NCBI GenBank assembly: GCA_965223905.1
Contig: CBDCXV010000011.1
Coordinates: forward strand, 1,856,001 to 1,920,000
Source: Candidatus Latescibacterota bacterium
Lineage (GTDB): Bacteria; Latescibacterota; UBA2968; UBA8231
Direction of reading: 5' to 3'
DNA: 64,000 nt
Positions 1-64,000 of this stretch are shown in pieces (the stretch's first letter is position 1; the number at the start of each line of letters is the position of its first letter). Below the pieces are notes generated by a model, which ran no database searches, was not told the DNA's origin, and worked only from the letters and a program-made list of their open reading frames with translations. The position numbers and the translations under genes are program-made.

Positions 1-52
1 TTTCGTTGCCATGTCGTTCTCTTTCTCGTCAATGGGTCGATGGCTGGTTTAT

Positions 53-137
53 TGGTGCGGAAGCGGGGATTCGAACCCCGACGCCCGAAGGCACTGCCCC
101 CTCAAGACAGCGTGTCTACCAATTCCACCACTTCCGC
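53..137 (-). tRNA. tRNA-Leu(GAG)
   Basis: Reverse complement reads GCGGAAGTGGTGGAATTGGTAGACACGCTGTCTTGAGGGGGCAG...GGTTCGAATCCCCGCTTCCGCACCA: long variable arm, GAG anticodon, encoded CCA. Lies after secG, the usual secG-leuU arrangement. Confidence 0.95.
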
Positions 138-165
138 ACGATTCCGAAATCCCCCGGGGGATTCG

Positions 166-570
166 CTACTCCTGCGAGCCTTCGCCCGCCGCCGGCTTCG
201 CGGCGTCGGTTCCGCCCCCGAGCACGGACGGATTCTCGACCTCATCACCGATGGTTTCCTCGAAATCCGGGAGCTGACTCTGCGGCACCCCGCCTTCCTG
301 CAGCATTCTCTCTGTAGCCGTCATCGGCTGTTCGTCGGAGCTGCTCCACATGAACGACTGCACGAGGCAGCTGACCAGGAATGCCGTTGCGAGCGCGCTG
401 GTCGTTTTCGAGAGAAAGGTCGCCGCGGTGCGGCCGCCGAGAACCGAAGACGAAGCCAACCCCCCTCCGACGGAGGCGGCCAAACCGCCGCCCTTGCCCG
501 ATTGCATGAGCACGGCAACGATGAGGAGGATGGCGATCAGAACGTGAAGAATCGTGAGCAGGACAATCAT
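166..570 (-). CDS. secG: Preprotein translocase subunit SecG
   Basis: N-terminal TM segment then VLMQSGKGGGL, second TM after FLSKTT; follows tpiA. Confidence 0.93.
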   Translation of the reverse strand: MIVLLTILHVLIAILLIVAVLMQSGKGGGLAASVGGGLASSSVLGGRTAATFLSKTTSALATAFLVSCLVQSFMWSSSDEQPMTATERMLQEGGVPQSQLPDFEETIGDEVENPSVLGGGTDAAKPAAGEGSQE

Positions 571-574
571 GACG

Positions 575-1336
575 TCACTCCGCGGCCCGGACTATCGCGG
601 AAAAACTCCCCGCTTCAAGGGATGCTCCGCCAACGAGGCCGCCATCGATATTTTCGCGTGCGAAAAGGTCCTTAGCATTGTCTGGTTTGACACTCCCGCC
701 GTACAGAATGCGAACTTGCTGGGCCACGCTTTGGCCCCAGTGGCGGCAAATTGAATCTCTGATAAGTCGGTGAAGGTCGTCCGCCTGCTCGGGGGTGGCG
801 GTTCTACCGGTGCCGATAGCCCACACCGGCTCGTAGGCGATAACGGTTCGCGGGATGTCGTCGGAGGGAATCTCTTCCAGGGCCGCCTGCAGCTGTCCGA
901 GAACGACTGCCTCAGTGCGACCGCCCTCTCGCTCTGCCAGCGTTTCGCCGATGCACAAGAGAGGTGAGAGGCCGAAGTATAACGCGGCCTTCAATTTCCG
1001 ATTGACGGCCGCGTCGGTTTCGGCGAACGACTGCCGTCTTTCAGAGTGACCTAAAATAACGTGGGTGCAACCACTGGTCAACAACATGGGAGCCGAGATC
1101 TCACCGGTGAACGCCCCGGTTTCTTCCCAGTGCATGTTCTGCGCCCCGAGAGAAATCGCGCTCTCTTTCAAGGCGTTCCGGACCTGGAACAGGGAGGTGT
1201 GCGGAGGGCAGACGACTACGTCGCGAGAGATGCAGAACGCTTCGATTCGGCCGCGCAGATCCGCTGCAAGGCAAGCGGCCTCGGGACCGGTTTTGTGCAT
1301 CTTCCAGTTTGCGGCTATCAGAGGCTGGCGCTTCAT
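575..1336 (-). CDS. tpiA: Triosephosphate isomerase
   Basis: AANWKM, ILGHSERR, AYEPVWAIGTG, LYGGSV and GLVGGASL motifs. Confidence 0.98.
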   Translation of the reverse strand: MKRQPLIAANWKMHKTGPEAACLAADLRGRIEAFCISRDVVVCPPHTSLFQVRNALKESAISLGAQNMHWEETGAFTGEISAPMLLTSGCTHVILGHSERRQSFAETDAAVNRKLKAALYFGLSPLLCIGETLAEREGGRTEAVVLGQLQAALEEIPSDDIPRTVIAYEPVWAIGTGRTATPEQADDLHRLIRDSICRHWGQSVAQQVRILYGGSVKPDNAKDLFARENIDGGLVGGASLEAGSFSAIVRAAE

Positions 1337-1617
1337 GGACGGGACCTACCGCTGCCTTGCGACAGGCGGCTGTGCTAGTGCCTGCGCGCGCAATTCCGCG
1401 TGAATTCCGCCGCCGCTGCATCTTGAGGGGAAATCGCGGTTCAATCCAAACCAGTTCATCTGTGCGATTTTACCCTAAATCCCATCTCACGGCGGTGCCT
1501 TCGCTCGCCGTACACCCCCGGTACGGCACGCTCAGGTTCCTTGCGAGCCGGGCGCTTCGGCGAAAGGACGCAGTTGGTCCTCGCCCTCGTTCGTAACTCT
1601 TCTTACGCCCGCAGACA

Positions 1618-2817
1618 CTAGCCGTCTGAAAGAGCTGCCGCTCCCGGCAGCTCTAAACCGGCGAGGCATTCGAGGGAAGCGCCCCCCCCGGTAGAGACGT
1701 GGGTCATGCGGTCGGCTACCCCGGCCTTCGCCACCGCGGCCGCGGTGTCCCCTCCTCCGATGATGGTCACCGCGCCCGATTCCCAGCCGGCCCGTTCCAG
1801 GCAGCGGGCCATCGAGAGCGTAGCGTTCGCGAACGGCTCTACCTCGAAAACACCCAGGGGTCCGTTCCAGACGACGGTGCCCGCCTTGCTTGCCCGGTCT
1901 TCGAACAGGGAGCTCGTTTCCGGTCCCACATCCAGCCCCTGCAGGCCTTCCGGGATGGCGGCGGCGGCGACTACCTCGGTATCGACACCCGCGGCGATGC
2001 GGCCGGCTACGACGAGGTCCACCGGCAGCAGCAACTCGACGCCACTGCTTTCCGCCTGGGACAGCAGCTCGCCAGCCACCGCCACGGACTCCGGGTCGAA
2101 CAGGGAGTCCCCGATCTCCAGCCCCCGTGCTTTCAGAAAGGTGTACGACATGCCGCCGCCAATGAGCAGGGTGTCGACTTTGGTCATCAGGTTGCGGATC
2201 ACCTCGATCTTGTCGGGCACCTTGGCACCCCCCAGGATTGCGATAAAGGGCCTCTGGGGATCGGCGATGGCGTCCTGGAGGTACTGCAGCTCCCTTTTCA
2301 TCAGGTAGCCGCTGATTGCCTCGTCGAAAAAATGGGTTACTCCCTCCGTGGAAGCGTGGGCGCGATGGGCGGCGCCGAATGCGTCGTTGACGTAGAGATC
2401 CCCAAGGCCGGCCAGCTGCCGCGCGAAATCGGGGTCGTTCTCCTCTTCTTCGGGGTGGAAGCGCAGGTTCTCCAGCAGGATCACATGCCCAGGCTTGAGG
2501 TCCGCGGCCATGCGCCGCGTTTCTTCGCCGATGCAGTCCGGCGCCAGGTGGACCGAGGTTCCCAGCAGCTGATGCAACAGGCTGGCCACCGGCGCGAGCG
2601 TGAGGTCGGGCCGGTGCTGTCCCCTGGGGCGGCCGAGGTGGGACATCAGCACGAGCGAGGCCCCCTTTTCCAGAAGACGCCACAGGGTCGGCAGCGCCGC
2701 CTTCACGCGCGTGTCGTCGGTAATGTTGCGGTCGGCGTCTATCGGCACGTTGAAATCGACACGCACCAGGACGCGCTTGCCGGCTACATCGGCGTCGTCA
2801 ATCGTTTTTTTCGGCAT
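1618..2817 (-). CDS. pgk: Phosphoglycerate kinase
   Basis: RVDFNVP, SHLGRP, LENLRF, DAFGAAHRAHAS and HVSTGGGASL motifs; start taken at MPKKT (ATG 2817). Confidence 0.97.
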   Translation of the reverse strand: MPKKTIDDADVAGKRVLVRVDFNVPIDADRNITDDTRVKAALPTLWRLLEKGASLVLMSHLGRPRGQHRPDLTLAPVASLLHQLLGTSVHLAPDCIGEETRRMAADLKPGHVILLENLRFHPEEEENDPDFARQLAGLGDLYVNDAFGAAHRAHASTEGVTHFFDEAISGYLMKRELQYLQDAIADPQRPFIAILGGAKVPDKIEVIRNLMTKVDTLLIGGGMSYTFLKARGLEIGDSLFDPESVAVAGELLSQAESSGVELLLPVDLVVAGRIAAGVDTEVVAAAAIPEGLQGLDVGPETSSLFEDRASKAGTVVWNGPLGVFEVEPFANATLSMARCLERAGWESGAVTIIGGGDTAAAVAKAGVADRMTHVSTGGGASLECLAGLELPGAAALSDG

Positions 2818-2879
2818 GGGCTTTCTCCGCGGGCTACTGCCCGGCCTTGCCATTGAAAACAGTGTTCATATTCGCTGAG

Positions 2880-3959
2880 TCACCCGAAAAAAACTCGCGC
2901 GATGTCGAAAAGATCCTCACCCACCATCTTCAGCTCTCCGATCCCTTCCCCGAGGGGGATGGGCACGATCTCATTTCCCTGCAGGCTCACCATCTTGCCG
3001 AAATCGCCGGCGGCGACCAAGTCTATGGCGGCGATCCCGAACCGGGTTCCCAGAACGCGATCGAAAGCCGTCGGGGTGCCGCCGCGCTGCAAATGACCCA
3101 GAACGGTAACCCTGGTTTCGTAGCCTGTCCGCTTTTCGATCTCCTCCCCCACCAGGTGTCCCACCCCGCCCAGTTTCAGGTGGCCGAACTCGTCCTTGCC
3201 CTGCGATGAAACCACGTGGTCGTCCGTTCCCTCGATCTTCACTCCCTCCGCAACCACGACGATGCTGAAGTCCTTCCCGCGCTCGTGGCGCTTCTGAATC
3301 GACGCGACGATCTCGGTGATCGAGTACGCCTGTTCGGGGATCAGGATCATGTCTGCTCCCCCGGCGATGCCGGCGTGGACGGCAATCCAGCCGCTGTGCC
3401 TTCCCATCACTTCGACGACCATCACCCTGTTGTGGGATTCGGCGGTCGTGTGAATGCGATCCAGCGCCTCGGTGACGATATTGACCGCGGTGTCGAAACC
3501 GAAGGTGTAGTCCGTTTTGCTGATGTCGTTGTCGATTGTCTTGGGGACCCCGACCACCGGAGCATCCATCTCCGTGAGCTGGTGTGCGACCGTAAGGGTG
3601 TCGTCCCCCCCTATGGCGATCAGGGCGTCGAGCTTCATACGCTTGATGTTTTCGACGACGATATCGCCGCCGTCGGGATCCTTGAACGGGTTGGTTCTCG
3701 AAGTACCCAGTATGGTCCCGCCTCGCGGCAGGATGCCGGAGATCTCCTCGAGCCCGATGGGCAGCCACTGGCACTCGAGCATTCCCCTCCAGCCGAGTAG
3801 CACCCCGCGGAAGCGGTACCCGTACTCGACGATACCTTTGCGAACTGCGGCGCGAATGACGGCATTCAGTCCGGGACAGTCGCCACCTCCGGTAAGAATT
3901 CCGACCGTCTTATTCGGCAATTCCACTCCTGTTTCTGCAAAATGCGTCGGAAAATCCAC
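2880..3959 (-). CDS. pfkA: 6-phosphofructokinase (PfkA family, PPi-type signature residues)
   Basis: TGGGDCPGLNAVIR, GGTILGTSR, IGGDDT, PKTIDND, EVMGR and LGHLQRGG motifs. Confidence 0.93.
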   Translation of the reverse strand: MDFPTHFAETGVELPNKTVGILTGGGDCPGLNAVIRAAVRKGIVEYGYRFRGVLLGWRGMLECQWLPIGLEEISGILPRGGTILGTSRTNPFKDPDGGDIVVENIKRMKLDALIAIGGDDTLTVAHQLTEMDAPVVGVPKTIDNDISKTDYTFGFDTAVNIVTEALDRIHTTAESHNRVMVVEVMGRHSGWIAVHAGIAGGADMILIPEQAYSITEIVASIQKRHERGKDFSIVVVAEGVKIEGTDDHVVSSQGKDEFGHLKLGGVGHLVGEEIEKRTGYETRVTVLGHLQRGGTPTAFDRVLGTRFGIAAIDLVAAGDFGKMVSLQGNEIVPIPLGEGIGELKMVGEDLFDIARVFFG

Positions 3960-4106
3960 CTCGGGAGCGAGCCCCCTCTCGGATGGGTTTCCTCTCCTTC
4001 AGGAGGGGGCGATAAATCCTCGTCCCTCGCGCCCTGCGGCAGCGGGGACGCCCCTCGATGGCCCCCGGAAAACCGCTGTCCGGCAGGGCGATGCGAGAGG
4101 GCGGCA

Positions 4107-4135
4107 ATTCTATCTCGCCCTGTGGATAACGTCAA
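4107..4135 (-). promoter_or_regulatory. Sigma70-type promoter for pfkA with a perfect DnaA box in the spacer
   Basis: Minus strand reads TTGACG-N17-TAGAAT; the spacer begins with TTATCCACA (4121-4129). Confidence 0.65.
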
Positions 4136-4150
4136 GACGGACGGGGACTT

Positions 4151-4963
4151 TCAGGCTCCTTTCAAAGGTGCCGAAGCGAGCGCCAGGACGACCACGGAAG
4201 CCCCCCGTGCGGCGAGGGTTTCCGCGCATGCCCCGATGGTCGAGCCGGTCGTTATCACATCGTCGACCAGGCCCGCGACAACCCCTCGAGGGAGGGCGGA
4301 TGCCGCGAATGCGGAGCTGAGGTTTTGCATCCGTTCCGCCGCCGTCAACTTCGCCTGCTGACGAGTCGCCACGACCCTCCTGACCTTGTCCGCGGCGACC
4401 GGCTTGCCGCTTGCCGCGGCGATGCCGCGGGCAATGAGCAGGCTCTGGTTGAACCCGCGCTCCCGCAGCCGGGTCGGGTGAAGCGGTACCGGGACCAGCA
4501 GGTCGATGCATCCGAGCTCCTCGAACCCGGGCAGTGAGGCCAGGTGCATGCCCAACTCCACGGCCAGCCTGCGATGGCCGGCGAACTTGATCGCATGGAC
4601 GGCCTCCCTCAGGGCGCCTGCGAACGGCCCCAGCACCAGGGCGCGCTCGATCACCGGAGGCCAGTTCCGGCACTGGGAACAGTCCTTCAGGGAAGAACCG
4701 GGGTCTCCGGGCAACGCGCCGGTCCGCACACGAACGCCGCTGCAGCGAGGACACCGGTTCGCAAGAGGCTGGACGATCTCATCGCGGCAGGAAGGACACA
4801 GGGCCTGTTCCAGCGAAACGACGGGCTCGCGGCAGACTGCGCAGTGCGGCGGGTAGACGAAATCGAGCAGACACCTGGCGCCGGCGCGAAGAGTGTGTGC
4901 GATCCGCGTCGCCGCTGTTTCCGATGCGTCGCACTCCTGGGCGGCGTGGGAGTTGCTGGCCAT
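4151..4963 (-). CDS. comF: ComF family protein (zinc ribbon + phosphoribosyltransferase domain)
   Basis: YPPHCAVC...CPSC...CPRC cysteine pairs, PVPLH, RGFNQS and LVDDVITTGST motifs. Confidence 0.9.
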   Translation of the reverse strand: MASNSHAAQECDASETAATRIAHTLRAGARCLLDFVYPPHCAVCREPVVSLEQALCPSCRDEIVQPLANRCPRCSGVRVRTGALPGDPGSSLKDCSQCRNWPPVIERALVLGPFAGALREAVHAIKFAGHRRLAVELGMHLASLPGFEELGCIDLLVPVPLHPTRLRERGFNQSLLIARGIAAASGKPVAADKVRRVVATRQQAKLTAAERMQNLSSAFAASALPRGVVAGLVDDVITTGSTIGACAETLAARGASVVVLALASAPLKGA

Positions 4964-5124
4964 GGCGGGGAGATCGCATCAACAACCGTGCCCGGCCGGG
5001 AATTCCGCGCCGCCTGACTCCCTCCCACACACCAACCGACCCGGGATGGCTTTTTCCGGTATTCCCTCTCCTCCTCATCCCATTTCCGCGTGAATCGGGG
5101 GTTTTTTAAGGTTGCTGCATGAAA

Positions 5125-5154
5125 TTGACGGCGAGGTCGCAGGACCGTTATGCT
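5125..5154 (+). promoter_or_regulatory. Putative sigma70 promoter of the M16 peptidase gene
   Basis: TTGACG-N18-TATGCT; favours the ATG at 5207 as start. Confidence 0.45.
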
Positions 5155-5206
5155 CTTCCACTCCGCATCCCACTCACCACAGCGAAGTCACCCGAGAGCA
5201 ACCAGC

Positions 5207-8125
5207 ATGACCCGATCGTTGGCCCTGGCATGGCGGATCGCGGCCGCGCTCGCCGTCGCCATCCCCTCCTGGTCACAGCCGAAGCTCATCGAGGCGCCGG
5301 ATCCGTCGGACCCGATGGCCGTTCACGTCTACCGCCTGAAGAACGGCCTGACCGTATATCTCAGCGAAAACGATCAGAAACCCCGGTTTCACGCCGAGAC
5401 CGCCGTCAGGGCGGGCAGCAAGCACGACCCCGGAATATCTACCGGGATCGCCCATTACCTCGAGCACATGCTGTTCAAGGGCACGACTCGTCTCGGCACC
5501 CTCTATTACGAGGCGGAGCGCGTCCATCTCGACAGCATCGTAACCCTCTACGAACGCCGCTTCGCCGAGACCGATTCGACGCAGCGCCGGAAGCTCTACG
5601 CCCTGATCAACGAACAAGGACAGCTCGGATCGCGGCACGCCGTCCCCGGCGAGCTGGACCGGGTCTACGCCTCCCTCGGGGCGGAGGGTCTCAACGCCCA
5701 CACCTGGTTCGAAGAGACGGTGTACAAGGTCGACCTGCCGGCGAATCGACTCCCCCAATGGGCACGGTTGGAAGCGGAGCGCTTCTCGCAACCGGTTTTC
5801 AGACTGTTCCAGACCGAGCTCGAAACCGTGTACGAGGAGAAGAACCGCTCGCTCGACAACAAGGACCGGCTCATCCGGGAGGCGGTGAACCGCCGCCTCT
5901 ACAAGGTTCATCCCTACGGGCAGCAGACGACTCTCGGCTCGGTGGAACACCTGAAGAACCCGTCCCTCAAGCTGATGTACGAGTATTTCCGGACCTGGTA
6001 CGTTCCGAACAACATGGCGGTAATCGTCTCGGGGGACATCGACATCGAGGAGACGATCGCCCTGATCGAGCGCGAGTTCTCCAACTGGGAACCGCGCCGG
6101 CTTCCGAAGCGGAGGAAGTGGAAAGAGAAGAAGCTGAAGGAAGTCGAACGCGTCGAGGTGGTCTACCCTGGAGAGGAGTACGTTCTGCTTGCGTTCCGCA
6201 CCGCTGCGAGCACCCACAAGCAGACCGAGGCGCTGCAGGTGCTCGATTACATCCTCGACAACGCCACCGCCGGCCTCATCAACCTCAACCTCAACCAGAA
6301 GCAGCGGGTGCGGCGCGCCGGCTCCTGGACGACGTCCCACCACAACAGCAACGACTACGGAGCCCAGTATCTGTACGGAGTCCCCAAGGAGGGACAGAGC
6401 CTGGAGGAAGTCGAGGCGCTCCTGCTCGAGCAGGTGGAGTTGATCAAGTCGGGGGAGTTCGAAGACTGGATCATTCCCGCCATCGTCACCGACTGGAAGA
6501 AGGAGTACCGCAGGAAGCTCGAGGCGAACAGCTCGCGAGTCGGACTGATGAACGAGGCGTTCCTGTCTTTCCGGAAGTGGAACCACGCCCGCCGCAAGCT
6601 CGAACGCATGGCCAGCCTGCGCCGGAAGGACATCGTCAAGGTGGCGAAGAAGTACTTCAGCGATGGCTACGTCGCCGGCTACCGCCGCGACGGCGATCCG
6701 GAAGTTCCCAGGATCGAGAAACCGGAACTGGACGCCATCGACATCGACCCCTCGAAGCAGTCCCCTTTCGCCGCCGAAATCCTCGCGCTTCCGAGTGAGG
6801 AGATCGAACCGGTGTTCGTGGTACCCGGCAGGGATTTCACCAGGAAGAAGCTGCGCGACGGAGTCGATCTGTACTACGCCGCCAACCCCCTGAACGACCT
6901 CTTTTCCTTCGAGATATCGGTCGACGTCGGCAAGCTGACGGACGAGCGGCTGGGGGTGGCCGGGCGGCTCCTCGACAAGTCGGGTGCCGGGGAGTTGAGC
7001 GCCGGGGACCTGAAGAAGGAGTGGTACCGCCTGGGAACGGAGTTCTCCTTCTCCCCGGGCAGCCACGCGACGAGCATCTCCATCTCCGGGCTGGACGAAA
7101 ACTTCGCAGCCTCCATCGATCTGATGGTAGCGGCCCTGAGCCGGGCCGCGGCCCCGGACAGCACCCTTGGGGAGCTGATCGGCATCATCCTGGCACAGCG
7201 GCAGGACGCGGTAAAGGATCACAACACCGTTCACCGTGCCCTGTTCCGCTACAACCGCCATGGAGACAACTCCTCCTTCCTGCGGGTCGTTCCGAACGAG
7301 CGGCTCCGGCGCCTGACAGTAGGGGAATTGCACGGGCTAGTTGCGAGCCTGTTGTCCTACGAGCACGACCTGTCGTATACGGGGTCGCTGCCGCTCGAGG
7401 AGATTACGGCGACGCTGTCGCAACGGTACCCGCCCATGACAGCCCAACTGAAACCTCCCCCCCCGTTCGAGGCCCTGGAGATACGCCGTCCAGAGGAGAC
7501 CGAAATCCTGTTTTTCGACAAGGAGATGGCCCAGGCCCTGGTGCGCATCGAATCCGGCGGCGAGACCTACGGCGAAAACAGGCGCCCCCAGATCGACCTC
7601 TTCAACGAGTATTTCTACGGCGGTATGGCCGGAATCGTCTTCCAGGAACTCAGGGAAGCCAGGGCCCTGGCGTACTCGACCTGGGCCTGGCTGTTCCCGG
7701 GAACCCGCAAGGGGGATTTCGACCTGTTCTCCGCCTTCATCGGCTGCCAGGCGGACAAGACCCCCGAAGCGGTCGGGGCGTTCCTCGAGCTGATCGACGA
7801 CATCCCCGCCTCGAAAGAGCGCTTCGCCGCGGCGCGAAAGGCGCTGGTGGAGCAGTACCGCACCCGCAGACTCGGGTTCAGGGACGTGCTGGGGGCGGTG
7901 CACAAGTGGGAACTCCAGGAAGTCCCGGTCGATCCGAGACAACAGCGATTCGAACGGATCCGCTCCTCCTCGCTAGAGCGGCTTCTCGACTACCATGCCG
8001 AGCATATCGGCGGGCGGCCGAAGATGATCTCGGTCGTGGGGGACGGATCGAAGTTCGACCTCGACCGCCTCGGCAGGTACGGCAAGGTGGTTGCCGTCGG
8101 AACCGAGGAAATCTTCGGGTATTGA
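5207..8125 (+). CDS. Secreted M16 (insulinase/PqqL-like) zinc metallopeptidase
   Basis: Signal-peptide-like N-terminus, inverted zinc motif HYLEH, LNAHT, and C-terminal ELREARALAYS. Confidence 0.9.
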   Translation: MTRSLALAWRIAAALAVAIPSWSQPKLIEAPDPSDPMAVHVYRLKNGLTVYLSENDQKPRFHAETAVRAGSKHDPGISTGIAHYLEHMLFKGTTRLGTLYYEAERVHLDSIVTLYERRFAETDSTQRRKLYALINEQGQLGSRHAVPGELDRVYASLGAEGLNAHTWFEETVYKVDLPANRLPQWARLEAERFSQPVFRLFQTELETVYEEKNRSLDNKDRLIREAVNRRLYKVHPYGQQTTLGSVEHLKNPSLKLMYEYFRTWYVPNNMAVIVSGDIDIEETIALIEREFSNWEPRRLPKRRKWKEKKLKEVERVEVVYPGEEYVLLAFRTAASTHKQTEALQVLDYILDNATAGLINLNLNQKQRVRRAGSWTTSHHNSNDYGAQYLYGVPKEGQSLEEVEALLLEQVELIKSGEFEDWIIPAIVTDWKKEYRRKLEANSSRVGLMNEAFLSFRKWNHARRKLERMASLRRKDIVKVAKKYFSDGYVAGYRRDGDPEVPRIEKPELDAIDIDPSKQSPFAAEILALPSEEIEPVFVVPGRDFTRKKLRDGVDLYYAANPLNDLFSFEISVDVGKLTDERLGVAGRLLDKSGAGELSAGDLKKEWYRLGTEFSFSPGSHATSISISGLDENFAASIDLMVAALSRAAAPDSTLGELIGIILAQRQDAVKDHNTVHRALFRYNRHGDNSSFLRVVPNERLRRLTVGELHGLVASLLSYEHDLSYTGSLPLEEITATLSQRYPPMTAQLKPPPPFEALEIRRPEETEILFFDKEMAQALVRIESGGETYGENRRPQIDLFNEYFYGGMAGIVFQELREARALAYSTWAWLFPGTRKGDFDLFSAFIGCQADKTPEAVGAFLELIDDIPASKERFAAARKALVEQYRTRRLGFRDVLGAVHKWELQEVPVDPRQQRFERIRSSSLERLLDYHAEHIGGRPKMISVVGDGSKFDLDRLGRYGKVVAVGTEEIFGY

Positions 8126-8163
8126 AGAACGAGTGCGTCCCGTGGTATTGCCCCGTTCCTTTG

Positions 8164-8192
8164 TTGACAGGAAACAGGGCCCCACCTAGGTT
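8164..8192 (+). promoter_or_regulatory. Sigma70 promoter for tRNA-Met
   Basis: TTGACA-N17-TAGGTT just upstream of the tRNA. Confidence 0.6.
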
Positions 8193-8204
8193 TGCGATTT
8201 TCGG

Positions 8205-8281
8205 GGCGGCGTAGCTCAGTTGGTTAGAGCAGTGGAATCATAATCCACGTGTCGGGGGTTCGAGTCCCTCCGCCGCTACCA
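8205..8281 (+). tRNA. tRNA-Met(CAT), probably elongator
   Basis: GGCGGCGTAGCTCAGTTGGTTAGAGCA-GTGGA-ATCATAA-TCCAC-GTGTCGGGGGTTCGAGTCCCTCCGCCGCTACCA. G1:U72 pair and no triple G-C anticodon stem, so not initiator; Ile2 not formally excluded. Confidence 0.92.
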
Positions 8282-8293
8282 TCGAAACTGTCC

Positions 8294-8327
8294 AAAGGCG
8301 TCGAAGCCGACTCGAGCGCCTTTTTTT
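8294..8327 (+). terminator. Intrinsic terminator after tRNA-Met
   Basis: Imperfect GGCG-TCGA...TCGA-GCGCC hairpin followed by T7. Confidence 0.6.
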
Positions 8328-8664
8328 GTGCCGTTCCCTTCTTCCCCCGGCAACCCGCCGCAGCACCGGACGATCCCCCGCATACGGACTCATTCCCGTT
8401 GCCGGGACCATGGCGATCTCCCGGGACGGATTCGCCCCCTTCGACATCGAGCCCTGCCGGGGTACTCACCGCCGCCAATCTTTGGACGCCCCCTGTCCGG
8501 ATCTCGTTGCAGGGGTTCAGGCAAGGTCATGATCTACAATGGCCAGTGGCTTACGGAGGGAAGCGGCAGGGCAACCTGCGAGCCATAGACCCACAGGAAA
8601 GATCCCTGCGACCGCTTCGGGCCGGGACGCTGGATCCCGCGCCCCCGGCTTTCGCGTCACCCCC

Positions 8665-9459
8665 TCAGGGGCGGTCCACCCAGTGGCGGAAGAGCGGTCT
8701 CACCTCTGCGGGCAGCCGGGCGAACACCTCGGCCGGCACCAGGGGAACCACGTTCTCCGACAGCCCCCCGGCGGTCAGCCGTTCGCGCTCGTCCGATCCG
8801 GGCCGCAAGGAGTCGAGGTTCAGCCACCACGGGGCGAAGCGGATCGGCATGGCCACCCGTGGCTCGCCGGACCGGTTCGGGTTGATGGCGTGCCACAGCC
8901 TGCTGTCCATGACGAGCACGGATCCGGCATCCCCCTCCACGTCGACCTCGTCAGGATGGAGCTGGTTCGGATCGACGCCGGCGTCTCCAGAAGGGTTGTT
9001 GCCGAACCGGTGGGATCCCGGCACCACGAGGGTGCCCGTATCCGCGGTGAATGGGGTGAGCATCCAGATCGTCGTCAGGTGCAGCACGGCATCGGCGTAC
9101 GGCGCCTGAACGTGCCCGGCGTTCTGTTGATTGAACGGCCAGTCGGCGTGCCAGGCCCCCCGTTCGTTGCCCGGATGAGTCACCATGCAGGTGGTGTAGG
9201 ACACCCGCAGGTGCTCCCCCAGCAGCGCCTTGCACAGTCCCAGCAGGCGAGGCTCGGCGAGGTAGGGAGCGAAGGACTGGTCGAAGTTTATCAGTCCGGA
9301 CACCTTGTCGAGGCGGCTGCGCGGATCGGCGATCTTGCGGGCCGCGGCCGTGGCCAGGACGCTGTCGCGCACCCCGCCGACCGCGCCGGCCGGGATCACG
9401 CCTTCGAGCACGCAGAATCCGTCCTCGTCAATCCGGGTCCGGTGCGGGCAGGCGGTCAC
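8665..9459 (-). CDS. Phytanoyl-CoA dioxygenase (PhyH) family Fe(II)/2-oxoglutarate dioxygenase
   Basis: EDGFCVLEGVI, WHAD (HxD), VVPGSH and LWHA...N.S...R motifs. Confidence 0.88.
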   Translation of the reverse strand: MTACPHRTRIDEDGFCVLEGVIPAGAVGGVRDSVLATAAARKIADPRSRLDKVSGLINFDQSFAPYLAEPRLLGLCKALLGEHLRVSYTTCMVTHPGNERGAWHADWPFNQQNAGHVQAPYADAVLHLTTIWMLTPFTADTGTLVVPGSHRFGNNPSGDAGVDPNQLHPDEVDVEGDAGSVLVMDSRLWHAINPNRSGEPRVAMPIRFAPWWLNLDSLRPGSDERERLTAGGLSENVVPLVPAEVFARLPAEVRPLFRHWVDRP

Positions 9460-9505
9460 GGGATCACTGGACCTGGAAAGCGAACAGCCGATTCCACCGC
9501 CCGGG

Positions 9506-10528
9506 CTACCAGGCGAGCCGCTGCGGCGCCCCGTCCTCCTGCAGGGATCGCTGCGCCGCCTCGAGCACCCGCACTACGCGCAGCCCGTCCCGCCCGTCGC
9601 TGCGCGGGGTTTTCCGGGAGCGGATGCAGTCGGCAAAATGCTGCGCCTCGAGGCGCAGGGGCTCCGCCATGTGGATGTGAGGGATCACGATGTCCCCCAG
9701 CCGCAGGGTAATGGCATCGCCGTAGCTTTCGTACTCCTCGCGCTCGGCGGCCTTGTCGTAGATACGCACCTTCTCGGTGCTCTCCATGTCGTCGAATACC
9801 GCCATCTTGCGGCTTCCCACGATGGTGAGCTTGCGGATCTTGTGCGGATCGAGCCACGACACCTGCAGCTGCGCCATCTTCCCGTCGGGGAAATGCAGGT
9901 TGACGAAAACGACGTCCTCCACTCCCCGCTGCAGGTACGACTCGCCGCGGGCGCTCACCGTGTCGGGGACCTGGCCCAACAGGTAGAGCATCACCGACAG
10001 GTCGTGCGGCGCGAAGCTCCACAAGGCGTTCTCGTCGCGGCGCACGATGCCGAGGTTCACCCGCTGCGAGTAGAGGTAGCAGATCTCCCCCAACTCCCCC
10101 CGGGCGATCATCTCCTTGAGGAGATCTACCGCGGGGTGGTACTCCAGCAGGTGTCCGACCATCAGCGTGCACCCCTGCCTTTCCCCCAGCTCCACCAGTT
10201 CTTCCGCCTCGCTGCCGGACAAGGTCATCGGCTTTTCGACGAACACGTGCTTGCCCGCCTCCAGAGCCGCCCTGGCCGCGGCAAAATGGCGTATCGCCGG
10301 CACCGCCAGCACCACCGCCTCCACTTCGCGGTCGGCCAGCACTTCGTCGTACGACGCCGCCACCTCGGCGTCCGGGTACTGCGCTCGCATCCCCTTGCGG
10401 ATATCGGCGTTGGCGTCGCAGACGGTCTTCAAACGGATCTCCGGCAGGCTGCCGAATACCCGCACCAGGTTCCTGCCCCAGTAACCGGCACCGACACAGG
10501 CCAGGGTCGTTTGTCCGTGGGTGCTCAC
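9506..10528 (-). CDS. Gfo/Idh/MocA oxidoreductase (WbpB/WlbA-like nucleotide-sugar 3-dehydrogenase)
   Basis: VGAGYWG, GKHVFVEKPM and SFAPHD motifs; GTG start overlaps the upstream stop. Confidence 0.85.
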   Translation of the reverse strand: MSTHGQTTLACVGAGYWGRNLVRVFGSLPEIRLKTVCDANADIRKGMRAQYPDAEVAASYDEVLADREVEAVVLAVPAIRHFAAARAALEAGKHVFVEKPMTLSGSEAEELVELGERQGCTLMVGHLLEYHPAVDLLKEMIARGELGEICYLYSQRVNLGIVRRDENALWSFAPHDLSVMLYLLGQVPDTVSARGESYLQRGVEDVVFVNLHFPDGKMAQLQVSWLDPHKIRKLTIVGSRKMAVFDDMESTEKVRIYDKAAEREEYESYGDAITLRLGDIVIPHIHMAEPLRLEAQHFADCIRSRKTPRSDGRDGLRVVRVLEAAQRSLQEDGAPQRLAW

Positions 10529-11829
10529 AGCCCCCTCACTTTCCCCGCTTCCCCGAGCGGTCCCAGGGCGTTGCGGGTATCGACGATCAGTTGCGCCTTG
10601 CAGGCAACACGGCTCCAGTCGCAGGCCGAGTGCGCCGTCACTATCACGACGCAGTGGGCCGCTTCGAGCGTCTCTCCGTCCAGCTCGACGGAGGCGAGGT
10701 CGTCCCCGTATTCGACGGAGAGCCTGGCGACGTGCGGGTCGTGGTAGGATACCTCCGCTCCCCTGCGCCGCAGCAGGTCGATGATGCGCACCGCGGGACT
10801 CTCGCGGACGTCTTCGACGTCCGCCTTGTAGGCGACGCCGATGACCAGCACCCGCGACCCCTTGACGGCCCGCCCCTCGTCGTTGAGGGCGTCGGCGACC
10901 TTCTCCACAACGTGATGCGGCATGTGCGCGTTCACCTTGTCCGCGAGATCGATGAATCGCGTCTCGTAATCCAGGCTGCGCATCTTCCAGGAGAGGTACA
11001 GCGGGTCGATGGGCAGGCAGTGCCCCCCCAACCCGGGACCGGGGGAGAACTGCATGAAGCCGAACGGCTTGGTCGCCGCGGCCTCGATGATCTCCCAGAC
11101 GTCGAGCCCCAGCCGGTCGCAGATCAGGGCGATCTCGTTGACCAGTCCGACGTTTACGGAGCGGTAGGTGTTCTCCAGCAGCTTGACCATCTCCGCGGCG
11201 GCAGGAGAGGAAACCGGGACGACGACCTCGACCGCGTGCTTGTAGAGAGCCGCGGCCGCGGCGGTGCACTTCGGGGTCAGTCCTCCGATCACCTTGGGGG
11301 TGTTCCGCGTAGTCCAGCGCCGGTTTCCCGGATCGACGCGCTCCGGCGAGAAGGCGAGAAAGAAATCCTCGCCAGGCACGGCGCCGTCGACGCACAGCCT
11401 CGGGAGGATCAATTCCTCGGTCGAACCTGGGTACGTCGTGCTTTCGAGAACGACGAGCATTCCCGGGTGCGTGTAGCGCGCGATCTCGTCGCAGGCGGAA
11501 ACGATGTAGGAGATGTCGGGGGCCTTCGTCTTGCTCAACGGCGTGGGAACGCAGATGCAGACGCAATCCACCTCCTTGAGCACGCTGAAATCGGTGCCTG
11601 CCGAGAGCGTTCCGGCGTCGACCAGCCGTTTGAGCTCGTCGCCGGCCACCTCCGACACGTAGGAATCGCCGGCGTTGACTCGACCAGCCTTTTCCGGGTC
11701 GACGTCGATGCCGGAGGTGCGGATGCCGCCGCGTGCGAACTCCACCGAGAGCGGCAGGCCGACGTAGCCCAGGCCGAGGACGGCCAGCCGCGCTTCCCCG
11801 CGCTCGATCTTTTGGATCAGGGCGCTCAT
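10525..11829 (-). CDS. Nucleotide-sugar dehydrogenase (UDP-GlcNAc 6-dehydrogenase, WbpA-like)
   Basis: GLGYVGLP, CVPTP, ESTTYPG, FSPERVDPG, KLLENTYR, GGHC and DVRESP motifs. Confidence 0.9.
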   Translation of the reverse strand: MSALIQKIERGEARLAVLGLGYVGLPLSVEFARGGIRTSGIDVDPEKAGRVNAGDSYVSEVAGDELKRLVDAGTLSAGTDFSVLKEVDCVCICVPTPLSKTKAPDISYIVSACDEIARYTHPGMLVVLESTTYPGSTEELILPRLCVDGAVPGEDFFLAFSPERVDPGNRRWTTRNTPKVIGGLTPKCTAAAAALYKHAVEVVVPVSSPAAAEMVKLLENTYRSVNVGLVNEIALICDRLGLDVWEIIEAAATKPFGFMQFSPGPGLGGHCLPIDPLYLSWKMRSLDYETRFIDLADKVNAHMPHHVVEKVADALNDEGRAVKGSRVLVIGVAYKADVEDVRESPAVRIIDLLRRRGAEVSYHDPHVARLSVEYGDDLASVELDGETLEAAHCVVIVTAHSACDWSRVACKAQLIVDTRNALGPLGEAGKVRGL

Positions 11830-12797
11830 GGAGCCGTTCTCCAGATCCAGTCGCCGGCGCTTCTGCCTTCGTTCCTGTACCAGGTAACGGTGCGCTCGAT
11901 TCCCTCGCGCGCCGGAACCCGGGGCACGTACCCCAGCATCCGGCGCGCCTTGTCGATGCCGGCGAGGGAGCGCCTTATGTCGCCGGGCCGTTCCGGTCCG
12001 TGACGGATGTCTCCCTCTGTCTGCAGCAGCTCCCTGAGGATTTCGACCACCTCGTTCAGGCTGGTGGTGGCGCCGCACCCCACGTTGAAGACCTCCCCGC
12101 TGACCCCCTCGGCTTCCAGGGCCCTGGTGTTCGCGTGGACTACGTTCTTGACGTAGGTGAAGTCCCGCGCAAAGGTGCCGTCGCCGTTGATGGTCAGCGG
12201 CCTGCCCTCGATCAGCCCCACCGTGAAGATGGCGATGACGGCGGCGTACGCGGAGCCGGGATCCATACCGGGGCCGAAAGCGTTGAAATACCTCAGGGAC
12301 ACCGTTTCGAGACCGTACAGCTGCGAAAAAACCCGGCAGTAGAACTCGCCCGTCAACTTGGAAACCGCGTACGGAGAAATCGGCTTCGGCACCATGTCCT
12401 CGGTGTTCGGCACGGTCTCGGTGTCGCCGTACACCGAGCAGGAAGAGGCGTTGACGAGCCGTTTCACCCCGGCATCCCGCGCCGCCTCGAGCAGGTTGAG
12501 GGTGCCGCCGACGTTGACGTCGTTGGTGGTAACCGGATCCTCCACCGACTGCGGCACCGACGGCACCGCCGCCTGGTGGAGGACGAAGTCGACCCCGTCG
12601 ACCGCTTCGCGCACGGTCCGCCGGCTGCGCAGGTCTCCCCCGACGATTTCGATCCCGCCGGCGAACGGCTCGAGGCGTTCCTGCCTGCCGGAAGAGAAAT
12701 TGTCGAGGACGCGGACGCGGTGTCCTTTCGCGAGCAGCTCCTCGACCAGGTGTGAACCGATGAACCCGGCGCCCCCGGTTACCAGTGTCGACGTCAT
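11826..12797 (-). CDS. NAD-dependent epimerase/dehydratase (WbpP-like)
   Basis: TGGAGFIGS, YAVSK (YxxxK), LRYFN and RDFTYV motifs. Confidence 0.9.
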   Translation of the reverse strand: MTSTLVTGGAGFIGSHLVEELLAKGHRVRVLDNFSSGRQERLEPFAGGIEIVGGDLRSRRTVREAVDGVDFVLHQAAVPSVPQSVEDPVTTNDVNVGGTLNLLEAARDAGVKRLVNASSCSVYGDTETVPNTEDMVPKPISPYAVSKLTGEFYCRVFSQLYGLETVSLRYFNAFGPGMDPGSAYAAVIAIFTVGLIEGRPLTINGDGTFARDFTYVKNVVHANTRALEAEGVSGEVFNVGCGATTSLNEVVEILRELLQTEGDIRHGPERPGDIRRSLAGIDKARRMLGYVPRVPAREGIERTVTWYRNEGRSAGDWIWRTAP

Positions 12798-13774
12798 TCC
12801 GTTCCTCGTTTTTCCGTTGCCGGACACCCCTTTTCCGAAGTGCAGGCCGTTGGGTGGGCCTCCATCCACGCCCGGGTCCTTTCAAGCCCTTCGCGGAGGT
12901 CCACCGATGGTTTCCAGCCCGTGAGAGCCGCGGCCTTGGAGCCGTCCCCCACCATCTCCGAGGGCTCGCCCGAGGGGTGCTCAGGCTCCCGGGTGGCCAC
13001 CCGGTCTCCGGCGATCATTTCCGCCAGCTCCCCGAGGGGCACCCCGCGGCCGCTGGCGGCGTTGAGCACCTCTCCCTCGCAGCGCCGCGAGAGCCCGGCC
13101 TCGACTATCAGGGCGACGCAGTCTTCCACGTACACGAAATCCCGGGTCTCCTCCCCGTCCCCGCCAAGGACCGGGGATTCACCCGCCATTGCCCGCCGTT
13201 GCAGGCGAGCGACCACCCCCCCTTCTCCCTCGCCCCTCTGGAAGGGCCCGTAGATGTCGAAGGGCCGCACGACGACGACGGGAAGGCGGTAGGCCCGGTG
13301 GTATCCGAGGCAGAGATTCTCGGCCGCCAGCTTGCAGGCGGCGTACGGGGACCCGGCCCCCGGGGGATGCTCCTCGGAAATGGCCGAACCGCCGTCGCTG
13401 ATCCGGGAGGTGCTGACGAAAACCATTCTGGAGTCGTACTCGCGACACATTTCGAGCAGCCGCATGGTGCCGCCAACGACGCAGTCGAAGGTCTCCTGCG
13501 GTTCTTCCAACGATTTCCGAGGATCCGTTACCGAAGCGAGATGAAAGCAGCACTCGAGGCCGCGGAAGAAAAGCTCGTACAAGGTTCCGGGATTCCGGAC
13601 GTCCCCCCGGATCAGCCCCTCGAATCCGGGACGGCCGGAGAACTCGGCGAGGTTGGCGCGGCAACCGCCCGACAGGTTGTCGAGGACGATGACCCGCTTG
13701 CCGCGTTGCAGCAACCCGGAAACCAGCCAGCGACCGATGAATCCGGCCCCGCCGGTTACCAGACAGAGTCCCAT
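12794..13774 (-). CDS. NAD-dependent epimerase/dehydratase
   Basis: TGGAGFIG, YAACK and RDFVYVED motifs. Confidence 0.85.
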   Translation of the reverse strand: MGLCLVTGGAGFIGRWLVSGLLQRGKRVIVLDNLSGGCRANLAEFSGRPGFEGLIRGDVRNPGTLYELFFRGLECCFHLASVTDPRKSLEEPQETFDCVVGGTMRLLEMCREYDSRMVFVSTSRISDGGSAISEEHPPGAGSPYAACKLAAENLCLGYHRAYRLPVVVVRPFDIYGPFQRGEGEGGVVARLQRRAMAGESPVLGGDGEETRDFVYVEDCVALIVEAGLSRRCEGEVLNAASGRGVPLGELAEMIAGDRVATREPEHPSGEPSEMVGDGSKAAALTGWKPSVDLREGLERTRAWMEAHPTACTSEKGCPATEKRGTE

Positions 13775-13885
13775 TCCGCCCGCCTGCACGGATCGGCCCC
13801 GGCGGACACCGGCAGCCGTGAGATGCCGTTTCTCCCGCCATCCGGTTTGATGAGGTCTCGCCGAGTAATTAGAATTTCCAACACT

Positions 13886-13921
13886 TTCAGAATACTGTTC
13901 AGAATACTGTTCAGAATACTG
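13886..13921. repeat. Perfect 12-bp tandem repeat (TTCAGAATACTG)x3
   Basis: Three exact copies plus a degenerate TTCAAAAATAC, in the AT-rich divergent intergenic region. Confidence 0.9.
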
Positions 13922-13984
13922 TATCGTTCAAAAATACATAAACTTGCGAGAATTTCACCAATGTTGAACCGCCGCCGGAAGTCG

Positions 13985-15451
13985 ATGCGGAAGAACGGCC
14001 TGCCCCTGGCCGCGGCCGCTTTCGCCCTCGCCCTGCTCGTCGATCCACCCGCCCACGCCGCGCCCCTCTCGCTGGGGGAATGCATCGATCTCGCAGCCAG
14101 AAAGAATCTCGGGTACCTCAGCGACCTTCGCGATTTCGAGGCCACCCGGGAACAGCTGCGCCAGGCGCGCGCCCAATTCGGGCTGGGCATCGACGCCTCC
14201 TTCGACCTGCCAACCTATACCGAGAGCCGCCGGCTCCAGGACAACATCGCCCTGATCCAGAGAGTCCGCGAAGAGAACACGAACATGGTCTACGGGGGCC
14301 GGACGACGCTGTCGCAACGGGTTCCCCACGTCGGCAGGTTCAGCGTCACCGCCTCCGGCTCGCGCAACGATTTCAGCTCCAACCGCCGCATGGACCGGCG
14401 CGAGTTCGTCGGCGATCTGCAGGTCGAGTACACACGCGACCTCCTGTTCACGCCGGCCGCGGAAATCCAGCTTCAACAGGCCCAGCTCGGGCTCTCGATC
14501 AGCCGATCAAACCTGTACCGCCGTGAACTCCAGCTCGAGGAGCAGGTCACCAACTCCTTCTACGACCTCGTGCAGGCGATCCGCGAGCTCGAGATCCAGA
14601 AGCAGCGGCTCGAGCAGTCGACGGCGGCCCTCGATCTCGCCCTGCGCAAGTTCGAAATCGGGCTGATCGCCGAAGTGGAGGCGCTGCACCTCAGGGTCGA
14701 GAAGCTCAGGGCGGAAGCGGAATTCACCAGGGCGCAGACGCAGATCGAAAGCCAGCGCGACCGCTTGCGGGAGATACTCGGGATGGAGATGGACGAACCG
14801 CTCGAGGTGCTGACCGCGGTCGATCACCAGGTGGTGCCGATCGCCGAAGGACAGGCCGTCGAGATCGGACTGGGCCGGCGCAGCGACCTGCGCCAGGCGG
14901 AGTGGTCGCGTCGCTCCTCGGAGCTCTCGCTCAGGGATCTTGAGCAGCAGCTCGGCCCGACTGCGCAGCTGAACACGCGGCTGACGCTGCTGGGACGGGG
15001 CTCGGAGGCCAGCGACGTCAGCAGCACCTTCGAACGCAGCCTTGTCTCGGCGGGAATCCGCATGGAACTCCCGCTCGTCGACGGCGGGGAGCGGCGCGCC
15101 CGCGTGCGCCGGGCGGAGATCGACCTGGAGAAATCACTGCTCAACCGCGAGTCGGTCGAGCGTGGGATCGTGCGAGAAATCCGCGACGCCGTGCGCACCG
15201 TCAGCGAAGCGGAACGACAGATCGAACTTGGCCGCGAAGAACTCGAGGTCGCCGAACGGACCTACGACGTGGAACGCAGCCGTTTCGAGTTGGGACTGGC
15301 CGACAGCCAGGAACTGCTTCAGGCCCAGACTGCCCTGACCCAGGCGCGACTGGACGGGCTGCGCGAGGCGATTGACTACCAGCGCGCTCTCGCCGGTCTG
15401 CGGGTCGCCACCATGGCCGACCTCGCGGAGTTGAGCGAACCCGGGGAATAG
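13985..15451 (+). CDS. TolC family outer membrane efflux protein
   Basis: Signal peptide, LSLGECIDLA, two OEP-like repeats (RKFEIGL, RSRFELGLA). Confidence 0.85.
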   Translation: MRKNGLPLAAAAFALALLVDPPAHAAPLSLGECIDLAARKNLGYLSDLRDFEATREQLRQARAQFGLGIDASFDLPTYTESRRLQDNIALIQRVREENTNMVYGGRTTLSQRVPHVGRFSVTASGSRNDFSSNRRMDRREFVGDLQVEYTRDLLFTPAAEIQLQQAQLGLSISRSNLYRRELQLEEQVTNSFYDLVQAIRELEIQKQRLEQSTAALDLALRKFEIGLIAEVEALHLRVEKLRAEAEFTRAQTQIESQRDRLREILGMEMDEPLEVLTAVDHQVVPIAEGQAVEIGLGRRSDLRQAEWSRRSSELSLRDLEQQLGPTAQLNTRLTLLGRGSEASDVSSTFERSLVSAGIRMELPLVDGGERRARVRRAEIDLEKSLLNRESVERGIVREIRDAVRTVSEAERQIELGREELEVAERTYDVERSRFELGLADSQELLQAQTALTQARLDGLREAIDYQRALAGLRVATMADLAELSEPGE

Positions 15452-15455
15452 GTCC

Positions 15456-15944
15456 TCAGCTGTCGTCGTTCGAATCCATCAGGGGATGGGTGAACTCCTC
15501 GTCCTCGCCGAAGATCAGGCGCCGGGGCCTCAGGCGGGTGTAGCTCGGAATCTGGTTCTTCTCTTCGGCCTCCTGGCAGGCGACGCATAGGCGTGCGGTC
15601 GGCAGGGCGTTCAGCCGCAGGGGCGGGATGAGGGGGCAGGTCGGGCACAACTCGAGCGGCGTCTCCAGACAGGCCTCGCACTTTCCGTAGGTGTTGGTCT
15701 CGAGCTTTTCGAGGGCGAGGGTGATCTCCTCCAGCTCGCGGCGTTCCGTATCTCCCAACGCGACCAGCAGCTCCATGGTTCCCGCTTCGACGGCGCGGTC
15801 GAGATCGTCCGCCTTGGGATCCTGCAGGTGGTCGATTTCGGTCTCGTTGCCCTGCAGATCGGCGATCAACTCGGCGCGGCGATCGAGAAGCCGCTTCTTC
15901 ATTTTCTGGCGTTCTTTTTTGTTAAGCGCCGTTTTTTCAACCAT
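15456..15944 (-). CDS. DksA/TraR family C4 zinc-finger protein
   Basis: DDLDRA coiled-coil tip (DxxDxA) and YGKCEAC...RLNALPTARLCVAC. Confidence 0.85.
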   Translation of the reverse strand: MVEKTALNKKERQKMKKRLLDRRAELIADLQGNETEIDHLQDPKADDLDRAVEAGTMELLVALGDTERRELEEITLALEKLETNTYGKCEACLETPLELCPTCPLIPPLRLNALPTARLCVACQEAEEKNQIPSYTRLRPRRLIFGEDEEFTHPLMDSNDDS

Positions 15945-16092
15945 CCTGCTCTCTCCTGGAGGCCCCCGCGGTTCCCTGCGGGGCGTGAATCGTGGGCGAG
16001 CGCCCCGGGAGCCGCCGGTCGCTCGCGAGGTTTCGGCGGTCCCTGTGTGCCCGGAGCCGGCCGGATCCACCCGTTGCGCTGATGTTTAGAGC

Positions 16093-16845
16093 TCAATCCC
16101 GAAGGCGGCGAAGCTTGTCGCGCAACGAGGCGGCGAGCTCGAATTTCTCTTCCTCTACCGCTGCCCGGAGGTCGGCGTCGAGCCTCTCTCTCCGGCTCAA
16201 GGGCCGGTTCCCCTCCACCTCCTTTTCCCATTTTCTGAGAAACTGCAGTTCCTCGCATTCGTCGGAACCGGGTTCTTCCTGTGCCTCGAGGAACTGCTCG
16301 ATCTCTTCGATTCCACCTCTAATCTCCTGCAGCGCCTCCTCGTGCTCTTTCTCCTCCAGCATCTGCAGGGCACGCGCCTGGATTCGGTGGGTGGTTACAA
16401 AAACCCGATACTGATCGGAGATCCGGCGGTCCTCGTCATGCTCGGCGTACTGCTTGCACATGTCGAGAATACCGAGATTGTGCTCGGCGTCCTCTTCGGC
16501 CCGCTCGTATTCCTTGAGCTCGAAAAAACTGATGCGCCGCCAGTAGTACTGCATCGCCTCCCGGCTCAGGGCCCAGCAGTCCTCCCGCGACAGCGAGAAA
16601 CCGCGCTTGCCTTCCCCCCTGACCGCCTCCCGCAGCTTGTTCTGGTAATAGCTGAGAAGGGAGCGGCTGTTGTGGGGCCGGGACCCGTCCGGGCGATCCG
16701 TCCACTCCAGCTGCATCAGCCCGAGGTCGACGCGAATCTGGATCTTGCGTCTGCGGCCGCTCCCGTCAATGGCGCGAACGATGAGTTCTCCCGGCTTGTA
16801 GTTCCAAGCCTCGAGGATGCTGCTGATGTCCTTGTCCCTGGTCAC
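16093..16845 (-). CDS. Uncharacterised protein with C-terminal UvrB/UvrC (UVR) motif, paralog 1
   Basis: KIQIRVDLG, RPDGSRPH and C-terminal AVEEEKFELAASLRDKL; start placed downstream of the promoter at 16927-16955. Confidence 0.8.
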   Translation of the reverse strand: MTRDKDISSILEAWNYKPGELIVRAIDGSGRRRKIQIRVDLGLMQLEWTDRPDGSRPHNSRSLLSYYQNKLREAVRGEGKRGFSLSREDCWALSREAMQYYWRRISFFELKEYERAEEDAEHNLGILDMCKQYAEHDEDRRISDQYRVFVTTHRIQARALQMLEEKEHEEALQEIRGGIEEIEQFLEAQEEPGSDECEELQFLRKWEKEVEGNRPLSRRERLDADLRAAVEEEKFELAASLRDKLRRLRD

Positions 16846-16926
16846 GTCCGGATTCGTTTCGGTGAAGTTGCCGGAGGAAGGGGGAGCGAAGGCAGGCAAC
16901 TGATCCGTTTTGGCAAAAGGCCGGCC

Positions 16927-16955
16927 AGTATAGAGCCCGCCAGGCACCTTGTCAA
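16927..16955 (-). promoter_or_regulatory. Near-consensus sigma70 promoter
   Basis: TTGACA-N17-TATACT on the minus strand. Confidence 0.7.
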
Positions 16956-17797
16956 CTTCCCGGGGGAGATTCCGCCCCATCAGGGCCGGCCCGGATCTCC
17001 TCTACGATGGCCAGCAGTTCCTTCTCCAGGCTCGCCGTCGAGGTCTTGTTGTCGAGATGGTCCTGAATGACCGGAAGGGCCTGCTCGCCGACCATCACCA
17101 GGGAGGTGTGGGCGAGGGCCCTCTCACGAGGAGTGGTCTCTTCTGCGCGGCCCGGGTTCTCCATCGGGGTGCCGAACATCGAGATCCGCGGCATACTCTC
17201 CCCGAACAGTCCGGTGCCCATACTCGGATCTCCGAACAACTCCATCGGCCCGCGAAGCGAATCGCGAAGAGCCGCGAGGTCGGTCTCCTCACCGGTGAAG
17301 ACCCCCTTGGGATACCGCCGGTCCTCCCGCAGCATCAACAGGTCGTAGTAGACCAGCGCGTTTACGAGGATGTCCGCTGCCTGGGTTCCTCCGAGCTGCC
17401 CCAGCACCGGTATGGCCGCCATCCGCAGCTCGACGTTGGGGTCGTTGAGGGAGCGGTCGAGCAGCTTCCCGATCGGCTTTACGGCGCTGCGGTCTCCGAT
17501 CTTCCCGAGCGAGACCATGGCCGACCCCTTGAGAGTGGTTCGCTGGTCGTACTCCCCCAGCACCCCTATCAGGGCCGGCACCGCGGCCGGTTCGCCGATT
17601 TCGCCGAGCACCTCGGCGGCTTTTCTGCGCGTCGCGTAGGGGTAATCGGGGCGCGAAACGATCTCAATCAGCTTGTCGAGCTTTTTCGTGTCCCCCGCTT
17701 CGTACGCCTTGTGCATGCGGGATACGTTGCTGCATGAAAGCAGGAAGCAGACCGCCGGGACGACGGCGACTGCGGCTGTTGCAGATGGGAAGCGCAT
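16952..17797 (-). CDS. HEAT-repeat lipoprotein
   Basis: Lipobox-like LLSC; repeats RRKAAEVLGEIG, AMVSLGKIG and AAIPVLGQLG. Confidence 0.75.
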   Translation of the reverse strand: MRFPSATAAVAVVPAVCFLLSCSNVSRMHKAYEAGDTKKLDKLIEIVSRPDYPYATRRKAAEVLGEIGEPAAVPALIGVLGEYDQRTTLKGSAMVSLGKIGDRSAVKPIGKLLDRSLNDPNVELRMAAIPVLGQLGGTQAADILVNALVYYDLLMLREDRRYPKGVFTGEETDLAALRDSLRGPMELFGDPSMGTGLFGESMPRISMFGTPMENPGRAEETTPRERALAHTSLVMVGEQALPVIQDHLDNKTSTASLEKELLAIVEEIRAGPDGAESPPGS

Positions 17798-17829
17798 CGG
17801 GGATATTCTACCCCCCTTTCGGAGCATAA

Positions 17830-18651
17830 GTGGTGATGACCAAGGCTGATGTGCATAACCGCCAACCCATTCCGGGAGTTAAAGATATGGTCGCCGTTTC
17901 GAGCGGCAAGGGTGGCGTCGGCAAGTCGACGGTCGCGACCAATCTCGCCGTCGCCATGGCCGCCGAGGGAGCCGCAGTCGGACTGATCGACTCCGACATA
18001 TACGGCCCCAACGTCCCGGGAATGCTCGGCCTCGAGGGCCGCCCGGCCGTCGACCCCGGAAGCAACCGGATCAAACCGGCCGGGGCGCACGGGATCAAGG
18101 TCATCTCCATGGGAATGCTGATCGATCCCGGAGTTCCCGTGATCTGGCGCGGGCCGATGCTGGCGAAAATGATGAACCAGTTTCTCTTCCAGGTCGACTG
18201 GGGGGATATCGACGTCATGCTGCTCGACCTGCCCCCGGGAACCGGGGACGTGCAGATCACCCTGACCCAGACGGCGCCGCTCACCGGGGCCGTCATCGTC
18301 ACCACGTCTTCCGAGATCGCCATGGAGGACGTCCGCCGCGGGGTGGCGATGTTTCGCCAGACCGACGTTCCCCTCCTCGGACTGATCGAGAACATGTGCG
18401 AGTTCGCCTGCGATCACTGCGGCCATCGCGCCAACCTGTTCGGCGAAGGGGGCGGGAGTAAGCTCGCCGGGGCCTTCGGCATCGACCTGTTGGCGCAGTT
18501 GCCTCTCGATCCCCGCATAGGCCGGTGTTCCGATGAAGGGACCCCCTTCGCCGCGGCGCGCCGCGGCGATCCGACGAGCGAGCTGTTCAGCGAGGCTGCG
18601 AGGTCCCTCATGGAGCGCTTGGGGAATCGAAGGGATAGCGGGGCGGGATGA
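17830..18651 (+). CDS. mrp: Mrp/ApbC/NBP35 Fe-S carrier ATPase
   Basis: SGKGGVGKST, DSDIYGP, WRGPM, DLPPGTGD and ENM...CDHC motifs. Confidence 0.92.
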   Translation: MVMTKADVHNRQPIPGVKDMVAVSSGKGGVGKSTVATNLAVAMAAEGAAVGLIDSDIYGPNVPGMLGLEGRPAVDPGSNRIKPAGAHGIKVISMGMLIDPGVPVIWRGPMLAKMMNQFLFQVDWGDIDVMLLDLPPGTGDVQITLTQTAPLTGAVIVTTSSEIAMEDVRRGVAMFRQTDVPLLGLIENMCEFACDHCGHRANLFGEGGGSKLAGAFGIDLLAQLPLDPRIGRCSDEGTPFAAARRGDPTSELFSEAARSLMERLGNRRDSGAG

Positions 18652-18732
18652 AGGCAGCCCCGCCTGTTTCATCGCCTCGGGTCAGCCGGGCGCATTCGAC
18701 TACCGCGCCGATCACCGTGCAGGTCGCCGGCT

Positions 18733-21060
18733 TCAGCGCACCCTGAACTCCGCCCGTCTCTCGGCTTCGTTGCCGCACCGGTCGCGGGCGGTGACGCGCA
18801 GCACGTGCCTTCCCGGCTGCAGGTCCGCCTCGGGCCGGTAGAGCAGCAGGCTGGCCTCCGGGTCGTACTCGAAAATCACCCCCATCCCATCGAGCTCCAT
18901 GACGAGGTCGGTCTCGGCGCCGATCCCCGAACCGGAGTCGGCGACCCTGGCCGAGAAGAGGCCCGGGCTGCGCTCCAGAACGGCGCCGCCGGGGGGGGTC
19001 AACCCGGAAATCGCCGGGGGAGTTTCGTCGGCGAGCACGGCGAACCGTCCGAGGTTCCTGACCTTGGCGCCGATCCGGGTCGATCCCCGGCTCAGCCGGT
19101 TGCCTGCGAACCCCCAGCCCCCCTTCCTCCCCTGCCTGTAGACGGCGAGCTTGCCGGGCGCATGGCCATCCTCCGGAACGCGGAATGTTACCTCGACATG
19201 CTTGTCGAAACTTGCCAGCACCGGGCCGAAGGCGTATCCGGGGCCGGTGCTCTTCAGCTCCTTCGTGCCGGACGTTGCGAATGGGGAGGCCTGGGGATAG
19301 ACGGGTCCATAGGCGCTTGTCGCGGCGAAGCGGAGGGAAACCGCGCCTTCGGCGAAACTCAGATCGACCGCTTCCCCCGGAACCGCGGGGCGCAGATTGA
19401 GCGGGATCTCGAGCCGCGCCGAGGGGCGGTCAGGAGGTGCCGCGACCAGCACGGGAACGGGGCCTGCGGGAAGGCCCGAAGCGCCCAGAAGACCGGCTGC
19501 TGCTCCCCGCAGGGCGCGCAGGTCCGCGGTCAGCTCGAATTGTCGAGGGCCTTCCTGGCGCACACGGAGGGCCGCGCCGGGAACGACCGGGCCCCGGGAG
19601 GCACCCGGGCCCTTTATCTCCAAGGAAACTGCAGGAGCCGCGGTCAGGTGCGCGTCGCTGGTCAAAACGACGGTGACGTACTCCCCGTGGGCCTGGACCG
19701 GCGCCGCGGTCAGCCGCGCCGAGGCAGCCGGCTCCGCGGTGAGGATCACGGCGTCGCGGCCGCCGGCCGGATCGCTTGCGGCCAGCTCCCAGACCGCCCC
19801 CGGACCCCCTCCCTCGAGGGCGAAGGAGTAGGGGCCGCCTCCCACCCGGACCTCCTGCCGCACGACCGGCCGCGCCTTTCCGCCTTCCATCGGGGACAGC
19901 GAAACGGTGACGCGGTCGTCGTCTGCATCGGCGATCTCCATCTCGGCGAAAAAGTGGTTTCCATCGGCGGCGAGAAGCCGCGGGCCGAGGATGGCGGGGT
20001 CGGCGTTGACCAGCAGCCGGCAGCGAGCCGTGGCCCTGTTGCCGGCGGCGTCGAACGACTCGATCTCCAGCAGGTGCGACCCCTTCCCCAGGACCGGTTC
20101 GGCCCCGCTCGCCGGTTCGCCGCCGCACTGCAGTATCCCGGCTGCTTCCCCTTTCGGACGGTAGAACGGCAGGCGGTTCCCCGGCAGGCGAAAGAGGTTG
20201 AAATAGGTGCGCAGGGCCCCGCCGGAGGGAATGCGGAAGCGATCGAGGCGCATCTGGTAGCCATCGGAGTAGGAGACCGAGGCGTAGCGCGCGGAAAACC
20301 GCTCGACCCCGTCGACGAGCAGGCGGTTGCCGAGCGGCGCCAGCTTGTTGGCGGCCGCGTCGGCGCGGTCGTACTCCTCGACGGCGATCCCGATCCTGCC
20401 GTAGACCCTCAACGGACCGGGGGCCGCGAACCTGCCCGCTTCCGCACCCGGACGCAGCTCCACCGAAACGGGGTGGGAGCGTCCGTTCACGCGGCTGGCG
20501 CTGTCCATCGGCACCAGGGCGATCCGCTGCAGGGTCGGTGCCTTCGTGTCGGTTACGGAGTAGCCGTGGAGCAGCGGGTTGACCGGGACGTTGCCGGCAT
20601 TGCGAATCTCCAGGTGCAGGTGGGGCGGTCCCGCACCGCTCTCGCCGCTGCGCGCGATCACCTCCCCGCGCGCGACCGGGAGCTCCCCCTCCCCGAACCA
20701 GAGGTCGATGCTGTACCTGCCCGCCTCCTGCTGCGCCGCATGTACCCGTTGCGCCAGCACCTTCGAGAACGACTCGAGGTGGGCGTAGACGGCGATCCGG
20801 CCGTCGCGGAGCTTCTGATACACGGCGCGGCCGTAGCCCCAGGGAGAGGTGCGGACGCGCATGACGTGCCCGGCGGCGACGGCCCGCACCTCGCACCCGG
20901 TCCGGCCCCAGGTCTTGAGATCGATGCCGGCATGAAACGCGGAGGACCGGGTTTCCCCGAAGGTCGAGGAGAGAGCGGGATCGAGGTCGAGCGGCCACAG
21001 AAGGGCAGGCTCGGCAGCGGCGGAACCGGGGCCGGCGGCGAGCATGACAGCCCCCGCCAT
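18733..21060 (-). CDS. Secreted M23 family metallopeptidase
   Basis: FGETRSSAFHAGID (HxxxD), YAHL and PHLHLE (HxH); start approximate. Confidence 0.85.
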   Translation of the reverse strand: MAGAVMLAAGPGSAAAEPALLWPLDLDPALSSTFGETRSSAFHAGIDLKTWGRTGCEVRAVAAGHVMRVRTSPWGYGRAVYQKLRDGRIAVYAHLESFSKVLAQRVHAAQQEAGRYSIDLWFGEGELPVARGEVIARSGESGAGPPHLHLEIRNAGNVPVNPLLHGYSVTDTKAPTLQRIALVPMDSASRVNGRSHPVSVELRPGAEAGRFAAPGPLRVYGRIGIAVEEYDRADAAANKLAPLGNRLLVDGVERFSARYASVSYSDGYQMRLDRFRIPSGGALRTYFNLFRLPGNRLPFYRPKGEAAGILQCGGEPASGAEPVLGKGSHLLEIESFDAAGNRATARCRLLVNADPAILGPRLLAADGNHFFAEMEIADADDDRVTVSLSPMEGGKARPVVRQEVRVGGGPYSFALEGGGPGAVWELAASDPAGGRDAVILTAEPAASARLTAAPVQAHGEYVTVVLTSDAHLTAAPAVSLEIKGPGASRGPVVPGAALRVRQEGPRQFELTADLRALRGAAAGLLGASGLPAGPVPVLVAAPPDRPSARLEIPLNLRPAVPGEAVDLSFAEGAVSLRFAATSAYGPVYPQASPFATSGTKELKSTGPGYAFGPVLASFDKHVEVTFRVPEDGHAPGKLAVYRQGRKGGWGFAGNRLSRGSTRIGAKVRNLGRFAVLADETPPAISGLTPPGGAVLERSPGLFSARVADSGSGIGAETDLVMELDGMGVIFEYDPEASLLLYRPEADLQPGRHVLRVTARDRCGNEAERRAEFRVR

Positions 21061-21164
21061 GAGAAGTGCCTTGATGAAATCGCCCTGGATTCGAGGTGCT
21101 GCAGCAATCCGGGCGCAGGTCCGGAACCGGCTGTTCGACAGGCTTCCTGGAACAGGCAAGGCAG

Positions 21165-21836
21165 CTACCGCGATCCGTCGGGGAACACCTCGAGGGCGAT
21201 GCGCTCGCCGTCCACCGACAGGTAGTGGAGCGGCTCCTCGGTCCAGGACCCGGTGTTGAGATAGCGCCGGCCGTCCCGGTGCATCTCCATGGCCGCGTGG
21301 GTATGGCCGCAGGTGACGGCGCGGTGGCCGCTCGATTCCGCCCTGCTGATCGCCTTCCCGGCCACGTGCTCGTTCAGTACGGCGTAGAGGAATCCCCACT
21401 TCTTGGCGTAGAGGGCGACGTGGACATCCGGCAGGCCGGCGAATACGAGAGCGCGGTGGAACAGCTTGAAGAGCGCCTTGAACAGGCGGTGGCGGGGCAT
21501 CACCTCGTCGAGGTCATGGCCGTGGACGACCAGCAGCTGCCCGATCTCCCACTGGTTTTCGAAGCGGATCCCGCCCGGGTCCGGCAGCACGAAATCGCGG
21601 TCGTGGTTGCCGCGCACCCAGATCACCGGGCGGCTGTGCGACTCGGCGACGAGGCGCCGCAGAACGGCGTCGTGCTCGGCGCAAAGGGGCTCGCCCGGAT
21701 CGTCGACAATGTCCCCGTTCAGGATCAGCGCCGCCTCGAAGGGCAGTTCGTCCAGCCAGGCGAGGAACTGGGTGTGGCAGAAGTGCCTGTCCCCGAGATG
21801 GAGGTCGCTGACGACGAAGGATACCGGGGCGGTCAT
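21165..21836 (-). CDS. Calcineurin-like metallophosphoesterase (LpxH-like)
   Basis: SDLHLG, NGDIVD, GNHD, HGH, CGHTH and NTGSW motifs. Confidence 0.85.
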   Translation of the reverse strand: MTAPVSFVVSDLHLGDRHFCHTQFLAWLDELPFEAALILNGDIVDDPGEPLCAEHDAVLRRLVAESHSRPVIWVRGNHDRDFVLPDPGGIRFENQWEIGQLLVVHGHDLDEVMPRHRLFKALFKLFHRALVFAGLPDVHVALYAKKWGFLYAVLNEHVAGKAISRAESSGHRAVTCGHTHAAMEMHRDGRRYLNTGSWTEEPLHYLSVDGERIALEVFPDGSR

Positions 21837-21933
21837 CGGTTTGCCGCCTCGAGGAGCAGCTTCGAAATTGGGGTGGCAAGACCTTCCGGACTCGCAATCC
21901 GGAAGGTCGCAATCGGGAAGGTTCTGGTGTTGC

Positions 21934-23460
21934 ATGCGGGATGTATCGGCGGCTGAATTGAATTACGCCACAGGTCTGGAAAGGCGCAAAGAACCTGCCT
22001 CCGGGGCGGTGCGCGCCGCTTTGCTCGAGCACCTTTCCCGCCTCCTGGCCGACCCGGGGGAGCGCGACGCCTTCGTCGATCACATGAGCTTTCCCGCTCC
22101 CCCTTCGGTTCGCGTCAATCCACTGATGCCGCAGGCGCCGCGGCTGCGGCAGGCCTGCGCCGCCACCGGCCGGGGAGTGCCCTGGTCGCCGGACGTCTTC
22201 GCCCTCGACGGCATGGAGGCCCGCCTCGGTACCGCTCTCGAGCACCTCCTCGGCGGCTGTTACATACAGGCCAAGGCGGCGACCTTCGCTGTTGCCGTCC
22301 TCGATCCCCAACCGGGAGAGCGCGTCCTCGATCTCGCCGCGGCCCCTGGCGGAAAATCGACCCAGATCGCCGCGGCCATGGAGAACAGCGGCCTGCTCGT
22401 CGCCAACGAGCCGAACCGCCGCCGCCTTTCGGCCCTGGCCGGCAACCTCGAGCGCTGCGGGGTGCACAACTGCGTCCTGACGCAGGCTCCGGGAACGGTG
22501 CTGGCCCGCTATTTCCACAACTGCTTCGACCGCGTCCTGCTCGACGTTCCCTGCAGCGGCGACGGGATCCTGCGCAAGGACGAGGGAGTGCTGCGCTACT
22601 GGTCCCCCGAAGACGCCGTCCGCAAGAGCCGGCAGCAGCTCGGCTTGGCGCGGGCGGCCTTTCACATGCTGCGGCCCGGCGGGACCCTAGTCTACTCCTC
22701 CTGCTCGCTGTCGACCGAGGAGAACGAGGACGTCCTGCTCGCCCTGCTGAGCACCTATCCGGAGCAGGCCGAGGTGACCCCGATCGACCAACCAGAACTC
22801 GGCCCCCCGCTTGCCGATGACGCCGCTTCCGCCTACCCGGACAGCTTTCGCGGCATGGCGCGCGTCTGGCCCCATCTCCAGCATACGGAAGGGGCCTGCG
22901 TCGCCCGGGTCCGCAAGCTGGCTGCAACCGAATGGAAGGTGGTCGAGGGGAACGCAGGCGGCCGCTTCGGGCCACCTGCACCTGTCGCGGACAGAAGTGC
23001 ACTCGACGGCCTGGAAGAGCGCTGGGGGTTCCGGGCTCCCCTCCCCGGAGACGGCACCCTGACTGCCGAGCCCAGGCACCTGCAGGTGCGGCCCCGGTCC
23101 TGGGAGGCCTTCGCCGGGCTTCCCTTTTACGTACGCAGCGGCATGAAGGTCGCCAGCATCCACAAGGGCCATCCCTACCTCACCCACCAGGCGGCGACCC
23201 TGTGGGGAGGCGGGATGACGCGCCGCCTGCTGCCGCTGGAGTGGGCGGACGTCCGCACCCTGTTCGCCGGCAGGGACGTCGATCTCGAAGGAAGGAAGGT
23301 GGATCCCGGGGAAGTGCTTCTCACCCATGGGCCGTGGTCGCTGGCGCGCGGCCTCGTGCGCGCCGACGGCAGCTTGACCGGGTTCCTGCCCAGGTCGCTG
23401 CGGACCGGGACTCTCACCAGGCTCCGCGACTGGGGCGGCGTCGAGCGGCCCCGGGCCTGA
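21934..23460 (+). CDS. RsmB/RsmF/NOL1/NOP2 family RNA m5C methyltransferase
   Basis: LDLAAAPGGKS, DVPCSG and YSSCSL..EENE motifs. Confidence 0.9.
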   Translation: MRDVSAAELNYATGLERRKEPASGAVRAALLEHLSRLLADPGERDAFVDHMSFPAPPSVRVNPLMPQAPRLRQACAATGRGVPWSPDVFALDGMEARLGTALEHLLGGCYIQAKAATFAVAVLDPQPGERVLDLAAAPGGKSTQIAAAMENSGLLVANEPNRRRLSALAGNLERCGVHNCVLTQAPGTVLARYFHNCFDRVLLDVPCSGDGILRKDEGVLRYWSPEDAVRKSRQQLGLARAAFHMLRPGGTLVYSSCSLSTEENEDVLLALLSTYPEQAEVTPIDQPELGPPLADDAASAYPDSFRGMARVWPHLQHTEGACVARVRKLAATEWKVVEGNAGGRFGPPAPVADRSALDGLEERWGFRAPLPGDGTLTAEPRHLQVRPRSWEAFAGLPFYVRSGMKVASIHKGHPYLTHQAATLWGGGMTRRLLPLEWADVRTLFAGRDVDLEGRKVDPGEVLLTHGPWSLARGLVRADGSLTGFLPRSLRTGTLTRLRDWGGVERPRA

Positions 23461-23816
23461 GGCGCCGATCCGATTGGCACTCTGTTTTTCCCTACGGGAC
23501 CCGGACCGCCCGTAAACGCCCGCTTTTCCGGCCAGGCCGGCAGGCCGCCCAGGGACCAGGTCTTCAGTGAGGTGTCTCCTAAGTGGCCCCTGCAATGGGT
23601 GCGGCCGGACCGGCGTAGAGGGCCGGAAGCAACCTGGACGGAAGGGGACCAGCCCATACCCCATCGGATGATGCGCAGAATCTCGCGATTCCGCGGCCCG
23701 GGTTCGAACGACAAGGAGGACGGAACATGGCCTGCTCACTGGTTTCCTGCCAGCAAGTAGCCCCATCCTGATATGGCTGGCCCGGATCCGCTTGCCCCAT
23801 TCTCCCGGGTCGAGCT

Positions 23817-25028
23817 GTGAACAGGACGGTACACGGCTGGCTCACGGGTTTTGTGCGAGCCGGAAGCAGCGGCCAGCCGCACACATTCGGCAACCCTGCC
23901 GCTCTCTGCGCCGGCAGCGGCGACACAAAATGGCAGCAGACTGAAACGAACCTCCTCCTCGTCCGGGTACCGGCGTTCCCGCGGCTGGTTTCCCTCCTTC
24001 TTCTGCTGTTCCAGGCCCCGGCCCTGACGCCGGCATCCGCCGGCGAGGGCCCTGCAGCCGAATGGCAGAAGGGGATCACCTTCACCCACCTGTACCGGCC
24101 GCACAACAACCTCCTGTCGGAGCGGTCCCGGCGATCGCTCGAACACCTGCGCTCGCGAGTGGGGGCCGAGTGGATCGCCCTCAACCCGTTCGGGTACCAG
24201 CGCGACGTCGACGATCCAAACGTCCTCTTCGGCGGCGATCCCCCCGACGCCCACCTGCGCCACGCAATCGCCGGCGCCCGCGAGCTCGGCCTCAAGGTGA
24301 TGCTCAAACCGCACGTCTGGCTGCACCACCAGAGCGCCGAACGCTGGCGGGGGACGATCGCCATGAACAGCGAGGAGGACTGGGAAGCCTGGTTCGAAAG
24401 CTACGGGAAATTCATCCTCCATTACGCCGCCCTCGCCGAGGCGGAGGACGTCGAGATCTTCTGCATCGGGGTCGAGCTGGCGCGCACCGCGATCGAGCGC
24501 GAGCAGGACTGGCGCGACCTCGTCGCCGAGATCAGGAAGCGCTACCGCGGGCCGCTGGTGTACGCGGCGAACTGGTGGCAGGAGTACGACCGCATCGGTT
24601 TCTGGGAGGCCCTCGACTACATCGGCGTCAACGCCTTCTTCCCGTTAAGCGACGTCCCCGATCCCTCCTCGGAGACGCTGCGCTCCAAGGCCGAGGCGGT
24701 CGCCGGGGAGCTCGCGCTGCTGCACCAGCGCACCGGCAAACCGGTGCTGTTCACGGAGGTGGGGTTCAAGAGCACGCGCGGCACAGGCATGCGGCCCTGG
24801 CAGTGGCCGCGGCGGTACGAGCCGGAAATCGACCTCGAGGCTCAGTCGCGCTGCTACGAGGCGGTGCTGCAGGTTTTCTGGAGCAAGCCCTGGTTTTCCG
24901 GGATGTATTGGTGGAAGTGGTTCAGCGACCTCGACCGCGGCGGCGCCTCCCACCCCGGGTTCACCCCGCGAGGAAAGCCGGCTGAGGCCGTCCTCGCGGA
25001 GTGGTACCGAAAACCGAAGCCGAGATGA
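23817..25028 (+). CDS. Glycoside hydrolase family 113-like protein
   Basis: VMLKPHVW, IGVEL, YAANW, DYIGVNAFFPL and LFTEVG motifs; true start likely later. Confidence 0.75.
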   Translation: MNRTVHGWLTGFVRAGSSGQPHTFGNPAALCAGSGDTKWQQTETNLLLVRVPAFPRLVSLLLLLFQAPALTPASAGEGPAAEWQKGITFTHLYRPHNNLLSERSRRSLEHLRSRVGAEWIALNPFGYQRDVDDPNVLFGGDPPDAHLRHAIAGARELGLKVMLKPHVWLHHQSAERWRGTIAMNSEEDWEAWFESYGKFILHYAALAEAEDVEIFCIGVELARTAIEREQDWRDLVAEIRKRYRGPLVYAANWWQEYDRIGFWEALDYIGVNAFFPLSDVPDPSSETLRSKAEAVAGELALLHQRTGKPVLFTEVGFKSTRGTGMRPWQWPRRYEPEIDLEAQSRCYEAVLQVFWSKPWFSGMYWWKWFSDLDRGGASHPGFTPRGKPAEAVLAEWYRKPKPR

Positions 25029-25543
25029 ATCAGCGCAATCCTGCTGTTCCGGGGGCCTGAACGCCGGGGACGCCCGCTCAACTGGGAGCTGGTACTCCCC
25101 CGCCAGCTCCGCTTCGGTCCGGAACCGAGGGGTCTTGGGGACCGCCAGGGCCGCGGGATACACCAGGCCATGGACGAGGGAGGCGAAGCAGGCCCTTTGG
25201 GGTTCGCCCGAAACCGCGGCCCCTGGCCGGACTTCAGGATAACAGCTAAACCGACGAAGGGCCGCCCCCGCTTCCGGAACGTCTGAGCCGAGAGTTGAGA
25301 ATCGATCTGAGTCCGTAAAACAGGTCACCGGCTCCCTGAGTTCCAGCCCACCAGGGGAAAGCATTTCGTTTCCTGCGGAACATCTTTCCCACCCCGCCCG
25401 GCAGGCCTTCACCCGCGAGTTTCCACACACCCACCATATGCGGGGCCCCCTCCGGCCGGTCGCCCCCAGATCCGGAGGGCCTCCCCTGCAGCAGATCGCG
25501 TTGTTCCCCGAAACGGCGCTGGCCATCGGGGAGTCCCGGGACT

Positions 25544-25558
25544 TGGCACGCGGTTTGC
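25544..25558 (+). promoter_or_regulatory. Sigma54 (-24/-12) promoter
   Basis: TGGCAC-GCGGT-TTGC, an exact match to TGGCAC-N5-TTGC. Confidence 0.75.
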
Positions 25559-25569
25559 CGGAGGGTAAT

Positions 25570-25675
25570 CAGATCCATCCTCCCTGTGGTTCGGGATCCG
25601 AAGGCAGAGACTCCCCCTCGCATCCATCTGCTACTCCTCTCGCAGATGGAGCCTTCGGGTCCCGCATTTTTTTTT
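25570..25675 (+). ncRNA. Candidate sigma54-dependent small RNA (~105 nt)
   Basis: Starts at the predicted +1. Contains a 13-bp stem GGGATCCGAAGGC/GCCTTCGGGTCCC, an inner hairpin TCCATCTGC/GCAGATGGA, three CTCC-rich unpaired tracts and a terminal T9; no ORF. Confidence 0.55.
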
Positions 25676-26288
25676 ACGATTCCTGTCGCCAGGCGGGAAA
25701 CAGCTCCTGCCGGATCCCCAGCAGGTTGAGCACGCGGCCTGCCATGAAGTCGGCCAGATCGTCGAACGATTCGGGCTTCTGGTAGAAGGCCGGCATGGCG
25801 GGAACCACGGTGGCGCCGGCCTCGGCGAGCGCCGTCAGGTTGCGCAGCTGGATCAGGTTCAGCGGGGTCTCTCGCGGCACCAGGATCAACGGCCGCCGCT
25901 CCTTCAGGGCGACGTCGGCGGCGCGCTCGATCAGGTTGGAGGAGAAACCGCAGGCGATCGCGGCGAAGGTTTTGGCCGAGCAGGGAATGACCACCATCCC
26001 GTCCATCGCCACCGAGCCGCTGGCGAGCGCCGAGGTCAGGTCGTTGACTCCGTACTCGACGAGAGTGCCCGCAGCGACGCCGTCTCCGTACAGTCGCTGG
26101 AGAAACTGCTGCACCGACTCCTTGTCGGGCTTCAGGCCCATCTCCTCGTGCAGGATGTAGCGCCCGTACCGCGACAGTACCAGGTGGGCCTCATGGCCGC
26201 CCTGCAGCAGGGCGCGCAGGAAGCGGCAGGCGTAGATGCCGCCGCTCGCACCGGTGACGGCAACGGCGATTCTCCTGGTTTCACTCAT
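25674..26288 (-). CDS. ubiX: Flavin prenyltransferase UbiX
   Basis: [24 protein letters not shown] and PAMPAFY motifs. Confidence 0.93.
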
Positions 26289-28308
26289 CGGCTTCGCCTT
26301 GGCGGCTCCCGGTCCGATGCTGGTTCGCGGCGCCGGCCTGCAGGGTCTCGATGATGGCGTCGACGTCGTACACGCAGCCGCCCCAGGTGCCGCCGCCGAC
26401 GTTCTGCAGCGCCGCCCACAGCCTCGTGTCGTCAGGCAGTTCCTCCTCGGCGGCAAGGTCGGGGCGCGGCCGCCGCTGCCGCAGCACCTCTTCCCCGCGC
26501 CCGGCTCCGAACTCGACCCCGGCTTCCCCCACGAGGTCGAGACGGCCGCGCAGCGCGCGGGTGTCGATCTCGATGCCGACCAGGTCTCCGTCCCGCAGCT
26601 TGCCGAGCGGTCCGCCGCCGAGGGCCTCGGGTCCGATGTGGCCGACGCAGGCACCGGTCGAGAACCCGGAGAAACGCGCGTCGGTCAGCACCGCAACCCG
26701 GCTTCCGTAGTCGAGGTACTTCAGCGCCGTCGTCACCTGGGCGATCTCCTCCATGCCGGTGCCCAGGGGGCCGCAACTCAGCAGCACCATCACGTCCCCG
26801 GCCTCGATCCGCTGCGCCTTGAGGGCGGCGACTGCGGCGCGCTCGGTGGTGAAGATCTTCGCAGGACCGGTGTGCCGGTAGAAACCGTCTCCGTCGAGCA
26901 CCGCCGGGTCGATCGACGTGCTCTTCACCACCGATCCCTGCGGCGCCAGGTTGCCGCGCGGGAAGCAGACGGTGCTGGTCAGGCCTTTGCCGCGGGCCGC
27001 TTCCGGCGACATGATCACCTCGTCCGGGTCGACGCCGTCCGCGGCGCGCAACACCTCCCTGAAGCGGGCACGGCGCTCGCTGTTCTCCCACCAGTCGAGG
27101 TTCTCCCCGAGGGGCTTTCCGGTTGCGGTCAGGGCCTCTTCCTCGAGCAGGCCGAGGGCGCGCAGGTGCAGCATCACCTCCGGCACCCCTCCGGCCAGGA
27201 AGGCGCGCACGGTCGGGTGGTACTGCGGCCCGTTCGGCAGCACGTCGACGAGACGTGGCACCAGGCGGTTGAGGCGGTCCCAGTCCTCGACGGTGGGGCG
27301 CGGTCGCCCGGCGGCGTAGGCGATCGCCGGCACGTGCAGGATCAGGTTGGTCGAGCCGCCGAAGGCGGCGTGGGTGACCATGGCGTTGTGGAACGCCGCA
27401 TCGGTCAGCAGGTCCCGCGAGGCGATCCCGGCGCTTTCCAACGCCGTCACCGCCCGCGCGGTGCGCGTCGCCATGTCGTACCAGACCGGCTCCCCGGAAG
27501 GAGCGAGGGCGGCGTGCGGCAGGGTCAGCCCGAGCGCCTCGGCGACGACCTGCGAGGTCGCGGCGGTGCCGAGGAACTGGCAGCCGCCCCCGGCGGTGGC
27601 GCAGGCCCGGCAGCCGTAGTCGTTGACCTCGTCGATGGTGATCTCGCCGTGGGCCAGGCGCACCCCGACCGATTGGATCTTGCCGGCGTCCTCGCCGTGC
27701 TCCGGGGGCAGGGTGACCCCCCCGGGGATCACGGCGACCGGAAGGTCGCGGGTCCCGGCGAGGGCGATCAGCACTGCGGGCAGCCCCTTGTCGCAGGTTC
27801 CGACGCCGATGACGCCGCGGCGGGTCGGCAGCGAGCGGATCAGGCGCCTCATCACCAGGGCGGCGTCGTTGCGGTAAGGCAGGCTGTCGAACATCCCCGC
27901 GGTGCCCTGGGAGCGGCCGTCGCACGGGTCGGAGCAGTAGGCGGCGAACGGAATCCCCCCCAGCCGCCGGATCTCGCCGGCGGCCGCCTCCATCAGCAGC
28001 CCCACCTCCCAGTGCCCGGTGTGGTAGCCGAGGGCGACCGGGGAACCGTCCGGCGCCCTGATCCCCCCCATGGTGCTGATGATGAGGAACTCGTTGCGCC
28101 CGAGCTCGGAGGGGTCCCAGCCCATGCCGGCGTTCTGGCTGTAGGCGAAGATGTCGCCGCTCGGGGAGCCGATCACCTGCTCGATCTGCAGGGGCAGCTT
28201 GCCCTCCGGTCCGGGCGCCCGGGTGCGCACCTCGAATACGTCGTCTCGGGAGGGGGCCTCGACGATCTGCTCGAACCCCGGAAGCTGTCCGCTGGCGTTT
28301 CGCGTCAT
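26281..28308 (-). CDS. YjhG/YagF-type sugar-acid (D-xylonate) dehydratase, IlvD/Edd family
   Basis: [39 protein letters not shown] and TDARFSG motifs. Confidence 0.88.
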
Positions 28309-28315
28309 GGATCGA

Positions 28316-29212
28316 TCACACCGGTTGCAGTCCCGGCCACTCGCCGAGAAGCAGGAGGTCGGCCAGGGTGAAGAGGAAGAAGACGATGCTGACGATGCTG
28401 TTCATCGTCATGAAGGCGGTGTTGACCTTGGTCAGGTCGTCGGGCCGCACCAGTCGGTGCTCGTGGAACAGCAGGGCGGCGATCAGCGCCACCCCGGCAA
28501 TGTAGAGCAGCTCGAGAGGCATCAGGGCTCCGAGGGCGAGCATGAAGAGGACGGCGAGGCCGTGAAGGCCGCGGGCGAAGCTCAGGGCGCCGCGCAGGCC
28601 GAAGCGAACCGGGATCGAGTGCAGGCCGCTGTCGCGGTCGAAGTCCCGGTCCTGGCAGGCGTAGAGGATGTCGAACCCCGCGACCCATGAGAGCACGGCG
28701 AGTCCGAGAACCAGGGGGGGAAGTGCGATGCCCCCGGTCACGGCGATCCAGGCCCCCACCGGGGCGAGCGCGAGACTGATGCCGAGCACGAGGTGGGAAA
28801 ACCAGGTGAAGCGCTTGGTCCAGGAGTAGAAGAAGACGACCCCGAGGGCCACGGGCGAGAGCACGAAGCAGAGCGGGTTGAGGTTGTACGCTGCCACGGC
28901 CAGGAGCACGGAGGAGGCGGAGACGAAGAGGGCCGCGGAGACGGCGGACATCGCTCCGCTCGGCAGCTCGCGGTTGCGGGTACGGGGATTGGCGGCGTCG
29001 ATGTGACGGTCGGCGACGCGGTTGAACCCCATGGCGGCGCTGCGCGCCGCGACCATGGCGACGACGATCCAGCCGGCCTGGCTCCAGGAGAAGCCGGAGG
29101 TCGCCGCGGCCAGGGCGGCCCCGCTCAGGGCGAACGGCAGCGCGAAGATGCTGTGCGAGAACCGGATCATGCGGCCGTACAGCCGTACCTGGGCGAGCGG
29201 GGACACGGTCAC
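28316..29212 (-). CDS. UbiA-family prenyltransferase (MqnP-like)
   Basis: [25 protein letters not shown] and FDILYACQD motifs; located in the mqn operon. Confidence 0.9.
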
Positions 29213-30138
29213 TGGTTCTGGTTGGCCGCCGCGGTTGCGGGCTCGCCGCGCCCGGCTGCCGGGAAGAACCGCAGCTCCGGCACGCGCTCGATCTGTCCGT
29301 GCAGGTGGGCAAGCCGGAAGAACTCGCGCACCCCGGAAAGCTCCGCCTCCCCGAGATCGTAGGAGACGTGCTCGCGCAGGTAGCGCTCGTAGAGCTCGAC
29401 GGAGCCGGCGCGCTCGCGCTGGAACTGGCGCGCAATGCGCGGGATGTCCGCTTCCCCCTGCCGGCGCGCTTCGACGAGGCGGCGCGCCTGCAGCGGATCG
29501 AGAGCCCCTTCCCTGCCGGCCCAGCAGGCGAACACGAAGGGAAGCCCCGTCAGGTCGGCCCACTCGCGGCCGAGATCGAGACTCTGGCGCAGGGTCGGGC
29601 TGTTCCCCCTGCCCGCCGGAGATGCCCCCTCCAGTGCCGAGGCGCCGAACAGCGGCAGCACCGGATCGCCGATCAGCAGCGCGGCGTCGGCCCGATGGAG
29701 CATTTCGTCGAGGTCGGGGGCGGCGTGCTCGAACGCCGGGTGCAGGCCGTACTTCTCCGCCAGCAGGATGCGCAGCAGGGCGACGGAGGTCTGCGAGCTG
29801 GCATCGACGGCGACGGTGCGGACGCCTCCGAGATCGCCGCGGAAGAACAGGCGCACCGTCAGCACCTCGCCCCGGCAGCCGACGGCGACGCCGGGCACCA
29901 GCGCGTACGCTACCGGGCTGAGGGCGTACTCGATGATCGGCACCAGCCCGAGGTCGATGCGGCCGGCGCGCAGGTCGCGGGAGCAGGCCGAGGGCAGGTC
30001 GTACACGAGGGAGAACGGGCCCTCGTGAAGGCAGTCCTCGAGGGCCGCGGTCAGCGGCCTCGAGTTGAGGAAGCTCACCGCCCCGAGGCGCACGGGCGGC
30101 CGCTGCGGGGACTGGCTTTGCAGGGGGGGCGGGGGCAT
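29209..30138 (-). CDS. mqnA: Chorismate dehydratase MqnA
   Basis: AVSFLNSRPL, SQTSVAL, ALLIGD and DLGREWADLTGLPFVFACW motifs. Confidence 0.9.
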   Translation of the reverse strand: MPPPPLQSQSPQRPPVRLGAVSFLNSRPLTAALEDCLHEGPFSLVYDLPSACSRDLRAGRIDLGLVPIIEYALSPVAYALVPGVAVGCRGEVLTVRLFFRGDLGGVRTVAVDASSQTSVALLRILLAEKYGLHPAFEHAAPDLDEMLHRADAALLIGDPVLPLFGASALEGASPAGRGNSPTLRQSLDLGREWADLTGLPFVFACWAGREGALDPLQARRLVEARRQGEADIPRIARQFQRERAGSVELYERYLREHVSYDLGEAELSGVREFFRLAHLHGQIERVPELRFFPAAGRGEPATAAANQNQ

Positions 30139-30268
30139 GGCAGTCAACAGGCGCCGGCGGCGGAGTCCCCGGGGCAGGGTCGTAGCGGGGGGGCGCCGCG
30201 GTAATGGCCGGGACGCCTCGCGACCTGGGTACCCGGGCGGGCTCCCGGGGCCGCGGGCGAGCGCCGGC

Positions 30269-31429
30269 TCATGAAGCCGCGGCGACCGGCTCTCCGGCAC
30301 CGACCGCTGCCGGCGGCACCGCGGGGGTGGCGACGAACTCGTAGCGGGTGTTGCGCCGTTGCGGCCGGTACCCGGCGTCGCGGATCAGCCGCTCCATGGC
30401 CGGCAGGTCCATCTCGTTGGTGTGACTCGTGCCCGCGGCGCTGACGACGTTCTCCTCGAGCATGGTGCTGCCGAAATCGTTTACGCCGTAGCGCAGGCTG
30501 ACCTGGGCGATCTTGGGACCCTGCGTAACCCACGAGGCCTGGAGGTTGTCGACGTTGTCGAGGAACAGGCGCGCCACGGCCACCGTCCGCAGGTGGTCGT
30601 ACCCGGTCGCCCTGACCCCGTCCCAGCGCCCCGGGTCGGCGCCGAGCGCCGTCTCGTCCGGCTGGAAGCTCCAGGAAATGAAGGCGGTGAATCCCCCGGT
30701 CTCGTCCTGCAGGTCGCGGATCCGCTGCAGGTGCCCGACGCGGTGCTCGACCGTCTCGACGTGACCGTACATCATCGTCGCAGTGGTGCGCATGCCGAGG
30801 CGGTGAGCGATCCGGTGCACCTCGAGCCACTCGTCGCTGCGGTCCTTGCGGAAGCCGATGACGTCGCGCACCCCGTCGTCGAGAATCTCGGCCCCGGCCC
30901 CCGGAATCGAGTCGAGGCCGGCGGCCCGCAGCCGGGAAATCGTCTCTTCGAGGGAGAGCCGCGAAATGTGGGCGATGTAGATGATCTCCGTCGCCGACAG
31001 GCAGTGGAGCTGCACCATCGGGTAGCGGTCGCGGATCCCGGAGAGCAGCTCCTCGTAGTAGGCGAGCTTCAGCCTGGGGTTGAGGCCCCCCTGCATCAGG
31101 ACCTCGCAGGACTTCGGTTCGGTTCCGCCGAAGGCGACGAGCTCGTCGATCTTGGCGTGGATCTGCCCGTTCGGCAGCACGTACCCGTCGGACCCCGGGG
31201 GGCGGTAGAAGGCGCAGAAGTCGCAGCGGACCCAGCAGACGTTGGTGTAGTTGATGTTGCGGCCGACGTTGTAGGTGACGACGGGCTCGGGGTGCTTCCG
31301 CACCCTGATCTGGTTCGCCAGGATGCCGAGCTCGGCGAGGTCGGGGTGGGCGAACAGGCGCAGGGCGTCCTCCGTACCCAGGCGCTCCCCCGAGGAGAGT
31401 TTGCCGGCAATGTCGGCTATCGCGCTCAC
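30269..31429 (-). CDS. mqnC: Cyclic dehypoxanthine futalosine synthase MqnC (radical SAM)
   Basis: RNINYTNVCWVRCDFCAFYR, IPGAGAEIL, QASWVTQG and DFGSTMLEENVV motifs. Confidence 0.92.
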   Translation of the reverse strand: MSAIADIAGKLSSGERLGTEDALRLFAHPDLAELGILANQIRVRKHPEPVVTYNVGRNINYTNVCWVRCDFCAFYRPPGSDGYVLPNGQIHAKIDELVAFGGTEPKSCEVLMQGGLNPRLKLAYYEELLSGIRDRYPMVQLHCLSATEIIYIAHISRLSLEETISRLRAAGLDSIPGAGAEILDDGVRDVIGFRKDRSDEWLEVHRIAHRLGMRTTATMMYGHVETVEHRVGHLQRIRDLQDETGGFTAFISWSFQPDETALGADPGRWDGVRATGYDHLRTVAVARLFLDNVDNLQASWVTQGPKIAQVSLRYGVNDFGSTMLEENVVSAAGTSHTNEMDLPAMERLIRDAGYRPQRRNTRYEFVATPAVPPAAVGAGEPVAAAS

Positions 31430-31434
31430 CCGGA

Positions 31435-32559
31435 TTACCCGGCCGCCTCGAGGGTCCCTTGCGCGCGCCCGACGACGTTGTAGAGGCTGTCCCTTTCCAC
31501 CGGCTCGCGCCCGGCCTCGACGATGCGGTCGAGCAGCTCATCCCGGGACAGGCGCTGCCGCGTCTCCTCGAAGCTGCGCCGCGTGATCTCGTAGTCCATC
31601 ACCGTGCCGTCGATGTCGTTGGCGCCGTACCACAGGGCGACCTGCGAGATCTCGATCGTGTTCATGATCCAGAAAGTCTTGATGTGCGGGAAGTTGTCGA
31701 GCATGAGGCGCCCGACGGCGATCTCCTTGAGATCGAGAGCCCCGGAGGGTCCGGGCAGATGGTCGATGGCGGTGCGCTCCGGGTGGAAGGAGAGCGGGAT
31801 GTAGGCGAGGAAGCCGCCTGTCTCCTCCTGGAGATCGCGCAGACGCGCCAGGTGGTAGACCTTCTCCCCTGTGTTCTCGACGTGGCCGTAGAGCATGGTG
31901 GCGTTGGTCGGCAACCCGGCCCGGTGGGCGGCCGCGGCGATGCGCAGCCAGTCCTCGCTGTCGGACTTGGTCCAGAAGAGGTCCTCCTGGACGCGGTCGC
32001 TGAAGACCTCGGCGCCGCCTCCCGGTATCGACTCCAGCCCGGCCTCCTTCAGGTCGGCGAGCACCTCTTCGAGGGGGCGCCTGGCGATGCGCTGGATCTG
32101 GGCCAGCTCGATCATCGTGAAGGCCTTGAGGTGCGCCTGGGGCCTCGCCTCCTTCATCGCCCGCAGCAAATCGAGGTAGTACTCGTAGGGCAGCCTGGGA
32201 TTGACCCCGCCGACCATGTGGATCTCGGTGATCGGGGCATCGGCGTACTCCCGCACCCGCGCCGCGGCCTGCTGCGGCTGCAGGACGTAGCCGCGCTCGT
32301 CCTTCGGGGTGACGTAGAAGGAGCAGAACTTGCACAGCTTGTTGCAGATGTTGGTGTAATTGACGTGCTGGTTGCGAACGTAGTAGGTCGCGTCTCCGTG
32401 CAGGCGCTCGCGCACGATGTTGGCGAGCCAGGCGAGGACGGGAAGGTCGTCGCAGGCGTACAGGGTCACGCCGTCGTCGAAGGTCAGGCGCTCACCCCCG
32501 GCGACCTTGCGGTGGATTCCGGCCAGTCCGGCGGTCGCGACTGCTGCCTCGAAGCTCAA
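31435..32559 (-). CDS. mqnE: Aminodeoxyfutalosine synthase MqnE (radical SAM)
   Basis: NYTNICNKLCKFCSF, PGGGAEVF, NATMLYGH, HIKTFW and DIDGT motifs. Confidence 0.9.
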   Translation of the reverse strand: MSFEAAVATAGLAGIHRKVAGGERLTFDDGVTLYACDDLPVLAWLANIVRERLHGDATYYVRNQHVNYTNICNKLCKFCSFYVTPKDERGYVLQPQQAAARVREYADAPITEIHMVGGVNPRLPYEYYLDLLRAMKEARPQAHLKAFTMIELAQIQRIARRPLEEVLADLKEAGLESIPGGGAEVFSDRVQEDLFWTKSDSEDWLRIAAAAHRAGLPTNATMLYGHVENTGEKVYHLARLRDLQEETGGFLAYIPLSFHPERTAIDHLPGPSGALDLKEIAVGRLMLDNFPHIKTFWIMNTIEISQVALWYGANDIDGTVMDYEITRRSFEETRQRLSRDELLDRIVEAGREPVERDSLYNVVGRAQGTLEAAG

Positions 32560-32660
32560 AATCGGTCTGTCTGTGGGGAGTGAGGGCGGGGAGAGCTTCC
32601 GCCGCGGTTCGAAGTGGTGTCGGCAGCGGATCGCCTGGCGGCGTCCGCAACCATCGCAAA

Positions 32661-32689
32661 AGTATATCCCCGGGGAGGGGGTGGGTCAA
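32661..32689 (-). promoter_or_regulatory. Sigma70 promoter upstream of mqnE
   Basis: TTGACC-N17-TATACT on the minus strand. Confidence 0.6.
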
Positions 32690-33450
32690 TCGGATTTGCG
32701 GCCCTGGTAAACGGCGCAGATACCCAGGGTCAGGGCGGTCGCCTTCGTGTCGGTGAACCCGGCCGCTTCCATCTCTTCGAGGAACCCCTTCCCCTGCGGA
32801 AAGCTGCCGACCGAGCGCGGCAGGTAGGAGTAGGCCTCCCTGTTGCCGGAGATCAGCCCGCCGACGAGCGGCAGCACCCGGTGGAAGTAGAAGCCGTAGA
32901 GCTGGCGAAATCCCGGCAGGGTCGGTTCGGTGAACTCGAGCACGATCACCTCGCCTCCGGGCCGCAGAACGCGCTCCGCCTCGGCGAGGCCGGCGCCGAG
33001 GCTGCCGAAGTTGCGCGCCCCGAAGGCGACGGTGACAAGGTCGAAGCAGCGGTCGCGGAAGGGCAGCATCTCCGCGTCCCCCGCCATCAGGACGGGGCCC
33101 GCGGCGCCAGCCCCACCGAGCTTCGTTCGGGCGATGCGGACCATGTCGATGGCTACGTCCACCCCGACGACGCGCCCCGGAGCGAGGCGCCCGGCGGCGC
33201 GCGCGAAATCCCCGGTGCCGGTGGCGAGGTCGAGGACGCGGGCGGGGCCGCGGCGTCGCACCGAGGCCAGTGCCCGGCGGCGCCAGTACAGGTCGACGCC
33301 ACCGCTCAGCAGGTGGTTGAGCAGATCGTAGCGCCCGGCAATGGCGTTGAACATCTGCTGAATTCGCCGCTTGCGAGCCCGTACCAATTCCGTATCGTCA
33401 GCCACGACCGCCCCGTTGAACGTGTTGAACCTCATAGAGCCGCGCGGCAA
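32686..33450 (-). CDS. menG: Demethylmenaquinone methyltransferase (UbiE/MenG)
   Basis: MFNAIAGRYDLLNHLLS, LDLATGTGD, AFGARN and AYSYLPRSV motifs; start uncertain. Confidence 0.92.
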   Translation of the reverse strand: MPRGSMRFNTFNGAVVADDTELVRARKRRIQQMFNAIAGRYDLLNHLLSGGVDLYWRRRALASVRRRGPARVLDLATGTGDFARAAGRLAPGRVVGVDVAIDMVRIARTKLGGAGAAGPVLMAGDAEMLPFRDRCFDLVTVAFGARNFGSLGAGLAEAERVLRPGGEVIVLEFTEPTLPGFRQLYGFYFHRVLPLVGGLISGNREAYSYLPRSVGSFPQGKGFLEEMEAAGFTDTKATALTLGICAVYQGRKSD

Positions 33451-33477
33451 CCCTATCCCGCGGCTAAAGGCCTGTCA

Positions 33478-34266
33478 ATGAACCAAAGCAGTGGGCAAGA
33501 GCCCGGCGAGGGACGCAGCGAGCGGGAGATCCTGCTCGGCGACCGGATGGCGGCCCTCGGCCGGCTCGCCGCCTCGGTCGCCCACGAGGTCCGCAACCCC
33601 CTCGGCGCCATCGACATCCAGCTGCAGCTGCTGCAGGAGGAGCTGCGGGCCGGAGGCGGCACCGCCGAACGCGCCGGCGAGCGCCTCGACACGGCGCGTG
33701 CCGAGCTGCGGCGGCTCGACAGGATCGTGCAGAACTTCCTGCGCTTCTCGCGCCCGCCGGCGCTGCTCCTCGCCCGGGTATCGCTCGCCGAGTTGCTGGC
33801 GCGGCTCCGCGAGCTGATCGAGCCGGAAGCGCGCGAGCGCGGAATCGCCCTGGGGCTGCGCCTCGACGAGAGGGGGGAGGACGCGGTCATAGACGCCGAC
33901 GAGAACCTGCTGAGCCAGGCGTTCCTCAACCTCCTGATCAACGCCCTGCAGGCCTGCGACGGCACCGACGGGGAGCGCCGCGGCAGCCCCGCGGGGGTCG
34001 AGATCGGCCTGCGCGTCCCCGACGACCGCAACGCCCTGGTGACCATCGGCGACCGCGGTTGCGGCATACCGCGAGGGGATCTGGAGAGGATCTTCGAGTA
34101 CTACTATACTACGAAGGACACGGGCACCGGACTGGGGCTCTCCATCGCCCAACGGATCGTCGACCAGCACCAGGGCAGCCTCGAAGTGGAGAGCGAGGAG
34201 GGAGCGGGAACCACGGTGTCCGTACGACTTCCCCTCGCGGTTCCAGCGGAAAAACCACTCGGATGA
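33478..34266 (+). CDS. NtrB-like histidine kinase lacking a sensor domain
   Basis: AHEVRNPL H-box about 35 aa from the start; NLLINALQA, DRGCGI and GTGLGL boxes. Confidence 0.88.
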   Translation: MNQSSGQEPGEGRSEREILLGDRMAALGRLAASVAHEVRNPLGAIDIQLQLLQEELRAGGGTAERAGERLDTARAELRRLDRIVQNFLRFSRPPALLLARVSLAELLARLRELIEPEARERGIALGLRLDERGEDAVIDADENLLSQAFLNLLINALQACDGTDGERRGSPAGVEIGLRVPDDRNALVTIGDRGCGIPRGDLERIFEYYYTTKDTGTGLGLSIAQRIVDQHQGSLEVESEEGAGTTVSVRLPLAVPAEKPLG

Positions 34267-35654
34267 AAGACCACGGCAGCTCGCGGGCGCGCCTCCTCAT
34301 CGCCGATGACGAGGTCTTCATCCGCGAGGGGCTGCAGGACGCCCTGCGGGAGCCGGGCCTCGACCTCCAGACCGCCGCGGACGGCCGCGAGGTGCGCCGC
34401 CGGCTGCGCAAGGGGGCCTTCGACGTCATCCTCCTCGACCTGCGCATGCCGGGGGTCTCCGGCATGGACCTGCTCGAGGAAATCCGCGAGCGACACCCGG
34501 AATCGAACGTCGTCATCCTCACCGCGCACGGCAGCGTCAACACCGCGGTCGAGGCGATGAAGAAGGGGGCCTTCGATTTCGTCACCAAGCCGGTCGACCT
34601 CACCCACGTCCGCCTCATCGTCAACCGCGCCCTCGACCGCGTCCGGCTCGTGCGCGAGAACCGCGAGCTGCACGACCGCCTCGGGCGCGGCGACAGCGAC
34701 GACCCCTTCCGGCGCATCGTGCGCCGCAGCGCCTCCATGCAGCAGGCGACGCGCACCGTCAAGCAGGTGGCCATGTCCGACGTCCCGGTGCTGCTCCGGG
34801 GTGAGACCGGGGCGGGCAAGGAGCTGATCGCGCGCACGATCCACGAGCGCAGCCGCCGGCGCGAGGGGCCGTTCGTTGCCGTCAACTGCGGCGGCTTCAC
34901 CCAGGACCTGTTCGGCAGCGAGCTGTTCGGGCACAAACGCGGGGCCTTCACGGGGGCCCACGTCGACCGGCCGGGCCGCTTCGCCGTGGCCGAGAAGGGC
35001 ACCCTGTTCCTCGACGAAGTCGGCGAGATCCCGCTGAAGAACCAGGTCGAGCTGCTGCGCGCCCTCGAGAACCGCGAGTTCCAGCCGCTCGGCGACACCA
35101 AGGTCCACAAGGCGGACGTGCGCGTCATCGCCGCCACCAACCGCCACCTCGAAACCGCGGTCAGCGAGGGCGAATTCCGCGAGGATCTCTTCTACCGCCT
35201 CAACGTCGTGCCGATCGACGTCCCCCCTCTCAGGGAGCGGCGCGAGGACATCCCGCTGCTCGTCGAGACCTTCTTCGACGAGGTCTGCCGGGCCTACGAT
35301 CAGCCCCGCAAGAAAGCCGGCAAGGAGGCTGTCGATCTCTTCGTCTCCTACCACTGGCCGGGAAACGTGCGCGAGCTGCGCAACGTCATACAGCGGCTGG
35401 TGATAACCTGCCCCGAGACCATTATCGAGCCGCAGCACCTGCGCGAGGCACTGGGCGAGGCCGCGGTCGACCAGCCAGGCCCCGGAATGGGGGAATTCAC
35501 CATCTCCCTCGGCTCCTCCATCGAGGACGTCGAAGCGGAGCTGATCCGGCAGACGCTGCAGCGGGTAACCTCCAACCGCCGCGAGGCCGCGGCGGTGCTG
35601 GGAATCAGCGTGCGCTCCCTGCAGTACAAACTCAAGCAGTACAAGCTGACCTGA
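34263..35654 (+). CDS. NtrC/AtoC-family sigma54-dependent response regulator
   Basis: Receiver domain (ADDE, LDLRMP), GETGAGKE, ELFGHKRGAFTGA, WPGNVREL and C-terminal Fis-type HTH. Confidence 0.95.
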   Translation: MKDHGSSRARLLIADDEVFIREGLQDALREPGLDLQTAADGREVRRRLRKGAFDVILLDLRMPGVSGMDLLEEIRERHPESNVVILTAHGSVNTAVEAMKKGAFDFVTKPVDLTHVRLIVNRALDRVRLVRENRELHDRLGRGDSDDPFRRIVRRSASMQQATRTVKQVAMSDVPVLLRGETGAGKELIARTIHERSRRREGPFVAVNCGGFTQDLFGSELFGHKRGAFTGAHVDRPGRFAVAEKGTLFLDEVGEIPLKNQVELLRALENREFQPLGDTKVHKADVRVIAATNRHLETAVSEGEFREDLFYRLNVVPIDVPPLRERREDIPLLVETFFDEVCRAYDQPRKKAGKEAVDLFVSYHWPGNVRELRNVIQRLVITCPETIIEPQHLREALGEAAVDQPGPGMGEFTISLGSSIEDVEAELIRQTLQRVTSNRREAAAVLGISVRSLQYKLKQYKLT

Positions 35655-35790
35655 TCCTCCGCCTGAATGCAATTCTTGCACCAAACTCACCCTGCCGGGT
35701 GCGCCAACGCAGAGACAGGGTCGAGGGCACCTTCCGGTAATTCGCGTAACACAAGGAAAAACAGCAAGTAAACAGTACTTTTTTCCCCCG

Positions 35791-35806
35791 TGGCACCGAG
35801 TTTGCA
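35791..35806 (+). promoter_or_regulatory. Sigma54 (-24/-12) promoter
   Basis: TGGCAC-CGAGT-TTGCA; upstream palindrome TGCAATTCTTGCA (35668-35680) is a candidate enhancer. Confidence 0.75.
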
Positions 35807-36027
35807 GCGTCCTTTCCCGGCCGGGAGATCATGCGGGCCGCTGCCGAACCAGGATCCGGAAACGACGGGCGGTCGGCCCGCCAGGCCATTGAATCCCACC
35901 GCGCCGGTTCGTTCAGCGACCAGCCCGCGGCAGCAGACCCGGAATATTCCCGATACTGCGCAAATAATGCAGCCCTTCATCGCCTGCGGCCTGATCTCCG
36001 CAGAGCCATAATAAACAACCGGTTACG

Positions 36028-36639
36028 ATGATTTTCCGCGACGCCCTGGACAGCGACGCAGATTTTGCAGCAGACAGCCCTTCGGGGACCGTCACCGCCA
36101 TGCCCGGACTGCTCCAAAAGACCATGATGGTCCCCCACCTCCGCTCCGACTCCAAGATCGGCGCCATCAAACAGCTCGTCGACCGACTCTACCGCGGCGG
36201 GCTGCTCAACGACAGCCTCAGCTTCCTGCAGGCGCTTCTCGAACGGGAGAACCTCGGCAGCACGGTGATCGGAGGCACCATCGCCCTGCCCCATGCCCGC
36301 GCCCGCAGCGTCACCGGCCTGGGGATGGCGCTGGGTGTGTGCGAGGAGCCGATCTACTATCCGAGCGGCGACGACCTCTGCGCGGTGCGGGCGGTCTGCG
36401 TGATCGCCGTGCCGATGGACTCCCCAAGCCAGTATCTCGGCCTGCTCTCCCACCTCGCCGGGGCTTTCGGCGACGGCGACTTCGTGCACCGCCTTCTCGC
36501 AGCCCCCTCGGCGCAGGGGATGAGCGAGTTGATGTCGGCCCGGTTGCGCGTTGCCGGAGAGAGGACGGCGGCCAACGTCGGAGAACGCCTCCCCGCAGGT
36601 GCCGCCCTGGCGGGGGCGAACCCGGGAGCCGGCGAATAG
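36028..36639 (+). CDS. PTS EIIA (PtsN/fructose-type EIIA domain) protein
   Basis: LLERENLGSTVIGGTIALPHAR with the phospho-His; start may be 36100. Confidence 0.85.
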   Translation: MIFRDALDSDADFAADSPSGTVTAMPGLLQKTMMVPHLRSDSKIGAIKQLVDRLYRGGLLNDSLSFLQALLERENLGSTVIGGTIALPHARARSVTGLGMALGVCEEPIYYPSGDDLCAVRAVCVIAVPMDSPSQYLGLLSHLAGAFGDGDFVHRLLAAPSAQGMSELMSARLRVAGERTAANVGERLPAGAALAGANPGAGE

Positions 36640-37491
36640 ATGGCCTACTCGGAAGGATTCAGGGAAGAGGAGGGCTCGCTGCGCCTCTATTTCGAGGACC
36701 TCAGCGATTCGACCCCGCTGACGCGGGAACGGGAGGTCGAGCTCTCGGAGCGGATAAAGGCGGGCGACCTCCAGGCCCGGAACGAGCTGGTCCAGGCGAA
36801 TCTCCGCTTCGTCATCGACGTCGCCAAGCAGTATCAGAACCGCGGCCTCGGGTTGTCCGACCTGATCAGCGCCGGCAACCTCGGCCTGATGAAGGCCGCG
36901 GAGCGTTTCGACGGCGAGCGCGGCTTCAAGTTCATCTCCTACGCCGTCTGGTGGATCAGGCAGTCGATCCTGCAGACGATCGCCGACCACGGCCGCACCG
37001 TGCGCCTGCCGCTCAACAAGCTCGCACTGCTCAAGAACATCGGTAAAGCGTCCATGCGGCTCGGCGAGGGCCGCGATTCCGAGCCGCACATCGAGGAGAT
37101 CGCCCAAGAGCTCGAGCTGCCGGAGGAAGAGGTGCTCGACGCGATCATGAGCGCCCGCAGCGTGCGCTCGCTGGACGAGAGCTTCGAAGAGGACGGGGAG
37201 CGCGGCCTCCTGAGCGTCCTCGTCGACGAGAACCAGGTCTCCCCTGACTCCGACCTGATGGAGGACTCGTCGCGCAGCCGGATAGAGGAGATCCTCGCCA
37301 GCCTCGACGAGCGCGAGCTGCTCATCATCCGGCTCTACTACGGGTTCGGGGGAAACGAAAGGATGAGCCTGGAGAAGATCGGCGGGCGCTTGAACCTGAC
37401 CAGGGAGCGGGTCCGGCAGCTCAAGGAACGCGCCCTGAACAAGCTGCGGCATCCCAGCCGCTGCAACGCGTTGATGGCGGTCTGCGACTGA
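36640..37491 (+). CDS. RpoD/RpoS-family sigma70 factor lacking region 1.1
   Basis: ANLRFVIDVAKQY, GFKFISYAVWWIRQSI and LTRERVRQLKERAL motifs. Confidence 0.93.
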   Translation: MAYSEGFREEEGSLRLYFEDLSDSTPLTREREVELSERIKAGDLQARNELVQANLRFVIDVAKQYQNRGLGLSDLISAGNLGLMKAAERFDGERGFKFISYAVWWIRQSILQTIADHGRTVRLPLNKLALLKNIGKASMRLGEGRDSEPHIEEIAQELELPEEEVLDAIMSARSVRSLDESFEEDGERGLLSVLVDENQVSPDSDLMEDSSRSRIEEILASLDERELLIIRLYYGFGGNERMSLEKIGGRLNLTRERVRQLKERALNKLRHPSRCNALMAVCD

Positions 37492-37532
37492 TCGCCGACT
37501 CCCGGCATAGCGCCCCGGGTCGCCGCGGCGAC

Positions 37533-37568
37533 AACGAGCCGGAATCCCGGATCCCGGCTCGTTTTTTT
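37533..37568 (+). terminator. Intrinsic terminator after the sigma factor
   Basis: AACGAGCCGG...CCGGCTCGTT hairpin with a T-run. Confidence 0.7.
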
Positions 37569-37597
37569 GGTCCCGGGGGCAGACCCCGGCAGGTGAC

Positions 37598-38167
37598 ATG
37601 AACGGAACAACCCGGAACATCTGTGTGTACTGCGGCTCGAAGTTCGGCCGCGGAGAGGAGTACCGCCGCGAAGCCGTGGAGATGGGCAGCGCCATCGCCC
37701 GCCTGGGGATGGGGCTGGTGTACGGCGGAGGAGACGTCGGGCTGATGGGGGTCGTCGCCGGGGCCGCTCTCGCCGCCGGGGGCCGCGTCGTCGGGGTGAT
37801 CCCCCGCGCCCTGCAGGAGCAGGAGCTCGCCCACGGAAAGCTGCACGAGTTGATCGTCGCCGGGGACATGCACGAGCGCAAGGCGCAGATGGCAACCCGC
37901 GCCGACGCCTTCGCGGCGTTGCCGGGCGCCTACGGCACACTGGAGGAGCTGTTCGAGGTCCTCGCCTGGTCGCAGCTCGGTTTCCACGCCAAGCCGGTGG
38001 GCCTGCTCAACACGGGAGGCTACTTCGACCACCTGATCGCCTTCCTCGACGAGGCGGTCGAACGGCAGTTCCTCAGCCCCGGGAACCGGTCGCTGCTGCG
38101 CGTCGAGACCGACCCGGTTGCCCTCGTCCGGGGGCTCGCGGCGGATGTCGACGCCGGGACCGGGTGA
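37598..38167 (+). CDS. LOG family nucleotide phosphoribohydrolase
   Basis: CVYCGS, LVYGGG..GLMG, MHERK and LPGAYGTLEE (PGGxGTxxE-like) motifs. Confidence 0.92.
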   Translation: MNGTTRNICVYCGSKFGRGEEYRREAVEMGSAIARLGMGLVYGGGDVGLMGVVAGAALAAGGRVVGVIPRALQEQELAHGKLHELIVAGDMHERKAQMATRADAFAALPGAYGTLEELFEVLAWSQLGFHAKPVGLLNTGGYFDHLIAFLDEAVERQFLSPGNRSLLRVETDPVALVRGLAADVDAGTG

Positions 38168-38206
38168 GGATTCCTGTTTAGGTTTTTCCCGGGGCGGGAG
38201 GCGGAG

Positions 38207-38965
38207 CTACATCCCCTTGAGGCGGTCGCGGATGGCCGCGGCGCGCTCGAAGTCCTCGCGCTCGACCGCCTCCTGCAGGGCGCGCTTGAGCTTCTCTTCC
38301 TTGCTGAGCGGCTTTTTCTCCCGCAGCTCCTCTTCGAGCTCGTCGAGCGCCTGCAGCGAGCGTTCCTTCTCGGCGAAAAACTCCTCCGCCTCGACCTCGG
38401 GCAGGTCGTCGATCTCTTCGCGGGCACGCCCGACCAGGGCGATGGCTTCGTCGTAGTCGCCGTTGCGGGAGGCGAGCATCGCCTTGGCGGTCGCGTGGAT
38501 GCGCAGGACGTAGGGCCACCACTTCTGGAGGTTCATGCGGTCGTCTTCGTGCGAGGCGTAGCGGTGCACGAAGCGGAACAGCTCCATGTTGCGCTTCGTG
38601 TCCTTGATGACGCGGCCGTAGTCCTTGAGCTGCAGCAGGAAGACGTAGCGGCCGTACACCCGGGCCCCCTCGTCGAACAGCTCCTGGCAGCTTTCGCGGC
38701 CGAGGTTGAAGCCGTCGTCGCGCCCGGAGTTGCGGCTCCGGTAGCTCTCCAGGGCGCCGCGGTAGTGGTCGAGGGCGAAGTCGGAGTCGTGCGGCCGCTT
38801 GCCGTCGGGACGCCCGTCGAGATTCAGCTGCAGGATGCCCTGGAAGGCGCCCTGGTCGACCCGCACCTGGATCTTCTGAATGCCGTCGTCCCCGACAATC
38901 TTGCGGACGTTCGAGTCTGGATCGTACCCCCAGTTCTCCAACAGCTTGAGCAGATCCTTGTCCAT
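38207..38965 (-). CDS. Uncharacterised protein with C-terminal UvrB/UvrC (UVR) motif, paralog 2
   Basis: KIQVRVDQG, GRPDGKRPH and C-terminal AVEREDFERAAAIRDRL. Confidence 0.82.
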   Translation of the reverse strand: MDKDLLKLLENWGYDPDSNVRKIVGDDGIQKIQVRVDQGAFQGILQLNLDGRPDGKRPHDSDFALDHYRGALESYRSRNSGRDDGFNLGRESCQELFDEGARVYGRYVFLLQLKDYGRVIKDTKRNMELFRFVHRYASHEDDRMNLQKWWPYVLRIHATAKAMLASRNGDYDEAIALVGRAREEIDDLPEVEAEEFFAEKERSLQALDELEEELREKKPLSKEEKLKRALQEAVEREDFERAAAIRDRLKGM

Positions 38966-39011
38966 GGCATCACCTGCGAAATAGCAGCAGTCCTGGTCCG
39001 GCAACTGCCGT

Positions 39012-39040
39012 ACGATATCCCGGCGCCCGGCAAAAGTCAA
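39012..39040 (-). promoter_or_regulatory. Sigma70 promoter for UVR-motif paralog 2
   Basis: TTGACT-N17-TATCGT on the minus strand. Confidence 0.55.
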
Positions 39041-39060
39041 CCGACGCCCGGGGCGGCTCC

Positions 39061-39138
39061 TTGACCTCCTCCGGATGCGTCCGTACCCTGGGATATTACA
39101 TTTTTGTATCTTATTTTTTCGAATCGACGATTTTGTCG
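39061..39138 (+). promoter_or_regulatory. Promoter of the NifA-like gene with paired palindromic sites just downstream
   Basis: TTGACC-N17-TACCCT, then TTACA-TTTT-TGTAT (39096) and CGACG-ATTT-TGTCG (39125). Confidence 0.6.
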
Positions 39139-39183
39139 TCTCGTCAAAATCGCACCATCACCTCTACCAAAAGGTGGCCTGTC

Positions 39184-40725
<1,542 letters not shown>

Positions 40726-40853
40726 CTGACCCCCTGCCGGTACCGTGGAACCCGGTCGCCAGGGCATCCTGGACTGCATCTTCGATGCGGCAGGTGTTTG
40801 CCGGGAGGACCGGCGGTGCGGAGGCCGTAACATAGGGCGACCTTCGATATTTT

Positions 40854-40897
40854 CTACATTTATGTCGTGTAAAAATCCGATAACGACATGATTGTTT
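40854..40897. promoter_or_regulatory. Paired upstream activator sites for amtB
   Basis: CTACA-TTTA-TGTCG (40854) and CGACA-TGAT-TGTTT (40884), 30 bp apart, about 95-140 bp upstream of the -24 box. Confidence 0.65.
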
Positions 40898-40990
40898 CTT
40901 GATTCACACGACGTCCCCGCAGGGGTCCATCGAAGACAACCTGTTGTAAACACGCGACTTGCGCGTCCGGACCGGGAAGTTTTTCGCGCC

Positions 40991-41006
40991 TGGCATTCGG
41001 TTTGCA
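40991..41006 (+). promoter_or_regulatory. Sigma54 promoter of amtB-glnK
   Basis: TGGCAT-TCGGT-TTGCA. Confidence 0.8.
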
Positions 41007-41081
41007 TTCGGTAATGGCTGAAATCGGTTTCTCAATACCGATCGCACCACCCATTCCAAACCGCATCGAAAGGAGTCGGGA

Positions 41082-42488
41082 ATGCGGACCCTGCTCGTTC
41101 CCCTGGCCCTGGCCGCGGCGATGGCGCCGGCCGCTGCCGCTGCCGAAACCCCGGACATCGCCACTCAGCTCTCCGGACTCGCGTCCCAGATCGACTGGTA
41201 CTGGACCTGTGTAGCCGCCTTCCTCGTGTTCTTCATGCAGGCGGGATTCGCCCTCGTCGAGTCCGGGTTCACGCGCGCCAAGAACACCGTCAACATTCTG
41301 ATGAAGAACCTGATGGACTTCTCCGTCGGGGCCATCGCCTTCTGGGCCGTCGGTTTCGGGCTGATGTTCAGCGCCACCACCGGGCTCTTCGGCTGGGGGG
41401 AATTCTTTCCCAACCCGGACGTCAACGCCTTCGGTGAAGATCCGAACTGGATGTACTCCTTTCTGATCTTCCAGACCGTGTTCGCGGCGACCGCGGCGAC
41501 CATCGTTTCGGGCGCCATGGCGGAGCGCACCCGGTTCTCCTCCTATCTCATCTACAGCGTCGCCATCACCGGGATCATCTACCCGATCACCGGTTCCTGG
41601 GCCTGGGGCGGACTCTGGCACGGCGGCGGCTGGCTCGAGGGGCTTGGGTTCGTCGACTTCGCCGGCTCCACCGTCGTCCACAGCGTCGGCGGCTGGGCCG
41701 CCCTGGCCGGGGCCATCGTTCTCGGAGCGCGCAAGGGCAAGTTCAACCCCGACGGCAGCGCCAACGCCATCGTCGGCCACAGCATGCCTCTGGCCGCCAT
41801 GGGGGTGTTCATCCTCTGGCTCGGCTGGTTCGGCTTCAACGCCGGCTCGACCACCTCGATGGACGGCGGCAACTTCGCCCGCGTCGCCTTCGTCACCAAT
41901 CTCGCCGCGGCCGGCGGGGCCCTCGGCGCCATGATCACCAGCTGGATCCGCTTCGGCAAGCCCGACGTGTCGATGGCCCTCAACGGCGCCCTGGCCGGTC
42001 TCGTCGGCATCACCGCCGGCTGCTACACGATGACCCCGATCGGGGGGCTGCTGACCGGTTTCCTCGCGGGAATCCTCGTGGTCTTCTCCGTCCTCTTTTT
42101 CGACAGGATCAAGGTCGACGATCCGGTGGGCGCCATCTCCGTGCACGGGGTATGCGGCGCCTGGGGCACCTTCGCCTGCGCCATTCCCCTCCTCTGCCGG
42201 CCCGGCGAGGCCGCCAGCGTCGCCACCCAGCTGACCGGTATCGGCGCCATCTTCCTCTTCACCTTCGCCGCCTCCCTCGCCCTGTTCTCGACGATCAAGG
42301 CGACCGTCGGCCTCAGGGTCTCTCCAGAGGACGAGGAGGAGGGCCTCGACCTCGTCGAGCACGGCATGAGCGCCTACCACGATCAGTCGCTCGACTCCCT
42401 GATAAAGGCGGCCGGAGCCGCCGAGGGCGGCAGGATCGTCATCGAGCCGGCACCGCGGGGTTCCGGCGTCAACCCAGAAACCACCTGA
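41082..42488 (+). CDS. amtB: Ammonium transporter
   Basis: FFMQAGFALVE, DFAGSTVVH, WFGFNAGS and DDPVGAISVHG motifs. Confidence 0.97.
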   Translation: MRTLLVPLALAAAMAPAAAAAETPDIATQLSGLASQIDWYWTCVAAFLVFFMQAGFALVESGFTRAKNTVNILMKNLMDFSVGAIAFWAVGFGLMFSATTGLFGWGEFFPNPDVNAFGEDPNWMYSFLIFQTVFAATAATIVSGAMAERTRFSSYLIYSVAITGIIYPITGSWAWGGLWHGGGWLEGLGFVDFAGSTVVHSVGGWAALAGAIVLGARKGKFNPDGSANAIVGHSMPLAAMGVFILWLGWFGFNAGSTTSMDGGNFARVAFVTNLAAAGGALGAMITSWIRFGKPDVSMALNGALAGLVGITAGCYTMTPIGGLLTGFLAGILVVFSVLFFDRIKVDDPVGAISVHGVCGAWGTFACAIPLLCRPGEAASVATQLTGIGAIFLFTFAASLALFSTIKATVGLRVSPEDEEEGLDLVEHGMSAYHDQSLDSLIKAAGAAEGGRIVIEPAPRGSGVNPETT

Positions 42489-42518
42489 AGGCCGCGGCGC
42501 CCGAAGGGAGGAGAGAGC

Positions 42519-42857
42519 ATGTACAAGATCGAAGCGTTCTTGCGTCCCAACGCCCTGGAGAAGGTCCAGGAGGGGCTCGCCGGAATCGGTATCGCGGGGA
42601 TGTCGGTGCTGGAGGTGCGGGGATTCGGCCGCCAGCGCGGCCACCGCGAGATCTACCGGGGAGCCGAGTACGCCGTCGACTTCGTCCCCAAGATCAAGAT
42701 CGAGATCGTGGTCAGGGAGAACGAGCGCGACCAGGCGGTGTCGAAGATCGCCGAGGCCGCCCAGACCGGAAACGTCGGCGACGGCAAGGTGTTCGTCGTG
42801 CCGGTCGACCAGGCCGTGCGCATCCGCACCGGGGAAACCGGGGACAGCGCCCTGTAG
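42519..42857 (+). CDS. glnK: P-II nitrogen regulatory protein
   Basis: GFGRQRG, YRGAEY T-loop, TGNVGDGKVFV and IRTGE motifs; linked to amtB. Confidence 0.93.
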   Translation: MYKIEAFLRPNALEKVQEGLAGIGIAGMSVLEVRGFGRQRGHREIYRGAEYAVDFVPKIKIEIVVRENERDQAVSKIAEAAQTGNVGDGKVFVVPVDQAVRIRTGETGDSAL

Positions 42858-42879
42858 GTCGCGACCAGGAGCCGGAGAC

Positions 42880-42960
42880 CGCCGCCGCCGCCCGCCAGAA
42901 ATCCACCTCCCGTGGGTACTCAAGGGTGCAGTACCAGGGTGGCGGCGGCGCTCTTTTTTT
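42880..42960 (+). terminator. Branched terminator / structured 3' element after glnK
   Basis: 14-bp closing stem (42880-42893 with 42937-42950) enclosing two small hairpins, followed by a T-run. Confidence 0.6.
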
Positions 42961-43061
42961 GAAGCTCCTGTCTATAAACGGATTTAAACCTTTTCATTAA
43001 GCACCAATCCCTTGAGCCCGGCACCCTGCACGGGGTGTCATACACCAACAGGAGGAGAAAG

Positions 43062-43712
43062 ATGGCAAGGAGAATTCTCACAGCAGTCTTTGCAACGGCG
43101 CTGGCCGCGGCCGTTACCGCGCCGGCGCACGCCGAGTTCGGAGTCGGGGCCGACGCGGCGACGCGCTACATCTGGCGCGGCCTCAGCCTCGACGACAGCT
43201 TCGTCATACAGCCGTACCTGTCGTACGCGACCGAGGCCGGCATCGAGATCGGGGCCTGGTCGTCCTGGTCGCTGACCTCGAGCGGCGCCAACGAGAACGA
43301 CCTGTACGTCAGCTACTCGACGGGGCCGGTCTCGATCGCCCTGACCGACTACTACTTTCCCAACGGGGAGGGAACGGAGTTCTTCACCTACGACGATGAC
43401 GCCGCGATACATCAGCTCGAAGCGATGGTCTCCTTCGCCAGCGGACCGCTGAGCGTGACCGGAGCCCTGATCTTCCTCGGGGCCGCGGGCTCGACCCCGG
43501 TCTACGCCGAGGTCGGCTACGAGTTCATGTCCGGCGACGACGTCTCCGCCGGACTGTTCGCGGGGCTGGGCTCCGAGTCGTACTACACCAGCTCCGGAGA
43601 TCTGGCGCTGATCAACGTCGGTATCGGCGTCTCGATGGGGGACTACTCCGCCCAGTACATCCTGAACCCCGATACCGAGCAGTCGTACCTGGTGTTGATG
43701 AAGGGCCTGTAG
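43062..43712 (+). CDS. Putative outer-membrane beta-barrel protein (TorF-like porin)
   Basis: Signal peptide, TRYIWRG, IQP, ENDLYVSY and alternating aromatic beta-strands; amtB/glnK context. Confidence 0.7.
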   Translation: MARRILTAVFATALAAAVTAPAHAEFGVGADAATRYIWRGLSLDDSFVIQPYLSYATEAGIEIGAWSSWSLTSSGANENDLYVSYSTGPVSIALTDYYFPNGEGTEFFTYDDDAAIHQLEAMVSFASGPLSVTGALIFLGAAGSTPVYAEVGYEFMSGDDVSAGLFAGLGSESYYTSSGDLALINVGIGVSMGDYSAQYILNPDTEQSYLVLMKGL

Positions 43713-43823
43713 GGCGGCAGCGGACAGGCCGCGCGACCGCCCGCAACGGCGGTGTCCAGGGAAGCCCCGGGGGCCGGTTGCCCCGGGGCTTCTCGCAATG
43801 AGGCGCATTCCGGAATCGGCTGT

Positions 43824-43860
43824 TGCGCCCGTTTGATGCAGGTCTGACGCCCCCTATATT
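43824..43860 (+). promoter_or_regulatory. NtrC-like box overlapping a putative sigma70 -35 upstream of glnA
   Basis: TGCGCCC-GTT-TGATGCA resembles TGCACCA-N3-TGGTGCA and overlaps TTGATG-N16-TATATT. Confidence 0.4.
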
Positions 43861-43944
43861 CACGGGCTGTTTTTTAACCGGCCGGATTCGCGATTCCAGC
43901 ACTGCGGACTGCTCACGCACCCTATACTCCACGGAGGAACACCA

Positions 43945-45441
43945 ATGGCAAAAGCCAAACCGAAAACCAAAGCTTCACCGAAGGCGAAAGCTTCACCGAA
44001 GGCGAAAGCCAAGGCGGCACCTGCCGCCACCGCTAGGTCGGTCGTCGCCAACGCCAAGGCGCAGGGCGTGCAGATGGTCGACTTCAAGTTCGTCGACTTC
44101 CCCGGCACCTGGCAGCACTTCTCGATTCCCGCCTCGACGCTGGAAGAGGATATGTTCAGCGAGGGCCTCGGATTCGATGGTTCCAGCATTCGCGGCTGGA
44201 AGTCGATCGACGAGAGCGACATGCTCGTCATGCCCGATCCGACCACCGCCTTCCGCGACCCCTTCTGCGAGGTCCCGACCCTGTCGATCATCTGCGACAT
44301 CGTCGACCCGATCACGCGCGAGGACTACGGCCGCGACCCCCGCAACGTCGCCAAGCGGGCCGAGGCCTTCCTGAAGTCCACCGGCCTCGCCGACACCGCG
44401 TACTTCGGGCCGGAAGCGGAGTTCTTCATCTTCGACAGCATCCAGTACGACCAGAACGCGCACTCCTCCTACCACTTCATCGACTCCGTCGAGGGGCGCT
44501 GGAACTCCGGCGCCGACGAGCAGCCGAACCTCGGGTACAAGCCGCCTTACAAGGGCGGATACTTCCCGGTACCCCCGCACGACACGCAGCAGGACCTGCG
44601 CTCGGAGATGGTGCTGACGATGATGGAGGCCGGCGTCGACGTCGAGGTCCACCACCACGAGGTCGGCACCGCCGGGCAGGGTGAGATCGACATCCGCTTC
44701 TGCCCGCTGGTCAGCTGCGGCGACCAGATGATGATCTACAAGTACGTCATCAAGAACGTCGCAAAAAAGCACGGCAAGACGGCGACCTTCATGCCCAAGC
44801 CGCTGTTCGAGGACAACGGCACCGGCATGCACACCCACCAGAGCCTGTGGAAGGGGGGCCGGCCGCTGTTCGCCGGCAACGGCTACGCCGGCCTCAGCGA
44901 GATGGCCCTGCACTACATCGGCGGCCTGCTCAAACACGCCCGCTCCATCCTCGCCTTCACCAACCCGACCACCAACTCGTACCGCCGCCTGGTTCCCGGG
45001 TACGAAGCGCCGGTGAACCTCGCCTACTCGCAGCGCAACCGCAGCGCCGCCTGCCGCATCCCGATGTACTCGGCCAGCCCCAAGGCCAAGCGGGTCGAGT
45101 TCCGCTGCCCGGATCCCAGCTGCAACCTGTACCTGGGGATGTCCGCCATGCTGATGGCCGGCCTCGACGGGGTGCTCAACAAGATCGACCCGGGCGACCC
45201 GATGGACACCGACATCTACGAGCTGTCGGCCGAGGAGCGCGCCTCGGTTCCGCTGACGCCGGCGTCGCTCGACGCGGCCATGGACGCCCTCGAGGCGGAT
45301 CACGACTACCTGCTCAAGGGAGACGTGTTCACCGAGGACGTGATCCAGGCCTGGATCGACTACAAGCGCGAAGAGGAGATCGACGCCATACGGCTGCGCC
45401 CGCACCCGTACGAGTTCGCCCTCTACTACGACATGGTGTAG
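43945..45441 (+). CDS. glnA: Glutamine synthetase type I
   Basis: FDGSSI, HHEV, TFMPKP, GMHTHQS and NRSAACRIP motifs; adenylylation-site-like DIYEL. Confidence 0.97.
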
Positions 45442-45498
45442 GTCTGCAAGGCGACTCTGCGGCCGGCGTCGAAGCAGGGCGCCGTCCACCTGGAAAGA

Positions 45499-45534
45499 AG
45501 GCAGGCCGTCCCGGCGACGGCCTGCCTCTTTTTT
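45499..45534 (+). terminator. Intrinsic terminator after glnA
   Basis: AGGCAGGCCGTC/GACGGCCTGCCT 12-bp stem with a T-run. Confidence 0.85.
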
Positions 45535-46627
45535 GCCTTGCCCGGGAGCCTCGTGCCGTGACCCCCGAACCCGGACCCCCTGCCGAGCGCCGCATTCCCT
45601 CGTGGCCGTGGAGCGCTGCGGCGGCGTCTCGAGACTGACCCGCTGCCGCTCCGTCGCCCCGCTCGAGCTGCTCAACCCGCGCGCCGCGGAAGGGTACTGC
45701 CCGGTGATCCTCTCCTCCTGCGGCGGCGGCCTGGTCGAGGGGGATGCCGTCGACCTCGAGGTGCGCTGCGGACCGCGGGCCGCCCTGTTCCTCGGCACCC
45801 AGGCCCTGGGCAAGGTGTACAGGTGCCCGGCGGGCAGCGGCTGCCGCCAGGAGCTGCGCGGCGCCGTCGCCGACGGCGCAACCGCGGTGGTCATGCCGGA
45901 TCCGGTGGTGCCATTCGCCGGCAGCATCTACCGCCAGCGCCAGCATTGGAGCCTGCAGGGGGACGCCGTGCTCCTGCTCGTGGACGGCCACACCGCCGGC
46001 AGGGTCCTGCGCGGCGAGCGCTTCGCCTACCGCGAGTACCGCTCGGACATCGACATCCTCGTCGACGGCAGCACCATCCTCCTGGAGCGCTATTGCTCGC
46101 GGCCCGACGAGCTGCCCCCCGACTCGGCCGGGGCCTTCGGCCGCGGCACCGCCCTCCTCAACGCCTGCGCCGTCGGCGGCGCCGACAGCCGCCGTTTCCG
46201 CTCCCTGACAGAACGGCTGGAAGAGAGCATCCCCCCTGCCGTTGCGGCCGGCCCCGCGGCGTCGAGGGAGGCCGGCTGTCTCGTAGCCCACTCGCGGCCG
46301 CGCGGGGAGGTCTGGGTGCTGCGGGCCCTGGCGGACCGGTGCGAATCCCTCGATCCCCTGCGCCGGCTCCTCGGGGAAGCGGCCGGCATCCTGCTCGGAG
46401 GCAACCCGGTCGAAAGGCTGCTCGGCCGGCCCCCCTCCTGCCTTGAACGACAATTATGTCCTTACGAGAATTTCCGGCTACAAAAATGTCGATCCACTTC
46501 ACCGACTGCCGTCCCCCCCGGTAGACTCGAGCCTCCGCCGAAAAAACCACCTCGGTTCCAACCCTATCCCCGACAAACAGTTGCGCCGGTTGCTCCTACC
46601 GCTTCCGGGAGCGGGTCCGCGGTCTGA
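45533..46627 (+). CDS. ureD: Urease accessory protein UreD (both ends uncertain)
   Basis: GGGLVEGD, TQALGKVY, PDPVVPFAGSIYRQ and TAGR...GERF motifs. The ORF runs into the next regulatory region, suggesting a 3' frameshift near 46430. Confidence 0.8.
   Translation: MPCPGASCRDPRTRTPCRAPHSLVAVERCGGVSRLTRCRSVAPLELLNPRAAEGYCPVILSSCGGGLVEGDAVDLEVRCGPRAALFLGTQALGKVYRCPAGSGCRQELRGAVADGATAVVMPDPVVPFAGSIYRQRQHWSLQGDAVLLLVDGHTAGRVLRGERFAYREYRSDIDILVDGSTILLERYCSRPDELPPDSAGAFGRGTALLNACAVGGADSRRFRSLTERLEESIPPAVAAGPAASREAGCLVAHSRPRGEVWVLRALADRCESLDPLRRLLGEAAGILLGGNPVERLLGRPPSCLERQLCPYENFRLQKCRSTSPTAVPPGRLEPPPKKPPRFQPYPRQTVAPVAPTASGSGSAV
46448..46491. promoter_or_regulatory. Paired upstream activator sites for the ABC/guanidinase/urease operon
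   Basis: CGACA-ATTA-TGTCC (46448) and CTACA-AAAA-TGTCG (46478), 30 bp apart. Confidence 0.65.
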
Positions 46628-46703
46628 CCCCTGATTTGCAAGCGGTGCCGCGTCCCAACGACACGCCTGTTCCGCGCTGCGGATTCAACCCAAGGAGGAT
46701 TTC

Positions 46704-47708
46704 ATGGCACGCACCCGGCTCTGGCGGACGGCCCTGCTGACCGCCGGCTTCATCGTCACCACGGCCGCCACCGGCCTCGACGCCAAGCTCAAGATCGGCT
46801 ACAGCGACTGGCCCGGCTGGGTCGCCTGGGAAATCGGCATTCAGAAGGGCTGGTTCGCCGAAGCGGGGGTCGACGCGGAGTTCATCTGGTTCGAGTACGT
46901 CCCTTCGATGGACGCCTTCGCCGCCGGCCAGGTCGACGCGGTGGCGATGACCAACGGGGACGCCATGGTCATCGGCTCGGCCGGCAAGGCCTGCAAGGGA
47001 ATCATCCTCAACGACTACAGCAACGGCAACGACATGGTCGTTGCGCGGCCGGGGATCGGCGCGGTTGCGGAGCTGAAGGGGATGAAGGTCGGCGTCGAGC
47101 TCGGCTTCGTCTCCCACCTGCTGCTGCTGACGGCGCTCGAAGCCAACGGCATGCAGGAAAGCGACGTCGAGCTGAAGAACATGCCGACCCACGAGACCCC
47201 GCAGGCGCTCGCCTCCAAGGGGGTCGACGCCATCGTCGCCTGGCAGCCCAACTCGGGGCAGGCCCTCAACCTGGTCGCCGGCTCGAAGCCGGTCTTCACC
47301 AGCGCCAACGCCCCGGGCATCATCTACGACCTGCTCTACGTCAGCAGCGAGAGCCTGGCGGCAAACCGCGGCGACTGGAAGAAGGTGGCCGGGGTCTGGT
47401 ACCGGATCGTCGACTACCTCGCCGACGAGTCGAACCGCGAGGAAGCCCTGGGGATCATGAGCGCCCGGGTCGGCCTCACCCCGGAGCAGTACGCCCCCTT
47501 CACCGAGGGAACCTACATCCTCTCCCTCGAAGAGTCGGTCGAACGCTTCGCCAAGGCGGAGGGCCTCGGCTCGGTCTACGGATCGAGCGAGGTCGCCGAC
47601 CGCTTCAACCTCGCCAACAAGGTGTACGACAAGGCGCAGGCCGTCGACTCCTATCTCGACCCCTCGCTGGTCATGGAGTACGCCGGAAAACTGGCGAAGA
47701 AGGAGTAA
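46704..47708 (+). CDS. NitT/TauT-family ABC substrate-binding protein (guanidine/urea-type)
   Basis: Signal peptide, [14 protein letters not shown] and [10 protein letters not shown] motifs; strong AAGGAGG RBS. Confidence 0.85.
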
Positions 47709-47764
47709 GGCGCCTGACAACCCGGTAGCCGCCGCACGAACCACCAACCCAGGAGGAACCGAAG

Positions 47765-48936
47765 TTGCCGTTCTACCAGAACCACGCCCCGGGATTGCGC
47801 GGCCACGAGCGCCCCGTCCCCGACCTCTCCCACCTGCGGGGGTGGAAGGCCCAGGACGCCGAGGCCGGGCTCGGCGACGAGCAGTGGGCGCGCCGAGGCG
47901 GCGAGGGGGCTCGAGCTCGGCCTCGAGGCGGCCGCCTCGATCGAGGACCGCGAGGAGATCAGCTGCTTCCAGCGCGGCGAGCTGCCCCACTGGTCGGGGA
48001 TCAACACCTTCCTCAAGTGCCCGTTCCTCGAGGACGTTCCCCGCGTCGGCGAGTACGACGTCGCCTTCCTCGGCGCCCCCTTCGACATCGGCACCACCTA
48101 CCGCTCCGGGACCCGCTTCGGGCCCCAGGGCATGCGGCGCATATCCTCCCTCTACACGCCGTACAACTTCGAGATGGGGATCGACCTGAGGGAGTCGCTG
48201 AAGATGTGCGACCTCGGGGACGTCTTCTGCCCCGCCAACATCACCAAGAGCCACGACCAGATCGCCAAGGCGGTCGCCCATGATCATCGGCAGCGACACC
48301 CTGCCGATGATCATGGGAGGGGACCACTCGATCGGCTACCCCTGCGCCCGCGGGGTCGCCGAGTGCGTCGAGGGCAACATCGGCATCATCCACCTCGACC
48401 GGCACGTCGACACCCAGGAGCGGGACATGGACGAGATCATGCACACCTGCCCCTGGTTCCACGCCACCAGCATCCCCAACTGCCCGCCCGCCAACCTCGT
48501 GCAGCTGGGGATCGGCGGCTGGCAGGTGCCGCGCGCCGGGGTGCGCCACGGCCGCTCGATGCGCTCGACGGTGCTGACCATCGACGACATCGAGACCCTC
48601 GGGATCGACAAGACCCTGGAGATCGCACTCGAGGTCGCCTGGAAGGGGGCCAGCGCCGTGTACCTCTCCTTCGACATCGACTCCGTCGACGCCGGGTACG
48701 TGCCCGGCACCGGCTGGCCCGAACCGGGCGGGTTCCTGCCGCGGGAGGCGCTGGCGCTGCTGCGCGGCATCGCCGCCGAGGGGATCGCCGCCATGGAGGT
48801 GGTCGAGGTCGCTCCCCCCTACGACGTCTCCGACATCACCGCCCTGCTCGGGGTGCGCGCCATGATGGACGTGCTGGCGGCGATGGTGGGCAACGGCCGC
48901 ATAGGCGGCAAGCTCGCGGCAGGGGCAAAGGGATGA
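47765..48936 (+). pseudogene. gdmH: GdmH-like guanidine hydrolase (ureohydrolase family), split by two +1 frameshifts
   Basis: Joined frames give GLEAAASI...RGELPHWSGINTFLK, GTRFGPQG.RRIS.LYTPYNFEMG, GGDHS, DRHVDTQE..MHTCPWFHAT, GIGGWQVP and SFDIDS...PGTGWPEPGG, matching my recollection of Synechocystis Sll1077. Shifts near 47893 and 48281. Confidence 0.8.
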
Positions 48937-49643
48937 GCGAGGCCGCGGCAGCACCCCCCGCCCCCGCGCCGCAGGAGTCCACCGCGGCCGGTCCGGCCTT
49001 CGTCATCGCCGGGGACGCGGGCACCGCGGGCGACCGCGGTCTCACCGGAACGGTGGCGGCCGGCGCCTCCAAGGCGCTCGGCTTCGACGCCCCCCTGTTC
49101 GGCGCGGCGATGGCCGAGGCGGGACCTTTCGGCGCCGGCCCCGGGGACTGCGGCCTCGACCCGGTGCTGGAGCGCTGTATCGAACAGGGACACGACGAGC
49201 TCTTCCTGCTGCCGTTCACCTCGGGGTTCGACCTCTTCCGCAGGCAGGCGTTCGCCGAGAGCATCGCCCGCGCCCGCAGGCGCTCCGGAAACGCCCGCAT
49301 CTTCTGCGACGAGCCCGACCTGTGCGAGCCGCTGCCGGTGCGGGCCTTCGCCGACTCCGCCCTGGCGGCGCTGGACCGGGCCGGGGTGCCTCCAGGCGAG
49401 GCGCACCTCGTCGTCGTCTCCGGCGGCCAGGGGGACGCCGCGGACCGCGCCCGCGTCTACCGCCTCATGCGCCTGATCTGGGAGGAGGTGGGAGCGAAGA
49501 AGGGGGACGCAGCCTTCCTGTACTGCGATACTCCCCGGCTGGAGGCCGCCCTCGAGGAAGGGGAAGGGCCCCGCCTGCTGGTTCCCCGTCATCGTCGCCG
49601 AGGCCGGGGCGCGCAAGCTGTTCCTGCGACGGGTGCGGGCTAG
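48933..49643 (+). CDS. CbiX/SirB-like chelatase-fold protein, probably frameshifted and continuing to ~49977
   Basis: ATG overlaps the gdmH stop. Segments [18 protein letters not shown]...[11 protein letters not shown] and AAFL...PRLEAAL resemble the CbiX fold. Confidence 0.45.
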
Positions 49644-50510
49644 GGCCGCGGGCCAACCCCCCGGGGCGCCCTGCCTGGTCGGGGACTTCGCCGACGGCCA
49701 TCCGAACATCGCTTCCTGGCTGCAGGCGCGCCTGCTCAGGTTGTGGAACTCGCACCGCTCCCGCGCCGCGGCGCGCCTGCCCAACGCCCGCGGCGCCGGC
49801 GGCAGGCAACGCTCCGTCCTCTCCGGGCCCGGCCGCCGGCTCGCGGTCGCCGACCTCGGAGACCGCATCCCCGAAGACATCGCCTACGGCCCCGGAGTGG
49901 TGGCGAGGATCTTCGATACCGAAAGCCTGGAGAAGCTCCTCGACCGCTTCGGCATCCGCGGCGACCCGGTCTTCGTCATCCTGTGCGGCACCTTCCACTT
50001 CTTCGCCCGCCTCACCGAGCCGTTCGTCGACTTCATCCGCTACATGCCGGCGCCCGCCTTCGGCGCCCTCGTCGTCGCCTTCGTCGGCATCAACGACGCC
50101 CCCAAGGTCGCCATCATCTTCGTCGGCACCTTCTTCCAGATGGTGCTCGTCGTCGGCAACACCACCCGCCTGCTCGAGACCTCCCTGATCGAGGCGGCGC
50201 AGACCCTGGGGACGCGGCGCAAGCAGCTGATCCTGCACGTGATCGTCCCGGGGATCCTGCCCAACCTCTACCGCGACCTGCGTATCCTGCTCGGCTGGGC
50301 CTGGACCTACCTGATCGTCGCCGAGCTGATCGGGGCCAGCTCCGGGATCAGCTACTTCATAAACCAGCAGGCGAAGTACCGGAACTACGACAACGTCTTC
50401 GCCGCCATCGTCATGATCGGCATCATCGGGCTGACCACCGACCAGGTCCTCGGGCTCATCGAGCGCTTCCTGTTTCCCTGGGAACGCGGCAGCCGCGGGC
50501 TGTCTTCCTC

Positions 50511-50514
<4 letters not shown>
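49633..50514 (+). CDS. NitT/TauT ABC permease (recognisable only from ~49978; native N-terminus apparently missing)
   Basis: [22 protein letters not shown] (EAA motif) and [11 protein letters not shown]. Confidence 0.75.
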
Positions 50515-51413
<899 letters not shown>

Positions 51414-51418
51414 AGCGC

Positions 51419-52186
<768 letters not shown>

Positions 52187-52204
52187 CACCGGGAGAACGA
52201 CCGC

Positions 52205-53918
52205 ATGGCACGAACACTGGACCGGCGCGCCTACGCCGACATGTACGGACCGACCACCGGGGACCGGGTCCGCCTCGGCGACACCGCGCTCGAGGTGGTT
52301 GTCGAGGAGGACGCCAACCTCTACGGGGAGGAGTGCAAGTTCGGCGGCGGCAAGGTGCTGCGCGACGGCATGGGGCAGGCCGCCGGGGCGACCGGGGCGG
52401 AGGCCCTCGACCTGCTGATCACCAACGCCCTCGTCATCGACCACGGCGGCATCCGCAAGGCCGACGTCGGCATCAAGGGGGGCCGCATCCTCGGGGTCGG
52501 CAAGGCCGGCAACCCCGACATCATGCCGGCCGTCGATGCCGGGATGGTCGCCGGGGTGACCACGGAGGTGATCGCCGGAGAGGGGCTGATCCTGACCGCG
52601 GGGGCGCTCGACGTCCACGTCCACTTCATCTGCCCGCAGCAGGTGGAGGAAGCGGTCGCCTCCGGGATCACGACGATGATCGGCGGCGGCACCGGTCCGG
52701 CCACCGGCACCAACGCCACCACCTGCACCCCGGGGGCCTTCCACATCGAGACCATGCTCAGGGCGAGCGACGCCTGGCCCCTGAACTTCGGCTTCCTCGG
52801 CAAGGGGAACTCCTCCTTCCCGGAGGGGCTGCGCGGGCAGGTCCGGGCCGGGGCCTGCGGTCTCAAGCTGCACGAGGACTGGGGCACCACCCCCGCGGCG
52901 ATCGACACCTGCCTCGCCGTGGCCGAGGAGGAGGACATCCAGGTCGCCATCCACACCGACACCCTCAACGAGTCCGGCTTCGTCGAGCAGTCGCGGCAGG
53001 CGTTCAGGGGCCGCACCATCCACACCTACCACACGGAAGGGGCCGGCGGCGGCCACGCCCCCGACATCATACGGCTGTGCGGGGAACAGAACGTGCTCCC
53101 CTCCTCGACCAATCCGACGCGGCCGTTCACGGTCAACACCATCGACGAGCACCTCGACATGCTGATGGTCTGCCACCACCTCGACAGGAACATCCCGGAG
53201 GACGTCGCCTTCGCCGAAAGCCGCATCCGCAAAGAGACCATCGCCGCCGAGGACATCCTCCACGACATCGGGGCGTTCTCCATCATCGCCTCGGACAGCC
53301 AGGCGATGGGACGGGTAGGCGAGGTCGTCTGCCGGACCTGGCAGACCGCCCACAAGATGAAGCTGCAGCGCGGCCCCCTTCCCGGGGACCGGGGGACCGG
53401 CGCCGACAACCTCAGGGTGAGGCGCTACATCGCCAAGTACACCATCAACCCGGCGATCGCCCACGGCGTCAGCCGCCACGTCGGCTCGGTCGAGGCGGGC
53501 AAGCTCGCCGACCTCGTGCTCTGGAAGCCGGCCTGCTTCGGCTCGCGGCCGGAAATGGTCGTCAAGGGCGGGGTCATCGCCTGGTCCCAGATGGGGGGAT
53601 GCCAACGCCTCCATACCGACCCCCGAGCCGGTCATTCCCCGGCCGATGTTCGGCGCCTTCGGGAACGCCATAGGTCGGACGTCCCTGAGCTTCGTCTCGC
53701 GGAACGGAGCCGAGGCCGCGGCCGGGTACGGCCTGGCGAAGGCGGTCGCCCCGGTCGAGTCCTGCCGGGGGCTGGGGAAGAGGGACATGATCCTCAACGA
53801 CCTCACCCCTGAGATCGAGGTCGACCCGGAGACCTACAAGGTGCGCGCCGACGGAGAGGTGCTGACCTGCGAGCCCGCGGCCAAGCTGCCCCTCGCCCAG
53901 CTCTACAACCTCTTCTGA
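52205..53918 (+). CDS. ureC: Urease alpha subunit with a +1 frameshift in a G6 run (~53593-53598)
   Basis: [23 protein letters not shown] and MVCHHL motifs. Removing one G restores [13 protein letters not shown] and the C-terminal [10 protein letters not shown]. Confidence 0.93.
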
Positions 53919-53941
53919 GCGGCAGCCGGTCCTGTTGGACG

Positions 53942-54170
53942 TGCAGCGCCCCGGCGCGAGGATGGAAACCGGTTGCTGAAGGGCCAGACTCCATGAGAAC
54001 GGACTCCACCATCGAGACGGGCCGTGGGGCCGTGGCCGGGATGGACCGACGGAACTTGCAGCGCCTCACCCCAGGGATGAGATCGGTTGATGAAGGCCAG
54101 ACTCCATGAGGCAGAATCCGGCTGTCGAGGCGGGGGCGTGGCCGTTGCCACGGATGGATCGGCCGAACCA
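53942..54170. repeat. Degenerate ~115-bp tandem duplication between ureC and ureF
   Basis: TGCAGCGCC at 53942 and 54057; GGCCAGACTCCATGAG at 53982 and 54095; similarity continues downstream. Confidence 0.7.
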
Positions 54171-54920
54171 CCGCCAGCGACCATGACACAGGACCCTGCC
54201 ATCGAGGCAGAACCCGGAACCGTCTCCGGTGCCGTCAAAAGCGGCGATCCCCTGCTGCTGCTGTTGCAGCTCGGAGACGCGGCGCTGCCGACCGGGGGCT
54301 ACGCCTTTTCCGGGGGCCTGGAGGCGGCACGGCAGCTCGGCCTGGTCGCCGACGGGGCCGGTCTGCACCAGTTCGCGCGCCAGGCGCTGCGCACCGCGGG
54401 CACCTGCGAGCTCCCCTTCCTGCGCGCGGCCTGGCGGCTGGCGCGGCCGCCGGGGACATGCCTCGTGGAGCTGGGGCAGCGCTACGACGCCTTGCAGACC
54501 GCGGCCTGCGGGCGCCAGGCGAGCCTGAAGACCGGGCGCGGCTGGCTGCGCCTGTTCGCGCGGCTGTTTCCCGGTCCCGGCCAGCGCCGCATCGCGCGCC
54601 TCTTCTCAACCGGGGGGACCCCCCCGCACGGCTGCATCCTTTTCGGGGCCTGTCTCGGCGCCGCCGGCGTCGGCGAGGAGGAGGCCGCCGCCCTGTTCCT
54701 GCACCAGCAGCTGCGCGACCAGCTCGGGGCCGCGGTCCGCCTCGGCATCGTCGGCCCGCTCGAGGCGGTGGAGCGCCACGCCGCCCTGCGCCCCGAGTGC
54801 GCCAGGGCTGCCGGGGCCTCGCGCCTGATCCCCTGCGATGAGGCAAGCCGAGGCGCGCCCCAGCTCGACCTGGCGCAGGCCGCGCACGGACACCTGTACT
54901 CGCGGCTGTTTCAGAGCTGA
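54087..54920 (+). CDS. ureF: Urease accessory protein UreF
   Basis: LQLGDAALPTGGYAFSGGLEAA, AAVRLGIVGP and C-terminal YSRLFQS; start uncertain. Confidence 0.92.
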   Translation: MMKARLHEAESGCRGGGVAVATDGSAEPPPATMTQDPAIEAEPGTVSGAVKSGDPLLLLLQLGDAALPTGGYAFSGGLEAARQLGLVADGAGLHQFARQALRTAGTCELPFLRAAWRLARPPGTCLVELGQRYDALQTAACGRQASLKTGRGWLRLFARLFPGPGQRRIARLFSTGGTPPHGCILFGACLGAAGVGEEEAAALFLHQQLRDQLGAAVRLGIVGPLEAVERHAALRPECARAAGASRLIPCDEASRGAPQLDLAQAAHGHLYSRLFQS

Positions 54921-55033
54921 TCCGCTGTCAACGAGATCACCATGCCCGCTCACAGCTACGATATCACCGGCCGCCAGGGACACCTGAAATCACCCTTGTT
55001 CCATAAGCTGACCTGCCGCCTGCGGAGACCGAC

Positions 55034-55756
55034 ATGCACACCCACAGCCACGATACCGAAAACGGGCACGGCCACAGCCACGCCGACGATCCGGGATCCT
55101 TCGCCGCCCGGGAGGGGATGGCCAGGGGCAGGGACTTCGAAAGCCGCGCCTTCACCGCCGGCATCGGCGGACCGGTCGGCAGCGGCAAGACCGCGCTCGT
55201 GAAGGCCCTTTGCGAAAGGCTGCGCTCCGGCTGCGAGCTCGGGGTGGTGACCAACGACATCTTCACCCGCGAGGACGCCGACTTCCTCGTCCGCCACGAC
55301 GCCCTGCCCGGTGACCGCATCATCGGGGTGGAAACCGGCGGCTGCCCGCACGCGGCAATCCGCGAGGACATCGGCCTCAACCTCGACGCCCTCGATACCC
55401 TGATGGAGCGCTGCCGCCCCGGTCTGCTCCTGCTCGAAAGCGGCGGCGACAATCTCGCCGCGCACTTCAGCAGGGAGCTCGTCGACTACGCCATCTACGT
55501 GATCGACGTCTCCGGCGGCGACAAGATTCCGCGCAAGGGAGGGCCGGGGATCACCCAGTCCGATCTGCTGGTGGTGAACAAGATCGACCTCGCGGGCTTC
55601 GTCGGAGCCGACCTCGAGGTGATGGCCCGCGACGCGCGCAAGATGAGAGGGGAGGGCCCCACGGTCTTCACCTGCATCGCCGACGGCACCGGCGTCGACA
55701 GGGTGATCGCCCACCTGATGGCCGCCCGCGAGCAGGCCGCGGGCGTTCTTCTGTAG
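55034..55756 (+). CDS. ureG: Urease accessory GTPase UreG with His-rich N-terminus
   Basis: [29 protein letters not shown] and NKID motifs. Confidence 0.96.
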
Positions 55757-56079
55757 TCGGTCGCTGGAATAGCCGACCCGGGCTGCGGCCGGCCCGTCGC
55801 GGTCGCGATCCCCAGCAGTTCGTGTCAGAAACCTGGCCGTTCCCTGGCGCTCTCCAGAGCCTTCCGAAGGCTGGCGTTGCCTTCCTCCCGAATCCCAGGC
55901 GATTCGATTCGATCCCGCTCCCTGTCTTCCATCGCGCCATGACCCGGCCCCGCCTGGAGAGCCATTGTACCGACAAGGCTGTAAAGCCCTTGATCGGTCT
56001 GTTGATCGGTCCGGGGCCGCTTCTATATTCGGGCGACCCACGTCCCCCCTTTCCCTTCGGCAGAATCCCCCCGTCACCA

Positions 56080-57084
56080 ATGCCCCCAGACCGGCATTCC
56101 CTCACCGTAGGCACCCGCGGCAGCAGGCTCGCCCTCGCCCAGGCGGAGCGCGTCTGCTCGCTGCTGCGGGAAACGGCCGGCGACAGCCTGGAGTTGCGCC
56201 TCGATATCGTCCGCACCGAGGGGGACCGTTCCCGCGGCCCCCTCTCCGAGATCGGCGGGCAGGGGGTGTTCACCGCCGAGCTTGAAACGGCGCTGCGGGA
56301 CGGGCGGATCGACCTCGCCGTCCACAGCCTCAAGGATTTGCCGACCGCGGTCCCCGCAGATGTCGAGCTGGTCGCCGCACCGGCCCGCGCCGACGTGCGC
56401 GACGTGCTGGTCACCGCGGGAGACCGCGGCCTCGAGGAGCTGCCTGAGGGAGCCCTCCTCGGCACCGGCAGCCCCCGGCGCCGCGCCCAGTTGCTGGCCC
56501 TCCGCCCCGACCTGCGGTTCGACGAAATCCGCGGCAACGTCGACACCCGGATCGGCAAGGTCGGCGCCGGCGGCCTCGACGGCGTCGTGCTGGCCGCCGC
56601 GGGCTTGCAGCGGCTCGGCCTGCTGAGCCGCATCAGCTCCTACATCGACATCGACCAGGTGCTTCCCGCCCCCGGACAGGGAGTGCTCGGCCTGCAGATG
56701 CGCCGCGGCGACCCCCGCCGCGGCCTGGTTGCCGCCCTGAACCACGGACCGACCCGGGCCGGCGCCGCGGCCGAACGCAGCCTGCTTCACGCACTCGGCG
56801 GCGGCTGCCGCGCCCCGGTGGCCGCCTGGGGGCGCGAGATCAGCGGCGAGCTGCTCCTCGACGGCCTGGTCGCCTCCGCGGACGGCCGCGAGCTGTTGAG
56901 GCGCACCGACGAGGGCCTTCCCGACGCCGCGGATCAGCTCGGCCGCGAGCTGTTGAGGCGCACCGACGAGGGCCTTCCCGACGCCGCGGATCAGCTCGGC
57001 CGCGACCAGGCCGCCGAGCTGATCCGCGCCGGAGCCGGCCGCCTGCTGGAACGGGCCGGCCCCAGGGAAACGAGCTCTCCATGA
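56080..57084 (+). CDS. hemC: Hydroxymethylbilane synthase
   Basis: GTRGSRLALAQ, HSLKDLP, IRGNVDTR, PAPGQG and GGGC motifs. Confidence 0.95.
   Translation: MPPDRHSLTVGTRGSRLALAQAERVCSLLRETAGDSLELRLDIVRTEGDRSRGPLSEIGGQGVFTAELETALRDGRIDLAVHSLKDLPTAVPADVELVAAPARADVRDVLVTAGDRGLEELPEGALLGTGSPRRRAQLLALRPDLRFDEIRGNVDTRIGKVGAGGLDGVVLAAAGLQRLGLLSRISSYIDIDQVLPAPGQGVLGLQMRRGDPRRGLVAALNHGPTRAGAAAERSLLHALGGGCRAPVAAWGREISGELLLDGLVASADGRELLRRTDEGLPDAADQLGRELLRRTDEGLPDAADQLGRDQAAELIRAGAGRLLERAGPRETSSP
56884..57005 (+). repeat. Perfect in-frame 57-bp tandem duplication within hemC
   Basis: 56884-56940 is identical to 56941-56997 (GRELLRRTDEGLPDAADQL x2), bounded by GGCCGCGA microhomology. Confidence 0.95.
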
Positions 57085-58634
57085 ACTTCCCGCCGGCAGC
57101 GCCGGGAATCGTCTACATCGTCGGGGGCGGCCCGGGAGACCCGGGCCTGCTGACCCTCAAGGGGGCCCACCTGGTCTCCGAGGCGGACGTGATCCTCTTC
57201 GACGACCTGCTCGACCGGCGCCTCCTCGGGCTCGCCCGCGGGGACTGCGAACAGGTGTACGTCGGCCATCGCGGCGGCGGCAGCAGCGGCGGCGGGCGGA
57301 AACAGGAGGAGGTCAACGGGCTGCTAATTCAATTGGCGCGCGCGGGCCGCCGGGTGGTGCGCCTGAAGGGGGGGGATCCCTACATCTTCGGCCGCGGCGG
57401 CGAGGAGGCGGTGGCGCTCGCCGAAGCCGGGGTGCCGTTCGAGGTGGTCTCCGGAGTGAGCGCGGCCTCCGGGGTCCCGGCGTACGCCGGCATCCCGCTG
57501 ACCCACCGCAACGTCTCCGCGGCCGCGGTCCTCGTAACCGGACACGAGGACCCTGCGCGCGGCGCCCCGGGGGTCGACTGGGAGTTGCTGGCCCGGCTCG
57601 ACAGCACCCTCGTCGTCTTCATGGGGTCGCGCAAGCTCGGAGAGATCGCCGCGACGCTGACCCGGCACGGGCGCTCTCCCGAAACCCCCGCCGCGGCCAT
57701 CGAGCGGGGGACGTGGCCGCACCAGCGCACCGTGGTCTCGACCCTGGGACAGGTCGCCGATGCGGCCAGGGACGCGGCCCTGGAGTCGCCGACCCTCGTC
57801 CTCGTGGGGGAGGTGGTCGCCCTGCGCGAGCAGCTCAACTGGTTCGAGGGGAAGCCGCTGTTCGGCCGCCGCATCCTCGTCACCCGCAGCCGCGAGCAGG
57901 CCGGCCACCTGCAGCTGATGCTCGAGGCGGAAGGGGCCGAGGTCTCGGCGCTGCCGCTGCTGGAGATCGGGCCGCCCGCGGACTGGGGCGATCTCGACGA
58001 CGCCCTGGGCCGCCTGCCGGAGTTCACCTGGATCCTGTTCACCAGCCCCAACAGCGTCAGCTATTTCTTCGACCGCCTCGCGGCCCTGGGAAAGGACGCC
58101 CGCGCCCTCGGAGGCTGCTCCATCGCCGCGGTCGGAATGTCGACGGCGCAGCACCTGCGCCGCCGCGGACTGGTGCCCGACCTCGTCCCGCGGGAGCAGT
58201 CCCAGAAAGGGCTCGCTACGGCCTTCGAGGAGGTCGCGGTCGCCGGGGCCAGCTTCCTTGTGCCTGCCTCTTCCATCGGCCGCACCGGTCTCGACGAGGC
58301 GCTCGCCCGCAGGGGGGGCCGCGTCCACCGGGTCGTCGCCTACGAGAACCGCCCCCCCGACCCGGAAACCGTCGAGCTGCCCGCGGCCCTGGTCGAAAAC
58401 CGGCTCGACATGATCGTCTTCGCCAGCCCTTCCTCGGTGCGCAACTTCCTCACCGTCTGCGGCCATGAAAAGGGGAAGGAGCACCTGGCCGCAGCGGCCC
58501 TCGCCTGCATCGGCCCGACCACGGCGCAGGCGGTCCGCGACCTCGGGTTCGAGGCCGCCCTGCAGCCGGCAGAGAGCAGCATTCCCACCCTCGTGCAGGC
58601 GATCTGCGCCCACTACGCCGGGGAGCGCCCGTGA
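57081..58634 (+). CDS. cobA: Uroporphyrinogen-III C-methyltransferase / uroporphyrinogen-III synthase fusion (CobA-HemD)
   Basis: GGGPGDPGLLT, RLKGGDPYIFGRGGEE, then ILVTR, FTSPNSV, FASPSSV and IGPTT. Confidence 0.93.
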   Translation: MNFPPAAPGIVYIVGGGPGDPGLLTLKGAHLVSEADVILFDDLLDRRLLGLARGDCEQVYVGHRGGGSSGGGRKQEEVNGLLIQLARAGRRVVRLKGGDPYIFGRGGEEAVALAEAGVPFEVVSGVSAASGVPAYAGIPLTHRNVSAAAVLVTGHEDPARGAPGVDWELLARLDSTLVVFMGSRKLGEIAATLTRHGRSPETPAAAIERGTWPHQRTVVSTLGQVADAARDAALESPTLVLVGEVVALREQLNWFEGKPLFGRRILVTRSREQAGHLQLMLEAEGAEVSALPLLEIGPPADWGDLDDALGRLPEFTWILFTSPNSVSYFFDRLAALGKDARALGGCSIAAVGMSTAQHLRRRGLVPDLVPREQSQKGLATAFEEVAVAGASFLVPASSIGRTGLDEALARRGGRVHRVVAYENRPPDPETVELPAALVENRLDMIVFASPSSVRNFLTVCGHEKGKEHLAAAALACIGPTTAQAVRDLGFEAALQPAESSIPTLVQAICAHYAGERP

Positions 58635-59653
58635 GTCCGGAGCGCTACCCCGCCGGCAAGCTCCCCGCGGAGCTGCTCGAGCGCATGCTCTCCCGCTACG
58701 CCGCCGGGGAGGACGAGCGTCTGCTGGTTCCCCCCGGCATCGGCGAGGACGCCGCGGTCATCCGCTTCGGGGACCGCTGCGTGGTCGCCAAGACCGACCC
58801 CATCACCTTCGCCACCGACGAGGCCGGCTGGTACGCCGTCCACGTCAACGCCAACGACGTCGCCGCCATGGGAGCGACCCCCCGTTTCTTCCTCGCCTCC
58901 GTCATCCTCCCGGAAGAGCAGGCGACCGAAGCCGTGATCGAATCGGTGTTCCGCTCGATCGACGAGGCGGCGCGGCAGTTGGGGATCGCCGTCTGCGGCG
59001 GCCACACCGAGATCACCCGCGGCATCGACCGGCCCATCGTCGTCGGGCAGATGCTCGGGGACGTCGACTGCGACAAGGTGGTGCGCTCCTCCGGACTGGT
59101 GCCGGGAGACGCCGTGCTGCTCACCAAGGGAATGGCGGTCGAGGCCACCGCCATCATTGCGCGGGAGAAGCGGGAGGAGCTGGAGGGCCGCGGTTTCGAC
59201 GCCGGCTTCCTCGACCGCTGCGCCGGGTACCTGCGGGACCCCGGGATCAGCGTGGTGCGGGACGCCGCGATCGCGACCGCGGCCGGCAAGGTGCACGCCA
59301 TGCACGACCCGACCGAAGGCGGGGTCGCCACCGGGCTGCGGGAGATCGCCGCGGCCTCCGGGGTCGGCCTCGAGGTGTTCGGGGAAAGCCTGCGCTGCAG
59401 CGACGAATCGCGGCTCCTGTGCGCGGAGTACGGCCTCGACCCGTTCGGGGCGATTTCATCGGGAGCCCTGCTGATCGGCTGTCCGCAGGAGGCGGCGGAG
59501 GCCATCCTGGCCGCCCTGGCCGAAGCGGGGATCGGCGCCGAGGTGGTCGCCCAGGTGGTCGACAGGTCCGCCGGCCTGCAGCTGCGCCGCAGGGGCCGCC
59601 TCGAGCCCCTGCCAAGCTACGAGGTCGACGAGATCACCCGCCTGTTCGCCTGA
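58631..59653 (+). CDS. AIR synthase-related (PurM/HypE/ThiL superfamily) protein
   Basis: GKLP, IGEDAA, NANDVAAMG, GGHTE and MHDPTEGG motifs. Confidence 0.85.
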   Translation: MSPERYPAGKLPAELLERMLSRYAAGEDERLLVPPGIGEDAAVIRFGDRCVVAKTDPITFATDEAGWYAVHVNANDVAAMGATPRFFLASVILPEEQATEAVIESVFRSIDEAARQLGIAVCGGHTEITRGIDRPIVVGQMLGDVDCDKVVRSSGLVPGDAVLLTKGMAVEATAIIAREKREELEGRGFDAGFLDRCAGYLRDPGISVVRDAAIATAAGKVHAMHDPTEGGVATGLREIAAASGVGLEVFGESLRCSDESRLLCAEYGLDPFGAISSGALLIGCPQEAAEAILAALAEAGIGAEVVAQVVDRSAGLQLRRRGRLEPLPSYEVDEITRLFA

Positions 59654-59727
59654 ACCTGGGTATGGATGGCTCCCGGTACAGCCCCCTCTACTTACAATTC
59701 CACCGGCAAGTTCCAAAGAGAAGAGGG

Positions 59728-60636
59728 ATGAAATCTTCGCGGATCAAGAGACGATATTGCGCGGCCCTGTGCCTGCTCCTCTGGCTGGCAATCCCTGCAG
59801 GTGCCCACAGCGGTAACCGCCTTTACCCGATTTCCTGTCTCAGCGACGAGATGGTTGACCAGATCCAGCTGCACGACGCCAGTATTGACGAGTGGATCGA
59901 GCTGCTCGGAGAGCCTGCCATGATCTCGCTTGATTTCACCCACACCATGGGGGGATCCCCGCCTGATCCGTCCGACCTCGACTTTCGGATCTGGCTGGCC
60001 TGGCACGAGGACCCTGCCCGCATCTATGTGGCCTTCGTAGCCAGCGACGACGTCTACTAGAACACCCACGACCACGGAGGCATGATTGGGGATGACAGCA
60101 TCTCCCTGGCGATCGATGGAGATCATAGCGGCGGTGAGGGCTGTTTCAACGATTGCGATTTGCAGCAGGTTCACAGTGAAACTCAGTACTACGAGGCCAT
60201 CGCGCGCGCAATCAGCGGTTCGACCTTGGACAGTCCCTTCCTCTCTGACTCTGATGCGTTCGCCTGGACGGCCTTGCCTCCTTTTGGTGAAGGGGGCGGA
60301 GGCGTAGCGGGAGAAGTGCCTTTCATCAGCGTGATCGAGCTGTACGTTACGCCGTTTGACCACTTGGTGGTTAATGACATCAACGGGAGCGTGGCCCGCG
60401 ATCTATCGCCGGGAAAGGTCATCGGCTTTGCAATAATGGTGAATGACTCGGACGAGTTTGGCTCATGGCTGCCCTGGACGCCCGAAGCCATGCAGAGAGA
60501 TGAATCCTATGCGGAAGCAGGGATTTTGTCTCTTGTCGACGGAATTCTGCTGTCTTCCGTTTCGACAGAACAAGAAGACAGCGCCGTCGAGTCGGTCTCC
60601 TGGGGACGAATCAAGGCTGCCTTGGACATGAAGTAG
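59728..60636 (+). pseudogene. Secreted hypothetical protein interrupted by an in-frame TAG (60058-60060)
   Basis: Signal peptide; the same frame continues past the stop (DDVY*NTHD) to the C-terminal SAVESVSWGRIKA. Confidence 0.7.
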
Positions 60637-60819
60637 CCGCACTGCCATCCCCGGCTCAGACTTCAAATCCCTCATACCACTCAAGCTGCAGCGCGCAGAC
60701 CCCGCCGCGTGATCCCCGCGCCCTGATCGGCTGCCTTTCTTGACAGCCCCGGGGGCGGACGCGAATTTCTCCCGCCCCATCGCGTCAGACAGTTCTAACC
60801 CTATCAGACAGAGAGACTT

Positions 60820-61977
60820 ATGGCCTTTCAGGATATCCTCGAATTCCGCAGCCCGACGCGGTTGCTGCACGGTCCCGGGGCGATCTCCCGGCTGCCCGAA
60901 CTGCTGCCTTCCGGCACCCGGGTCCTCGTCGTCACTGACAATGGGCTGCGCGAGGCCGGGGTGATAGACCAGGTCGCCGCGGTCCTCGAGCAGGCGGAGA
61001 TCGACCACGCCGTGTTCTCCGATGTGCTCCCGAACCCGCCGGCGAGCTGCGTCGAGGAGGGGGCCCGCTTCTTCGCCGAACAGGAGTGCGGGGCCCTGCT
61101 GGGCGTGGGGGGCGGCAGCCCCATGGACGTCGCCAAGATGATCGGCGTCCTCGTCTCCCACGGGGGCCGCATCGAGGAGTACCTGATGGCGCCGGGGAAG
61201 ATCACCGTCGACATCCCGCCCCTGGTCTGCGTGCCGACGACCTACGGCACCGGCAGCGAGGTCACCCCGTTCGCCGTGCTGACCAACCCGGAATCCCGCA
61301 ACAAGGACCCGGTCATCAGCTGGAGGATCGCCCCGCGCGCCGGCATCCTCGATGCCGCCCTGTGCACGGCCCTTCCCGCCGCGGTCGGCGGCCCCACCGG
61401 GATGGACGCCCTGACCCACGCCATCGAGTCGTACACCAACCTGATGGCCTCCCCGATCAGCGACGCCATCGCGCTCGAAGCGATGCGCCTGATCGGGGAG
61501 AACCTGCGCCTCGCCTGCGCCAACGACCACGAAACCGAAGCGACCCGAAACATGCTGCTGGCCAGCGCCATGGCCGGGATCGCCTTCTCGCAGACCCGGC
61601 TCGGAAACGTGCACGCCATGTCGCACCCGGTCGGGGCCCAGTTCGGCGTTCACCACGGTCTCGCCAACGCCGTGCTGCTGCCCTATGTGATGGATTTCAA
61701 CTTGGTGTCGCGGACCGGCAAGTTCGCCGACGTCGCCGAGGCGCTGGGGGGAGATACCGAAGGGCTGGGCGACCAGGAGGCCGCCCGCCTCGCCGTGAAG
61801 CTTGTGCGGCAGCTCAACGAAGACCTGGGGATCCCGGAGAAGCTGGGAACTCTCGGTGTCGAGGAGAGCGGCATCGACGACCTGGCCGAAGCGACCATGC
61901 AGAGCGGCAACGTCGCGGTCAATCCGCGCAAGACCACGCGCCGGGACGTCGAGGAGATCTTCAGGCAGGCGATCTAG
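60820..61977 (+). CDS. Iron-containing alcohol dehydrogenase
   Basis: GGGSPMD, PTTYGTGSE, DALTHAIE and HAMSH...HGLAN motifs. Confidence 0.95.
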   Translation: MAFQDILEFRSPTRLLHGPGAISRLPELLPSGTRVLVVTDNGLREAGVIDQVAAVLEQAEIDHAVFSDVLPNPPASCVEEGARFFAEQECGALLGVGGGSPMDVAKMIGVLVSHGGRIEEYLMAPGKITVDIPPLVCVPTTYGTGSEVTPFAVLTNPESRNKDPVISWRIAPRAGILDAALCTALPAAVGGPTGMDALTHAIESYTNLMASPISDAIALEAMRLIGENLRLACANDHETEATRNMLLASAMAGIAFSQTRLGNVHAMSHPVGAQFGVHHGLANAVLLPYVMDFNLVSRTGKFADVAEALGGDTEGLGDQEAARLAVKLVRQLNEDLGIPEKLGTLGVEESGIDDLAEATMQSGNVAVNPRKTTRRDVEEIFRQAI

Positions 61978-62032
61978 AAAAAATGGATCTGCTTTTCACT
62001 AGATAAAATTCGGATTCAGAAAAGAACGCGAA

Positions 62033-62608
62033 ATGGCGAGCGAAGCGTACGACCCCCTCGATTATGATAACTTGGCACATAGTATCGTCCATGCCCTATT
62101 GGATAGGAGTCCCGTCACCCTTCCACCGACTGAAAGTTTCCCTGGATGCGGCGTATATGCTCTTTATTACACAGGCCCCCTGGAATTTTATTCCCATGTT
62201 TCCTCAATGGACTTTTGTATTCCCATATACGTTGGAAAAGCAGTGCCGAGAGGTGCAAGAAAGGGGAGTGAGAAGGGTGACTCGGAAGCAGGCACCCCGC
62301 TGTACAGCCGCCTGCGCCAGCATGCCAACTCAATCAAAGAGGTAAACAACCTCCACCAAGTGGAGTTTAAATGCCGTTACCTAGTTTTGGTTCCTGTATG
62401 GATCACACTTGCGGAACGATTTCTGATCGGCCACTTCAAACCCGTGTGGAATACCGTGATCGACGGTTTTGGCAACCACGCTCCGGGTAAAGGCCGCAGC
62501 AATATGCGCCGCCCTCGTTGGGACGTCCTGCATCCGGGACGACCATGGGCGGAACCGTTGACGGCCGAAGAAACTGCTGATCAAATAATTGCACTCCTGG
62601 ATCCATAA
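62033..62608 (+). CDS. Eco29kI-family GIY-YIG type II restriction endonuclease
   Basis: GVYALYY...IYVGKA, RLRQH, AERFLI, WN..IDGFGNHAPG.GR and WDVLHPGRPWA motifs. Confidence 0.88.
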   Translation: MASEAYDPLDYDNLAHSIVHALLDRSPVTLPPTESFPGCGVYALYYTGPLEFYSHVSSMDFCIPIYVGKAVPRGARKGSEKGDSEAGTPLYSRLRQHANSIKEVNNLHQVEFKCRYLVLVPVWITLAERFLIGHFKPVWNTVIDGFGNHAPGKGRSNMRRPRWDVLHPGRPWAEPLTAEETADQIIALLDP

Positions 62609-62613
62609 ACGAC

Positions 62614-64000
62614 TCAGGGAACTCGAAGCTCGACGGCTGTTTCGTACAGCCTCGTCGGTTGTTTAACCGTACCAATACGAACGGACGAGTTGACGATGCT
62701 GTTGCCGGTGCGTTTGCTGCGCACCTCGTGCAGATCGACAATTTCGAATCCCTCCGTCTCCGCGATCTCAGCAAACAACCTGTCCGTACGGAACTCAATC
62801 CCTTGGAGAATGTTGTTTCCGATGACCACAACGACCTTGCCGCCGGACCTCATGCGGCTCAGCGTAAGCGCACAGAACCGCTGGCAGTCGTTGAAGTACG
62901 TCGCGGCGTAGTTCGCCCATCCAGGTCCGCCATAGGCTCCCTTTTCCGCATTCCGCTCCCTTAGATCCTTCAACTGCGCGGCCAGGTGCGGAAGAGGGGG
63001 ACGCAACGGGATCTCCGGCCCTGTCCGTACCGTCTGCCAGAACTGCCCGAAGCTTTTGTGCTCGATCTCTTTCAGATCCTTCGAATCCTGCACCATTCCC
63101 AGCCAGAACATGTGCGGTCTGGTATTTCGGATGTAGTGGTAGTTATTGAGGTAGGGCGGCGAAGTGACGACCACGTCGATGCTGTGCGGCTCGACTCTGC
63201 CGGCATCGTCGAAATAGGAGGATGGATGGATGGTTGAACGTGGTAGCCGCTTGAACTGGGACATCCAGCACTGAAAGGTGGCGATGTCTTCGCACATTTC
63301 CCGCAGCTTGCGCTTGACGACGCTAAACACGTCCGCGTAATCGATTTCGGCCTTTCCGGCTGCCGCCCTGGTTCCCAGGCTCGGTTCGTAGGAATAGTTG
63401 GAAAAGCCGACCATCACGGCCCCGAACGCCACCTGGAATAGATCCTTGAGCCAGCCTGCCGTTTCCTCGGCGATGAAATCCTGGCATGCCAGCGCCTGCC
63501 GCTCCACCGCCGGACTAAAAAACGGGACCCGGCTTCTGAACCCCGCAGGGGGAAGAGATGCCGTTCCCCCGTCCATCCACAGTTTTTCTTCGGCGAACTC
63601 CTCGAAACGGTCGAGCAAAGTCTTGAGCATCTCGACGTCGTAGTGCGCAGCACCTGTCTTGGCTTTGCAGGCGAGCGCTGCCCATGGGTTTATTTCGAAT
63701 CCGATGGCATCGTCCCCATGCTTGAGAGCCTCGACGAGGGTCGTGCCGACCCCTACAAACGGATCTAGCACGCGAAGCCGCCGTCGCCCGCGTCTCGAAT
63801 CGTCGAGCACGCCGGCGACAAACGAACTGGAGAACCCCGCGATCCAGGGAACCCAGCGGTGGAGGGTGCGGTCGTGATTTTCTGAAAAGGCGGTGTCCCG
63901 AAATCCCGAGAGCTGCAGCTCGTACTGTGCCTCGGGCTCTGGGGCAGCGGGTCCGGGGCCTCCAGGGCCCCCCAACTGCCCGTCAATGCCAAGGTCGGCC
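62614..64000 (-). CDS. Amino-DNA methyltransferase (SPPY type, likely N4-cytosine); may start beyond the window edge
   Basis: HRWVPWIAGFS, LDPFVGVGTT (motif I) and TSPPY (motif IV); the frame is open to the window end; convergent with the endonuclease. Confidence 0.85.
   Translation of the reverse strand, partial: ADLGIDGQLGGPGGPGPAAPEPEAQYELQLSGFRDTAFSENHDRTLHRWVPWIAGFSSSFVAGVLDDSRRGRRRLRVLDPFVGVGTTLVEALKHGDDAIGFEINPWAALACKAKTGAAHYDVEMLKTLLDRFEEFAEEKLWMDGGTASLPPAGFRSRVPFFSPAVERQALACQDFIAEETAGWLKDLFQVAFGAVMVGFSNYSYEPSLGTRAAAGKAEIDYADVFSVVKRKLREMCEDIATFQCWMSQFKRLPRSTIHPSSYFDDAGRVEPHSIDVVVTSPPYLNNYHYIRNTRPHMFWLGMVQDSKDLKEIEHKSFGQFWQTVRTGPEIPLRPPLPHLAAQLKDLRERNAEKGAYGGPGWANYAATYFNDCQRFCALTLSRMRSGGKVVVVIGNNILQGIEFRTDRLFAEIAETEGFEIVDLHEVRSKRTGNSIVNSSVRIGTVKQPTRLYETAVELRVP

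Follow-up and report, generated by a model that had tools for sequence, protein, structure and literature searches.

A sigma-54 promoter in Candidatus Latescibacterota precedes a predicted small RNA with exposed, anti-Shine-Dalgarno-like motifs

What does a sigma-54 promoter control when it points at no gene? In the window (the whole 64,000-nucleotide stretch of Candidatus Latescibacterota DNA that we analyzed), the sequence TGGCACGCGGTTTGC at positions 25544–25558 of the + strand matches the consensus TGGCAC-N5-TTGC exactly, with TGGCAC as its −24 and TTGC as its −12 element, and has the GG at −24 and the GC at −12, ten bases apart, by which a sigma-54 promoter is recognized. The nearest upstream gene, which encodes a GH113 glycoside hydrolase on the + strand, has its stop at 25028, leaving a gap of 515 bp before the promoter, close to the ~500 bp of non-coding DNA noted in a first-pass annotation of this stretch. 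That annotation had also remarked that the promoter points at no ORF, and in the source genome (G000) there is indeed none downstream; the next gene is convergent (25674–26294, − strand) and encodes a UbiX-type flavoprotein (Pfam Flavoprotein, 4.4e-43). This ubiX gene, which we regard as a neighbor only, is the last of a menaquinone (futalosine-type) cluster that continues with genes for UbiA, a VitK2_biosynth protein and a radical SAM/CofH_C (MqnC/E-like) protein. Small RNAs (sRNAs) that depend on sigma-54 and an enhancer-binding protein include Qrr, GlmY, CrcZ and Pxr, and we asked whether the orphan promoter likewise precedes an RNA gene. We conclude with high confidence that the locus, as predicted from its sequence, is a real and uncatalogued one.

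The predicted sRNA occupies positions 25570–25675 of the + strand (~102–106 nt), both ends being inferred from the fold and the alignment. Its +1 would lie at 25570, 12 nt past the −12 GC, at a CAGA shared by most relatives at that position, and over 38 homologous loci the median predicted length is 105 nt. In the predicted fold, a 5′ hairpin (25575–25589) pairs CCAT (25575–25578) with GTGG (25586–25589) around a C/U-rich loop, CCTCCCT in the DNA and CCUCCCU in the RNA, which we call seed 1. There follows a conserved 3′ domain (25593–25663), the part described by our covariance model, in which a 13-bp outer stem (25593–25605 with 25651–25663) encloses both the single-stranded seed 2 (ACTCCCCCT, positions 25610–25618; in RNA ACUCCCCCU, CUCCCCCU) and a hairpin with a 9-bp inner stem (25623–25631 with 25642–25650), the loop of which is seed 3 (TACTCCTCTC, positions 25632–25641; in RNA UACUCCUCUC) and contains CUCCUC. 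A run of nine T residues (25667–25675) completes, together with the outer stem, an intrinsic terminator, and the ubiX stop codon (25674–25676) overlaps this run by 2 nt. The box, the 5′ hairpin, the 13-bp and 9-bp stems, the loops and the T-run had all been described in the first-pass annotation, and every one of them is present.

By itself, and within one window, the promoter motif could be due to chance: allowing up to one mismatch, TGGCAC-N5-TTGC occurs four times in the window against 3.24 occurrences expected, and 39 of 100 shuffles contain at least four. Genome-wide, exact sigma-54 boxes number 36, compared with 14 for a backwards control. What does place this promoter above chance is that the box is kept at 38 of 38 homologous loci, upstream of all 30 strong and 8 weaker matches to the family. 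At these loci the −24 element reads TGGCAC in 32 cases, TGGTAC in three, GGGCAC in two and TGGCAT in one, always with TTGC at −12, and an alignment of 30 loci shows no variation in the GG, A and TTGC columns. The box lies 32–54 nt from the conserved domain in most loci and 86–151 nt from it in about ten; at least in genus g13, the longer space is filled by a further hairpin that again has a CUCCUC loop. In G000 there are one rpoN gene (Sigma54_DBD, 202.8 bits) and 16 strong genes for enhancer-binding proteins (Sigma54_activat), and because its promoter is of the sigma-54 type, the RNA should need such a protein.

The structure behind the promoter is both stable and conserved. On the + strand, positions 25565–25680 fold with a minimum free energy (MFE) of −45.4 kcal/mol (z −4.88), which 0 of 200 shuffles equaled; the corresponding values for the − strand are −43.1 kcal/mol and −2.78. 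The covariance model of the 3′ domain rests on 12 sequences and comprises 22 pairs. Across 30 sequences, of which 28 are distinct, standard pairs fill 96.9% of pair cells, versus 89.3% after shuffling and 29–48% with slid partners, and changes on both sides occur in 14 of the 22 pairs versus 5.7 in shuffles; none of 500 shuffles reached any of these measures, which the fitting of the 30-sequence alignment to the model favors somewhat, and with which an independent MAFFT alignment of 12 sequences agrees, RNAalifold finding in it 22 pairs, 7 of them compensatory. Because G.U or U.G wobbles, which would be mismatches if read from the opposite strand, make up 48 of 608 pair cells, and because the covariance score in G000 is 97.3 bits in the sense direction versus 23.3 bits in antisense (a 74-bit difference), we assign the RNA to the + strand.

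Conservation is seen at short range as well. Among members of the window's genus, identity is 90–92% over the RNA, versus 81–87% for a 261-nt stretch that includes its upstream flank, and in genus g3 a G-C pair in G004 is replaced by A-U in G020. The C/U-rich loops are kept along with the stems: CUCCUC of seed 3 is almost invariant and unpaired in nearly all MFE folds, and the 5′ hairpin, variable in sequence, recurs in many relatives with a UCCUC, CUCCUC or CCUCCC loop. In G000 the three C/U-rich motifs are 75–100% unpaired in the MFE fold, and at least two motif clusters are present in 35 of the 38 family members. The first-pass annotation had counted a lack of conserved promoter or structure among relatives as evidence against its reading; the box persists at every locus, the stems covary and the loops are retained. 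A small peptide encoded inside the RNA was considered and rejected, as the sole ATG falls within the inner stem and is unconserved (CAGACG or CAGGCA in relatives), the alignment has gaps of 1, 2 and 6–7 nt, and no conserved ORF was found inside the RNA.

How widely is this RNA distributed? When 61 related genomes were searched with blastn, 12 places matched (E ≤ 2.6e-5), one per genome, all with the 3′ domain in common. The covariance model found one copy in each of 36 of 76 genomes of the family, spanning 16 of 18 genera, at E ≤ 0.001, and two further matches at E ≤ 0.01, which brings the count, a lower bound, to 38 genomes and at least 17 genera of one Candidatus Latescibacterota family. The model matched 0 of 31, 0 of 22 and 1 of 3 genomes in other families of the class and 1 of 87 in an even sample of the phylum outside the family; the lone outside match is weak, lacks a promoter and looks like an unrelated terminator. 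As far as searched, then, the family appears restricted to one Candidatus Latescibacterota family. Within it, the RNA is more widespread than the model shows, because the model missed a locus in G019 (L088, − strand, ~1344 onward) at which a sigma-54 box is present and a divergent, very G+C-rich and C-rich RNA stands behind TGGCACAGCCGTTGCC, in the syntenic place between the GH113 and ubiX genes. A clean absence is seen in G031, in which rsmB/F and ubiX nearly abut. A pattern scan of public genomes gave 15 records, of which 10 are labelled Candidatus Latescibacterota, three Gemmatimonadetes or Gemmatimonadaceae, one Handelsmanbacteria and one uncultured bacterium.

Nor did the RNA turn up under another name. 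Searches with Rfam 15 gave nothing at the gathering score at the locus or at the loci of six representative relatives, RF02344 (ar14) scoring 16.3 bits (E 1.4) at the locus against a gathering score of 58.8, and a literature search yielded no relevant paper linking Latescibacter* with small RNA, sRNA or sigma54. The description of this RNA as undescribed, made at first pass, thus holds for both Rfam and the literature searched on Latescibacterota sRNAs. Latescibacterota (formerly WS3) have no cultured member; the locus gives this phylum a well-supported sRNA family and a covariance model by which its members can be annotated, as well as a clear addition to the sigma-54-controlled sRNAs outside Proteobacteria.

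Conservation extends into the DNA upstream of the promoter, where motifs recur in a fixed order over the ~200–260 nt before it: two of the form GGAA...TTTTCCC, followed by two of the form C.A.AT, whose columns are invariant in both copies, 32 nt apart, in the 30 aligned loci. In the window these conserved motifs are GGGGAAAGCATTTCGTTTCC (25354–25373), GGAACATCTTTCCCACCCC (25377–25395), CCACCATATGCGGGG (25431–25445) and CCCCAGATCC (25464–25473), all on the + strand, and their common order across the 30 loci marks out 25354–25473 as a putative enhancer or regulator-binding region. Most genera have in addition an A-run, a ACAYGTGGTAWCACATGG palindrome, a T-run and then an AT-rich spacer containing a TAA-N4-TTGTT-like site, which resembles the IHF consensus; the palindrome is not evident in G000 or its G+C-rich genus. 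Because RNAalifold finds 0 pairs in the upstream block, the motifs most probably act at the level of DNA, and we rejected the block as a second RNA; the array would most simply comprise sites for an activator and a DNA-bending protein. The palindrome was also tried, and rejected, as the marker of a regulon: allowing up to three mismatches, it occurs in G010 and G004 at the RNA locus only and is absent from G020, G016 and G018. G012, which has neither the sigma-54 box nor the RNA any longer, retains the first three upstream motifs.

Which protein might bind there? No activator gene lies within 1.5 kb of the RNA, the nearest being ~9 kb away. This is an NtrC-type regulator (34059–35654, part of a two-component unit at 32614–35654) whose orthologues lie 8.3–9 kb from the RNA in all five of the other genomes checked. 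We rejected this syntenic regulator as the cognate activator, as it also occurs in genomes that lack the RNA: it is kept, at 64–70% identity, in G031, G074 and G012, which have neither a match to the model nor a sigma-54 box at ubiX. Because it is retained in these genomes, and because a sigma-54 promoter of its own lies downstream of it, at 35791, the regulator is not specifically linked to the RNA.

As to what the RNA does, the reading that we favor, with moderate confidence, is that positions 25570–25675 encode a stand-alone, sigma-54-driven trans-acting regulatory RNA of ~105 nt that pairs, independently of Hfq, with ribosome-binding or other G-rich sites. Transcription by sigma-54 would start once an enhancer-binding protein, presumably bound to the upstream motif array, activates it, and the transcript is predicted to end at the outer stem and the T9 run. 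Its three single-stranded motifs (CCUCCCU, CUCCCCCU and CUCCUC), which resemble the anti-Shine-Dalgarno tail of the cell's own 16S rRNA, would then pair with several mRNAs, at ribosome-binding sites of the GGAG type or at other G-rich sites, and block their translation for as long as the sigma-54 signal is on.

Several features of G000 bear on this proposal. The 3′ end of its 16S rRNA reads ...GGATCACCTCCTTTCT / ...CACCTCCTTTCT, a standard CCUCC tail, and GGAG or GAGG occurs at −18 to −4 in 31.8% of 836 ORFs with clean starts, versus a background of 12.2%, with a peak at −14 to −10. Neither Hfq nor CsrA was found in this genome, which is 93.6% complete; one gene for an RRM_1 protein is present. 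A duplex scan of the three seeds against positions −35 to +18 of 4757 crude starts gave no excess over reversed seeds (775 versus 791 duplexes at ≤ −18 kcal/mol, and 298 versus 291 at ≤ −20 kcal/mol), a result that is uninformative because the genome is 64% G+C. Complementarity of the RNA's motifs to Shine-Dalgarno sequences is generic.

Known sRNAs offer precedents for each part of the design, so that what we describe is a new family that follows known lines and adds no new principle. The suggestion, made at first pass, that sRNAs with CCUCC loops can pair with ribosome-binding sites is borne out by NfeR1/alpha-r14 (RF02344) of alpha-proteobacteria, which is described in PMC10746234 as having three hairpins with CCUCCUCCC anti-Shine-Dalgarno motifs, which target ribosome-binding sites redundantly and independently of Hfq. 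Like the RNA studied here, it is ~100–150 nt long and exposes CCUCC-type motifs on several hairpins; unlike it, NfeR1 comes from another phylum, has its three stems in a row rather than nested, carries identical motifs where those here are non-identical, and is transcribed from a sigma-70-type promoter that the same source explicitly describes as free of a sigma-54 signature, and the two share no homology. Xanthomonas sX13, as portrayed in PMC3771888, is a highly structured RNA of about the same size (115 nt) whose C-rich apical loops act on G-rich mRNA motifs near start codons, repressing independently of Hfq in a genome that, like the one here, is G+C-rich and has such sites in only a minority of genes. 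Here too there is no sequence relation, the sX13 loops being CCCC where ours are CUCCUC, and sX13 is not reported there to be sigma-54-dependent. The exposed C/U-rich motifs of our RNA fit the design of both NfeR1/alpha-r14 and sX13, and trans-acting anti-Shine-Dalgarno regulation is the leading candidate mechanism.

For control by sigma-54, which the first-pass annotation had invoked by pointing to the existence of sigma-54-dependent sRNAs, the closest parallel that we found is the regulome of Desulfovibrio vulgaris, in which, according to PMC4641369, there are four sigma-54-dependent ncRNAs and some activators have an ncRNA listed as their only target. Those ncRNAs resemble ours in combining an orphan −24/−12 promoter with a short non-coding RNA, and such dedicated activators recall the palindrome, which in the two genomes that have it is unique to the RNA locus. 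Unlike our RNA, however, the Desulfovibrio ncRNAs adjoin the genes of their activators. Both properties meet in Campylobacter CJnc230 (FlmE), an RpoN-dependent RNA that is described in PMC11187230 as repressing mRNAs through a single-stranded anti-Shine-Dalgarno motif; CJnc230 derives, by processing, from the flgE mRNA's 3′ end, whereas a promoter of its own precedes the RNA described here, which in relatives is found 5′ of a small ORF.

That ORF raises the question of whether the RNA acts in cis. In 16 of the 38 loci, a homologous ORF of 33–71 amino acids follows the RNA stem on the same strand (L033:1594–1797, L036:1617–1829, L059:1617–1820 and 13 more loci), beginning 22–45 nt past the stem (84 nt in one locus) and mostly preceded by GGAG-like sites. 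Its product has, by inspection, a basic N-terminus and one predicted hydrophobic membrane helix, and has no match among the families of Pfam or NCBIfam (E ≤ 0.01). Because the ORF follows the RNA in these 16 relatives, the family is sometimes a leader, and the RNA could be read throughout as a cis-acting 5′ leader of a small membrane-protein gene, which masks the gene's ribosome-binding site or acts by attenuation, with the G000 copy a leftover devoid of trans targets. Such a leader would be consistent with the distribution of T-runs, those of at least four residues following the stem in 13 of 38 loci and those of at least five in 8 of the 22 ORF-less loci versus none of the 16 ORF-bearing ones (Fisher p 0.012, overstated since the genomes are related), and with the mixed genera g14, g16 and g18, which suggest repeated loss of the ORF.

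We nonetheless consider it unlikely that the RNA is a leader and nothing else. The 22 loci without the ORF, among which are whole genera, keep the promoter, stems and loops; the compensatory change between G004 and G020 arose between two species of g3 that both lack the ORF; and the RNA of the window's genus is better conserved than the stretch with its flank. Retention of the RNA, with compensatory changes, at loci that lack the ORF suggests that it has a function of its own. No homologue of the small ORF exists anywhere in G000 (best E 4.2) or in any of the three members of its genus, and because there is no downstream ORF and the T9 terminator is strong, we take the G000 RNA to be stand-alone. 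The family therefore has two forms, a leader joined to a small gene and a terminated stand-alone RNA, and the window contains the second: the same-strand downstream ORF by which a cis-regulatory leader is recognized is absent from the window and present in 16 of 38 relatives, and intrinsic termination as a stand-alone sRNA, as in G000, characterizes only part of the family. Paralogues of the small ORF at a second locus directly follow a gene ending ...GGPFNPRVP...YH, and at eight such loci we found no TGGCAC-type box upstream, one loose pattern match falling inside coding sequence.

One possible history, which we put forward tentatively and with considerable doubt, is that a sigma-54 promoter, a C/U-rich leader and a small membrane-protein gene were ancestral, and that the ORF was lost repeatedly, even within single genera, while in some lineages, this one included, the outer stem gained a long U-run that turned the leader into a trans-acting RNA of ~105 nt whose stems and loops are still under selection. 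If this were so, one and the same set of loops would control the ORF's ribosome-binding site in cis in some species and other mRNAs in trans in others. The ORF-bearing and ORF-less versions form a natural series in which the interconversion of leader and sRNA can be studied.

A further alternative is that the RNA titrates a protein and does not pair with mRNAs. An RNA that sequesters a protein specific for C/U-rich loops, in the manner of CsrB/RsmZ or CrcZ with different motifs, would be expected to display repeated, exposed and near-identical motifs on stable stems, of which the long forms here have up to four clusters; G000 has the one RRM_1 protein gene, and the duplex scan gave no target signal. 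Such a sponge is, however, rather improbable, given that CsrA and Hfq were not found, that the gene neighborhood points to no protein partner, and that the motifs, which match the anti-Shine-Dalgarno sequence, are most simply read as having an RNA for a partner.

Finally, the idea that the hairpin is a mere terminator or 3′ stabilizer of the convergent ubiX/menaquinone operon, with the sigma-54 box there by chance, can be set aside as extremely improbable: although the ubiX stop overlaps the T-run, the − strand also folds and the promoter motif alone is not significant in one window, the box is kept at every locus, the stem lies anywhere between −21 and +786 nt from the ubiX stop (ubiX being convergent in 34 of 38 loci and not nearby in four), the wobbles and the sense/antisense difference favor the + strand, and no U-run follows the hairpin on the − strand. 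A related caveat in the first-pass annotation, that the 3′ stem could also serve as the terminator of the mqn operon, is largely answered by these results, the structure going with the promoter and not with ubiX.

Other sigma-54 boxes and RNA matches were encountered in the course of these searches. At 32614–37491 of the window, a histidine kinase gene and the NtrC-type activator gene are followed by the perfect TGGCAC-N5-TTGC at 35791, an untranslated stretch of ~237 nt that could hold another RNA element, and genes for a PTS EIIA-2 (PtsN-like) protein and a sigma-70-family sigma factor. At 39061–42488, the gene for a GAF-domain sigma-54 activator comes first, then TGGCATTCGGTTTGC at 40991 and a gene for an ammonium transporter, an arrangement that looks like a nitrogen-control unit. 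Rfam matches elsewhere in the window comprise two tRNA genes (56–137, − strand, 51.1 bits; 8205–8278, + strand, 66.7 bits) and 5_ureB_sRNA at 52358–52652 on the − strand (47.7 bits where the gathering score is 40, with a bias of 29.1 and many non-canonical pairs), which is probably no sRNA but a resemblance to a coding region for urease. On contigs C1, C9, C10 and C11 of G000, a sigma-54 box together with the same ~60 nt of downstream sequence (ATGGCACAGTCTTTGCA...ACAGGATCCGAACGCGCAGG...) occurs seven times, each time ~50 nt before an ORF of ~110–114 amino acids, and a second pair of boxes (TTGGCACAGGATTTGCAGAC / TTGGCACAGAATTTGC[AG]AAC) recurs four to five times each; both sets may belong to multi-copy or mobile units.
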